Shown here piece after piece: positions 1-64,000 of a stretch of 64,000 bases of DNA (position 1 is its first letter; each line of letters begins with the position of its first letter). The stretch comes from Malacoraja senta (taxonomy: Eukaryota): positions 1,674,001 through 1,738,000 of the forward strand of contig CM075977.1 of NCBI GenBank assembly GCA_038087875.1, given 5' to 3'. The position numbers and the translations under genes were made by a program. Below the pieces are notes generated by a model. The model was given only the letters and a program-made list of their open reading frames with translations. It was not told the DNA's origin and ran no database searches.

Positions 1-195
1 CTATCTCTCCACATCACCGTCTATATCTCTCATTTCCCTTTCCCCTGACTCAGTCTGAAGAAGGGTCGCGACCTGAACCATCACCTATTTTCTCCTGAAG
101 ATAGACACAAAGTGCTGGAGTTTACTCAGCGGGTCCGGCAGCATCTCTGGAGAAAAGGAATAGGTGACGTTTTGGGTCGAGACCCTTCATCAGAC
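1..195. mobile_element. Penelope-derived short element, inverted pair, each arm with a degenerate hammerhead core
   Basis: CTGAAGAAGGGTC at 55 (+) and reverse copy at 166-193; shared TGCTGGAGT..ACTCAGCGGG core. Confidence 0.7.
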
Positions 196-3100
196 ATGTG
201 TGTATATATATGTATGTATATTTGTGTATGTATGTATATAGGAGAGAGGGGGGGTCTGACAGGCAGATGGTTGGACAATGGCCAGAGATGAAAAGACAGA
301 TTTTATTTCATTGCATGGATTAAAATACCTAATTTTATTTTCCTACCAAGAAACGTGGCATAAAGTAGCTGGTCAGAGAAAGAAGCCTACTCTGCATTCT
401 TCTCACAATGAAAATCAAAAATTGTGCATACTGTTTAAGAATTTTCCTTCACACTAATAACTCTTCTCTTTAAAAAAGGCTGCAAATATAAGTTCTGGCT
501 GAGGCTTTAGTTGCTTTGGAAAGCATGACAGCCTACTGAGAAATCCACAGACATGTACAGTGGTTTTAATCAGCACCAGGGCACATTCATTAGACATGCT
601 GTATCCTGCAAAATTCCTCACTGGCAGGAGATACTGTAATCAGGAGGTCGCATTTGTACATTTTTCTCCAATACACCAGTGATTCCACGTGGTAGGTATT
701 TCACTGACTTAAAGAGCTTTGCCCAATCCCACGGCAATGAAAAGCACAGAGAAAAGCAAATGTTCCTCTCTTTTGGATCCTGCATCCAGGCAATAAATGG
801 TACAAGTCAATGACTGTCCTTTCTTCCCCAGTCACAGATGAAGACCTTTTGTTGATTGGGTTTCAGACCAGAGATGGGGAACCTCTTTGAGGAATTTGAA
901 TTTGCACAGCATTCACTTCCACCCATGCCCTTTAATCTGAGGTATGCCACAGCTTGCCCTCAGTCCCACAATAGATTTATAGTATTCAAAACCTTTGAGC
1001 AACTTCATGACATTGGGAAATACCTGGTTCTTTGGTCTCCCTTCTGGACAGTTATGCATGACACATTTTTCTCACCTGCCACACCTCAACATGGTCACGT
1101 ATAAGTGTTTGGTAATGGTGTAGGGAAATTGTGAAGGGCTCTTAACCCTCCAATCTGCAACAACACAGCCAAGCTAAATTTCAATTTGTTGCAAGCCCCT
1201 TCAGCCCCATGTCTTCATAGAGAGAGAGAATTTGTATCACATAGTACTTTCAAATGCTTTAAAGTCTAAAGTTATTTCTCTATTTTGTGGTAGCCCATTA
1301 ATGCAGAGTCAGCCATTGATGAAGACCTGATGACCTATTTTAGTCATGTATTGTTTAGCAATATGTATTGGCCAAGGAAATGAATCTTTGTAAATAACCT
1401 GGCCCAGCATGGCATTTACATTTAGACACCCATCATTCAGGCCAAACCTTACAGTCCCCCTTCAACCAGCTTACCCATCATCCAATCTTGGAGGCTGGTG
1501 ACTTATTCAGCTTTGATTTGATGAGATTGAAGCCACCATCTTTGAGCTACACCACAAACTTCACTCCCTTTGACTTCTTGACTGAATCTGGCATCCACCT
1601 CCACAGCACTAAGCAACCTCCCAATAGTCCCTTCACAATCAAAAACCATCTGTGTGCTTTCACCACCTCAAAGGTAACTGGCCTGTTCTTTCACTTCCAT
1701 GATCTTTGTAGGTAATTAAGAAATCTGCCACTAATTTTGTTAACCTGCACAATGTCCTATTGGCTCTGGGTTTTCAGTCACCCAACACTTCAGCATGGCT
1801 GCATACTTTCTCACCATCCTGTCTTGGCCTTTACCTCTTTTGGGAAACTATGTGAATTCCCCTTCCCTTTATTTCACTCTTCATGACAGGCCCGTCTTTT
1901 ATCAGTGCTTTAAACTTTATAAAGTCTGCCAACAATTATATCATACAACATCAAACAAAATTCAGCTTTATAAATTTTGTGTCCAGAGTATAAAAATAAT
2001 GTTCTGCTTTATTATGTTGATCTAATGTTGTACAGCAATCATACTCTCTTCCTAAAGGGTTACTCTCAAAGGTTTTTGCTTCCAGATTTATGTAGCCACA
2101 AATGCAATTCATTGATTTAAAGCATATGATCATGTAAAAGCTTCAGATTGTATTAATAGAATGCTGCTCGCAGAAAATAATCGCTGTTATTAGTCAGCCA
2201 GGTTTGCAGAACTTTCAGCGATGCGCACTGCTATCCAAGTTGGATCAACTGGATGGAAAAAGTCATTATTTTTCTATGTTCAGCAGTGTATTCTAGTTCT
2301 GAGAAATGCACATTTCATCACACATACACACACACCGTATCAGTCGAACTATAGTGAGCAAAGCTGTTGCACATAAAATCTAATCTGAATTGGGTCTTGC
2401 AATGTATTTGAAGAGAAACAGGATCAATTACTTTAACAGAACAAAAATCACTTCAGACTTTGTGAGAATTTGATTTATCATTGTTGCAAAACATCTGCTT
2501 TATTCAAACCTATAATTGTTTTTTTTTAGTACTCATAATCCTTTAGAATGTTAATGGGTTCTAAACCAAAGGGATTCACTTGATGTGATACAACTTCCTC
2601 AAGAGATGTTTTTCTCCTGATTTATTGCGTTAATATATCATGAGCAAAGTGACAGAACATACTTTTGAATTTGCCTTTGATACGTTATTTACAATGTCGT
2701 CTGTTTGGCCCGTCAAACCATGTCATGTTCTTTTCTCCCAGAGGAGCCACCCAGTCTCCCCTCGCTGTTCTACTTGCTCACATACCCTTTGGTATCAAAT
2801 TCTCTTTAACATTCTCACTGGCATCAACTACATTGTGTGTAAGAGAATTCCATATTCTACACACTCTTAATTAAAAGGTGTGCAGGTATCAATTGCATTT
2901 ATATAACGCTTTTTAAAAACTAAGCTTCCCAAAGCACTTCACCTGATGGAAGCAAATCCCATTTGGTGATAGAGTTACGAAAAATAAGCCGAAGAAGGAT
3001 TAAAAAGAAAGTGGATTTGAGGAGACTTCAATTGGGGAGACAAGTAACAGGTCAAATGCTTGGGCTTCTTAAAGTTTTTGCACTGACAAAATAATCCTTT

Positions 3101-3584
3101 CTGGGGGATGCAGATTAAAACTGCTGGAAATTTGTTCTCATTTTCTTAGATACCTAAATCTTCAGAATTGCTTCCTACTTTCTGCGATTTATTTTCTTGT
3201 GAGAGAAGTCTGCTGTAGTCTGGGCTGAAAGCAGACAGTTTGAGAGCACCCAAATGAAATGTTGTGTAAACCGACTGTCTGTTTTAAACGGTCTTCATTA
3301 AGAGACTTTGATTGATATGCTAAGCTGGAGACAAAGTGAGTGGAGAGTGTTGATAGGGGAAGCCTGATTTGTTTAATCACCTCAGCCCGCTCTTACTGAT
3401 CTTTCCAGCAAACCTATTGAAAAGTCCAGTCAGAAGAGTTAGAGAGTTATTACACCGACATCCATTGAGCAATGGCAACAGCACCGTTTCTGCTTGCACT
3501 TCTCAAAATAATTATGTTTCTGATAGGAAGGGTCAAGATGGATTTAGAAAGAGGATCTTCAGATGAATCTATTTATAATCATCA

Positions 3585-3840
3585 TAGAAACATGGAAAGA
3601 TAGGAAAAGTAGGTGCAGGAGTAGGCCATTCAGCCCTTCGAGCCAGCACCACCATTCAATATGATCATGGCTGATCATCTAAAATCAGTACCACGTTCCT
3701 GCTTATTCCTCTTATCCTTTGATTCCTTTAGCCCGAAGAGCTAAATCTAACTCTCTCTTGAAAACATCCAGTGAATTGGCCTCCACTGCCTTCTGTGGTG
3801 GAGAATTCCACAGATTCACAACTCTCTAAGTGATAAAGTT
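3585..3840 (-). mobile_element. CR1 LINE 3' fragment
   Basis: Reverse complement of the CR1 3' UTR seen at 9840-10000. Confidence 0.8.
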
Positions 3841-4094
3841 ACACTGAAATAATTAGCAACCCCTAAAAATACTAATAATTAATTAATTAAAGTTAGTTGT
3901 ACTAAAGTGCAGTTTCAACATGGACTGGCGTTAATTTCCAGAGAGTGCAGGGACAACTGCCTCTTGTAGTGTTTAACACTTTTTTTGCGTTTCTGATCCT
4001 GATTGTGATGAAAGTTGTTGTGGTGCACGATCCAAGTTCATTCTCACCAAGCCTTTTTTGTGTTATTGGATTTTTAAAAATTCAGTCTGTTATT

Positions 4095-4190
4095 GTGAAG
4101 AAGGGTCTTGACCCGAAACGTCACCCATTCCTTCTCTCCAGCGATGCTGCCTGTCCTGCTGAGTTACTGCAGCTTTTTGTGTCTAGCTTC
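4095..4190 (+). mobile_element. Penelope-derived short element with hammerhead core
   Basis: TGAAGAAGGGTCTTGACCCGAAACGTCACC followed by the family body. Confidence 0.7.
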
Positions 4191-4816
4191 TGTTATTTAG
4201 GCTTAAATTTGGCGGGTATTAATCAGCTATTAACTAAGTGAATCAAAGAGGTTGTCCTCACAGATGTTGATGAAAAGGAATTTCATTTAGCAGATTATTA
4301 TAGTTATCTTTCCCATTATACTTGGGTTAGTACAGTGTAAGCAATTAGCTGACACTTAATGTGAAGGTGTAGTTTTCTTCGTGACTGGTGGCAGCATGAA
4401 AATAAATGGCTCATAAGTAAGGCAGCCGTATATCATAAATCAGAAACCTTACAAAATAATGGGCCCAATTGTGCTGGAAAAGTAAAAGGAAATTATATTA
4501 TTAATGTGCAAACTAGACATCAAGTTCAGGGGATTAAAGGTGCACTGTGAGTGTTCAATGTTCAGAACTTGCTGTATGATTCCTGCAGTTTGGCTCATAA
4601 AATGGCTTCTCTTGGTTATTTTAAGGAAGCACCACATGTGTATGCTTATTGGCCATGATGCAAAATGTTAAGCTGCTCAGTAGGTAGTCTCAGCATTAAG
4701 CGTAATAATAACTGATCATTCTTTCTCCAGTATGACTATTCTCATTTTCTGTAGCCTCTCCTCGTAAATTGGGAGCAGAATGCCAACTACCAATGATTTC
4801 TTCCAAGGTTGTGAAT

Positions 4817-4985
4817 AACACAAAATGTTGGAGTAACTCAAACTCTTCTGGAAGAAGGGACTCGACCCGAAAGGTCACCAATTCCTTCTATCCAGAGTAT
4901 ATTCTGCCTGTCCCGTTGAGTTACTCCAACATTTTGTGTCTATCTTCGGTATTGTCTAAACCAGCATCTGCAGTTCTTTCCAACA
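4817..4985 (+). mobile_element. Penelope-derived short element with short 5' inversion
   Basis: Family core and 3' end ccagcatctgcagttc. Confidence 0.65.
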
Positions 4986-6470
4986 CACTGAACACCACTC
5001 TCCAGGTGGAGCCACACTTGTGATCTGTATAGGCTCAAAATAACCTTCTGAGATGTGTACTGTATTCTGGCTGCACAGCCCACAGTTTTTTATACTTCTG
5101 TCTCACACTGCTAATAACCTTTGAAATTTATGTATCTGTACTCCCAAATCACTCTCTGACATGCAGTGTAATATTTCATTTATATTACCACTATTTATTA
5201 TAATTTCCCAGTCCCAAAGCTTTGTATTTTCTATATTATATATTTCCCACTCAACAGCCCAGATCCAGAGTCTGTCCGGTTCTTTCTACATTTGTTAAGT
5301 TTGTTTCCTGTTTTTGTAGTTCTTTCCAGTTCAGTGTTGCCTGCAAATGTGGAGAATTCTGATTTTCAACATATAGCCCCAGCATTTTCTTCAGAAATGC
5401 CACCCTCCTCTGCCCCCACGTTCATCTACCACAGTTTATTTTTTATCTGTTCTCTCTTGGTTTCAGTCCCTTCAGACACTGTTTCGGTCACTGTCCACCT
5501 GTACAGCATCTTGACAACTATCTCTGAAGTTCATTTGAAGTCTAGCAGAATAATCAAAATAAATATCATGTGCTGATCTGTCCGTATCATCGTTATATCC
5601 AAAGTGATTTTACTGACATTGTGACCCCTCTCATGAAGCCAAATTGGCTTCCTCTTACAATTCTATATTTTTTCCAGTTGATTCATCTCCCATCAAAGTG
5701 TTCAGCCTGGAAAGGCCAGACTGGCTCCTGTAGTCCCCTCTTTCATCGTATTTTCTTTCTCCCTAATTTTGTGGCATTCCTCATAAGGGAACTTCAACAA
5801 AATGATTGCATTGATGATCCCAGGTGCAAATTCATATCCCACTATAATAGCTGGGGAATTCAAATTCGTTTTTTTTTAAATCTGGAATGAAAATCTAATC
5901 CCAGTAACTAATCCTGAAACTCATAGATTGTCATAAAAACCCATGTGGTTCATTAACATCCTTCAAGAATGGAAATCAGTCTTTCATATTCAATCTCGAC
6001 TCCGGTTACACAGCTATGTGCTTAACTCCTAACCATCTTTCAAAGTGGTTCAGAAAGTCAGTGGTAATTAGGGATAATAATTTAATTGCAAAACCTGCTG
6101 TGCATAAATTGATGACTGTGTTTTCAATGTTACATAGAACAGTTCAGCACAGGAACAGGTTCTTTGAATGTAAAAATCTGTTCCTTTCTGGTCTGTCTTC
6201 TGTATGGATAAATTACATAATTTTCCCGGTTGAAAATCACATGCAATATTCAGATTAAAATAAATAATCTATCTTTGTCAAACGGCATGGAATTAGGCCA
6301 TTTAGTCAATGAGTCCATGCTGGCTCCATGCAGAGAAATTTCCCCATTTACATTCTATTTCGTATTTCCCTGTAACCCTACAACTTTTTCCTCACACACT
6401 CGGCAGTCCACACCCTTTGATTCATTTTTGTAGTTTTCTATTCTAAGGAGTAATTTATAATCACCCATTT

Positions 6471-6760
6471 GGGCGGCACAGTGGTGCAGCTGGTCGAGCT
6501 GCTGCCTCACAGCACCGGAGACCTGGGTGCCGTCTGTTTAGAGTTTGTACGTTCTCCCTGTGACCATGTGGATTTCCTCTGGGTGGCTTCCTCCCATATC
6601 CCAAAGACCTGCAGGTTTGTAGATTAATTAGCCTCTGTAAATTGCCCCTCAGTTGTAGCGAGTGACTGAGAAAGGGGGATGGTCTAAAACCAGTCTGAAT
6701 AAGTGATCAATGATCAGTGGACCGAGGGGCCTGTTTTCATGCTGTATATCTACACTAAAG
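6471..6760 (+). mobile_element. HE1-like tRNA-derived V-SINE (partial reverse copy follows at about 6770-6900)
   Basis: GGCGGCACAGTGGTGCAG A-box head, GAGTTTGTACGTTCTCCC central domain, CR1-like tail. Confidence 0.8.
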
Positions 6761-7242
6761 ATTGATCTACTAGCACAACTTGGGATGCGGGAGTAAACCA
6801 GAGCAACCGTAGGAAACCCACGAGGTCACAGTAAAAACATGCAAACCTCACGCAGATAGTCTCCAGTTTCAGGAATGGAACCCGGGTTCCTGAAGCTCAC
6901 CATGTCCAGCCTGCCATTCCCTATTTCTACCTGTTTTCAAAAATCCATAATACACCTGTTGCTCAAAATCTCTCAGCCTTGAATATACTTTTGTAACTAT
7001 GTTGACAGCTCTCTCTTATTTTGAAACCATGCCCAATAGATATTTCCCAGAATCTATGCCATTAAGCTCATAATTATATTTCATCAAAACTGATAATTGA
7101 CCCAACCTGCTCATCTTTCTGTCATTAGACAATGCTTTTATCCCAGGAATGAATCAAGTCAACCTTCTCTGAATTGTTTTGAGTGTATTAATGACAGATA
7201 TTCCAAGCTACTGTGGTGTCACCTGATGGTCAGACCACTTAC

Positions 7243-8065
7243 TGTCGAACCCTCGTCAGTGGTTACGAGGACTGTCACGTGACGTCATGGGTTAAGGGGA
7301 GTGTCCTGCTACATCAGCAGATCTTAACTTGAGATCACCAGTCAACAGGTAGCTGAGCTCGGTCAGCAGCAGCAGCAGCAATGACTCAATATGTTGGAGA
7401 GTCCCAAACGCACATGTATGTCAAACTTATCTAACAGAATAAAGTAACCATTTGATCACAAAGTTTGGAGTCACTACATTGGTGACCCGCGATGATCCAA
7501 ATTGGGATTTTGGATTTCTTCCAAGGCATGTCAGCAACAGCCCAGCCCTGCTGAACGACGCTGCCACCAACCGGGCTCTACCGTAATGTTTGCCGCCGAC
7601 GACCACCTCAATGCCCTCATGTGACTGGTCTCGGCGTTCGCTGGCCGCCCTGGTCGATGGGCGCGATCCGGACCTTGTTTGACAACCGCCAATCTCTCCC
7701 GCATGGCCCGACCACCGGGGCTGAGAGGCCGTGGCCGCCGCCACTCCCCCACCAGCTACTGCAGGAGCTGCGAGTTGATCAGCCCCCCCGCCCCCAGCAT
7801 CACCGGCACCGCTGCCCGCGGCCCCGGGAGCGGGAGCGGGGAGAGAGTGGGCCCACCTGTCACCCCGCCGGCTGCTGCTCAAGGCCTAGCCTCCCGATCG
7901 AGCGGGCCTACCTAGAGTGGCTGCCCGAAGACGTTCTTCTGCTCCTCGTCGGTGCGGATTTCGACGATCCCCGGCCACTGGCTGCCCGTCCGGTTGAGCT
8001 GTGGTCGGCCCAACAGCGGGATGAAGCCTCAGCCAGTCGTGCATCGCTGGTTTCACGACGGATTC
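7243..8065 (+). mobile_element. Gypsy (CsRn1/Kabuki-like) LTR retrotransposon relic: 5' LTR 7243-7478, tRNA-Trp-like PBS, degenerate gag
   Basis: TG...CA LTR of 236 bp containing AATAAA; TGGTGACCC at 7480; gag-like peptide YLEWLPEDVLLLLVGADFDDPRPLAARPVELW. Confidence 0.7.
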
Positions 8066-8141
8066 CCCAGCAGCTTCCAGTCGCTAAATTACTCCAGCAC
8101 CTTGTCATCTTCTGCTCCACTTCAATATTTCTTGTACAAGA

Positions 8142-10003
8142 CATCTGTCTTCACTAAGGAAGACATAAATAATCTGCCGGAAATAGCAGGGAACCGCGGG
8201 TCAAATGAGATGGAGGAACTGAGTGAAATCCAGGTTAGCCGGGAAGTGGTGTTAGGTAAATTGAATGGATTAAAGGCCGATAAATCCCCAGGGCCAGATA
8301 GGCTGCATCCCAGAGTACTTAAGGAAGTAGCCCCAGAAATAGTGGATGCATTAGTGATAATTTTTCAAAACTCTTTAGATTCTGGAGTAGTTCCTGAGGA
8401 TTGGAGGGTAGCTAATGTAACCCCACTTTTTAGAAAGGGAGGGAGAGAGAAAACGGGGAATTACAGACCAGTTAGTCTAACATCGGTAGTGGGGAAACTG
8501 CTAGAGTCAGTTATTAAAGATGGGATAGCAGCACATTTGGAAAGTGGTGAAATCATTGGACAGTCAGCATGGATTTACGAAAGGTAAATCATGTCTGACG
8601 AATCTTATAGAATTCTTCGAGGATGTAACTAGTAGAGTGGATAAGGGAGAACCAGTGGATGTGTTATATCTGGACTTTCAGAAGGCTTTCGACAAGGTCC
8701 CACATAAGAGATTAGTATACAAACTTAAAGCACACGGTATTGGGTGTTCAGAATTGATGTGGATAGAGAACTGGCTGGCAAACAGGAAGCAAAGAGTAGG
8801 AGTAAACGGGTCCTTTTCAGAATGGCAGGCAGTGACTAGTGGGGTACCGCAAGGCTCAGTGCTGGTACCCCAGCTATTTACAATATATATTAATGATTTG
8901 GACGAGGGAATTAAATGCACCATCTCCAAGTTTGCGGATGACGAAGCTGGGGGGCAGTGTTAGTTGTGAGGAGGATGCTAGGAGGCTGCAAGGTGACTTG
9001 GATAGGCTGGGTGAGTGGGCAAATGCATGGCAGATGCAGTATAATGTGGATAAATGTGAGGTTATCCACTTTCCTGGGAAAAACAGGAAAGTAGACTATT
9101 ATCTGAATGGTGGCCGATTAGGAAAAGGGGAGATGCAACGAGACCTGGGTGTCATGGTACACCAGTCATTGAAAGTAGGCATGCAGGTGCAGCAGGCAGT
9201 GAAGAAAGCGAATGGTATGTTAGCATTCATAGCAAAAGGATTTGAGTATAGGAGCAAGGAAGTTCTACTGCAGTTGTACAGGGTCTTGGTGAGACCACAC
9301 CTGGAGTATTGCGTACAGTTTTGGTCTCCAAATCTGAGGAAAGACATTCTTGCCATAGAGGGAGTACAGAGAAGGTTCACCAGACTGATTCCTGGGATGT
9401 CAGGACTTTCATATGAAGAAAGACTGGATAGACTCGGCTTGTACTCGCTAGAATTTAGAATATTGAGGGGGGATCTTATAGAAACTTACAAAATTCTTAA
9501 GGGGTTGGACAGGCTAGATGCAGGAAGATTGTTCCCGATGTTGAGGAAGTCCAGGACAAGGGGTCACAGTTTAAGGATAAGGGGGAAATCTTTTAGGACC
9601 GAGATAAAAAAAAACATTTTTCACACAGAGAGTGGTGAATCTCTGGAATTCTCTGCCACAGAAGGTAGTCTGAAGAAGGGTTTCGGCACGAAACGTTGCC
9701 TATTTCCTTCGCTCCATATATGCTGCTGCACCCGCTGAGTTTCTCCAGCATTTTTGTGTACCTTCGATTTTCCAGCATCTGCAGTTCCATCTTTAACACA
9801 GGTAGTTGAGGCCAGTTCATTGGCTATATTTAAGAGGGAGTTAGATGTGGCCCTTGTGGCTAAAGGGATCAGGGGGTATGGAGAGAAGGCAGGTACAGGA
9901 TACTGAGTTGGATGATCAGCCATGATCATATTGAATGGCGGTGCAGGCTCGAAGGGCCGAATGGCCTACTCCTGCACCTGTTTTCTATGTTTCTATGTTT
10001 CTA
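8142..10003 (+). mobile_element. 5'-truncated CR1 LINE (ORF2 RT domain, frameshifted), interrupted at 9670-9799
   Basis: [34 protein letters not shown] and FADD motifs; RPHLEYCVQFWSP; (TTTCTATG)n tail. Confidence 0.95.
9670..9799 (+). mobile_element. 130-bp Penelope-derived insert nested in CR1, TSD AGGTAGT
   Basis: AGGTAGT at 9663-9669 and 9800-9806; the insert begins with the hammerhead core. Confidence 0.8.
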
Positions 10004-12716
10004 CAAGGAAATCTAGATCTCTATTAATCCACTTTCTATTCCTACCAAAGTGGATAACCTCATATTTTGCCTCAAATGACTGCCTGCCACTTTCTCACCC
10101 ATGTGTTTAACTTGCCTAAATCCCTTTATACCATCTTGCCTTCATTTGTATGATCAGTAAAATTCAGATACTTGACAATTATTCCATCATTGATATAGAT
10201 TGTAAGTAACCAAGCCAAGAAATTTAAAGGAAGTGAGGGTTATGGGGAACTGGCACAGAAGAAAAGTTGAGGCCAGTGTACTTCAACCACAATCATATTG
10301 AATAGTGGGTCGAACAAGCAGCCAAGTGGACTACTTCTGCTTTTATTATGTTCTTGTGGCCAGCATTAATATGTTAGGCATCAAATTTTAAAGTGACTTA
10401 TTTTTTCCAACTATTCGTTTTCCATCTGTGAACCAGTTCACTAACCAGCCTAATATTAGTACCCGCAACCTCCTGAAAGCATATCTTGTGCGGTAATCTT
10501 TTATGGCACAATTTTTGGAATGACAAATGCATCATATTCACAGACTTGCCTTAACCTACCCTGCAGGTTACAGCCTCAAAGAACTGCAGTAAATTGATTA
10601 ATCATGACGTATTAATTTTCAGTTTGTGCTACGTTTTCTGACTGCTGGTAAATATAGTGAACAAATCAGATTTTAGGAAAGTATTTTTGAATTCCCTTTT
10701 CTGTGATCTTTATTGACCTATTGACCTGTGCAGTGTCTCCACAGCCCTCTTGGGTGGAGAATTCAAAACATTCACTGTGGGATGGATGAAATAATTTCTT
10801 CTCATCTCTATCCAGAATGACCAACCCATTATTTTGAGAATGAGTCCCCTGGTTCCAGACAAACATCCAGAAAAAACATCATCCCTGTCAAATCCCACGA
10901 GAACTTTGAATGTTTCAATGAGATCTCTTATTCTTCTAAGCATTTCTTCCTCTTCTCACAGAGTATAAACCCTAAATGTTTAATCATCCCTCAGGGATCA
11001 ACACCACTCTCCCTACTTCTAGTCATCCCATTGCAGGATTCTGGATACTGCGTGAAAGGTTTCTGTGGAAGATAATCCTCATGATATCAACAGTAATTTG
11101 CTGGGATGAACAGAAAATTGGTTTGCATGAATGAGTCCTTTTCTCTTTAATAAGATGTTAACAGGGGCCTCAACTATATAAATGACTACAGTTGTAACAT
11201 TTTCTATTGACACAGACGTGGGAATAAGTGGTGAAGAGGATGTTGGCCTAAAGGGATGTAGATAAGTGGGTCTGTTTGTACCTGTGCATGATTGATCAGC
11301 AAGTAATTAAGAAAATATTAGCAAATTATTATCAGCAAAATGTTATCTTTTTTTTTGCTAGGGAAATTGAATATAAAACTAGGAAGGTTATGGTTTACTT
11401 ATTTAGGGCATTGGTGAGGCCATATTTGGAGTGTAAGTTCGGGCAGGTTTAGAGCAGTAAGGTACCTTGATTGAAACATAAGATCCTAAGAGATCCTGTT
11501 ATAGAAGATTAAATAGAGGTAGAGAGATTTTTGATAAGCAAAAGGGTGATAGGAATGCAGAGTTGAAGTTCCATCAGATTGGCCATCATCTCATTAAATG
11601 GTAGGGCAGGCTTGAAGCTCTGCTTCTCATTTGTTTGTTCACCTGCCCCCTATATCCAAGAAAAGCTGGGAGTCTCATGCTTGTGCTGATTAATACTTAA
11701 TTAATACTGCGTTGCTTTTTGTGAGAACTTGCTGTGTTGTGAAGGGTTTACTGCATTATAAGAGTGGATAAGCTTGAAAAGTGCTTCACTGTGTGTATTG
11801 CATTAGGACATCTTGAAAAGACGAGAAAGGGTTCCCTATAAATGCTTGTCTGTTTTTCTTGTATCTGCACGACTATAAAAAGTCCAGTCTGAAACTGGTT
11901 GTCTACTAAATAGAAAGTGCTTTGGCAGACTGCAGTGGACTATAAAAGTCTCAGAAAGGTGTGGGACAATTTATTTTAAAGGCTGGAACAGGTGGAAGAT
12001 GCATCACAATATTTGGGTAGGAGTTCAATGAAAGGACATCAGCTGTTGATGTGAATTTTTTAATGATTCCAATGCACTAATTCCCTGCAAGTAAGCATGC
12101 AGGTGGCGAGACCTATAAAAGGTTAACAACATCTGAGATTTTACAAATAAGGACGTTTTTGCGTGTGTTGATAATTAAGGCAATGAACTGACTGATCTGG
12201 TCCATCTCCTGTATAGTTAGAACTACATGCATCCAGAGATAAAGGTTACTGCCTTAGAGGCAGAAGAAAAGCTAAAGGTTTAGTAGCTAAAATAAGAGTA
12301 AAATGTGCAATTAGTTTCAAAGCCTTGCAAGTTCTGGATCGTTTCTGTGGCCAATTGTTAACAGGTTATTATGTAGCAAGGTAAATATAAATCCAAAACT
12401 TGAAGCCAATGGTGAAGCAAGAAAGCTCATCAATGACCTCAAACAAAAGCTTTGCACAACCGTCCAGTGATACGTGGTGAGAATTTCTCCCTCAGGATGG
12501 AATCAAGCTGCCAACATCAAGATAGTTGATGAGTCAGTCATGTTAAAGGGTTCTCACAGGCAGCAAACCAGGAATGAAAAATCACAATTTTGATTTAACT
12601 TTGTCAACATTATACATATGCTATATTTGAACCTTCAGGTGCAATTAAGATAGATATTGATGTATCCTAAAGAGCTTTTAAAATTATAAATTTTAAACCA
12701 TTTCTGATTTAAAATA

Positions 12717-12808
12717 AGATAGACACAAGATGCTGGAGTAACTCAGCAGAACAGGCAGCATCTCTGGGGAGGAATGGATGACGTTTTGTGTTGAGACCCT
12801 TCTTCAGA
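12717..12808 (-). mobile_element. Penelope-derived insert, TSD CTGATTTAAAATA
   Basis: 13-bp direct repeats at 12704-12716 and 12809-12821. Confidence 0.75.
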
Positions 12809-14396
12809 CTGATTTAAAATATCTATATCAGAGCAACTTACTGGATCCTATTTTTAGGGCTGTATGGCTTGCTAAATGTGATTTGCTTTTATAAAACAAA
12901 AACTCAACTGGAAATCAAGCAGCAAAACACAAGATTTGTCAGAATACATTGCAGCAGTCTTGCTTAGAATTCCAGTTATTTACTGTGGTTGTGTTGACGA
13001 AAGTTGCAAATGGTGGGGACTGAATCAATAGACACATGCTTGGTATTTCTGATTTGAACTTCAGATGTGCAAGAATGTAGAAGTTCCTGGAGCTGATAGT
13101 TTTGTTATCATTACTATAAAATACAGGTTTTTGTTACTTCCTTTGTGTTGAAGTATGTGAATCATTAGCGCACTGCTATAATTTATCAATAGATGTCACA
13201 ATCTGAATAGTTATGCTAATTGCCAGTACACTATCTAAATGCGCCATTTTCCTTTTCCTTTAGCTGAGCTTTGCAGCACATTGATAAGTGTCTGTCGTTC
13301 AAATCGTGCATTTCAAACAAATGGCAAGGTTCACCTGAACAGCCAGTGAATTTGACAATTATTACATATTAATATGTAAAGCACATCATTAATATTATAT
13401 TAATATGATGTGCATTAATATGTAATGCACATCATTACATATTAATGATGTGATCGTGTGGTCAAAGGTTACTTGGAATTAACAAGGGTTGAATATTAGA
13501 TGTGGGATGCCTTTCTTTCATCTGCAGTGCCTTATGTGTGCATTCTTAAATGATTTATGAGGCTTTGGGTACCTGACCATTCCCCCTCCCATCATGGTTC
13601 ACAAATATATAGATAGGATTTCCATCCTTCATCAAGCCAGACAAGGTCAGGGTACTTAATAAAGTGGCAGCATTTTACATGACAGACAAGGGTCACCTCT
13701 GATTCCCAGGTTTGTTTCATGGTGCCCATACCCTTGCCACGAACCTTGTTGGTTAATCTTCCAGTGCATTATTTTACTTTCTTTAAAAAAATCTGATCTT
13801 CAGGGATATCATCCATTCTGGAAGTGTCCACTCCATCTGGAAATTTATCCTGACTCTGTGGGTTGAAGCTGGTAGAGGCTCCCATGATGGGAGTCTCTGC
13901 TGACCTCTATCCTAGGTTTTAAAGAATTAAACAGTGGCCTTGGCCTTCTTTTCTTTTCATGGCTCATGGTCAGAGAGCATTTGAAAGACTGAGACTGTAT
14001 GTAAGACAGTTGTATCTGGTTCTAAAATCCAGAACTTGGACCGAAATCCCCTCCAAAATAAAACATAATATACAGGAATGTGCTTGTCCAAGATTCAAAG
14101 TAGCACTCCAAATTTGCTAGGAAAGTTGGACTGTATCCATACAAGAAAACTGAACGTGACCCTGGGCTAAACTATCTCCGGGTGTCAGAGCACTCAAAAT
14201 GAACGTGTTAGTTCAAGATATGTTTTTTAAACTATACAAACAATAAACATCGCTGATATGGAGGATATAGTGCTATAATTACTGTCAATTTGGATTTTTT
14301 GAAAACTGTTGTCATGACTCCATTAATGTGAAACAGATGTCTTTTTGGTGTTGGATAAAATTTCACTTTCTGATTTGTACTTCTCCTTCTTTCCAG

Positions 14397-14421
14397 ATCC
14401 GATGACTACCGAATGAAGTAA
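14397..14421 (+). CDS. MRPL13: Probable last coding exon of mitochondrial ribosomal protein L13, (x)SDDYRMK*
   Basis: Strong acceptor (cttctccttctttccag), phase-2 start, peptide like the human uL13m end PPEDYRL, ATTAAA 14490-14495 and AATAAA 14553-14558. MRPL13 is the convergent neighbour of COL14A1 in human. Confidence 0.72.
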
Positions 14422-14649
14422 ATGCATTCCCAAAAGAAGATGAAGATAATCCAAAAGTCTATTTATTTTTCACGGCTCTGGTTCTCAGAATTAAAAGTGG
14501 CTTCTTTCCCCTAATTTCCTCTGGTGTGAGTCTTAAATCTCAGCAAACACTCAATAAATATATGGTTCAAGGCTGAAAAGAATAGATGTTGTCAAATAAC
14601 AAAAAGTGGAAAAAACCTTGAAGCAAAGTGGGTAAACAGAGTTGAATGA

Positions 14650-14718
14650 AACGTCACTCACGCGTAAATGATGTCGCGTAAATGACGCGCAAATGATGCC
14701 CAAGTGGGACAGGCCCTT
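14650..14718. mobile_element. Terminal fragment of a PIF/Harbinger-type MITE
   Basis: Ends AAGTGGGACAGGCCCT followed by TAA. Confidence 0.6.
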
Positions 14719-15122
14719 AACATTGCAGTGTTGCTTCATTGGGCCGATCCAATCTTGCTCGAGCAGTGCAACTTTGTGCCCTGAGGGAATTGCCCTTTAA
14801 TTGATCCTTTATTATTTGTGTAAGCCATGCCTCTGTAGGAAGTATACTGTCAGAAGTTTGTGTGCTTGAGTCTCATTCCAGAGGGTTAAGTACAGTAACC
14901 TAGCTGACACTCTGTGGTGCTAAAAAAGTGCTACATCAAAGATGTGTTGCCTTGTTGTAGAACATGCTACACACAAGGCTATGTGTGCCCCTTCAGATCA
15001 ATAGATCCCAATACTTTATTTTGACTTGTGCACAAATGTTCTCCCTGATGTCCTGGGTGAAATCAACCTCACAGTGAATGCTACTGTGTGGTTTATCCAG
15101 TCACTTTACCACATAGCTGTAA

Positions 15123-15894
15123 AGGGCCCATCCCACTTAGACGACTTTTTAGGCGAGTGCAGGAGACTCTGCGCTCGCCTCATAATCGCCACATGGTCGC
15201 TGGTGGTCTCTGATGAATCTCCTTCATGGTCGCGAGGAGTTCCCGCATTCTGGGAACTAGTCTGTGGCCTCAGTATGGTCGGCGCAAATTTTTCAACATG
15301 TTGAAAATTTTTCTGTGACCAAAAATTGGTCGCCATGGAGAAAATCGATAATCCTGTAGTCGTAGGTGCATTTGTAGTGGGGTCGCCATGTAGTTATGGG
15401 TAGTCGAGGTAGTCGTAGGTAATTTTAGTTAATCGCCTTTGCTGACCGTGCATTTTCATTGGCTCATTGGGGGGGAAAAAACGTAAGCACGACTTTTCAG
15501 AACCAAGGATAACCGACCAGTAATCTTAAATGCCTGCCGAACTTCACAGCTGTGTATCTCTGGCTTATTAAAAGTTGTCTGGCTTCTTAAAAGTGTCTCC
15601 ACTCCTTCTCTCCCCCCTTCTCCCCTCCCCCCTCTTTTAAAGGACTTACCGTGCACTGTGCTAGCCGTCTTAACCTTCCTGTTCATCGCGCGGTGTGTGT
15701 CTGTATCACCTTGGCTTTACACCGTGTGAATTTCAGACAGCGCTCCCCCACTTTCCCTGGCCTCCGCCTTTGTGATGTGTGTGTGTGTGTTCCAGTCTGA
15801 CAGTCGCGTTCCATTTCCCGTTTTTTCAGGCGAGTGCCCGGAACTTGACAGTCGCCGCAGTCCGCTAAAAAATCACCTAAGTGGGACAGGCCCT
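15123..15894. mobile_element. PIF/Harbinger-type MITE
   Basis: TIRs AGGGCCCATCCCACTTAG and CTAAGTGGGACAGGCCCT; flanks TAA and ATA (TWA-like). Confidence 0.75.
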
Positions 15895-16094
15895 ATAGTG
15901 GGTGGTGACTGGATACAGAATTACAAGTTGTGTTTCCTAAAAAAAAAGGAGATCCATTGGGATTTCCCGCACAGATTTGAATCCTGCCGACTACAGGAGC
16001 AGCAGGTCCACCCAGAAAAATCACGGTGTGTGTGTGTGTGTGTGTAATTTAAGAAGTGATCACTGCTCTATAGGTTTTAAATTGTTTTGAATAA

Positions 16095-17728
16095 GGACAG
16101 TCTGGATGGTTGGGGGAAGGTCTTATTCCGCCAAGGCAGATTACAATGTCATGAGGTAGGAGCTACGGGAGAGTAGATTGGGAGCAGTTGTTATTGAGTC
16201 AGTCCACAGATGACATGTGGGAGTCGTTAAAGGTGAGCTGATCAAAGTGCAGGATCAGCATGTTCCAGCAAGGAGGAGGGATAAGGAAGACAAGGAGTAA
16301 AGGAACCGTGGATGGCAAAGGAAGTTGTAAATTTGGTCAGGAAGAAAAAGGAAGGGTCTGTCAGGTTTAAGAAGGTGGCATCAGATGGGACTTATAACTA
16401 ATATAAATGAGTAGGAAAAAAACTAAACAGGCGATTAGAAGCACCAAAGGGGGGGGGGGCAAAAAATGTAATTGGAAAGTTGGATTAAGGAAAATCCCAA
16501 GGCTTTTTCTGTGTATATTAAAAACAAGAGGGAGCCCAATGGAGACAATGGGACCCTCAAAGACCCTCCTTCTGCTTGTTGTTTGGAGGATGTAGGTGAG
16601 GTACTAAATGAGTACTTTGCATCTTTATTAACTGAGAAGTTCTTGGAGGACAGTGAGATCAGTGTGGAAAATGCAGCCTGACCAAAATCCTATAGAGTGG
16701 CATCATGACATACGTGGCTCATATATTCAATGCCCTTAGCATGAAGGCAAGCATACCATATGCCTTCTTTACCACCCTATCTACTTGTGTTGCCATCAGT
16801 GAGTTATGAACTTGTGTCCAAGATCCTTCTGCACATCAATGCTGTTTAGGATCTTGCCATTTGTTCCTTACATTCAACTTCCCAAATTACAAAACCTCAC
16901 AGTTGCTTGCGTTAAACTCCGCCTGCCATTTCTCTGCCCATTTCTGCAGCTTTTCTATATCCCGCTGTATCTACTGGCAGCCTTCCTCATCGTCCTCCAC
17001 TTTAGGTGTCGTCAGCAAACTTACTCGCTAACCTATCTACATTTATGTCTAGGTTACTCTGCAATTCCTGCCCTGTAGTTCTTTCCACCGTTTTATATAT
17101 ATATCACAAATAGCAGAGGTTCCAGTACAGATCCTTGCGAAACTTCACTGGTCACAGACCTCCAGCCAGAATATCTATCATCCATCACAACCCTCTGTCT
17201 TCTACGAATAAGCCAGTTCTGAATCTGCACAACCTAGTCATTGTGAATCCCATACATTTTAATCTTCTGGATCAGCCTACCATGAGGGACCTTATCAAAA
17301 GCCTTACTAAAATCCATGTATACATCATCTACCGCTCTACTTTCAGCAATCTCCTTTGTCACCTCAATAAACTCAATCAAGACAGTGAGACATGTCCTCA
17401 CATCACCTCCTTCTCAATCTCAAACTGTCCTTGCATATAGTATTTGTATTTTCCACACTGATCTCACTGTCCACCAAGAACTTCTCAGTTAATAAAGATG
17501 CAAAGTACTCATTCAGTACCTCACCTACATCCTCCAACTGCAAGCAGAAGAGGTCTTTGAGGGGTCCCACTGTCTCCTTGGGTTCCCTCTTGTTTTTAAT
17601 ATACACAGAAAAAGCCTTGGGATTTTCCTTAATCCAACTCGCCAAATACATTTCTTGCCCCCCCCCCTCCTTTGGTGCTGCTTCTAATCGCCTGTTTAGT
17701 TTTTTTCCTACTCACTTTATATTAGTTA
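16095..17728. mobile_element. CR1 fragments in opposite orientations (+ 16095-16672, - 16676-17728) sharing a duplicated ~280-bp segment
   Basis: IKENPKAFSVYIKNKR..GEVLNEYFAS on both strands; RT remnants on the minus strand. Confidence 0.85.
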
Positions 17729-18330
17729 CTAGACTAAGTGCAGACCCGTTGGGTCTAGTCCCCGAAAGTGCTTCAGAACCCGGGGTCTGGTTCCCGAACG
17801 TGCTTCAGCGTCTTGACGGCGTAGACAGCGTCTGGACGGCCGTACACAGCGTCTCGACGTCGTACGCAGCGTCTTGACGGTGTACGCAGCGTGTTGACGG
17901 CATAGGCGGCGTACGCCGTCGAGACGCTGCGTACGCCCTCAATGGGGCTGCGGGCCGACAGGCCGTTGTCGCGCCGGTTCTGTGACGCTGGCTGAAGGCA
18001 AAGATGGGTTGTTCCGCCGCTGCTTTTCGGCGTCCTCGGTTAGAGGACGGCGAAAAGCAGAGGGGGAAGAGCCGATGTTTGGCTTGAGCCAGCGTGAGAG
18101 AGCCGGCCTGGGGGGGGGGGGGGGGTAGTGGAGGAGAGCCCGGCGGCAGCAGTGAAAATCACGAGCGGAAAAAAAAAATGTCGGCGTTTTGGGAAGAGAG
18201 TCGGGCGCTTGAGCCATCGTGAGAGAGCCGGCCCGGGGTGGGGGGGGGGGGGTAGTGGAGGAGAGGCGGGCGGCAGCAGCTAAAATCGCCAGCGATAGAA
18301 GAAAAATGTCGGCGTTTTTGGAGCAGAGCC
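17729..18330 (-). mobile_element. Non-autonomous Helitron 3' portion with internal ~20-bp and ~125-bp tandem repeats
   Basis: Minus strand ends AGACCC-AAC-GGGTCT hairpin, 9 nt, CTAG|T; CpG-rich. Confidence 0.65.
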
Positions 18331-18747
18331 GGCAGGATTCAAATCTGTGCTGGGAAACCCCAATGGATCGCCTTTTTTTTTAGGAAACATTTTGTAATTC
18401 TGTATCCAGTCGCCTCCTACTATAGGGCCTGTCCCACTTAGGTGATTTTTTTAGCGGACTGCCGGCGACTGTCAAGTATTTATTATATTAGCGTAAAAAA
18501 TGACACTTGCAACCACAGTATTATAAAACATGTACAGCATAACATTACGCACATTGAAGGATTTGAGCCTTCTGAGGAAAATGAGTCTGCTCTAGCCTTT
18601 TTTGTAGAGGGTGTCAGAGTTGACAGACCAGTCCAGTTTGTTATCAAGGTGCACTCCAAGATATTTATGTCTGCACCACCTCAATGTCAGCCCCTGCAGC
18701 GTTGACCGGCTGAAGGGGGAGCTTGGACCTGCCAAAGTTAACCACCA

Positions 18748-18859
18748 GGTGCACAAAATGCTGGAGAAACTCAGGCGGGTGCAGCAGCATCTATGGAGCG
18801 AAGGAAATAGGCAACGTTTCGGGCCGAAACCCTTCTTCAGACTGATAGGGGGTTAACTT
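18748..18859 (-). mobile_element. Penelope-derived insert, TSD CAAAGTTAACCACCA, within a Rex/Babar-like fragment
   Basis: 15-bp direct repeats at 18733-18747 and 18860-18874. Confidence 0.75.
18813..18840 (-). ncRNA. Minimal type I hammerhead ribozyme motif (best-preserved copy): CUGAAGA-A-GGGU-UUCG-GCCC-GAAAC-GUU
   Basis: CUGANGA and GAAA boxes, 4-bp helix II with UUCG loop, palindromic ACGU helix III, GUH triplet; helix I is weak. Confidence 0.6.
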
Positions 18860-21553
18860 CAAAGTTAACCACCATCTCTTTAGTCTTGGTTGTATTCAGG
18901 ATGAGACAGTTTAATAGAGATGTACAGGGCAAGTTTTTACACAGAATGGTGGGTATCGGGAACGCATTGCCAAGGGTGGTGGTGGAGGCAGATACGATAG
19001 TGGCATTTAAGAGGCTTTTTCGTTACTCACGTGGAAGTGCAGGGATAGAGGAATGTGGATCATGTACTGGCATATGAGATCACTTTAGCTAGGTATCACA
19101 TTTGGCACAAACATTTGGATGATGGGCCCATTCCTGTGCCCATTCTATGTTCTTATATTTCTAAAATCAATTCATTGATTGAAACCCGTTTTGATATTTC
19201 CTGAGGTTGTTCTGGAAATGAAGTTGTCTTTAACAGCCTTTGCAACTATATCCACCAGTAGTTTGAAGGTGATGATCAAATCAAGAAACTACAGTAATTG
19301 CACAAGTGTTGAGTTATATTGATATGGAAATATACAGTAGAGCATAGGAAAATAAGTGTTGAACATAGATTGTCTTTTGGAAATTATAAGTATTGAGGAC
19401 ATTTTAAGTATGTGCCCAGTAATAGTAATGGAAAATCGTAATAGTAATAGAAAAGGCTGGGCAGCTAATCGTATCGTCATCTCAATCAACAATAGTCATC
19501 TCAAACAACTAGGAAAAAGAGAACAACGATTATAACAAACAATTTAACTGTCTTATACAGAAAAGGATTCAGATTGGAATATGAACAAGATTGAGATATT
19601 TGTTCTTTTAAGAATAAACTAAAATTAAAATGCATCAGATATTTAAACGGCTATTTGAGGGAATAACAATTTAAGGTAAAAATATTCTAGATAGGTTGTT
19701 AAGCAGTAATTATGCCTTGGTACATTAAAAACTCTCATAGACTTCATGCCTAACATTTTCAAGCCTCTTTATAGGGATAATAGTTTGTAACTAACTAAAA
19801 TTCACTATTTTCTGCCGATTAACCGAGAGAAGGATGTAAAAGTTTTTTTTAGTGCAATACCAATTTGCCTCAAAGATTTGTTTCACTGCTAACTTTCAAA
19901 AATCTATTTAACACCTATTGCTATGATTTATGACTTGTGCATCAGATATTGCCAATAAGCAGCAATAATCTTTTGCCCTCCTATTCAGAATAGGTGAATG
20001 AAAATTAATCTGAATCAATTTACATGCACATACAGCTTATTTTAATGTTTCAATTTGTTTCCATCAGATTCCAAACTGTGTTTAATAACAAGACTAAATT
20101 CCACAATTGGTTGAATGGTTCAGCGGTATTTTATTGTCACATGTGCCGAGGTACAGTGCAACTCATTTTTGTGTACAGTTCAGTACAAGTATCACTATAC
20201 ATAAGCACTTAGATACATCTTAGATGAGGATCTCGGGTACAGTACAAATGTATAGTCATAGTATACTGAGACAGTATAGAGTCGCCATATTGTCGCCACT
20301 GTCAAGTCATGGTAGTTTTTAGTGCAGGGTTCTGTTCACTGCAATTGCCGAAAGATGTTATGGATTCCCCCAGTGACTGGTGCCATGTGCAGGCTTAATA
20401 CTTAACTGGTACTATTACTACTTGCCAAGTTTCATTCATAAGTTTCAAGACCATAGAATGTTGTGTGCTTGAAACATTTTGTCAGCATCTTTATTGTTTG
20501 TGACTCTTTTCAATCCATATTGCTCCTTATTGAATGGTGGCTTTGTTCTCTGCCAAGTCTGATCTGAACACTTATTATTCCAGTTTATTATCTCTTTTTA
20601 ACTGTTTTATTCATAAAGTTGATCTTGATTAAGTACTCACACCAACACAACTCAGGGTCAATGTTTTCAATGCAGGCTTTGTAATATACAAATAGTGGTT
20701 GCATTTTCTCTTAGTGTCTCATGTGAGGGAAGGAATACATTGTATTTGTCACTGCAAATTAATAGTTGGTAAGTTCAGTTCACTATGTGCTCGGTTTATA
20801 AGCAATCATTTGTGTGAAGTTTCCTACTCTTAACGCTGAGAGGAGGGTCATTCCGTTCTTTGTATCATTGAGTGCATTAGAGGTGTGTGCTGCCGTCCCA
20901 AACATAGGTGAGAACTTCAGGGAAGGACCAGTTCTCGTGCTTGCCTTTGCTGAGATTCTGAAGCATGTGGGTTGATGAGCTGATGCCAGAGCGAAGATCA
21001 AAGAGTCAGTTTGTCTTATTTAGACAGAACAAAATCGTACAGGGCTGTTTGAATATTCTTGCCTCTGGTTATGAGGGCAACAGATGAGCGCTTTGTGAAA
21101 ACACTGAGTATGTGTGCAGCCTTTCCCTATGGATATCATATGATTGTCAATCATGGATAAGCTTTCAGTGTTCTCGCTGTAAACTTCTCAAACACCTTGC
21201 AGAACTTAGATTTATCAAATGCCATTCTCATATAATAACTATTGGCCTCTGAAACCCACCATGTGTTTACAACATTTGCGAATGCCATTCAGCATATTTT
21301 AACTGGCCCAGACTGGTCCCTTTCAGAGTTGAGGTTAGCAGCAAGTTATTTTTATTTGAAAGCTGCTGCTAATGGCATTTATTTTAAGATTAGATCCAAT
21401 GGACATCACTGTATTATAATTTACCCAGCCCACCCACTGCACACAGGGACCTGAACCATAAGCAGTAAAAAAATACTGAAATATAAACCTTTTGTGACGT
21501 ACATTAAAAATGTTTATGCTGGCCAGTCTTGAAAGTTTTATCTCTATCATTTT

Positions 21554-21851
21554 GTGGCACAGTGGCGCAGCGGTAGAATTGCTGCCTTACAGTGCCAGAG
21601 ACCCGGGTTCAATTCTGACTATGGTTGCTGTCTGTAAGGAGTTTCTACATTCTCCCTGTGACTGTGGGTTTCCTCTGGATGCTCCTGTTTTCTCTCACAT
21701 TACAAAGTCGTGCAGGTTTGTAGGTTAATTGGCTTCTGTAAATTATCTCCAGTGTGTAGGATAGCACTACTGTATGGGTGATTGCTGGTCGGTGCGGACT
21801 CGGTGGGCCGAAGGGCCTGTTTCCATGCTGTATCTCCAAAACTAAAACTAA
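21554..21851 (+). mobile_element. HE1-like V-SINE
   Basis: A-box, GGTTCAATTC B-box, central domain, (AAACT)n tail. Confidence 0.85.
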
Positions 21852-21928
21852 ATTTGCCTAGACTAAAGAACAATACCACAACCAATTTCAGCCAAAGATT
21901 GTCATTATCAAAGGAACAAAAGGTTTAA

Positions 21929-22080
21929 TGAAGAATAGACACAAAAAGCTGGAGTAACTCAGCGGGACAGGCAGCATCTCTGGAGAGAAGGAATGAGTGA
22001 CGTTTCAGGTCAAGACCCTTATTCCTTATTTCCAGAAATGCTGCTTGTCCCGCTGAGTTACTCCAGCTTTTTGTGTCTAT
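21929..22080. mobile_element. Penelope-derived inverted pair
   Basis: ATAGACACAAAAAGCTGGAGTAACTCAGCGGGACA and its reverse complement ending at 22080. Confidence 0.75.
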
Positions 22081-23197
22081 ACTATTACTAAAACTCTTCG
22101 TCTTTTGTTTGTGGCTGTCTGTGTGTGTGCCAAATTCTATTTTCCTATTTTCTTCCAAACGCTAGACCACAGGCTTCCCATTTACACACATTCTACTCGT
22201 CCAGGTGATAAACATCTTCCCGTCACATTCCCACCTATATTTCCGCACTATATAAACCCGAGTGATGTCACAATCGACTCACAAGGCAAGACGGGACACT
22301 CCAGGTGGGAGGGGCACTCCAGTGCACTCGCGAGGCGGCCGCTGCCGACACCTGGCGGCGAGGGTGGAGCCGCAGGCCCTGGCTGGAGCCGAGTCTGGTG
22401 CTCGAGCTGGAGTGAGAGCCGAGCCCGGAGCTTGGAATGCGGCCGTGACTTGCCGACGCCCGACACCTGGTGGCAAGAGTGGTGCCGCGGGCCCTAGCTG
22501 GAGCCGAATCTGGTGCTCGAGTTGGAGTGAGAGCCGAGCCCGGGGCCGAAAAAACGCCGCCGCTGGAACCAAGTCAGGGCCGGGTCGAGTATGAGAACCA
22601 GGCCGAGTTCCAGGACTTGGTGCTGCTCTACAACCTGGGTAGGTCCTGGGGCACTGAATGCGAGTGAGGGGAGGAGGATGAAGGAAATGAGGAGGAGGGA
22701 GATGGGGTGGGGAGTGGGGTGGTAGAGGAAGATGGGGGGTGGAGGAGGGAGATGCCCCCTCCTCTACCCACCTCCCTCTCTAACCCCCTCCCTCTCCACC
22801 CTCCCTCCCCCAACTCTACCCCCTCCCTCTTGCCCCTCCCTCTCTACCATCCTCCCCCTCCCTCTCTACTCCCCAACCTCTCCCTCTCTACCCACTCCCC
22901 CTCCCTCTCTGCCCCCTCCCTCTCTGTCCCCCCTCCCACTTTACACCCCCTCCTTCTCTACCCCCTCCTCCCTCTCTACCCCCCCATCTCTACCCATCGC
23001 CTGCTCCCTCTCTACCACACCACCCTCGCTACCACCCCTCCCTCTCTACCCCCCCCCCCTCCCTCCCTCTCTAACCCCTCTAGGGATTGGAGGGAGGGTG
23101 AAGAGGAAGAGGAGTGAGTGCTAGGGTATGAGGAGAAATGAGCCGTGCCTGGCAGTTCGGGGCTATGCGTGGTGGTGCAATATTGCGTTGGGGGGAT
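22076..23197 (+). mobile_element. Probable non-autonomous Helitron (5' part) with a GC-rich ~116-bp tandem duplication and a CT-rich tract
   Basis: Begins TCTATACTATTACTAAAA; repeat units near 22343 and 22459; low complexity 22755-23080; no 3' CTAG end seen. Confidence 0.45.
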
Positions 23198-23733
23198 GGA
23201 TGTACTGCCTCATTTGAAACAGAAGCTTGGTTTGCCCTCAGGTAGATATTAAAAAATCCCAGAAGAGCAGGGATATTCTCTCATGTGTCCTGGCCAATAT
23301 CCTAAATCACCAAGCACTAAAGAATAAATAATTTGGTGATTGCCACATGACTGTTGAAGGGACCCACTCTCTTTGGAGATCAACTTTTTTTTAGATTATA
23401 TGTTAAATTACTCAAAATGAATATGTATTTAAGTATTTGCATAGTTATGCTGTTGTAAGGATTTTAATATTTCCACATGTTTAAGTTATTTTTTCAATTC
23501 TGACATGTTTATAAGGAAAATTTAGATTTAATCTTGATAATTTGCATCAATTGCAATTTGCAAATTCATATAAAAGGAATTCACTGTCATTAAACCTATC
23601 AAAGGGATTGAATATTCTGCAGATTAGTGACTTCTACCAGATATGCACTTCCAGAAAGGCAAAAATATCAACCTTGGCCTTCTGCCATTACATAAAGCAT
23701 AATGACGTGTTCTGTGTGTCCCAACACTTAAAC

Positions 23734-24076
23734 AAGCTAGACACAAAATGCTGGAGTATCTCAGCGGGACAGGCAGCATCTCTGGAGAGAAGGAATGGGT
23801 GACGTTTCGTGTCGGGACCCTTCTTCAGACTGATGTCAGGGGAGTGGGCGGTACAGAGATAAGATGTAGTCAGAGACAGTAAGACTGATGGGAGAACTGG
23901 GAAGGGGAGGGGATGGTGAGAGAGAGAAAGCAAGGGCGACTTGAAGTTAGAGAAGTCAATGTTCATACTGCTGGGGTGTAAGCTACCCAAGCAAAATATG
24001 AGGCCACGTCCCACTGAGTTAATCCAGAATTTTGTGTCTATCTGATTTAAACCAGCATCTGCAGTTCTTTCCTACG
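23734..24076. mobile_element. Penelope-derived insert (long inverted arm plus 3' end), TSD CACTTAAAC
   Basis: Direct repeats 23725-23733 and 24077-24085; hammerhead core at 23801-23828 (-). Confidence 0.75.
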
Positions 24077-24624
24077 CACTTAAACTATCTTGCCATCTGG
24101 TTAGTGCTGATATTTATACCTTGTATTCCTCTGATCTTGCTTCAACTCACCTTATTAGTATGTCCTCCACCCCTCATGTACATATTTGCCTCCCATTGTG
24201 CATCATGTTACTTGCCTTGGACATTCCCAGCAATTGTGAGCTGATCGCTCTCTGGATAAATATGTTGGTATTGAATTTCCCATTGAAATCATTTGTATTA
24301 GCCCTGCTTTCATAGTAGCTCTGTACATTCACTGTTCATTTATTAAGAACACAGATTTTTATATTAAATGTATTTGGTGACCTATTGCAAACATTGGTAT
24401 AGAAACACAACCACTTATGAGAAGGGGCGTGTATGAGGTGTAATCCCGTCCCAAGTGGGATTTCTTTCCAAAGCTCTGATAAGATGAAAACCCAGCATCC
24501 TAATTACTTCACTCCAGTCAGAATTAAATCTCACTGTCCATTTTCGTCAGAGAAATTAATGTTTTTATCACAATACTTAGAATTTCTAAAACTGTTAGTT
24601 TGAGTAAACAAAACACTGACTTAA

Positions 24625-26270
24625 ATTGTTATAGAGTCATGGAGTGTGGAAACCTGCACTTCAGCCCAATCTGCCCAAAAAGACTCGTCCCATTTACTCG
24701 AGTCCCACCTGCTTGTGTTTGGCCCATATCCCTCTAAACCTATCCTATCCATGTACCTGTCTAAATGTTTCTTAAACGTTGCAATAGTACCTGCCTCAGC
24801 TATCTCCTCCAGCAGATCATTCCATACAGCCACCACACTTTGTGTGAAAAATAACCTACGCCTCTTTCCTCCCTCACCTTAAATCTATGTCCTCTGGTTC
24901 TCGATTCCCCTACTCTGGGCAAGAGATTCTGTGCATTTACTCGATCTATTCCTCTCATGATTTTATACACCTTTATAAGATGACTGCTCATCCTCCTGTG
25001 TTTCAAGGAATAGAGTCCGAGCCTGCTTCACCTCTCCATTTCGCTCAGGTCCTCGAGTCTTGGCAACAAGTTTGTAAATCTTCACAGCATAATCTACTCG
25101 TAATCATCCTCGTCAATCTTGTTCCACAGGAAGAGAGCGTACACATGTGCTGAGAATGGTTCCAAATCAGAGTGCAAGATCCTGAGAATCCCTGGTTGAC
25201 CTTTGCTCATCCTAAATAAGTGATCAATTAGAGAATTTTGTCTGGCCAAGAGAGGCTAAACAGAGTGAGGAGTGTTCTTATATGAAATATTTAATCTTGA
25301 GTAGGGTTGGCAGGATTGATGTCAAGATGTTTTCATGACTGGGAGCGTATTGAACAAGGGGATATAGTTACAAGAAAAGGAGCTGGTCATTTAAAATTGA
25401 TGTGCGTAGACATTTCTTCTCACAGTTGTGGTGAATCTTTGGAGTTCTCTGCCTTGGAGTGTGTGGCAGTATTAGAAGTATTTAAAGTGGAGGTAAATAC
25501 ATTCTGGAAGAATGAGGAATTAAAGGTTACGGGGAACCAGCATAAATGAGGAATTGAGGCCAACAAAGATGAGCACTGATCATATTGAAGGGCAGCGCAG
25601 GCTCGTGCTCCTACTTTCTTTTGTTAATGCATGGTCATATTTTAGGCAATAAAAACAAGGGGATTAATTTAATAGTTTGAATTTTGTTTGTTTTCCTTAT
25701 CAAGTATTTTTTTAAATTTTTTTTTTTATCCCTATCTTTACAAGTTGCAAACATTATTTGCAACATGGCAATAGATTCATCAGCAACAAGAGAACTTACA
25801 TGGTAAAACTGTGGCCTTATTTCCTGGCTACAAATGTGCGAATATTGCCCGGACTTGAAGGCCTGAGCTATAGGGAGAGGTTGGGCAGGATAGGACCTTA
25901 TTCCTTGGAGCTCATGAGGCTGCGGGGTGATCATATAGAGGTGTATAAGATCATGAAGGAAATAGAAAGGGTGAAGGTACACAGTCTTTTACCCAAAGTA
26001 GGGGAATCAAGAAACATAGGGGGAACATTTAACAGGAACCTAAGGGGCAAATTTTTCACACGGTGGATATATGGAACAAACTGCCAGATGAGGTCGTTGA
26101 GGCAGCTACTATAACAACTTTTATAAGACATTCGGACAGGTACGTGGACGGGAATGGTTTAGAGGGATATGGGACATATGCGGGCTGGTGGAATCGCGTA
26201 AATGGGGCATCGAGGTCGGCAGGGGCAAGTTGGGCCTGTTTTCATGCTGTATGGCTCTATAACTCTAATG
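24625..26270. mobile_element. Cluster of CR1 3' fragments (24625-25070 -, 25250-25620 +, 25845-26270 +)
   Basis: GLEGLSYRERL and ESRTRGH remnants, CR1 3' UTRs. Confidence 0.8.
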
Positions 26271-26730
26271 GTTTACAAGAATAGCAAGAGATCCATTATA
26301 TGTGCATGGGGTCTGGAAGCAATACATGAATAGTCATGTATCCTTATTTACCAAGCAGCCTTACTCACAGTGATGGTATTTTAGTTATGATTTCCCACCC
26401 TAGAAGGTGTGAAAGTGAATGTGCTGTCGCACTAAACCACCTCTTTCTCTGCATTGCTGTTCATGGCATTAAAATGGCTCCGAGCCTCTTAGAAGTAGAA
26501 AGGAGAATGAACTATGTGTGGGCGGGGCAAAGTGAATTCAAGGCTACATGCAAAAAAATTTGGATGCTTTACCAAAACAAGAGGATGAAAGTAAAATTTG
26601 TTTGAGAATTTCAGGTTATTGTAATCTGAGGATTCCCTCCTTCCAACAGAGGGATTTAAAAATTAATCTCGCTGCTCAAAAGGCAAAATTATAGGTTCAT
26701 TTATCAAAAATGTTTTATCACCTTCATTTG

Positions 26731-27687
26731 TTTATTAAAGGTACTGAAATGTATTGGTGGTTGATCATGTGATGTAGACTCCAGCTGTATATCCAGGCAG
26801 GTCTGGTAACCCTGGAGCAGACAGACCAGTCTAACAGCATTAAGGATTTTCAATGTACCTTGTCAGTTAATAGCACGAAACATGCAACTGTATACGTTTC
26901 CAGTGCAAAACAAGGGCAGAGACCATTAAAATATGTTTTTTATTTTTTTATTTACTTGATTCTTGAACAATGACAGTTTCATCCAAATAAATTACCTGCT
27001 AGATTTTACAAAGAACTAATTGAGTAGAATAGGGAAAGGGTACCATTTGGGGAAAAAAACTATATGGACACCATTTAAACAGCTTCCCTTGACAGCAAAG
27101 GGACCAATTTGTCTTTGTAAAGTTTCCCTTTTATTGCTGTGCACCCCTGCAATTCTGCAGCAAGGTTTAACAGCTCCGCCGCAAGTGGTCTACAAATAAA
27201 AACTCTCCAGTGGTTTATGAATCAGCTTAAGTGAACTAATTTTTCTCAATATCTTTATCAAATTGTTTTTGCTCGTCAAACATTACTACAAAATTCAATG
27301 ATGCAGTCAATTAATTTAACACAAATAGAAATGCTATAGAATGGTAAACAACAGTTCTATGCCCTTAGAATGTAACAAATAACTGAAAGTAGCACCCTAC
27401 TAATCTTCAATAAGATTAGTAATTTGAAATAATCAGTCAACATCTTTATTGCTAAAATATTTAACAATCTTTTAAACATTTTAATTCTCATATAATGGCA
27501 TAAATGCTTTATGTTGGCAACAACAGAGCCAATGATTATTGCTTGACCTCTTCTGTGCAATTGTTACATTATTTTTAGAAATCTCTGTAGAGATCCCAGT
27601 TTTTAATCTCTGAGCTGAATGCACAATTTCTATTGCCCATTTGATCGGGATAAAGTATGTGAGATTTTACACTCTGACGACACTCCT
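26731..27687 (-). other. COL14A1: COL14A1 3' UTR with several AATAAA signals (minus strand at 27687-27692, 27445-27450, 27130-27135, 26939-26944, 26731-26736)
   Basis: AT-rich, no recognisable TE, downstream of the stop; the true poly(A) site is unknown. Confidence 0.55.
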
Positions 27688-27992
27688 TTATTGGTTCTTC
27701 TTTGCTGTGCTTGAAGATGTGTGACGCCATTTAGAAATGCTCCTTGCGAATCGTCTAATTCCAGGTGACCTGACCTCAACCTCTTCTGATTCCTCCTCCT
27801 CTCCATCGAAAGGATGATCCGGTTCCACAGGATGAGGCTCTGGGTAGGAGGGTTGGGAGTATGGGTTTGGGTAGGGGTAGGGCCCATGGTACACGTACGG
27901 ATCTTGCTCATCGTAAGGGTCATAAGTTTGGTAGGAGCGTGGAGGCAATTGTACTACGGGGATGTCTTGATTAGTTGGATCATTGTATCCAC
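27688..27992 (-). CDS. COL14A1: COL14A1 long NC1 terminal exon, (G)[23 protein letters not shown]...[32 protein letters not shown]
   Basis: AAG acceptor at 27994-27993, upstream CTAAC branch-like motif and 103-nt AG-free zone, frame continuous to TAA. RSPGI.RF resembles the chicken collagen XIV NC1 heparin-binding segment as remembered. Confidence 0.85.
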
Positions 27993-28905
27993 CTTAACCC
28001 ACGACCACCACCAACAGTATCCATAGTTAGCACAGGTGGAGAGGCAGAAGATTAAATATGAGTAAGATATTAGAACATTATTTATAAATTCATTAAACTA
28101 CTTGGTGCTTGATGTACATCTTAGCAGGTAAATTAAAAAAACATACCAATGATGAGTAATGGGACTGACACAGACAAGTAGAGGTGGCCACACTAACACT
28201 ACACAACAAAGTCCAGCACCAGGGGGATAGGAAGAAAGTCACAAAAACAAACAAATGGGTTCTTTTTTCGAGGTTTTCTACTTATTATTAAAAAAAAGTG
28301 TATTGTTAGATGGTTCAGTGTGAATTTGTGAGTTAATGATGGTAGAGATGACACTAATTGGTCTTGTCAATTTGCTTAGGGTTAGATCACAGGAGAATGT
28401 GCTCAGAAGGAGCAGTGCAACTCTAGGCTCCAACTCCTTCAAAGTACTTGAAAATGTATGATGTTAACCGTCCCAAGTCACACATGATATTCTTTCTCAG
28501 TAAAGATGATCAGAGAGCAATTGATGAGAGCAACTTGGATCCTCTTAAACAAGTGAGTTGCATTTTAATTTCCTTTCATTGTAAAAACAGATGAATAAAA
28601 TAAAGCAGACAATATCTGAAAGCAATTTAGTTTCCTAAACAGGTAGGTCATTGTTAGCTTGATTAGTTTATAAAAGTGATTAGAAGGCATGTGGCAGCCT
28701 TGTTACAAAAATCCTTGTATCTGGACCAACCACTGCTGATTGGATTAAATAGATGGGTAAAAGCTGGTAGTAGCTGTTTGGTGGTGGTTTTTGTTTCAAT
28801 TTAACCTAGATGAGGCAAGATGGAGCAAAGCAGATGCCCCACAATTCTGCACGAGTCCAATGTTGGAGTGAACACTGGAAACATAAGCTGGTACTTTCTT
28901 CATAG

Positions 28906-28931
28906 TCAATAATTGGTGTAAACATCTTGAG
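28906..28931 (-). CDS. COL14A1: Candidate alternative short NC1 terminal exon, (A)QDVYTNY*
   Basis: AAG acceptor preceded by a pyrimidine-rich tract and a 149-nt AG-free zone; in phase with the upstream exon. Confidence 0.5.
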
Positions 28932-29149
28932 CTTTAAATTTGAGCCGGAATAGTTGGGATTGGTATGGAAGAGAAGATAAGGAAAAACAGAAACCCATTT
29001 AACAGTCAGTATAAAAAAAACACAAACACAAGCAAGCAGAAGGCAGAATTATAAACGACACATTTGTTTTGAAACAAGCAGCCTAAGGGATGATATTTTT
29101 TTATTTTCGCATTTTCAATAGCATTGCCTCAATCTTGTGCTAAAGTGGA

Positions 29150-29310
29150 TGTTTTTAAGAGAGATATAGCTCTTAGGGCTAACGGAATCAAGGGATATGG
29201 GGAAAAAGCAGGAACTGGGTACTGATTTTGGATGATCAGCCATGATCATATTGAATATTGGTACTGGCTCGAAGGACCGAAAGGCCTCCACCTGCACCTA
29301 TTTTCCATGC
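29150..29310 (+). mobile_element. CR1 3' UTR fragment
   Basis: GGATGATCAGCCATGATCATATTGAAT CR1 end. Confidence 0.75.
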
Positions 29311-29994
29311 CACCTCAAAAAAATATTTAAAATCATTGTCACATAAAATCACTTGAAGTCCACATTGCCCTGAAACAAGCCATTCAGTCCAACTGGTTGC
29401 AGGGTGCTGTTATGAGTCTCTTACCTGTGTTTGATTAACCACATAATGCTTAACGTCATCACCACGTTTTTCTATATCTGTTGTTCTTTAATGACTCAAT
29501 ACAATTTACCTCATTCACACGAGAGGGTGTATTTCATTAATTATCACAGTAGCTGTAAGCTCTTTGTCTTTTATCCCCTTGCTGCTGTTTTTAATAAAAT
29601 GTCCAGTTTAGTGGAGGAATGGAAGTTTAGTATGAATTCAGAACAAAGAAAGTAGGACATTGCAAAGCTGAAGAGAGCTTCATGCATTTCGGCTGATGCC
29701 ATACTTACAAGTGCAGCGTAGTTTAATTGATTTACCTACACCCCACCTGTAACAGTGATAGACATGAGTACTAACCACTGCAACTTGTGCAACAATACTT
29801 CAAATAAATCTGTGCTTCAGAAGGGAAGGCAACAGATTATATCTGAAGTTTAAGACTAAAAAACACCAACGAAAAAAAAAGACACAATACAGAAGGGAAA
29901 AACTGAGCATTTTCCGACTTTCTTTTTAACAGAACAGAGACAGAGTAACTAGCTCAACAACAAGGTGCATGGGACATAGAGTAATATATCCTAC

Positions 29995-30150
29995 CTCCAA
30001 CATTGTAGCCAGCACATGAAGAAGAGTCGCAGTAACCTGATGGGCCAGGCTGTCCTCTTGGTCCAGAGGATCCAGTACGTCCCAAGCTGCCTTGCCGCCC
30101 TGGGGGACCTGGTGGTCCTTGGCTCCCACTCCGGCCCTCCCCCTGAGGGC
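29995..30150 (-). CDS. COL14A1: COL14A1 COL1/NC1 exon, 156 bp, [11 protein letters not shown]...[17 protein letters not shown]
   Basis: CAG/GTAGG, phase 1-1; FACIT C-X4-C motif (GYCDSSSC). Confidence 0.95.
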
Positions 30151-30605
30151 CTGTAATAAAGCAGGGAATGAGTGGCAGAGACTTAGATTTCTTTGCGAAC
30201 ACTCAAATAATTTTTACTCCTCTAAATCAAGTTTATCGTCATGTGTACAAGTACAGAGAGGGCCAGATACAATGAAAAGCTCGCTTACAACACCATCCCA
30301 GGTACATGACCTAGGACAACACACAAAAACATAATTTATACGTACATTATGTGAGACTGTGCAACAGGTAGTGCAAAGAGTAAATTACCAGTGCGGAAAA
30401 TATAGTGGTATGGTTACAGAGAAAGTGCAGCTAAAAAAGTGCTTGGATTGCAGTGAGGTAGGTTGGAAGTTCAGGACTACACCCTCAGCTGATGAGAGGA
30501 CCATTCAGTAGTCTAATAACAGTGGGGAAGAAGTTGTTCCCAGATCTGATGGTATGTGCTTTCAAACATGATAGTTAATAGATGCAGCAGAAAGCCGGGT
30601 TTTAC

Positions 30606-30683
30606 CTGGTACTCCTGGAGTTCCTCTTGGGCCCTGTTTACCAAACCCAGTGGATCCCCGCTCTCCTTTTTCGCCCAGCGAAC
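30606..30683 (-). CDS. COL14A1: COL14A1 COL1 exon, 78 bp, GSLGEKGERGSTGFGKQGPRGTPGVP
   Basis: TAG/GTAAA, phase 1-1; first COL1 imperfection. Confidence 0.94.
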
Positions 30684-31539
30684 CTAGAAAAAAACGTTTG
30701 AATGCATTCATTCCATCGAGCACGTGACAGAAGCTGGTGCTCACTTTGAGAGCATTGCCAAACTCATCATTTCAACCAAATGAAAGCCTTTGTTCAACAT
30801 GACTTCATATTCTCTTCTGTACTGACCAGAATAGTACCCGTTTCCAAGGGTTAGATAATGGGGAGAGACTTACAAAACAGTATTGACAGTTAAATGAGGT
30901 TTTTGAAAGAAATCAGTAGAGTTAATGAAGAGAAAATTGTGTCACTGGGGACTAATTAGGACAAAAGGACACAACCAGTGCCTGGGTTCAGGAAACGTAT
31001 GGAAACACCTGTTCACGCAGACAATTGTGGAAGGAGAGAACTCCTACCAAAAGCAGTGGGTGCTGACATTCAATTAATAGTGGCAGGTTTGATGGATTTT
31101 TTTTCTAACTAAGGGCACTGAGGGAGATGGAGCCAGTGCTTGGGTGCTGTCAGGATACAAATCGGTCAACTTGGCTCAGCCTTGTGGTTAAATGGCTTTC
31201 TGTGAATGTGTGATGTTCAACATGAGTATAGAGCACGAGTAAAGGGCGCAAGTGAGGAGAGTTCTGCTTCGGTTCTCAACCGAGCTTTGTATTTTGGTGG
31301 TCCTGTTAGGAAACTTAAATGATGAACCATCTGCAGTTCCTTGTTATTACATTATACCATTTTTGCTGACTGTATAAAGTTAGAGGGGAAAGTGAGCTGT
31401 GAAGAAGATGCAAAAGGTTTGCAGAAGGTCAGGGACAGTTTAACTGAATGGGGAAGAAAGTGAAACATGTAATAGGATGTGGGGAAAAAGTCATATTTAC
31501 TTTTAGTCAAAAGTACAGCAAATAAAAATACATTTTGTA

Positions 31540-31878
31540 ATAATAATGATAATAATGGATTGGATTTATATAGCGCCTTTCTAATACTCAAGGCGCTTTA
31601 CATCGCATTATTCATTCACTCCTCAGTCACACTCGGTGGTGGTAAGCTACTTCTGTAGCCACAGCTGACCTGGGGCAGACTGACGGAAGCGTGGCTGCTA
31701 ATCTGCGCCTACGGCCCCTCCGACCACCACCAATCACTCACACACATTCACACGCAGGCAAAGGTGGGTGAAGTGTCTTGCCCAAGGACACAACGACAGT
31801 ATGCACTCCAAGCGGGATTCGAACCGACTACCTTCCGGTTGCCAGCCGAACACTTAGCCCATTGCGCCATCTGTCGCC
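31540..31878 (-). mobile_element. Full-length tRNA-SINE with CORE-like domain and L2-type tail, TSD (C)ATTTTGTA
   Basis: TGGCGCAATGG A-box, GGTTCGAATCC B-box, GTGTCCTTGGGCAAGACACTTCACC, stem-loop AGCGCCTT..AAGGCGCT and (ATT)n tail; TSD at 31531-31539 and 31878-31886. Confidence 0.88.
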
Positions 31879-31967
31879 ATTTTGTAGTCATCAGAAATTA
31901 GAATTGTGGGTTTACTGATGGTTCTGGGATTGTGGGCGCACAACATGTTTGGACTTAATACGCAAGA

Positions 31968-32430
31968 ATGATCCCAGGAATGAGTAGGTTTACCTATGAC
32001 GAGCATTTGTCGGCACTGGGCCTGTACTCGCTGGAGTTGAGAAAGAGGAAGGGGGACCTCATTGAAACATACAGAATAGTGAAAGGCTTGGATAGAGTGG
32101 ATGTGGAGAGGATGTTTCCACTAGTGGGAGAGTCTAGGACCAGAGGTCACAGCCTCAGAATTAAGGGACGTTCCTTTAGGAAGGAAATTAGGAATTTATT
32201 TAGTCAGAGGGTGGTGAATCTGTGGAATTTATTGTCATAGAAGGCTGTGGAGCCAAAAAAATATATATTTTTAAGACAGAGATAGATAGATTCTTGATTA
32301 GTACAGATGTCTGGCGTTATGGGGAGAAGGCAGGTGAATGGAGTTAGGAAGGAGAGATAGATCAGCCACGATTGAATGGCGAAGCAGGCTTGATGGGCCA
32401 AATGGCCTAATTCTGCTCCTTTCACTTATG
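31968..32430 (+). mobile_element. CR1 3' fragment
   Basis: LGLYSLE..GDLIETY..ESRTRGHSLRI..VVNLWN. Confidence 0.88.
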
Positions 32431-33352
32431 AACTTATTAATGAGTGGATCTTTTCAAGATATTTAAGATGATCAGCAGACGTTTCCCTTTGTGGAGAGAG
32501 TGCAAATCTGGGGGCCAGAAAATCTGACCAGTTAATTCAGGGGTAATGTCAAGAAACTCTTCCTCTCACAAAGAGTGCGGGTAAGATGGAACTCGTAACC
32601 TTTCAGTTTGTAGCTGAAAGAAAATATTTCAATCCGAGTGTGACGGATCTTCGTTGGACAGAGGGTCATAAATGTTGTGGAACTAAATCAAAGAGATAGA
32701 GTTGAAATAGAGATGAGGCTTGGTCTGATAGAATGATGGACCAGGACTCAAGGGGTTAAACATCCTCCCCCTGTTCTTATGCCACTGAATCATTTTTGAA
32801 TGATTCTCATATTACAGTGTGCTTATTCAAAGTGCTCCCATCTGTACAATTAATATCCAAAGTTTTATAATCTGCTCTGAAGGCTAGCTTTGCACCAACC
32901 TGAGCAATAATGACAAATGATTTATTTCTTATAAAACTGGCTGTAACCCACTTCATTCTCCATAAATGGCAAAGAACCTTCTCCTACCAAGAGAGCAAGT
33001 TAAGGGCATGCTCAGCAGTGGTGTTCAAACTTATGAAGCATGTTGTGTAAATGGGAAAAATATTCCCCCAGTGACATGAGTGTCAGTGACCAGAGGAGAC
33101 GCATTTAAGGCCGTCTACAAAGGAAGGAGCTGAGGAGAAATGTTTTGAAATGGGAAGTTATAACCTGGAATGTACAAGCTGAAAGGGGGTAGAATCCGAT
33201 TTCAGGGGCACTTTGAATGGATATTGGATAACTACCTGAAGCAGGATGATGAGGTAATGAGCAGATCAGCTGTTGAGCAAATGTCCTAGTGTTATCAACG
33301 ACCTAGGACATGCAAGATGGGCTGAATGGCCTCCGTTCATCTGTAAAGTTAC

Positions 33353-33541
33353 CTCTTTCTCCTGGTCGACCCGGAATTCCTGGCGTGCCGGGGAATCCTG
33401 GCCGGCCCTGAGGGCCGGGTTCTCCTGCTGGGCCTGCTGTTCCGTCACGGCCAGAGTCTCCGGGAGGCCCTGGCACAGCCCGCACTTGGACAGAGTTGCT
33501 GGGAATGTGGTTGAGAATGGAGTTGTATCTTGATAAGTGGC
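33353..33541 (-). CDS. COL14A1: COL14A1 NC2/COL1 exon, 189 bp, (S)[27 protein letters not shown]...GRPGER
   Basis: TAG/GTAAC, phase 1-1; H..RY..ILN.IPS is XIV-like rather than XII-like. Confidence 0.95.
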
Positions 33542-34794
33542 CTAGGAAATGAGAACCCACATGTTAGCACCCATCCCATTGGCACCTACAGAGTTTCCAG
33601 TTGGTTCAAGGACAAAACAACATATTTGTAAAAATGATTCTATGAAATTGAGCAAGGGAAAAAAATAATATTGAAATCGAGATTTTTAATTCTTGAAGCA
33701 TCTGTGACCCTGACCATACAAATTACAGATTGTTCTGTTATAACGCATGTTTCCATTATACAAACTGGATAAAACGCAAGTGATGAATTAGGGAGATGTA
33801 TTACCGGGCTGAATTGGTTACAATGCAACTTCGATTGGGAACTTGAGCATCATTTAAAAGTCACTTTGAAAATTGACAAGCAGAGAAAAAAAAGCCACCT
33901 TGGATTTAAACAGTACAGGGGACAAAAAACTGTTTCCAGGTAACTTTCCTGCAGTAGTCAGACACCATTACCACTACAGAACAGACTATCACTACAGGAG
34001 GCCATTGAAATTGACAAGCAATTGCTTGTATTGACACGTGCAACAATACTCTATTAAAATGTAACAGAGAAGTTTGTTATTAAAAAGAACATTATTTTTG
34101 AAAATTCTGCAGGAAAAATAACCTTTAGTGCAAGTCTGAAATTCTCTAGTCCTTAGCCCTCTTTACCCCATTGACACAATTGACTTTATAATGCAGTTGT
34201 ATATAATAGAAGGTTTCTTACAAACACAAGAATTATGTTTATAGCAGACCTACATTTACACACAGTTTTCACCACACTGGTCCAATTGGTGTCTCCATAT
34301 CTCATGAGTTTTCAATGAGTATTACCTATGGTTTCTTGACACTTCATGTGTGTCTATTAAACTTCCCCTTACAGCAGCTGCACAAGCAGAAGCCTTTTCG
34401 ATTCTCTCCCACTAGACATGGCTACATTGCTTAGTTTGCCTTTTCATAGCCCTAACTTGCACCGAGAGTTTGTGATTTGTGCCTCTGCTGCAGAAGATGC
34501 AGCAGTGGATGTATGACCAGCTGGCTCCAGACACCTCCAGAAGCACTGACCAGATAATCTGTTTTGGTGTTGTGTGATGAGTGGTTGACATAGGTTCAGG
34601 ACAGTCGGGACAGATACAGGTAATGCTGCAGGATCTTTTACATTCATGGAGCAGGAAGGAGTTCAGTTTAATGTTTGATCTACAACTTTAGGCTGTGCAC
34701 GCCATACGCAAGAAGAAGGGGTGGGAAGCTGACCATCCAACATTAATTTGCATCCTAACACTATCTCCATCCGAAACATCGGGTTACCTTGTCA

Positions 34795-35180
34795 TTGAGA
34801 GTTACAACACAGAAATAGGCCCTTCAGCCAACGGAATCTGTACTGAGCACCAACCAACCACCCAGTTAGACTCAATCGACATTCATCTTGTTTTTATATT
34901 CTTCTCCCATCTCATCAATTCCCCACAGATTCCACCACTCGTCTACAAACTAGGGCAGTTTGCAGCCTATCAACCTACAGATGTGCAGGTTGATACGCTA
35001 ATTGCTGCCACTTAACCTATCAAACTGCACATCTGTAGGAGGTGGAAGGAACCTGGCGCATTCAGAGGAAATCACACAGAGAACTTGCAAACTCTACACA
35101 AACAGTGCTGGAGGTCAGGACTGAACCAGGGTGGCTGGAGCTGTGAGGCAGCAGCATTACTCGTTGCGCCACTTGCCACC
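34795..35180 (-). mobile_element. Old HE1-like V-SINE
   Basis: Degenerate head and central domain. Confidence 0.6.
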
Positions 35181-35235
35181 CCTGGTCTTTTCCAATAAAC
35201 CCCTGTATGTCTCAGACAGCAAAAGGATTACTTAC

Positions 35236-35302
35236 TCTGGATGAGCTGCTCACACACTTGCTGAGCAATGTCATGGACCGTACTCTGTGACTGGACGTCT
35301 CC
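35236..35302 (-). CDS. COL14A1: COL14A1 NC2 exon, 67 bp, GDVQSQSTVHDIAQQVCEQLIQ(S)
   Basis: CAG/GTAAGT, phase 0-1; QVCEQLI is the NC2 hallmark. Confidence 0.95.
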
Positions 35303-35934
35303 CTGAAATAATACCAACAAGAACAGTACAATTGTTACAACAGAAGGCTGTGGATTTACTTTGGATTCATATTACAATCGATTAGAACACTAATGTTTAA
35401 TACATTTTCTGCTTAAGCAAAGATTGCCCCTTGAAGTAATCGCCATGCGAACACTTACAGTCTAACGTGATGCTGTTTAAATACCTTCATTTCTTATAGT
35501 TTTTTATTTAGTCCCTTTTTATGAGCCATACAAAATGATTATCCATGGCTACAACTGAACATATTTCAGTGAGAGCTAACATTCTTTTCCTGTGTGATTT
35601 CTCCCATTGTATCTACATAGTTGGAAATGTTATCCTCTTGTGTTCAGTTATTCCTCTTGTTCCCATAAGTAATACAAGCAGGCCATTTGGCCCTTCAAAC
35701 CTGCTTTACCACATACTTCTACCGCAATGACATTTTGTGTGCAACGTCCCCCATATCCCTCGACATCCAGAAATCCATTGATTTCACTTTTGATTCATCT
35801 CCATGACTGATCCTCTACATTCTGATTTCTGATCTCTGAAATCAGAATTCCAAAGATTTTCACCTCAGCAAAAATACATTTCTCCTCTTCTCAGTCCTAA
35901 ATGGCCTGCCATTTTTTTTTTTCGGGAACCTTAG

Positions 35935-36625
35935 TTTTAATCTGAAAGTAAACATGCAGGTACAGCAGGCAGTGAAGAAAGCTAATGGCATGTTGGCCTT
36001 CATAATGAGAGGATTTGAGTATAGGAGTAAAGAGGTCCTTCTGCAGTTGTACAGAGCCCTGGTGATACCACATCTGGAGTATTGTGTACAGTTTTGATCT
36101 CCTAATTTGAGGAAGGACATCCTTGCTATTGAGGTAATGCAGCGTAGGTTCACAAGGTTAATCCCTGGGATGGTGGGACTGTCATATGAGGAAAGATTGG
36201 AAAGACTGGGCTTATATTCACTGGAATTTAGAAGGATGAGAGGGCATCTTATGGAAATATAATAAAATTATAAAAAGACTGTTCAAGCTAGATGCAGGAA
36301 AAATGTTCCCAATGTTGGGGGAGTCCAGAACCAGGGGCCACAGCCTAAGAATAAAGGGAGGCCATTTAAAATTGAGATGAGAAAAAACGCTTTAATCCAG
36401 AGTTGTGAATTTGGGGAATTCTCTGCCACAGAAAGCAGTAGAGGTCAATTCACTGGATTAATTTAAAAGAGAGTTAGCGCTCTAGGGGCTAGCGGAATCA
36501 AGGGGTATGGGGAGAAGGCAGGCACGGGTTACTGATTGTGGATGATCAGCCATGATCACAATGAATGACGGTGCAGGCTCAAAGGGCCAAATGGCCTCCT
36601 CCTGCACCTATTTTGTATGTTTCTA
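35935..36625 (+). mobile_element. CR1 3' fragment
   Basis: QVQQAVKKANGMLAFI region through the 3' tail. Confidence 0.9.
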
Positions 36626-37192
36626 AACTCTTCAGCCCGGGAAATGTCCTTCCTATTTGCCTGACGCAACCTCCGTGAACATGTTAGAACGCATCTGTTC
36701 CCTCCAGAGATGCTGCATGGACCGTTGAGTTACTCCACCACTTTGTGCTTCTCTCAAGTTTACAGCATCTGCAGTTCCTTGTGTCCACTCGCACAGCCTC
36801 TCCAATGGGAATGCTGGGAGAAAATGCTGCCATATTCCAGGATTCCACATGGAAGGAGGTGGAAAACAATCGGAAATCATTAGAAAAGCTTAGACGCTTT
36901 TCAAAGATACCAGCAGTGGTCGCCAGTAAGTTTGAAATGCCTTCATTCACATGGGAATCCTGAAACCTGTACTCGCTGCAGTTAAGTAAATAATTGCCTG
37001 GAGAATCTACACCAGTAAGACTTTAATACAGTGTTTTTTGTTTTAATTTAATAACAGGCAGTTTAATACAACATTCTACAGATTATCATGTAATCAAAAG
37101 ACTGCCACAGCAGGCACTTATGCTACTGCGCAGTAAATCCCATGTATACATTCTAGAATAACATTATTTTAAACTGGTATTTAGGAACTTAC

Positions 37193-37228
37193 CCTTGGGC
37201 CCCTCTCTCCTTTCAGACCCTGAGCACC
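37193..37228 (-). CDS. COL14A1: COL14A1 COL2 exon, 36 bp, GAQGLKGERGPR
   Basis: CAG/GTAAGT, Gly-X-Y. Confidence 0.93.
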
Positions 37229-39128
37229 CTGCGATAAAATTAAAAGTAGATGAAACAGTTGAAATAAAAATGTACAAAGTTCAGAAACAACAGTTACTTC
37301 AAATCTGCGTCAAGGAAGCAACCATTCTGCCTGGCTAGTCTGTGCTGATTTCTCTGCTTCTCTTGTACCTCCTCCTGCCTCTGCTCAATTTGTGATGAAC
37401 CTGCTGTTCCTTTCACCCTTGTGGACCTACTCTCTCCTGACACAAGTTGCCTTTGTCGACTGACACAAGGGAGATTCCATACATTATCTAAAACAACGTA
37501 CTTAACGGTCCTCCATTATGAGCAACTGGATTACAGAAACGGCAATGAATATCTTGCTGGGTATGTCGAAATCTTCTAAAAAAGAAATCCAACCCACAAA
37601 CAAATGGAATGTGGAGGGCCCTGTAAGATTCCAAAGCAGATCACATCCTATTAGATACATGAAACCTCGTAGCTCTGACCAAAAAATTCAATATTTGAAC
37701 ACAAATTTCCAATGCTCTCTGCTTTATAACTGGCCCCAATGCTCTATGTTTACTTGGGGAGCAAGAGCCTTCTGTGGCTGGTAACCCAAGATTATCCTCA
37801 CTAGGTTCCCATCATAGGTATCAGAAAATCAAAACACATTCAATCATTGGTGTCCAACGTCTCCAACTTGCAAGAAAGCACCGATGAAGAGATAGCATAA
37901 TAGTGCAGTGGGTAGTACTGTTGTCACGCAGCTCCAACAACTAGTTCAATCCTGACCTCGGGTGCTATCTGTGTGGAGCTTGAAAGTTCTCCCTGTTGCT
38001 GCATAGGTTTCCTCCCACATCTCAAACATGTGCTGGTAGGTTAACTGGCCACTGGAACTTAATGTGGCGTAGTTAAGTCTCAAAATAATTAAAAGGGGAG
38101 TCGATGGCATATGAGATGTTAAAGCCCATATTTTCATTAGAGGTGAAGTCAAACTGATTTCTGTTCCTTAATCGCTTGTTATTCCATACACAGGAAGGCA
38201 CCGTTTACTGTCAGAACCACAATATCAACTAAATGCAGTAATTCAATGGCTTCTTGAAATGCAGTTCTGATGGATTCCAATCTGTGACCGTTCTCATCTC
38301 CCAATCAGGCTACTTAATTATCTAAAATCCTCACTGGTGATCAACTCTGTGACATATAACCTGTCCCCATGAAGAAAAACAAGCATTTTCCAGCAAATTT
38401 ATGCTCAACAGGAACTCTTTCACCGACTCCTCCAAGAAGCTTACAACTTTGTCAAGTTACTTTCTTTGTAATGGAATAATTCCTTTCAGTGATTGAAATG
38501 AATAGGTTGTGTCCACTGTCTAATTGCAAAAGCTTACTCTAATTCAGCATCTAACTAACAGAGAAACAATAACTTCAAGAAAACTTTTGGCCGGAACTAT
38601 TGAGAGTTAGGAAATGCCAGAGATGTCAAGTATTTTGTTAAGTGTAATTAACTGAGGGACGTTTTTTGTTTGGTTTGTGAAGTAGGCCTCCTGGGCAGAA
38701 TCTGGAAGCTCATTCATAGTCCTTTAACTACACAACAAATCTCATGAGTGGTTTATTCATTCTTGAATGCATTGGTGCATCAAGACATTTGGAATTGAAT
38801 TGTTAAGAACACTGTTTTACATTCCAAATAGAACATTAGCAACAGGTGCCAATTGGAGAGCAGAGATACCAAAAAAAAATCATCCTGTGTGTTCACTAAA
38901 CATTCAAAAGTCACAATATATGGGCAATGAACTTGGCTTCTGAAACTTGGTCCTCTTGAATTCCATAAATGGACTATGAGAACCCACCAGAAGCCTGCTC
39001 TGAACAGGAAGACTACCTACTCACTCTGTTGGCTGAAGAAGAGAGCAGAACCCTGGCTTCCCCGCGGGCAGAATAGTCAATGGTGGACATATTCAAGGTT
39101 AGATGAGCTGGGGCCATGAATTCACTCT

Positions 39129-39435
39129 TTTAGTTTAGTTTAGAGATACAACATGGAAACAGGCCCTTCAGCACAACGAGTCCACGCTGACCAGCTATCC
39201 CCTTACACTAGCACTATCTTACACACAAGGAACAATTTATAATTTTTTTTACCGAAGTTAAATTAACCTACATACCTGTATGTCTTTGGCGTGTAGGAGG
39301 AAACAAACATCCGGGGGAAACCCACGCGGTCACAAGGAAAACATACAAACTCCGTACAGACAGCACCTGGAGTCAGGATGGAACCCAGGTTGCTGACGTA
39401 ACGCAACGACTCTACCGCTGCACCACCACGCCGCC
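39129..39435 (-). mobile_element. HE1-like V-SINE
   Basis: Reverse complement of the 21554 family with (TTTAG)n tail. Confidence 0.82.
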
Positions 39436-39699
39436 ACTCTTGGAATACTAACTTTTCCAAGCGCAACCGGAAAATGGCGAAACTGTTTCAAGAAAATTCC
39501 TACAAAGAGGACACACAATCACTGGTCTAGACTCCCATGAATTGAAGATTAATCACCAGATGATTTCTAAACTAAAATATCCAGAGCATTGGAGTGAAAT
39601 TGTGTACATTCATCTTCCTACAATGCTTGTGTTTCCTCGTTATAGAAGCTGTGGAGGGTGGGGAGGCAGGGATCATGGGGATGGGTGTGGCAGCAATAT

Positions 39700-40895
39700 G
39701 GGGCAAAGCAGCCGGTGACAACAGGTCATGTGATGAATACAACCAATTCCAATATATGCCAGAATGGGGTATCACCAAACCGCCAGGGAACCTATGCAAG
39801 GATTTTGTTTGTGGATATTAGCTCTGCATTCAACACCATTGTGCCAAAGCTACTACGCTCCAAACTCTCCCAGCTGACTGTGCCTGAACCCCTCTGTCAG
39901 TGGATCATTAACTTCCTGTCAGACAGGAAGCAGCATGTGAGGCTGGGAAATCACATCTCGGACCCGCAGACCCTCAGCATAGGAGCACCGCAAAGCTGCG
40001 TACTCTCCCCTCTCCTTTACTCTCTCCACACCAACGACTGCACCTCCACAGGCTCTTCTGTCAAGCTTCTCAAGTTTGCGGACGACACAACCCTGATTGG
40101 ACTGATCCAGGATGGGGAGGAATCTGCCTACAGACAGGAAGTGACACCGCGGGCGTCCTGGTGCCATCGCAACAACCTGGAGCTCAATGTTCTTAAGACA
40201 GTGGAATTGATTGTAGACTTTAGGAGAGCTCCCTCTCTCCTCCCCCCCCACTCACCACCAACAACACCTCCATCATCTCCAGGGACCTTAAATGGGGGGC
40301 CACCATCGATTCTACAGTCAAAAAGGCCCAACAGAGGATGTACTTCCTGCAGCAGCTGAAAAAACACAATCTGCCACAGGCAATGATGGTCCAATTCTAA
40401 ACGGCCATCGTAGAGTCTGTCCTCTCCTTCTCCATCATGGTCTGGTTTGGTTCAGCCACCAAACACGACACCCGGAGGCTGCAGCGAATCGTCCGATCAG
40501 CTGAGAAGGTTGTTGGCTGCAACCTTCCCCCCATTGACGAACTGTACACTGCAAGGGCCAGGAAGAGAGCGGATAAGATCATCCCTGACCCCTCTCACCC
40601 TGGCCACCTTTGAAGCACTTCCCTCTGGAAGGCGACTCCGAACTGTCACAGCCAGACATAAAAACAGCTTTTTTCCACGAGCAGTATCTCTACTCAACAA
40701 CCAAAAGTCTGTAGCCTCCTTTTGTTCTGGTGTTTTATTTAATTCTTCACATGTTTAAATTATAATGTTTTATTTTTAATTGTCTACTGTATATCGTGTT
40801 GTTACTTGTGAGCAAAGCAGCAAGGCAAATTCCTTGTATGCATACATATTTGTAAAATGTAATAACATTTATTAATTTAAATTCAATTCAATTAG
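39700..40895 (+). mobile_element. Rex1/Babar-clade LINE, 5'-truncated RT
   Basis: YARILFVDISSAFNTI, GAPQSCVLSPLLY and KFADDT; AT-rich tail. Confidence 0.9.
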
Positions 40896-41275
40896 TTGCA
40901 TTTTTTCCTTGAAGCCCATACAAAAGCTAGATTCATCCAAATGTAAAATGCCAAATAAACTACCCTGACAACATCATAGATGGAATTACTTAATGATTCT
41001 TGACATCCACAGCATTGTGTAGTTGATGTTGAATTGAACATCTGTGAATCTACTGCTATGATTATCCAGTCAGAACAAAAAACTAGCATCTGCACATCTG
41101 TTTCCGGCTGCAAATATTCATAAGCTGGCCTGACTGTCACAACACATTCCTTCTGCCAGGCCTTCTGCGCACCGCTGAAGTAAGAAATTGATTCTCTACC
41201 TCAGTTTTCATCTCGTTTCTGTTGAAGAATGCATTTTTCATTTCCAGAGATACAACCTGTTAATATTCTACTTAC

Positions 41276-41347
41276 GGGAGGTCCGATGTCTCCCTGGGAA
41301 CCGGGACTTCCTGCAGCTCCAGGGGAACCAGGGACTCCTGGACTTCC
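41276..41347 (-). CDS. COL14A1: COL14A1 COL2 exon, 72 bp, GSPGVPGSPGAAGSPGSQGDIGPP
   Basis: CAG/GTAAGT, Gly-X-Y. Confidence 0.94.
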
Positions 41348-44300
41348 CTGTGAAGTCATTCAATGCAATGTTAATTCCACAGCACAGATGCACAAACTGC
41401 TCTAAGCATACTGACTGAGACAGATTTGGGACTTGAAAAGACCTCGCATCAAAATGTGCTGCCTCACAGGGGAAAGGAAACGAGCATTTAAATTTGCTAC
41501 GAGCAGGGAAACTGTAGGATTTTAGAGCAAACTCTGCCACAGGCTCCATTTGAACTCTCATTTTCCATTTAATCCATCATAAACTGAAAATATGGTAAAA
41601 TAATCCCAAAAATAAAAATGTTAAAATAAAACGAACCCTTTGTTTTACATTAATATTAAATATTGAAAAATACATTTTCTCATTAATAAATGGTGGTTGC
41701 ACTAAGCAACCACACAGCACTTTGTATTTGTGCTGTGTGGTGTGAATAATAGTGCGGAGGAGTCATTCAAGCCTGACAAGAAATATTTTTTAATAACCAG
41801 GGATTTAATTTGTGATTGTCAACCTGTATAACATATTGATAAAGGAGGTAGTGATTAAATTTACACATGTCTCCTCATACAGTGAACATACCACACAGAC
41901 ATTGGTGCTTTAAGCTCTTAGCATCCTTTTGAAAAAATGTCACGGAACTGACGGGGGGATGCAGTTGTTAATATTTATTATTTATAAATGTTCGTTGTCA
42001 GGTCTTGTCTGCATTATGTCTGCATTATTAACAATACATCTTTGGAATTGCAAGAGATCACAGAATAAGATTTCAGATCTGCAAATATATTACAAGTGAA
42101 TATCATGGATGAATATGAATAAGCATGAAAAACAACATAAAGACCAATAAACAGAGCATATAATATAAATAAACAAACACAAGCAAAGCCAACCTATAAA
42201 ACATGGAGGATTGCTTCCAAGTTCTTTGAACGAAACGACAAAGCTGTCTTCAATTAAAGCGGTTTTAAAAGAGTTGCGCAAATTGTACCTCCAGATCTTT
42301 TATAACGCCTGGAAAATGCAAATTGAAACCACAGCCATAAGTGCGACTGTAGTTCCTTCCCTTTCCTCAGCATCTATTGTGACAAAGTTACTGCATTTCC
42401 AAAAATGTTAGCATTGTTCACAAAGGTTAACTCTTGGAAGCTTCAGCTTCCAGTGACAACAGATAAAAATTAACTTTCTGTCATTTGCAGAATTAGGAAT
42501 CTGCTTTCTATTAACTTAGCTCAGAACGCAGATGAGATGAAATTTCAAAGGTGCCTTATATTTTTGTGAACCAACTATTTAGATTCACATTCAGAAGGGG
42601 CTTGGACATAGCAAATGCACCAACTTTAATGCAATAATGTAATAGGCTACTCAATACATCAGTCAGCTCTAACATCTTGCAGGGGAAGATTGATCAGCCC
42701 GTGTTAGCCTGGCAGAAAGGGTGCAAGTTTTGGTCAATTGTTCTGGGACAGGTTATTTGCAGGATCCATGCTATCTGCAGGAACAGCTAAGTTTGGTAAT
42801 TGGTTATCATTGCTGTAACTTAAATAGAGCCATCATTATTTTTAAATGGGACTGGCTGCCTTTGGCTGCCTGTCAAGGTTAATATAACGGAGTTTGCCTT
42901 CGGTCAGGATTATAGAGTGAAACAGCACGGAAACAGGCCCTTCAGCCAAACTCCACGTTGACCAAAAGACCCAAGCTATTCACGTTTTCCCATTTGCCCG
43001 TGTTTGACCCGTATCCATCCCTCTAAACTGTTCTTATCTGTGAACCTGCCAAATGTCTTTAAACATTGTTATTGCACCTGCCTCAACTACTTCCTTTGGC
43101 ATTTCATTCCATGTACATACCACTATCTGTATAAAAAATGTTGCCCCTTATTCCTATTAAACCTTTCCCGTCTCACTTTAAACCTATGGCCTCTAGATCT
43201 TGATTTGTTGGTTTATCTTCTCAATTTAGATTCTCAAAAAATACCTTGAGGTATTTCACTTATAATCTGCTTCTGAGTAACTGCAGAAAATATCTGGCTG
43301 ATTTTTAATTACAAATTTTAGTATAACAAAATTCTACGTACATTTTCTTCCCCTTTTTGCTCTTTGAAAGGTGGTGGAAGTAGATTCAATAGTAGCTTTT
43401 GCAGGGAACTACACATATACTAAAAAAACAAGCAGGTGCAGGGGTTTGGTAAAAAGGGAATATTAGGTGTGAGTGGAGAGCATTTTCAAATAGCTAGAAT
43501 AAGCCTGATGGGCTGACTGGCTTTCATCCTTGCTGTGTGATCCTGCAATGATAAAGGGTGGTAAATGCAACAAAAGATACGGGGGGAAATGAAGTCTACA
43601 TGTTTATTCTACTCTGTGAAAATATTTCAGTTGTAAATTAAATGGGCGAGCTCACAGGAAATTGTGTGTGGCTTTATTCACATCTTTTCTGATCCAGGAT
43701 GTTATGGTTTGAACAATGAAAGCATTTTTTAAAGGATGGTAGTTTATAGTATCACCTTGAGGAAAACATCAAAGCCCAATAGATTTACACAAATATTCAG
43801 TGTTGTTATTAAAGCACGCTGGTTGTGTCAAAACCAGATGAGTTGTTTTTTCAAAGAGATCCTCCATGCTCTGTTATTATATATACATTAAATGCAGAGG
43901 AAATTAAATTAGCTTCTTCACATAGTCACATTCAGCTGGGTAAAGCAGGGCATTAGACTGAGCAGGTCTTTAAACCAGCGTTAATGCTGAACAATGCTCA
44001 TTGTCAGTTTACTTGCCTCTCATTTCTACTCCTGGGCAACAAATATACTCTACATTTAATCTGTTGTCAGGAAATTAATTTTGGTTTGGGTTCCAGAAAG
44101 AAATATGGGGAATCTCCACTGTAACAAAAACATGAAGTGCAGGAAGCAATTATCATTCTCCATTGGCCAGTCTCTAAACTTCAGGGTGACACAAAAGACT
44201 GCTGATGTTGGAATCTGAAGCAGAAAAACAAACTGCTGGAGGAACTAGTCCAGAGGAAGAGTCGTGACCTGACACCTTGACTGTCCATTTCCCTCCACAG

Positions 44301-45589
44301 ATGTTGCCTGATCCACTGAGTTCCACCAGCAGCTTGTTTCTTTACACTCAACTGGAAGAGATGTGATTGTGTGATCAGGATTGCAAATGTAGAGCTCTGC
44401 ACCTCTTAACAGGTCTTTTGAACTTGTTTCCGTTTGTTCCACATTCCAGCATCTGCAGTCTTTTTTGTTTTCCTACTCACTGTGGGAGGTCAATTTGACC
44501 GTGAACACCAGTGTGAAATAGAATTTCAGCCGGTCAGCTTCCACTGACTTTACATTCTTTGAGTAATGCCATGTGATGCCAGGTGTGGAGGTACCAGGTT
44601 CAGAGATTACCTGTCAATGAACGGTGCCACTGTATTCCATTAGGAAGCATGTGGGGAAATACAAGTTCATGCATTAAGCCAAACAAGCAATGTTGGTAAA
44701 TAAAGGCCAAAATCAACTTTTAATCTGTATTAGAATGAGCAATAGGGGATCTGAAGCTGATAAATGAAGTAACATCCTACTTTGTGTATAACTGTCAAGT
44801 ACCATAATCGGACATGTTAGCAATTGCTTCATGTACAGTTGGTGTTATTTAGCCCAACCATTCTGTCGCCTTGCCAACTACAATTTATTTCCAAATTTTT
44901 AATATATTTTCTTCATGTATTTGCCAGATTTGGGTCGTCACCTCAACAGATTTTTGAGCAATTGTTTGTGAGCAATCTATGCGATTGTACATTCCTGCCC
45001 ATCACACTGATTATGCCATTCAGCTATGGAGTTGCTACTTTCAGATGTGGCACGGTGCTTGGTGGCCAAGGTCCATTCAAGGAAAGTAAAGTAGGAGATG
45101 CTGAGAAGGGTGTAAAAGAGACCACTCCTGCGGTAAATATTCAAGAAATGAGCTGAAGAAATGAGGGTTGCCGTTCCAGAGAATTACATACCCGGAATAA
45201 CAAGGGGGAGGAAAGCAGGAAACACCTCGAGTTTCAGATCTTTGGGATCTATAAAGATGAATTATGACATGAGTCTGGTCAATCTTACGTCTCAATTATT
45301 GGTCTAAGGTAGATAGACTGAATCCAGTAAACATCAAGGCAGAGTGAACATGGGTGCAGTTGGCCTGACCCATGAGTTTGGAAGCAGCACAGTTTCTTAC
45401 TAATTCAACTTTATTTTTCCATGAAATGCTAATGTAATAGATGCTGCGTCAAAGAATGACTAACAATAGCCAAACAATGCTAAACACTATTATTCTCTTA
45501 TTTCAGAGTGGACACTTTAGACAGCATCTCCAACAATGAATTTCCAAGAGAAAGAGTAAATTTTACTCAAATCAAGTAGTTTTGTCTCA

Positions 45590-46115
45590 TCCCCCAACCC
45601 TTCCAATTAAATTGTAGTCCTCCCATTTCTGTCCATTTTCCCATATCCCCCGTTATCCATTGCCATCCCCTTCCCCTTATGGTTCCATTACTTATTACCC
45701 ACACCTTTCACCCACCAAACCCCCCACCCTCATCTGGTTCCATCTTCACCTCTCCACTAAAGCTTCCCATTAGCACCTTGCTTAATGCATTCCTGCACTG
45801 GTAGCCCTTGTGTCCCCACTTGTCACCCACCAACCTTGTCTCCACTTTCACCCTACACTTCCCCCACTTGGCTCTATCTGCCTACTTGCTCCCACCTATA
45901 GCGTACCCTACTTCTATCTGCTAATGGCCACCTCCCCCCCCTGCCGGCCCCAATATCACCCACCCCCTCTCCTCTATATAGACTTTCCCCTTACCATTCT
46001 CAGGTCTTAATCCCAAACATCAACATTTCCTTTCCACCCTCAAGTGCAGCTCCAACCACTGAGTTTCTCCAGCAGTTTCTTTGCTCCAGATTTCAGTTTC
46101 TGCAGTCTCATGTAT
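45590..46115 (+). mobile_element. Old Penelope-derived copy with C/T-rich leader
   Basis: Degenerate family 3' end (ccactgagtttctccagc...tctgcagtc). Confidence 0.45.
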
Positions 46116-46878
46116 CCAACAAACAACGGATCAACTTTGTACAAACGTATTTTAAGACATATGGTTCTCAGGGAATATTTCTGAAGTGAGACCGGTGGAA
46201 TCTGTTTATTCATTGGTGAGTTATGTTCATCTCTGGCAGGGCCAGCATTTATTGCCCTTTGCTAATTGCCTGCTGAGCAGGTAGTGGCAAACTGGTGCAT
46301 TGAACTATTAGCGCTGGAACTAATACTAAGGCACCCTTTGAACAGGCATTGCATGAGCTCAGGAAAAGAGAACATGAACAGACAGGTCAGATATAATGAG
46401 GGTGGTAATAAAACCATGAAATGGATTGCCCAAAGAAACAGATGATGTGGGAAAGTTGAAGGATAATTAGAGCAAGTATTGATAGTGATGGACTACGAAG
46501 GGATATTGTTTTTTGAGACAAGATAGACCAATATTTATGGGGAGTCCTGGTATAATATTGGAAATAAATGAGTACAAGAATTTGTGGCGTACAAATAGCC
46601 ATGTCTACATTAAAGAGGTATGGCAGAATCTCAAGTGTTATCAGAACATTTCTCTGCTTATAAAAAACATATGCCTCAGTGTTGATTGCTTTTCATGATT
46701 TGAAATGAAAGTTAGTTCACCAGAAGCAGACACAATCTGAACAGTAGCAATCCCCAAGATAGATGACCTGGTACTAGATCAGATACAAAGTACTGTGTGG
46801 GACATACTGGTTGGAGAAGGTGCAGCCAATTCTGGGGATTTTTTGGTATCATTCCTTAGCTACACAAAACAAACTTAC

Positions 46879-46932
46879 CCTCCTACCTGGAAACCCAGAT
46901 GGCCCAAGAGGACCCTCCATACCTTTTCGACC
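46879..46932 (-). CDS. COL14A1: Additional 54-bp Gly-X-Y exon GRKGMEGPLGPSGFPGRR (candidate alternative or mutually exclusive exon)
   Basis: TTTTTCAG acceptor, GTAAGT donor, six perfect triplets, phase 0; 67-nt intron to the preceding exon. Confidence 0.82.
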
Positions 46933-46999
46933 CTGAAAAATGGACATTGTTAAATCTTTGTGTCTTACTACAGTATAGCAGACATGCAAATGTACTCAC

Positions 47000-47053
47000 C
47001 ATCGGCCCAGGTGAGCCTGGTAGCCCTGAAGGTCCATCTTTACCCACAGAACC
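47000..47053 (-). CDS. COL14A1: COL14A1 COL2 exon, 54 bp, GSVGKDGPSGLPGSPGPM
   Basis: CAG/GTGAGT; GKDG motif shared with collagens XII and XIV. Confidence 0.93.
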
Positions 47054-47654
47054 CTGGATCAAAAGTTGATTACACAAGTCATTGAGTGATTAAAACAAGA
47101 TAGGGTGTTCTTTTGCAAACATAAACTTGTGCACATAAATATGTTTGTACCAATCGCTTCAGTTGCAGCTAAAGTGGCTTGTGAAAACAATGACGTCATT
47201 TTATGCTGTAATGTTTGAAATGTGGCAGCCAGCTTCTGCCCAGTAACCCCACCCCCTCCCCCCATAGAATCAGTGTGATAAGGACCAGTTTGTCTCTTTG
47301 TAATGGTTGTTAGAGGGATAAATATTGGTCCCATGACATCATGCATTATACCTTTTTCTTTGAAATATTGCCTTGGGATAATTTACTCACACTTGGAAGG
47401 GAAGGTATTGTTTCAAATCTGATGAAAGATGGCACTTTCAATTTTGCAGCACTCCCTCTGGTTCTGTGGCGAGACTTGAACTCATTTATCAGGAATTCAA
47501 CTTCATGGTTGGCAATCCCCAGGGTACTTACTGTTTATTAAGTTTAACAGAGGGAGCATTTTGGGACCAAAAATCAAGGCCTCCATTTTCCAACCTTGCA
47601 TTCTTCATCAAGAGTGCAGATCTGTGTAACCTTTAGTGCCTAGCTTTCAACCTA

Positions 47655-47872
47655 TCATAGTCATAGAGCTTGGAAACAGGCCCTTCGACCCAACTTGCCA
47701 ACATCGGCCAACATGTCCCATCTACACTAATCCCACCTGCCTGTGTTTCGTCCATGTGCCTCTAAACCAATCCTATCCATGTACCTATTTAATTGTTTCT
47801 TAAACATTGCAAAAGTCCCTGCCTCAACTACCTCCTCTGGCAGCTCGTTCCTTATACCCACCACCCTTTGTG
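47655..47872 (-). mobile_element. CR1 3' fragment
   Basis: Same subfamily as 24625, 42910 and 56740. Confidence 0.75.
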
Positions 47873-48610
47873 TCACATTGCATTACATTACATTGTGTAA
47901 AGTTTCCAAAAGTTATCCATAGACATGAGCTGTAAGGCAATAATCTACTTAAATCTCGTCAGGTGGATGGATGCCAATCCCATCTTCACAAAAGTAACTG
48001 TATCTGAAGGCTAAGTGCTGTGAATCTTGAAGCAATGGCGGTGCTGATTGATATGGGACGTAGTGGAGATGGAGGCCAATTGAATTCTATGGAAGCCTGT
48101 CAGATCAAAATAGCCATCAAATTCAGTTGCCTAATCAATATTTTTTTTAAATCAGGAAAAATAAATGTTCATGGGATTCAATCAGGGAAGCATCAGTAAA
48201 GAACTACAACAATCAGCAATCAGTTTTATGCTCCATCCAAAGTTCTTTTCCAATCATGACCAAAGAATAAAGGGTAGCTGATTCACCATTGCCTATTTGA
48301 TGCTTCCTCCAAAGGAAATTAACCTCCTTAGTTCATAGTCCTCATGGAGAATAGTGTTCATTGGTTTCAATAGAGGGAATATTTTGGGATCTTCTAAATT
48401 ATGGATCCTAACTCTCAATGGTAAATTCCAGTCATGCAGGATGGAGATTCTTGAAGCTTCATGCTATTATAACCCGTCTACACACCTCCACCTCCTATCT
48501 CAGGTGTGTTCTAATGCTGACTCTTAAAGAGAAGTGGTCCTAAAGGAGCTTAACACAGCAAAACCCATCGTCAGCCTGAGAGCATTCCAAGTCTGTTTCT
48601 TAAACCTTAC

Positions 48611-48664
48611 CCTTTGACCTGGTGGCCCATCTCGTCCCGAGAGTCCTCGAGGACCCGACAGACC
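48611..48664 (-). CDS. COL14A1: COL14A1 COL2 exon, 54 bp, GLSGPRGLSGRDGPPGQR
   Basis: CAG/GTAAGG; GRDG.PGQR matches collagen XIV. Confidence 0.94.
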
Positions 48665-49251
48665 CTGGATAAAGAGAACAATTTGGAATTAGACAAAAAT
48701 AAAAATATTCCTGTCATTCTATTGTGCCCTTCGCACCCCTTAGGAATATTCCATGTAGCTTGACATCCAGAGAGGTATTTTTATTTTCCATCGAGCTGCT
48801 GCAGTAATGTAGGAAGCTCTTAGCCATTTGTGGAAGTTTGTCCTGCACAATGTACTATCAGCAAGACAATCTGCATTGGATTACGCGATAATTTGTAAAC
48901 TAGTACAGATGAGTTCCCTCTGCCCTGGTTGAAACTGAGCGATCAGTTGCCAGGGATTCTGCCTGCCAGCGCAGACAAAGCTTCAATTTAATGATTCAAT
49001 CCCAAGGTAGCACTTCCCGCAGTGCCCAGTCACTCAGTACCTCAGACAGCCATGCTATTTATTTGATCACTGGATGCGGACACATCTGGCAGTGCAAGTC
49101 GTTACAGTCCATCACTGACTGCTCTTGACAGAGCTATGAGACAATTGTCAACCACATTGGTGTGTCCAGCATATACCATGTTTCTGTTCTTAATTATTGC
49201 CCTGGAGACCAGTGCTTATTCAGAGATGAGGGAGGGATGCACTTTTTTCTA

Positions 49252-49372
49252 GTGTCTGAAGAAGGGTCTTGACCCGAAATGTTACCTATTCCTTTTCTGC
49301 CTGACCGGCTGAGTTACTCCAGCATTTTGTGTTTATCTTGGGTGTAAACCAGCATCTGCACTTCCTTCCTAA
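49252..49372 (+). mobile_element. Penelope-derived element with hammerhead core at 49256
   Basis: CTGAAGAAGGGTCTTGACCCGAAATGTTACC. Confidence 0.7.
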
Positions 49373-49767
49373 AACTTTTTTGATCCTCACTTGGATTCAG
49401 CAAGATTCTGGCTCCTGGATAGGTACAACCTAAGCCTACGGAATACTACCCACACAAAGCATCTACCAGCTGCGGTGCACTTTTAATAATAAATCTAAAG
49501 AACTCAAAGTGAAGAAAATACAACAGCTTAACAAGACTGGACAAGCAATATTTCCCATCTGCCTGAGCGTCGCCTGAAGCAATGGAACTCAACAATAACG
49601 GTTCCAATGCACTGTAATTCTTATTGCTGTCTTATCAAATTCTAGCAGAAAATCGCAAGTTTAAATCACAAATTTGCAAAAATATACGATGTAAAAGGGA
49701 GTAACAAATTCCTTGGAGTAATAACCATTTGAACTGCAGAATGATTCGCAGAATATTCAATTCCTAC

Positions 49768-49821
49768 CTGGTGACCACCGGGGCCACTCTGTCCTTTCTC
49801 ACCCTTTTCACCAGCGCTCCC
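49768..49821 (-). CDS. COL14A1: COL14A1 COL2 exon, 54 bp, GSAGEKGEKGQSGPGGHQ
   Basis: CAG/GTAGGA, phase 0, Gly-X-Y. Confidence 0.93.
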
Positions 49822-50931
49822 CTGTCGGAATTAAAATGACACAATTCAGACATCAACCCTCTGCTTTGTTCGCCGACATTGATGGGAGGATTTCCTCCCT
49901 TCATTGTGCTTAGTGAAGTTGTGAAAGTGATTACAAAGGGTGATTTATAGTTTCCATCTGTGCAGCAAAACTCAGTAATAACAACCAGCTCTAGTGGAAA
50001 GAGGCAAAGAAAAGAAATAATGTGGAGGAGATTAAGTTTATCCAAAACTGATGACTCCAGATTATCCTGCACCATCCACGCTACTGTAAGGAAGAGAATT
50101 CCCATGGTGTAAAGTGGAGCTGCTACAACCCCAATGTTATACGAGTTAAATTCACTGTGACCCTGATTCCCAGCTACCCCCTCCCAGAGACTAATCTCAT
50201 GTTCAATTAGAAAATTGGCCTCAAGTTAAGACTCTACATGTTTTAACATCTTTGAACTTGAAGGCTCCAAGTTGGTGCTGGAAATGTGGCGACACTTGTG
50301 TACTGCTTCAGTGTGATCTATTTTTACACTCTTATACATAAGTATGATTGTGCCTATGTATAGAAAAAAATGTACAGAACTGTATGCAAAAAAGTAATTT
50401 CACTGTACCCAAGTACATGTGACAATAAAGTACCATTGAACCATTGAATTAAACATGAGCGAAGCATTCAAAGCTTTCTCCCAGCAGTCCCCAGGTTACA
50501 ACAGGCTTCCGCTTCTGAGAACGTCATTGTTCCCTCTGGGACATAACTGCTCGTAACCCAAACTGGAAATGCAAGAGAGGATCACAGCTGTGACAGGAGA
50601 GCGAGCAGGTGCAGGAAGAGCGGCCGCCAGCCGGCCTCACTGACTCGTGAGTGAGTGAGTGAGTGTGTTCAACGACCCAGCCCCTCATTATTGGGGCTTG
50701 GGGTGGGGAGAGACGGCATTCGGAAATGCCCTGCTCCAACCTGGCAGAAGATGCCTGAAGCCCCGCAGTGACTGAAAAGTCCATCCCCATCCATCCCACC
50801 AGAGCCCCGAACGCTCGCTCGTATGTGCAGCGTTTCCATCAGTCAGACATTTGTAACTCAGAGGATCTGCAGTAATTTCCTGATAATTTCAGACAACGGT
50901 TAAAGCTCCCTGCAGGGAGTGAACAGCTCAC

Positions 50932-51027
50932 CGGTAGTCCTTGAATGGATTGTCCGCTCGGTCCCTGGGGTCCAGGCTGACCCTGCGGACCCGGCAGGCC
51001 GATCACTCCCCTCTGACCATCAGGTCC
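50932..51027 (-). CDS. COL14A1: COL14A1 COL2 exon, 96 bp, [32 protein letters not shown] (contains the COL2 imperfection)
   Basis: CAG/GTGAG boundaries; GPSG.SIQG.P interruption as in collagen XIV. Confidence 0.95.
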
Positions 51028-51189
51028 CTGTCAGCAAACAAACAGAGAGTAGCAGGCATCTCTTCACACGGAAGTGACGTTACAGAGTTGCTGAAGTTCA
51101 ACATGTAGGCAAACACATCACAACATGACACTGCTGCGACAAGAGCATAGACTGAGATCTGGATACAAAATCCCACTGTCATTTTACCA

Positions 51190-51800
51190 GTAATTTAGGG
51201 GAAGTGTGAGGTTGGGTGGGATTGGGGGAAGGAGGGAGACCAGGAGATGGGTGAGGTTGGTGGTATCGAGGGTTGGGATCAGGAGATGGGCAAGGTTAGT
51301 GATGTCGAGGAATAGGACTGAGAAGATGGGCAAGGTTGGTGGGATCAAGGGATGGGACCAGGAAATGGGGGGGATTGGTGGTACCAGGGGGAGGGATTGC
51401 GGGCGGGGCATTGGGTGAATAAAAGGAAGGGATCAGTGGAAGGATGTTGAGTGGCACCAGGGAAGGGGTGAAGTTAGTGGCATCGAAGGAAAGGCGGTTG
51501 GGTGGGATTGAGGGAGGGATGTTGGGTGGGAAAAGGAGAGGAATATTGGAAGTGAACTGGGGAAAGGTGTGGAGCATAACCGAGGGAGGGATGAGGTTGA
51601 TAAGATTGAGGGAAGAGTTGGTTGGATGGGATGGGAGGGGGGGGGATACGGGGTGGTTGGCAGTGATCGGGGGAGGTGTTAGATGGCATCGGGGAAGTGG
51701 TAAGGTTGAGAGATCAGGGGAGAGGCAACATTGTGTGGAATCAGGAAGGGAAGAAGTTGAGTGTGGTTGGGTGGGGTGGTTTGGTGGCACTAGGGGAATG
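51190..51800. repeat. G/purine-rich low-complexity tract
   Basis: Dense GGG/GGGA runs and degenerate GGTTGGTGGGATC-like units. Confidence 0.7.
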
Positions 51801-51972
51801 GCTGAAGTAAGATGTTGGAGAAACTGGGTCTTTCCCTTGTAGGTGGGATGTGGATCTGCAGCAATAAAACTATGTTCGCACTGAACTTGAAATGGTAATG
51901 ATTATGTTCAATAAAGTAAAAATAAATGCATTTCCTTGGTTAGTTTAATAAACGTGTGGTGGAAGCTCTTAC

Positions 51973-52026
51973 CCTTGGACCTTGTTCTCCTCTCACACCT
52001 CTTTGGCCTCGTAAACCCGCGTTACC
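51973..52026 (-). CDS. COL14A1: COL14A1 COL2 exon, 54 bp, GNAGLRGQRGVRGEQGPR
   Basis: Canonical 54-bp Gly-X-Y exon with CAG/GTAAG. Confidence 0.95.
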
Positions 52027-52314
52027 CTGTAGAACAGACATTCATGGAAGAGCACTGTGTTAAATGTGAATCACAAAGGGCAAGATCTAATCATTCAATC
52101 CAAATGTCAAACAGGGCCATTGTTCTCAGTTCCTGATGCAACTTCATGCACTTGATGGAGATGCTGCCTGACTATTTGGCTATTAGCATCCTCATTACTC
52201 TTACAAACTCTTGTTAACACCCTGCTCCCAGGTGGGTATCAAGGCACATCCCATCAGTGCTGAGACACCCAGCAGCTACAGAATACTGCTCCAAGGAAGT
52301 TACATTGTAATCAA

Positions 52315-52545
52315 GTTTAGTTTAGAAATGCAGCATGGACACAGACCCATCGGCCCACTGAGTCCACGCTAGCCATCCACATAGTTCTGTTATCCCACCT
52401 TCTCGCCCACTCTCTACACACTGGGGGCAATTTACCGTGGCCGTTTAGCCTACAACCATGCACATTCCATATAAACAGCACCCAAGGTCAGGATCGAACC
52501 TAGGTCCCTCGTGCTGTGAGGCAGCAGCTCTATTGGCTGCACCAG
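52315..52545 (-). mobile_element. HE1-like V-SINE with internal deletion
   Basis: Head and tail similar to the 39129 copy. Confidence 0.7.
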
Positions 52546-53401
52546 TATTCCGACTTAAATGTTGGAACCATCATGGCAGAAGCATGATCAGAAAAGAGAT
52601 ATTTTTAAACAAAATTAACCATCTAGATACATGCTCCAGTGAACTGCACCCACCTCTCTTCACCACTCCTATCTGAAGTCTGTCTTGAATTCCCCAATGG
52701 ATATTGAGTAACCATTATGAATATTTGGGGCCCAATTCTGTCACTGATCCCAGGAGTCCACTGGAGTACTAGGAGGCCAATAGGAACACCTGTACAACTG
52801 GAACATTTGGAGGCTGTTTTCTTGCTGAGGTTCAATGTTACAGCAAGCTCCCCACTCCCCATCAACAACCTGCCCAACATTTTATTGTTCCATGAGCCCC
52901 AATGCCTGACACTTTGTTTCAACCAGGTTACCGATTTTCTTTGTCCCTCTCAGCATTTTTGCAATATTCACAACAACTTTCAGGTTCTGACTGAGGAGAA
53001 TGGAAACTCCAAGCACAGGGTTTCTTCGTTTGAATACCTGAATCATATCTTCCATTAACCTCCTCTGCTCTAAGGAGGGAACAACTCCAGCTTCACCCAG
53101 TGTCTCCACAGAACTGATCTAACCTAATTTCTCAAACTATTCTCCTGTGCCCCTTCTCCAAGGCTTTAACATCTTTCCCCTGGGGTGGGGCCCGTGAATA
53201 GGATACAACCCATTTATACAGGTTTAACATCCTTCTTTAGTAGAGTCCTCATATCAAACTCAAGAAACCCTGATGCTACATTACCAACAATGAGAAGTTG
53301 CAGAAACACAGAGGAGATGCTACCTGTTTTAACAAACAGAAGGTATCACCAGACTTCAATGTTTTCTTCCAGTAATCCAGTTTCAAACTAAACCCTCTTA
53401 C

Positions 53402-53488
53402 CGGGGGACCCAGGGGTCCAGGAGGTCCTTTACTGTCTTGGGAACAAGTGCAGGCATGAGGAAGAGCTGGGCAATTGGCTTCATCTCT
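53402..53488 (-). CDS. COL14A1: COL14A1 exon, 87 bp, [29 protein letters not shown] (NC3/COL2 junction)
   Basis: CAG/GTAAG boundaries, cysteine cluster followed by Gly-X-Y. Confidence 0.95.
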
Positions 53489-53508
53489 CTGAAAGGAATA
53501 ACATCACA

Positions 53509-53816
53509 TTTACTTTAGACTTTAGAGGTACAGCAAGGAAATGGGCCCTTTGGCCCACCGGGTCTGTGCTGAACATCGATCCCCAACATTAGCACTACCC
53601 TACACATTAGAGACAATTTTCAACTTTACTGAAGCCAATTAACCTACAAAGTTTAACATCATTGGAGTATGGGAGAAAACCAGTGCACCTGGAGGAAGCC
53701 TACGCGTTCACAGGGAGAATGTACAAACTCCGCACAGACAGCACCATGGTCAGGATTGAACCTGGGTCTCTGACACTGTTAGGCAGCAACTCGACTGCTG
53801 CACCACTGTGCCGCCC
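53509..53816 (-). mobile_element. HE1-like V-SINE
   Basis: Complete head GGGCGGCACAGTGGTGCAG, central domain and tail. Confidence 0.85.
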
Positions 53817-54279
53817 CTAATCATACTAACGATGTCAAATAGTGCTCCATCCAGGGGCCCCAGATAACTAATATCTCTTGTATCATCCCCCACCCCAGCA
53901 GGAATTATGGGTAATCCTGTGGGAAATGAAAATCCAGATAAAATCCCTGGTCAACGTGTGCTCAACCCCCTCTCCAGCCCATGTTGGAAATCTATCCTGA
54001 GGTTGCTGATGTACCTAACCCCGTGACAAGAAATCATTACTACAAAAACACGCACCGTGTAGACACACAAATTAAAGCAGCAGTAAACCTGCATCGCACC
54101 ACAAAGCAGACAAGACACCAAGTCGGCAAAGGAAGGTTAACTCAGATGAGGTTTACAACAAAAGGTGGAGTAATGACAGCGGGACAGGCAGTGTCTCTGG
54201 AGAGAAGGAATGGGTGACCTTTCGGGTCGAGACCCTTCAGATAAAAGTTCTTCAGGTCTGAGAGTTTATAAAGGTGTTT

Positions 54280-54797
54280 CAACAGTTTTGGTCCCCTAAT
54301 TTGAGGAAGGACATTATTGCTATTGAGGGAGTGCAGCATAGGTTTACAAGGTTAATTCCCGGATGGCGGGACTGTTATGTGTGAGAGAATGGAACGGCTG
54401 GGCTTGTATACTCTGGAATTTAGAAGGACGAGAGGGGATCTTATTGAAACAAAAGATTATTAAGGGTTTGGACACGTTAGAGGCAGGAAACATGTTCCCA
54501 ATGTTGGGGGAGTCCAGAACCAGGGGCCACAGTTTAAGAATAAGGAGTATGCCATTAGAACAGAGACGAGGAAACACTTTTTCACACAGAGATGTGAGTC
54601 TATGGAATTCTCTGCCTCTGAGGGCGGTGGAGGCGGGTTCTCTGGATACTTTCAAGAGAGAGCTAGATAGGGCTCTTAAAGAGTCAGGGGTATGGGGAGA
54701 AGGCAGGAACTGGGTACTGATTGGGGATGATCAGCCATGATCTCATTGAATGGCGGTGCTGGCTCGAAGGGCCGAATGGCCTACGAATGGCCTACTA
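54280..54797 (+). mobile_element. CR1 3' fragment (Penelope-derived piece upstream at 54165-54240)
   Basis: MFPMLGESRTRGHSLRI..LWNSLP. Confidence 0.88.
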
Positions 54798-56031
54798 ATA
54801 GCAAAGACGTAGAATGGTTGCTTTCACTTGTGGGATGTGGAAACCAAGGGTCATGAGTGCAGGGCTGTCGCCAACATTTCCCGGAGAACAGATGGAATGT
54901 TTAAGTGAACTGCAAAGAAAGAAACTCAGAAATATAAAGCAGAAGATGGCCATTCAGCCCTTCAGACCTGCTCCATCATACATCACTATTACATCATCGA
55001 CCAGTACCCTGTTCCCACATCTCTTAATCCTTTTGGTATCCAGAAATATATAAGTAAACATTTTTTTAAACTGTAGTTGCTGGAAATCTAAAAATAAAAA
55101 CAGGAAATGCTGGAAATACTCAGAAAGTCAGGCTTCAGCTGTGGGAAGAGAAAGAGGTGACTGCACAAATGCTGCCTGAACCATTTAGTGTTACGTGCAT
55201 TTTTTTTAGAAAAATATATATTCCTTTTTGAATCTATCCAGTCACATGGCCTCTGCTGCATTCTCTGGGAGAGAATTTCACAGGTTCACCGCCCCCCCCC
55301 CCCCCCCCCTCTGATTAAAGAAATTTCTCCCAATCTCCATTCTAAATGGCTCACCCCATATCATGAGGTCGTGATCATTGGTTCTGGATTGCCCAGTTAT
55401 TGGCAACAGTCTCCTGTATCCAGTCTCTCATCCTGTTAGGATTTTACAGGCTTCTCTGAAACCTCCTCTCATCCTTCCACCCAGTGAATCGAGGCCTAAC
55501 CGAGCCAATCTCTCCTCATACATCAGCCCTGTCATGCCTCGAATCAGTCTATTAAACCTTTGCTGCACTCCATCCATGGCAAGAACATCCTTCCTCTGAC
55601 AAGGCAAACAAAGCTGCCCACAAACCCCAGATGAGGCCTTACTGTGGGCTTGCACAGATGCACTGAGACTCCTTGCTCCTGAGCTCAATTCCTACTGCAC
55701 TGAAGACCAACACATCACCTGCCTTCTTCACTTCTCGCTCCATCTCAATACTGGGAAGGACAACACAAGGACCAGCAGTTGTTTTGCAACTTCCATTACA
55801 GAATTTTACGGGAAAAGGCAAGGTATGTACACAATAGTCCAGCCGTAGCCTATATTATATTTCATTAATCTTTTATACATTCTCATTTTTATAACTTGTG
55901 CCTAATGCCCGAGTTAAAGAATGGCATCTGGTGTGTTCTGATACATTCAGGAGTTTCAGAATGCGTTATCTGCCACATCTCCAAACCAACTTGCCATTTC
56001 AAGGTCAGTTTATTGTCACATGTACCAATTA

Positions 56032-56580
56032 CCGTATTTCCCAGCAATGAAGACGATTTTTTTACCCAAAAATAAGGCACGAAAATTTACCTGCATCTTG
56101 GAGGCCAAAGGTGAGGTTGTTAGCCAAGAAAGATAGACTTGGCTATCCCTCAGTACAGCAACATCAAGAACGATGTTGCTGTACTGAGGGATAGCCAAGT
56201 CTATCCCTCATTGCTGGCAGCTGATGGGAAGCAGCTGTAAAGTGGAAAGCGGCTGTTAAAGAACAGCGCCGCTGGCAACCGGTAGAGGTGGTGGTTGGCT
56301 CCCTCTCCCTCTCCCTCTCCCTCCCTCCCTCTCTTTTTTCCCAGGGCAGGTGACCTGGGCGCTACAGCCAGTCCCGGGGCAGGCGACTTGGGAACTGCAG
56401 CTAGTCCCGGGGACGTGGGGGATCTGGGAACTGGCTACAGGGGCAAGCAGGCGATGTTGCCGACCCCTGGACTAACCCAAACCCTTGATCCTGTCCCGCC
56501 ATCCTTTTCTCAAAATTTAGCAACTTAAATTGGGGGGGGTGTCTTCGACGCAGGTGCGTCTTCATTGCCGGGAAATACTG
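56032..56580. mobile_element. pogo/Tc2-type (Tc1-mariner superfamily) MITE with TA TSD, inserted in a Rex-like LINE tail
   Basis: TIRs CCGTATTTCCCAGCAATGAAGACG and CGTCTTCATTGCCGGGAAATACTG; TA at 56030-56031 and 56581-56582. Confidence 0.85.
56132..56205. repeat. Perfect 34-bp inverted repeat with 6-nt loop
   Basis: 56132-56165 is the exact reverse complement of 56172-56205. Confidence 0.97.
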
Positions 56581-58675
56581 TAAGGTACAGTGAAATTCAG
56601 ATTGCCATACGGCCATACCGATAAAGAGCAACAAAACACCCAAATAAATGTTTAACATGAACATCCACCACAGCGACTCCCCCATATTCCTCACTGCTTC
56701 CCTACTCTGCCCAGCTGACAGACGCATTTAAACTTTTCATGTAGATTCATAGTTAAACAGCACAACAATAGGCCCTTCATCCAACTTCTCTAAGCCAAAC
56801 AAGATGCTTTCCTAAGCTGGTCCCATTTGCCTGCATTTGGCCTACTTCCCTCTAAACCTTTCCTGTCCATGAACCTGCCAAAATATCTTTCAAACATAGG
56901 AATTGTACCTGCCTGTAACACCTCCTCTGGCAGCTTGCTCCACACAATCATTTTTTGTACTCTCTTCAAATTGATCACCTATGCTCCAGAAATGTATCCC
57001 TAAACCTCTCCTCTTTACAAATAGCTTTCCACAAAATAGTTTCACTATGTCTCCTGCCCCTCTACAGGAATACATTCATTCTTGTGTGCATGTTGGAAAC
57101 CATAACAGTATCGTGAACTCATTCCATTGCGTGAGGCTTTATGAATACATGGGTGCTTTAATGAGCTGGGAATGTTGTTCCAATGCTGGTGGTCCTGCTG
57201 CATTCTGTAAGCTCATTGTCCAGAGCACGGGTCAACCTCAGACAGTGCTTGGGGAATGGGGGGTGGACAGAAGTTCACAGCTGCAGTCCACACACCTGCT
57301 GCAAGAGAGCCCTTGGAGGCTGCTTAGCTCCAGCGCCATCCTCCCCCTTAATGAATGGAAATAGCATGCAAAACGCTATTGTAAACTGGTGAATGGAAGC
57401 CTTTACAATTCTAGTACAAGCTTGGCTTTTATATTGTTGATTTACAGCACCAAAGTCAAAAGGCAATTTACAGTAAGTTCACATAAAACACTGTTAAGAT
57501 GTTAGGTATCACTTGGGGGCACTGGATGAAGGCTTTAGGGAGTGAGCAGGGTAGACCCAACTCTAACAAAATGTCAACTTTGTTTCTCTTTCCACAGATT
57601 CTGTCTAACCTGATAAATATTTCCACCATTGTCTGTGTTTTTCAAACCTGTCAACGCCTGCTGTTATAGGAAAAATTGGCATATTTAAAGATCAGGTCTC
57701 ATTAAGGCATGAAAATGACACTTGAACAACAGTACATGAAGCACTCAACTTCCAATCATTCCAGGGTTGACAATAAGGGAGCAGTAACTCAACAATCAAT
57801 GTTAAAGATTTAGAACAAATAACAGGATCCCCTTGCAGAGAGATATGGAACTGGAACTGTAATCAGTTTAGCTGATGATACAGGAATTATTCAAATTTAG
57901 ATTGTCTAGGCAGAAGTAGGATGCAGAACCAAGGTGTGTCTATGGAATTAGGACTATTTGCCCATGTAACTGTTAATTGGCAATGTGGGATTAGGTGGGC
58001 TGAATGGCCCTTTCCACACTGCAAGCAAGAATGCACTTTTTCCCCCAAAACAAAACTTCTACTCATGCAATGATTTTACTGAGTGAGGCAAATTGGCCCA
58101 AATTACCTCACGAGAGCCATGCCACAGAATGTGACACAAAGCTACCTCAGGAGCTACGAGTAAGATGATTGCAACTTTATCAAAGGGGCAGAAGAAGGCT
58201 TGCATTTCCAGAACAATCAATGAAGTGCTCTTAGGATAGAGCTACTGATCATAAGTAAATGCAAGGAGTCAAGACATTTACAGCAGGCTTCCCCATACAA
58301 AGCACTTTGGCTGCAGCCAAATAATCTTTTCCTTAGAAGTGACATTAGTTTAGGTGATCATAATACCTGACAGGAGGAAAGAGAGGGGTCTGTAAGGTAA
58401 ATCTGAGGGAGGACATTTCTAATCCTGATTGTGTCTGTGAAGACATGTCACCAATGGTGGAATTATTACATTTGGGAATGATGCAAAAGCCAGACTTGGA
58501 GGTGCTCAGATATCTCAGAAGACAGGAAGGATTATAGGTCTGGGAGAAATTACAGTTGGATGGGGAATTTGAAAGTAAGAATTAGAATTTTAATACAGGA
58601 CAAGAATATTAGCTATCAACATATGAATCGCACAGACGGTACATGGAGAAATATCTTCCTTTGCTCAGTACTTAC

Positions 58676-58753
58676 CAGCGCAGGAAGTTCACAGCATTTG
58701 TCCCTGCTTGCATAGGACGTGGAACAGGAAATATCAAACCCTTGCAATTGGAA
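58676..58753 (-). CDS. COL14A1: COL14A1 exon, 78 bp, FQLQGFDISCSTSYASRDKCCELPAL
   Basis: CAG acceptor and GTAAGT donor; FQLQ.FDI.CSTS...DKCCELP is the FACIT TSPN C-terminus. Confidence 0.95.
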
Positions 58754-59084
58754 CTGAAATTTAAATGAAATAATGAAAAACCGAGCACAGTTCATGAGTA
58801 TATACTACCCTCAGCAACTCTAATTTCTTGCAATCCATTCTGCTCAATTGTAATACATCTGTTAGCCACATTTCAAATTGAGGGAGAATCTAACCATCTC
58901 TTCTTGCTCCCATCATTTAAATCCCACCTTCAACAACCTGGGTTCATTGTTAACCAGAAACGTATCCAGACCAACCAAATAAATACTGTGGCTACAATAG
59001 CATGTCAGAGGTGGGTATCTGTGGGAAGTGAAATCCCTTCTACATAACATTCATATAAAAAATGTTTTTTAATAGATTTGATAG

Positions 59085-60628
59085 TGGGGCCTCTGCCCAC
59101 CCTCCCCCTGCTCCTCGACATTCTCTCCCCCTCAATCCCCCTGGTCCACTTCCTCTGCCTTTGCTTTGTCGCGCTTGATCATCAAGGCCGAGCAGGTGAG
59201 GAAGGTGCTGAGCAGACTCCGCCCAGGCAAAGTCACGGGTCCCGATGGTATCAGCCCCAGGATACTCAAGGCATGTGCCAGCCAGTTGTGTGGAGTACTC
59301 CAGCATATCTTCAACCTAAGCCTGAGCCTGGAGAGGGTTCCTGTGATGTGGAAGACATCCTGCCTGGTTGCCGTACCAAAGGGTACACGCCCCAGCTCCT
59401 CCAATGACCACAGACCGGTGGCGCTGACTTCACACATCATGAAGTCCCTGGAGAGGCTGCTGCTCACTCACCTGCGATCCCTGGTTAAACCCTACCTGGA
59501 CCCCCTTGAGTTCGCTTACCAAACAAAGATGGGGGTTGAGGACGCTATCATCCACCTGCTCCATCTTTCCTATGCTCACCTGTATAGCTGGGAAGCTTTG
59601 TGAGAGTCATGTTTTTTGGACTTCTCCAGTGCTTTCAACACCATCCTGCACCGCTAGGGAGCAAACTGACGAAGATGCGGGTGGATGTCCCATTGGTGTC
59701 CTGGATCACCAACTACCTGACGGGACAACCACAATATGTCAGGCTACAGAACTGTGTCTCGGACATGGTGGTGAGCAACACTGGGGCCCCACAGGGGACT
59801 GTCCTCTCTGCCTTCCTGTTACCATCTACATCCAGATATAACTCAGACTCCTGCCACAAGCAGAAGTTTTCAGATGACTCTGCAATTGTGGGCTGCATCA
59901 GTGAGGGGAGGGAAGCTGAATACAGAGGTGTAGTCAACGACTTTGATGAGTGGTGTGGGCTGAATCACCTGCAGCTCAATACCAACAAGACTAAGGAGTT
60001 AATAGGGACTTTAGGAGGAGAGGAACACCCCTGTCCCCTGCCTCCATCAATGGTGCAGATGTGCAGTTTACCAGGAAGTACCTGGGAGTGTACCTGGACA
60101 GTAAACTGGACTGGTCCAGGAACGCTGAGGCCCTGTACAAGAAGGGACAGAGCCGGCTGTACTTTTTGAGAAGGCTCTGCTCCTTCACCGTCTGCAGTGA
60201 GATGCTGCAGATGTTCTACCAATTGGTGGTAGCCAATGCCATCTTGTTCGCTGCCGTGTGCAGGGGCAGCAGGGCGATGGCCGCGGACACCAATAGGATC
60301 AGGAAGGCTGGCTCTGTTCTGGGGGCGGAGTTGGATTCATAGGAGGTGGTCAACCTGAGGAGTACCTTCAGCAACAGACTGGTTCCACCAAGATGCAGTA
60401 CAGAACGCCACGGGAGATCCTTCTTCCCTGTGGCTATCAAACTCTGCAACTTTTTCCCCTTTGCCATGGGACTGAGACTGCCCCCCCCCCCCCAATCTTT
60501 GCACATCCCAATCGTTTCCACTTGTCACTTTAATTTCATGTTTCATGTATTTTGTGTTTTTGTGTTTTTATGACTGTTGGCAGATCAATTTCCCTCCTGG
60601 GACAAATAAAGTTATATCGTATTGTATC
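59085..60628 (+). mobile_element. Rex1/Babar-clade LINE (second family), degenerate RT
   Basis: KVTGPDGISPRILK, HRPVALTS, GAPQGTVLS and KFSDDS; AATAAAGTT tail. Confidence 0.9.
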
Positions 60629-60861
60629 AAGAAGAATGCAGACCCAGTATCCTTATGCGGCAGTGAATTTAATATTTCTTTCCAATTAGAGTGTGTACTT
60701 GGGTCCCACCAGACACTGCCACAATTAGCACAGTGAGTATAGGTGAGCACAGGGTCAGCGTAACAATGAATAAAAGCAGCACTTTCTCCAAAGACACAAC
60801 GTGTTTCATGGGCATCTATCAGTCACCACACCAAAGAAACTCCCAACAGTGGAGTTTAAAA

Positions 60862-61064
60862 TAGACACAAAATGCTGGCGTATCTCAGCGGTCCAGACAG
60901 CATTTCTGGAGAAAAGGAATAGGTGATGTTTTGGGTCTGAAGAACGGTTCCGACCCGAATCGTCACCTATTCCTTTTCTCCAGAGTTGCTGCCTGGCCCG
61001 CAGAGTTACTCCAGTACTTTGTGTCTATCTTCAGTATGAATCAGTGTCTGCAGTTCCTTCCTGT
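60862..61064. mobile_element. Penelope-derived inverted pair, ~16-bp TSD
   Basis: ACAGTGGAGTTTAAAA (60846-60861) and ACAGTGGAATTTAAAA (61065-61080). Confidence 0.75.
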
Positions 61065-61275
61065 ACAGTGGAATTTAAAACTCTCTTCTTGCAAGTTATA
61101 TGTGTGAATATTTAAATGAAGGTGTAATGGTAACCGAGAAATAATGTATTCAAATATATTATTATAGGATTGTAAAGTGCATTACAAACAGTGAAATACT
61201 TTTGAAAGCTAATTACCATTATATTGAAGTAAACCTTGCACACACAACAATGGGATTAATGATCAGATTATCTAC

Positions 61276-61444
61276 AATAGACACAAAATGCTGGAGTAAC
61301 TCAGCGGGCAAAGGCAGCATCTGTCTGCCTGCATCTGTCTGTCTGGCTATCTGTCAGCATAAGATGCTGCCTGTCCCGCAGAGTTACTCCTGTATTTTGT
61401 GTCTATCTTCGGTGTAAACCAGCATCTGCAGTTCCTTCCTACAC
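61276..61444. mobile_element. Penelope-derived inverted pair, ~11-bp TSD
   Basis: AGATTATCTAC (61265-61275) and AGATAATCTAC (61445-61455). Confidence 0.72.
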
Positions 61445-62145
61445 AGATAATCTACTATGTTGGTTAAGGAGTAAACTGTGGTCACCAGGAGAACATTCAC
61501 CTCAGAAAACAGTCAGTCATTTTTTTAAAATATCGCTTGAACATTCATGTCCTCAATAATACAACACTCTGTTGGTAGAATGTGACCTTCACAGCCAAGA
61601 ATGCTGCTCCATGAGTTGAGGCTCTCAGTTTACAATGTATATGATTAGTAGACAGGCCAAAAGTAATTGGAATGGAATAGATGGTTAGAGATGGTGTTAT
61701 AATTGTAAAGAACTGTTAAAGACTCAGAGATCAGGCACAGGGGAATCATGACTTATTTATTAGTCTAGAGTACATTCCAATAAAATACAGAGCCATCTCG
61801 TCTGTATTGGAAAAAAGGCGTGTGTGCATATATCTGAAAAAATCTCATTCAAATACTCTGAACATTAAACTATATGCAAACCTTAGTCACTGGGAACCTA
61901 CAGCTAAACTACAGTTTGATGCTTACAAATGTTAGCTTGTTTTCAGATATTGGCAAATGCCTAGAAATCAGATGTCACAGCACTGGATAAAATCCTTTCA
62001 ATACCTGCAGTGTGTGGACATGGAACTACAGCCATCAGAAAAATAGACAATGTACTCCTAGACAATAAACAAACTAGTCTGTCTGCCAATTACATCACTA
62101 TTCAATGTCACTATTCAGATTGGAACACCATTCGTGCCTCATCAG

Positions 62146-62310
62146 TGATGTCACGCATGCCTCACCCAGTGACATCACCATTTACAACACGCAATGACAT
62201 CATTAGTCTTGCTTAGCAGAATGATGTCAATAGTCACAACTCACATGATGACATCACTAGTCACGGCTTGCCCAGTGACGCAGCTACCGATGCACCAACC
62301 GATGATGTCA
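62146..62310. repeat. Decayed ~27-bp periodic array of seven TGACGTCA-like motifs
   Basis: Motif starts at 62146, 62170, 62195, 62222, 62249, 62276 and 62303. Confidence 0.7.
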
Positions 62311-63366
62311 TTGCCCATGCGCCATCCATTTCCTCCCATCACGGTATGAATTGGAGTTCAAATTGTAGTTTACGACTTTGTTAGAATTAGGCATGTAGTT
62401 TGCATTTCTTGCTTTTTAGTGGCTGCTCAGTTGACATCAGGTGACCTGTATTGGCCAGTCTCACAACAGACTGCAGGCTGTTCTGAAGTAGTTCCTCCAC
62501 CATTTAGTGTTGGGTTAATCATACACTAGATATCTCAATAGCAAAAGCATCAGCAGCTCTCGTTAAACAGGTTTTACTGCTCCAATTTCTCCTGACAGTG
62601 TTGTTTATTGGACTAGCACAGAGTGTGTTCTATCACTACTTAGATCTGGGACCTGCTTTGACCTCGAATATAACCTCTGTGTTTTGCTTCTGGAGGCCAG
62701 GGTCATAAAGACTTCAGTTACCTCGCTTCAGATTTCTTCCTTATCTCTCTATTTGTTTAACCACTGCATTGGGAATGTACCCAAACTCCACAGTCATGTC
62801 AGACTATGTCAGGGTAATCTACCATTCCACTTTAATGTCAAAATAAGGGGAATACAACAAACCCTAGGTCCCTGCCTGTTCTCTCAGGTCAATGTGAATG
62901 ACCCTAGACACTATACTAAAAAGCAGGGGAGTTCCCCAACATTAATCCCTCAAATAATATCACAAAAAATAAATATATGGTCACCAGCAATCTGTAGGAG
63001 CTCGTCATGTTGTATTTCTACCAGTACATCAATGCGATATGTCATTGGCTATAAAGTGCTTTAGCTAAAGAAATAAAAACCTTTTTCCTTCTTTGCTCAC
63101 GGCACTTCTTGTAAAAGCATTAAGGGACAAAAGAAGCATTCAGCTCTGTAACAAATATTAAGTTCAAACCTTGAAGTTCTTGTGATGAATTGAAACACTC
63201 AAGTACTGGATAGTTAGAACATGTTTAAATGTATTTCACCAAGAAACACTCCACCACATCATCCCACCCACCTACATTCTCCCAATCCCACGTCACCGCC
63301 TCTCCCCAGGCTGATGATAATGTGGCCCATGGTTTGCAGCTGCCAGTGATGAATTGATTCACTTAC

Positions 63367-63525
63367 CGATGCCGAGGTGTCCCTCGGGCTCCTGGAGCGC
63401 ACCATCCGGCCCAGTACCTCCAACCCAGAGGTGCTGATGTTTCCTGCCGCATTGATCGACTTCTCCCCCACTTGCTTGCAGTCCACCACCAGCCTTGCGT
63501 GGGTTTTGGTGATTACCACGTGCAC
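63367..63525 (-). CDS. COL14A1: Collagen XIV alpha-1 exon (TSPN/LamG end), 159 bp, [53 protein letters not shown]
   Basis: AG acceptor 63527-63526, GTAAGT donor 63366-63361, phase 0-0. DCKQVGEK and EVLG.MVRSR match collagen XIV as remembered. Confidence 0.93.
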
Positions 63526-64000
63526 CTATTGGCAATGAATACGGAGCAATATTACAGAGACTTGCAGGCCATTCGGCCCCGCTGCTGCATATGTGAAAGA
63601 ACCTGAACTTGCTTGGCCTTTCGCCGAGGGTTACGCCCTCCTTGCACCTTCTGTTCCTGGTCTGTAAGGGTGCCAGTTAAACCCCTGTGCATAAGAAATA
63701 CAAGCAACAACAAACCACGTCACCTTTTGCACTTGCCTCTCCATTCGATGTCATAGGTAATCTTGATTCTTTTCCATTCCTTCAATTTCTGATACCCATG
63801 AAAATCAGGCTCTGGAATGAGGATCAGAGATTCACAAATTCTCTCCTGCTCCCAGTTCAAGGACCTGTCCATATCCTGAAACTGTGCCCCAAGTTCAAGA
63901 CCCAGCCTTAGAAAACAACCTCTCAGTATGTAAACTGTGAAAATTCTCAGTCTTCCACATAACAGTGAGGTCACCTCACTGAAGCTCCACAGCACATCGG

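Follow-up and report, generated by a model that had tools for sequence, protein, structure and literature searches.

The window, that is, the whole stretch of 64,000 nucleotides analysed here, contains part of a FACIT collagen gene on its minus strand. When collagen XIV of Syngnathus (P0033, by name collagen alpha-1(XIV)) was mapped onto it by tblastn, the match extended over positions 27690 to 63525 and comprised the end of the TSPN domain, COL2, NC2, COL1 and NC1; the remainder of the gene lies upstream of position 64000. The non-collagenous exons show 59-71% identity to the Syngnathus protein. The layout is that of collagen XIV: the TSPN end, a CxxxxxxCxC junction, a COL2 domain with one imperfection, an NC2 domain containing QVCEQLIQSH, a COL1 domain ending in GYC...C, and an NC1 domain of the XIV type. 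The 53-residue TSPN exon (63525-63367), used as query in an exhaustive HMMER search, retrieved collagen XIV, XX and XII proteins. The genome includes three TSPN-type FACIT loci in total; as the other two, located on C2 and C6, match collagens XII and XX, respectively, the gene in the window is, judging from its sequence, the orthologue of collagen XIV (COL14A1-type FACIT).

In the P0033 mapping, the TSPN exon is followed on the minus strand by exons at 58753-58676 and 53488-53402, the latter encoding the NC3/COL2 junction. The whole COL2 triple-helical domain, delimited by this mapping and by a Gly-X-Y scan, spans positions 37193 to 53428. It continues with exons at 52026-51973, 51027-50932, which encodes the conserved imperfection GQSIQG, and 49821-49768. 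These are followed by the constitutive 54-nt exon 5 (48664-48611; GLSGPRGLSGRDGPPGQR), the two exons under study (A and B), the constitutive 72-nt exon 8 (41347-41276) and the last COL2 exon, of 36 nt (37228-37193). Two exons (35305-35234 and 33539-33351) lead from NC2 into COL1, and two more lie 3′ of them (30684-30604 and 30151-29995). The NC1 exon, which matches the XIV-type NC1, runs from 27953 to a stop codon near 27690; this long exon is preceded by a phase-1 donor at 29995. Positions 28906-29082 show stop codons at short distance in all three frames.

Exons A and B emerged from inspection of the minus strand and a scan of every frame for Gly-X-Y runs. Exon A (47053-47000; GSVGKDGPSGLPGSPGPM) and exon B (46932-46879; GRKGMEGPLGPSGFPGRR) are both 54 nt long and of phase 0-0. 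Each encodes six perfect Gly-X-Y triplets, and they belong to the same slot of COL2, A being of the type found at this slot in collagens XIV and XII and B of the type found in collagen XX. The splice sites of exon A read ...gatccag| (acceptor) and |gtgagt (donor); those of exon B, ...atttttcag| and |gtaagt, conform to the consensus AG|G and AGG|GTAAGT. These observations confirm the preliminary description, which had noticed two phase-0 54-bp Gly-X-Y exons with good splice sites separated by a 67-nt intron. It had further stated that the remaining introns measure at least about 450 nt, and in the gene model all of them are indeed at least 452 nt long. The COL2 coding exons measure 27 (collagenous part), 54, 96, 54, 54, 54 (A), 54 (B), 72 and 36 nt. 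The domain would therefore comprise 9+18+32+18+18+18+18+24+12 = 167 residues with both A and B, and 149 with one of them, the same counts as had been given before. The anticipated contrast between a neutral and an Arg/Lys-rich segment in the same register also holds, since the net charge is 0 for A and +3 for B at equal length. A and B are identical at 30/54 nucleotides, and the other 54-nt COL2 exons at 21-28/54, these sequences being short and biased towards Gly and Pro. A possible integrin-type GFOGER motif in B was rejected, as B reads GFPGRR and lacks the Glu.

The A-B intron (46999-46933, minus strand) begins with a GTGAGT donor and has a short pyrimidine run ahead of its terminal CAG. 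Both of the elements reported for it were located as claimed. The hexamer TGCATG occupies intron positions 12-17 (46988-46983); by our estimate, about 1.5% of 67-nt sequences would contain one by chance. The sole match to yUnAy is TTAAC (46953-46949), whose A at 46950 is intron position 50, placed 50 nt from the donor of A and 17 nt from the acceptor. Upstream of exon A, at a distance of about 290 nt, another TGCATG occupies 47340-47345 (minus strand). Predicted RNA structure over A, the intron and B was no better than that of shuffled sequences (z = -0.75), and a docking or selector structure is hence unsupported.

RNA evidence came from assembled contigs and unitigs, rather than read counts, of runs X25, X9 and X1 over positions 41250-47100; a raw-read polyA RNA run (X31) showed zero coverage of the collagen exons, covering intronic repeats only, and provided no junction counts. 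A joint at 41346/46999, equivalent to the junction 47000>41347, was present in X25 (depth 12.3), X9 (depth 91.4, in a contig of 3093 nt) and X1 (depth 84.1). As this joint is GT..AG on the minus strand, exon A is spliced to exon 8 and B is skipped. X25 contains two unitigs of 110 nt, which match exon A at depth 12.3 and exon B at depth 4.3, respectively. Each aligns at record positions 29-84 with zero mismatches, and the B unitig accounts for about 26% of the summed depth of the two. Exon B also occurs in X1, in a contig of 427 nt composed of 26 unaligned letters, B from record position 28 and 339 nt of the downstream intron. This position is exactly that simulated for 27 nt of exon 5 followed by B and the retained downstream intron; the contig may be an unproductive intermediate. 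No contig with B was present among those of X9. Because B sits in RNA contigs with zero mismatches, its open frame is not due to chance. Of the two forms, A is the major and B the minor one, the evidence for the B form being assembled contigs that are fully informative in X25 and partially so in X1.

A de Bruijn unitig simulation (k=31) was then performed on the real exon sequences. The transcript set {5-A-8, 5-B-8} was the sole one to give two unitigs of 110 nt whose positions 30-83 are A or B; their length is 110 and not 114 nt because A and B share the initial GGT and the final G. Unitigs of 111 and 260 nt were obtained when B was a cassette exon, of 110 and 163 nt when A was the cassette, and of 83 and 84 nt when all three forms were present together. 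Addition of a form skipping both exons gave 108 and 110 nt, and addition of the unspliced short intron 82 and 84 nt. The depth bins of X25 point in the same direction. For the bin 41250-41445, the expected depth is (74 x 21.8 + 28 x 12.3 + 28 x 4.3)/196 = 10.60, and 10.6 was observed; it would be 9.99 if the 28-nt flank of B were not on exon 8. For the bin 46934-47100, 56 x 12.3/167 = 4.12 equals the observed 4.12, and the value would be 4.79 were the other flank of B on A. This other flank is therefore not on A, and since it shares at least 28 nt with the sequence preceding A, it corresponds to exon 5. We infer from the unitig geometry and these bins that the flank of 26-27 nt in each of the 110-nt unitigs is exon 5 sequence, and that the junctions of exon 5 with B and of B with exon 8 (B>41347) are used.

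Taken as a whole, the data make it probable that A and B are mutually exclusive exons of the COL2 helix of collagen XIV, as the preliminary description had proposed from the sequence; the joint of A with exon 8 in three runs and the twin unitigs of X25 support this reading. Among the junctions named there, 47000>41347 was directly observed, and 48611>46932 and 46879>41347 were obtained by inference only. Two other outcomes had been considered: a pseudoexon B present in no RNA and not conserved, and a constitutive extension dominated by 47000>46932. B is, as described, present in the contigs of two runs, and an A>B junction does not appear among the joints listed for the X25, X9 and X1 contigs. 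Nor do the unitig lengths give any sign of forms that include or skip both exons, with the proviso that contigs drop rare variants and that the bubble is complete in X25 only.

Several other features lie within the introns. Coverage of three segments (42912-42953, 43060-43190 and 44281-44340) is very deep in each of the four runs, reaching thousands in X9 and X1, and includes numerous variant letters and loose ends; these segments resemble parts of an abundant, transcribed interspersed repeat and not exons of the gene. An open frame of 201 codons on the minus strand (51299-51901), rich in Pro, Ser, Thr and Leu, is located in the intron between COL2 exons 2 and 3 and resembles low-complexity repeat DNA more than it does a coding region. 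The open-frame fragments at 47730-47882 and 56793-56978 (minus strand) are related to each other ("...EEVVEAGT.AMFK..L.RYMDR.GLE...") and are probably copies of one interspersed element, to which a direct repeat of 75% identity (43059-43130/47800-47871) also belongs.

The A/B slot was compared with that of other collagens of this group. The distance from the COL2 start to the NC2 motif VCEQL is 164 residues in 122/122 retrieved collagen XIV/XX proteins, and these proteins therefore have a single 18-residue slot. All teleost XIV proteins (100+) carry an A-type sequence in it, with the consensus GLPGKDGPxGRxGxxGxI; a B-type slot was found in none of them, nor in any other retrieved annotated XIV protein. 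All XX proteins are of the B type, e.g., GTRGLEGAIGPPGLPGPR or GMRGFEGTAGFPGPPGPR. The paralogues of the same genome follow this division. The collagen XII gene (G000:C2:103933867-103946984, plus strand) has a single exon at the slot, of the A type (GFPGKDGPIGPRGPQGPI), and the collagen XX gene (G000:C6:67650125-67658944, minus strand) has likewise a single exon, of the B type (GTRGLEGTIGPPGLPGTR). A single exon at this position, which the preliminary description had stated for mammalian collagens XII and XIV, is what the teleost XIV proteins and the genome's own XII contain. In both paralogues, the COL2 exons measure 54, 96, 54, 54, 54, 72 and 36 nt and include the two-residue imperfection, as in XIV, and teleost col14a1 shows the same COL2 exon pattern.

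Similarity was scored with BLOSUM62 over the non-Gly positions. Exon A scored 14.7 against the XIV slot and 7.0 against the XX slot, and exon B -5.6 and 18.0, respectively; the scores against other segments averaged at most about 2 for either exon. When the non-Gly residues of B were permuted, the match of B to the XX slot gave p = 0.004 and that to the XIV/XII slot 0.45, so that the resemblance of B to the collagen XX segment, previously noted, is borne out. At the nucleotide level, identity is 33/54 between B and XX, 33/54 between A and XII, and 30/54 between A and B, values low enough to exclude a recent transfer. The matching introns of the genome's XII and XX and of col14a1 from Prochilodus and Conger showed no trace of a lost partner exon. 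DNA runs of two other organism labels contained 15/15 sampled words of the 175-bp unit formed by A, the intron and B, the intron included; in a neighbouring 9.8-kb stretch, the fraction of words present was only 0.25-0.30. This hints at constraint on the unit, bearing in mind that the sampled words need not span every base and that the lineages are perhaps not independent.

Searches for the pair elsewhere gave the following results. The best 120 matches to the Syngnathus XIV region were all teleosts, and a profile search with the exons of the window gave 40 matches, all of them fragments from teleosts or from birds/reptiles; close relatives were not among them. A query with the 42-residue peptide of exon 5, B and exon 8 yielded 4 candidates, none of which scored, in a protein collection without fragments so short. 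A bird locus (L011) stops at COL2 exon 3, before the A/B slot. Short matches to P0077, P0042 and P0041 were set aside as uninformative, because they are genomic read-through frames. It is possible, albeit tentative, that the A/B pair is an ancient module predating the split of collagens XII, XIV and XX, from which XII and teleost XIV kept A and XX kept B, with both arms still in use in the XIV gene of the present lineage. If true, the ancestral pair would be a case of duplicates each fixing one arm of an alternative-splicing choice in a collagen helix.

Alternative explanations for exon B were weighed against mutually exclusive use. Were B a cassette exon, transcripts 5-A-8 and 5-A-B-8 would encode COL2 domains of 149 or 167 residues. 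Inclusion of both exons does stay in frame, and an intron of 67 nt is not strictly unspliceable. Such a transcript pair, however, places A within the long simulated unitig and B in that of 111 nt, and not in two of 110 nt as observed; the depth of X25 in the bin covering A is fully accounted for without a flank of the B unitig, and 122/122 homologues have one slot. We regard a cassette as quite improbable. It is more improbable still, to the point of being nearly negligible, that a different gene copy, allele or paralogue, and not alternative splicing, is the source of the B unitig. The organism labels of the RNA runs do differ from that of the best-matching DNA run, but the unitig equals exon B of the window at every position and has at least 27-29 nt on either side in common with the A form; besides, the genome's other two FACIT loci of the TSPN type, XII and XX, do not contain the B sequence.

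Somewhat less remote, though still unlikely, is the explanation that B is a weakly used pseudo-exon, a decaying relic spliced as noise, and that A is the sole functional form. The absence of B from the X9 contigs and from every retrieved annotated XIV protein agrees with it, and so does the retention of the downstream intron in the X1 contig. Against it, B keeps a perfect frame of 6 x Gly-X-Y between consensus splice sites, provides about a quarter of the unitig depth in X25, and substitutes exactly for A rather than being added to it. It resembles the collagen XX slot in its residues beyond what permutation yields, all sampled words of the 175-bp unit recur under two other species labels at a far higher rate than those of the neighbouring DNA, and the X1 indels, among those listed nearby, are confined to the intron.

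With A and B as mutually exclusive exons, each mRNA would contain exon 5, then A (major) or B (minor, at roughly one quarter of k-mer depth in X25), then exon 8. With one of the two per mRNA, COL2 would therefore stay at 149 residues and the Gly-X-Y register would be kept. The swap would turn an 18-residue stretch from neutral (net 0) to basic, adding +3 per chain and +9 per homotrimer. Splicing of an intron of about 67 nt is possible in vertebrates. Given the length of the A-B intron, any branch point serving the acceptor of B must lie within about 50 nt of the donor of A. The only candidate, TTAAC at +50, would bring U1 at the donor of A and U2 at the branch site of B close enough to crowd each other. 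U1 at A would then pair with exon 8 and U2 at B with exon 5, and poorly with one another. A steric threshold of about 50 nt between 5′ splice site and branch point has been proposed (PMC7969005). Steric exclusion is hence plausible but borderline, since the predicted branch A sits right on the threshold and not well under it. Nonsense-mediated decay is not the enforcer, because A and B are both 54 nt long and in phase. If Rbfox proteins act at this locus, the TGCATG could push the choice towards A. As for function, the charge swap could alter the surface of the collagenous arm, e.g., its binding to polyanions or glycosaminoglycans, which is speculation, and equal length would leave trimer assembly possible.

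Collagen XIV tunes the growth of collagen fibrils in skin, tendon and cornea, and to our knowledge its splice variants known so far are all outside the helix. With an either-or exon in its rigid COL2 arm, the collagen would exist as two molecules of equal length with surfaces nine charges apart per trimer, a simple handle for testing what the COL2 arm binds. The pair would also offer a small natural system in which to test how short the donor-to-branch distance can be in a vertebrate, and the A type of XII and XIV versus the B type of XX a testable example of alternative exons resolved into gene copies.

Exons 2/3 of alpha-tropomyosin are a steric-hindrance exon pair. In alpha-tropomyosin and OGDH, the branch point was experimentally mapped far from the acceptor and 25-41 nt from the donor, whereas the whole A-B intron measures 67 nt and its branch A is predicted at 50 nt, a borderline distance. 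Exons 4a/4b of OGDH resemble A and B in being adjacent alternative exons with a branch point near the upstream donor (PMC7969005). Within a triple helix, a mutually exclusive pair is known from exons 9/10 of C. elegans let-2, which encodes collagen IV alpha2 (PMC2119826). There, as for A and B, the alternative exons encode versions of one helix segment. Unlike the vertebrate FACIT considered here, let-2 is a nematode basement-membrane collagen. The main difference between its exons is an interruption of Gly-X-Y, and the choice between them changes during development, whereas A and B are uninterrupted and differ in charge. In the literature searched, whose coverage is incomplete, no description was found of an exclusive pair in collagen XIV or any FACIT.

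Among vertebrate relatives, COL20A1 has a 54-nt exon at the slot that shares with B the pattern G-x-[RK]-G-[LMF]-E-G...P-G-x-R, as seen at the XX slot of sharks, a bichir, a mammal-like sequence and the genome's own XX gene; it differs in that XX has one exon at the slot, with 33 of 54 nucleotides in common with B. Teleost col14a1a/b agree with the gene of the window in domain order, exon sizes, COL2 imperfection and the A-type "GxxGKDGP" slot, but in Prochilodus and Conger the intron after the A-type exon contains neither a B exon nor a relic of one. Human collagen XIV has the same canonical organisation as teleost col14a1a/b. Mutually exclusive exons internal to a helix and steric exclusion between neighbouring exons are both already known; what the pair proposed here would add to these systems is its occurrence in collagen XIV.
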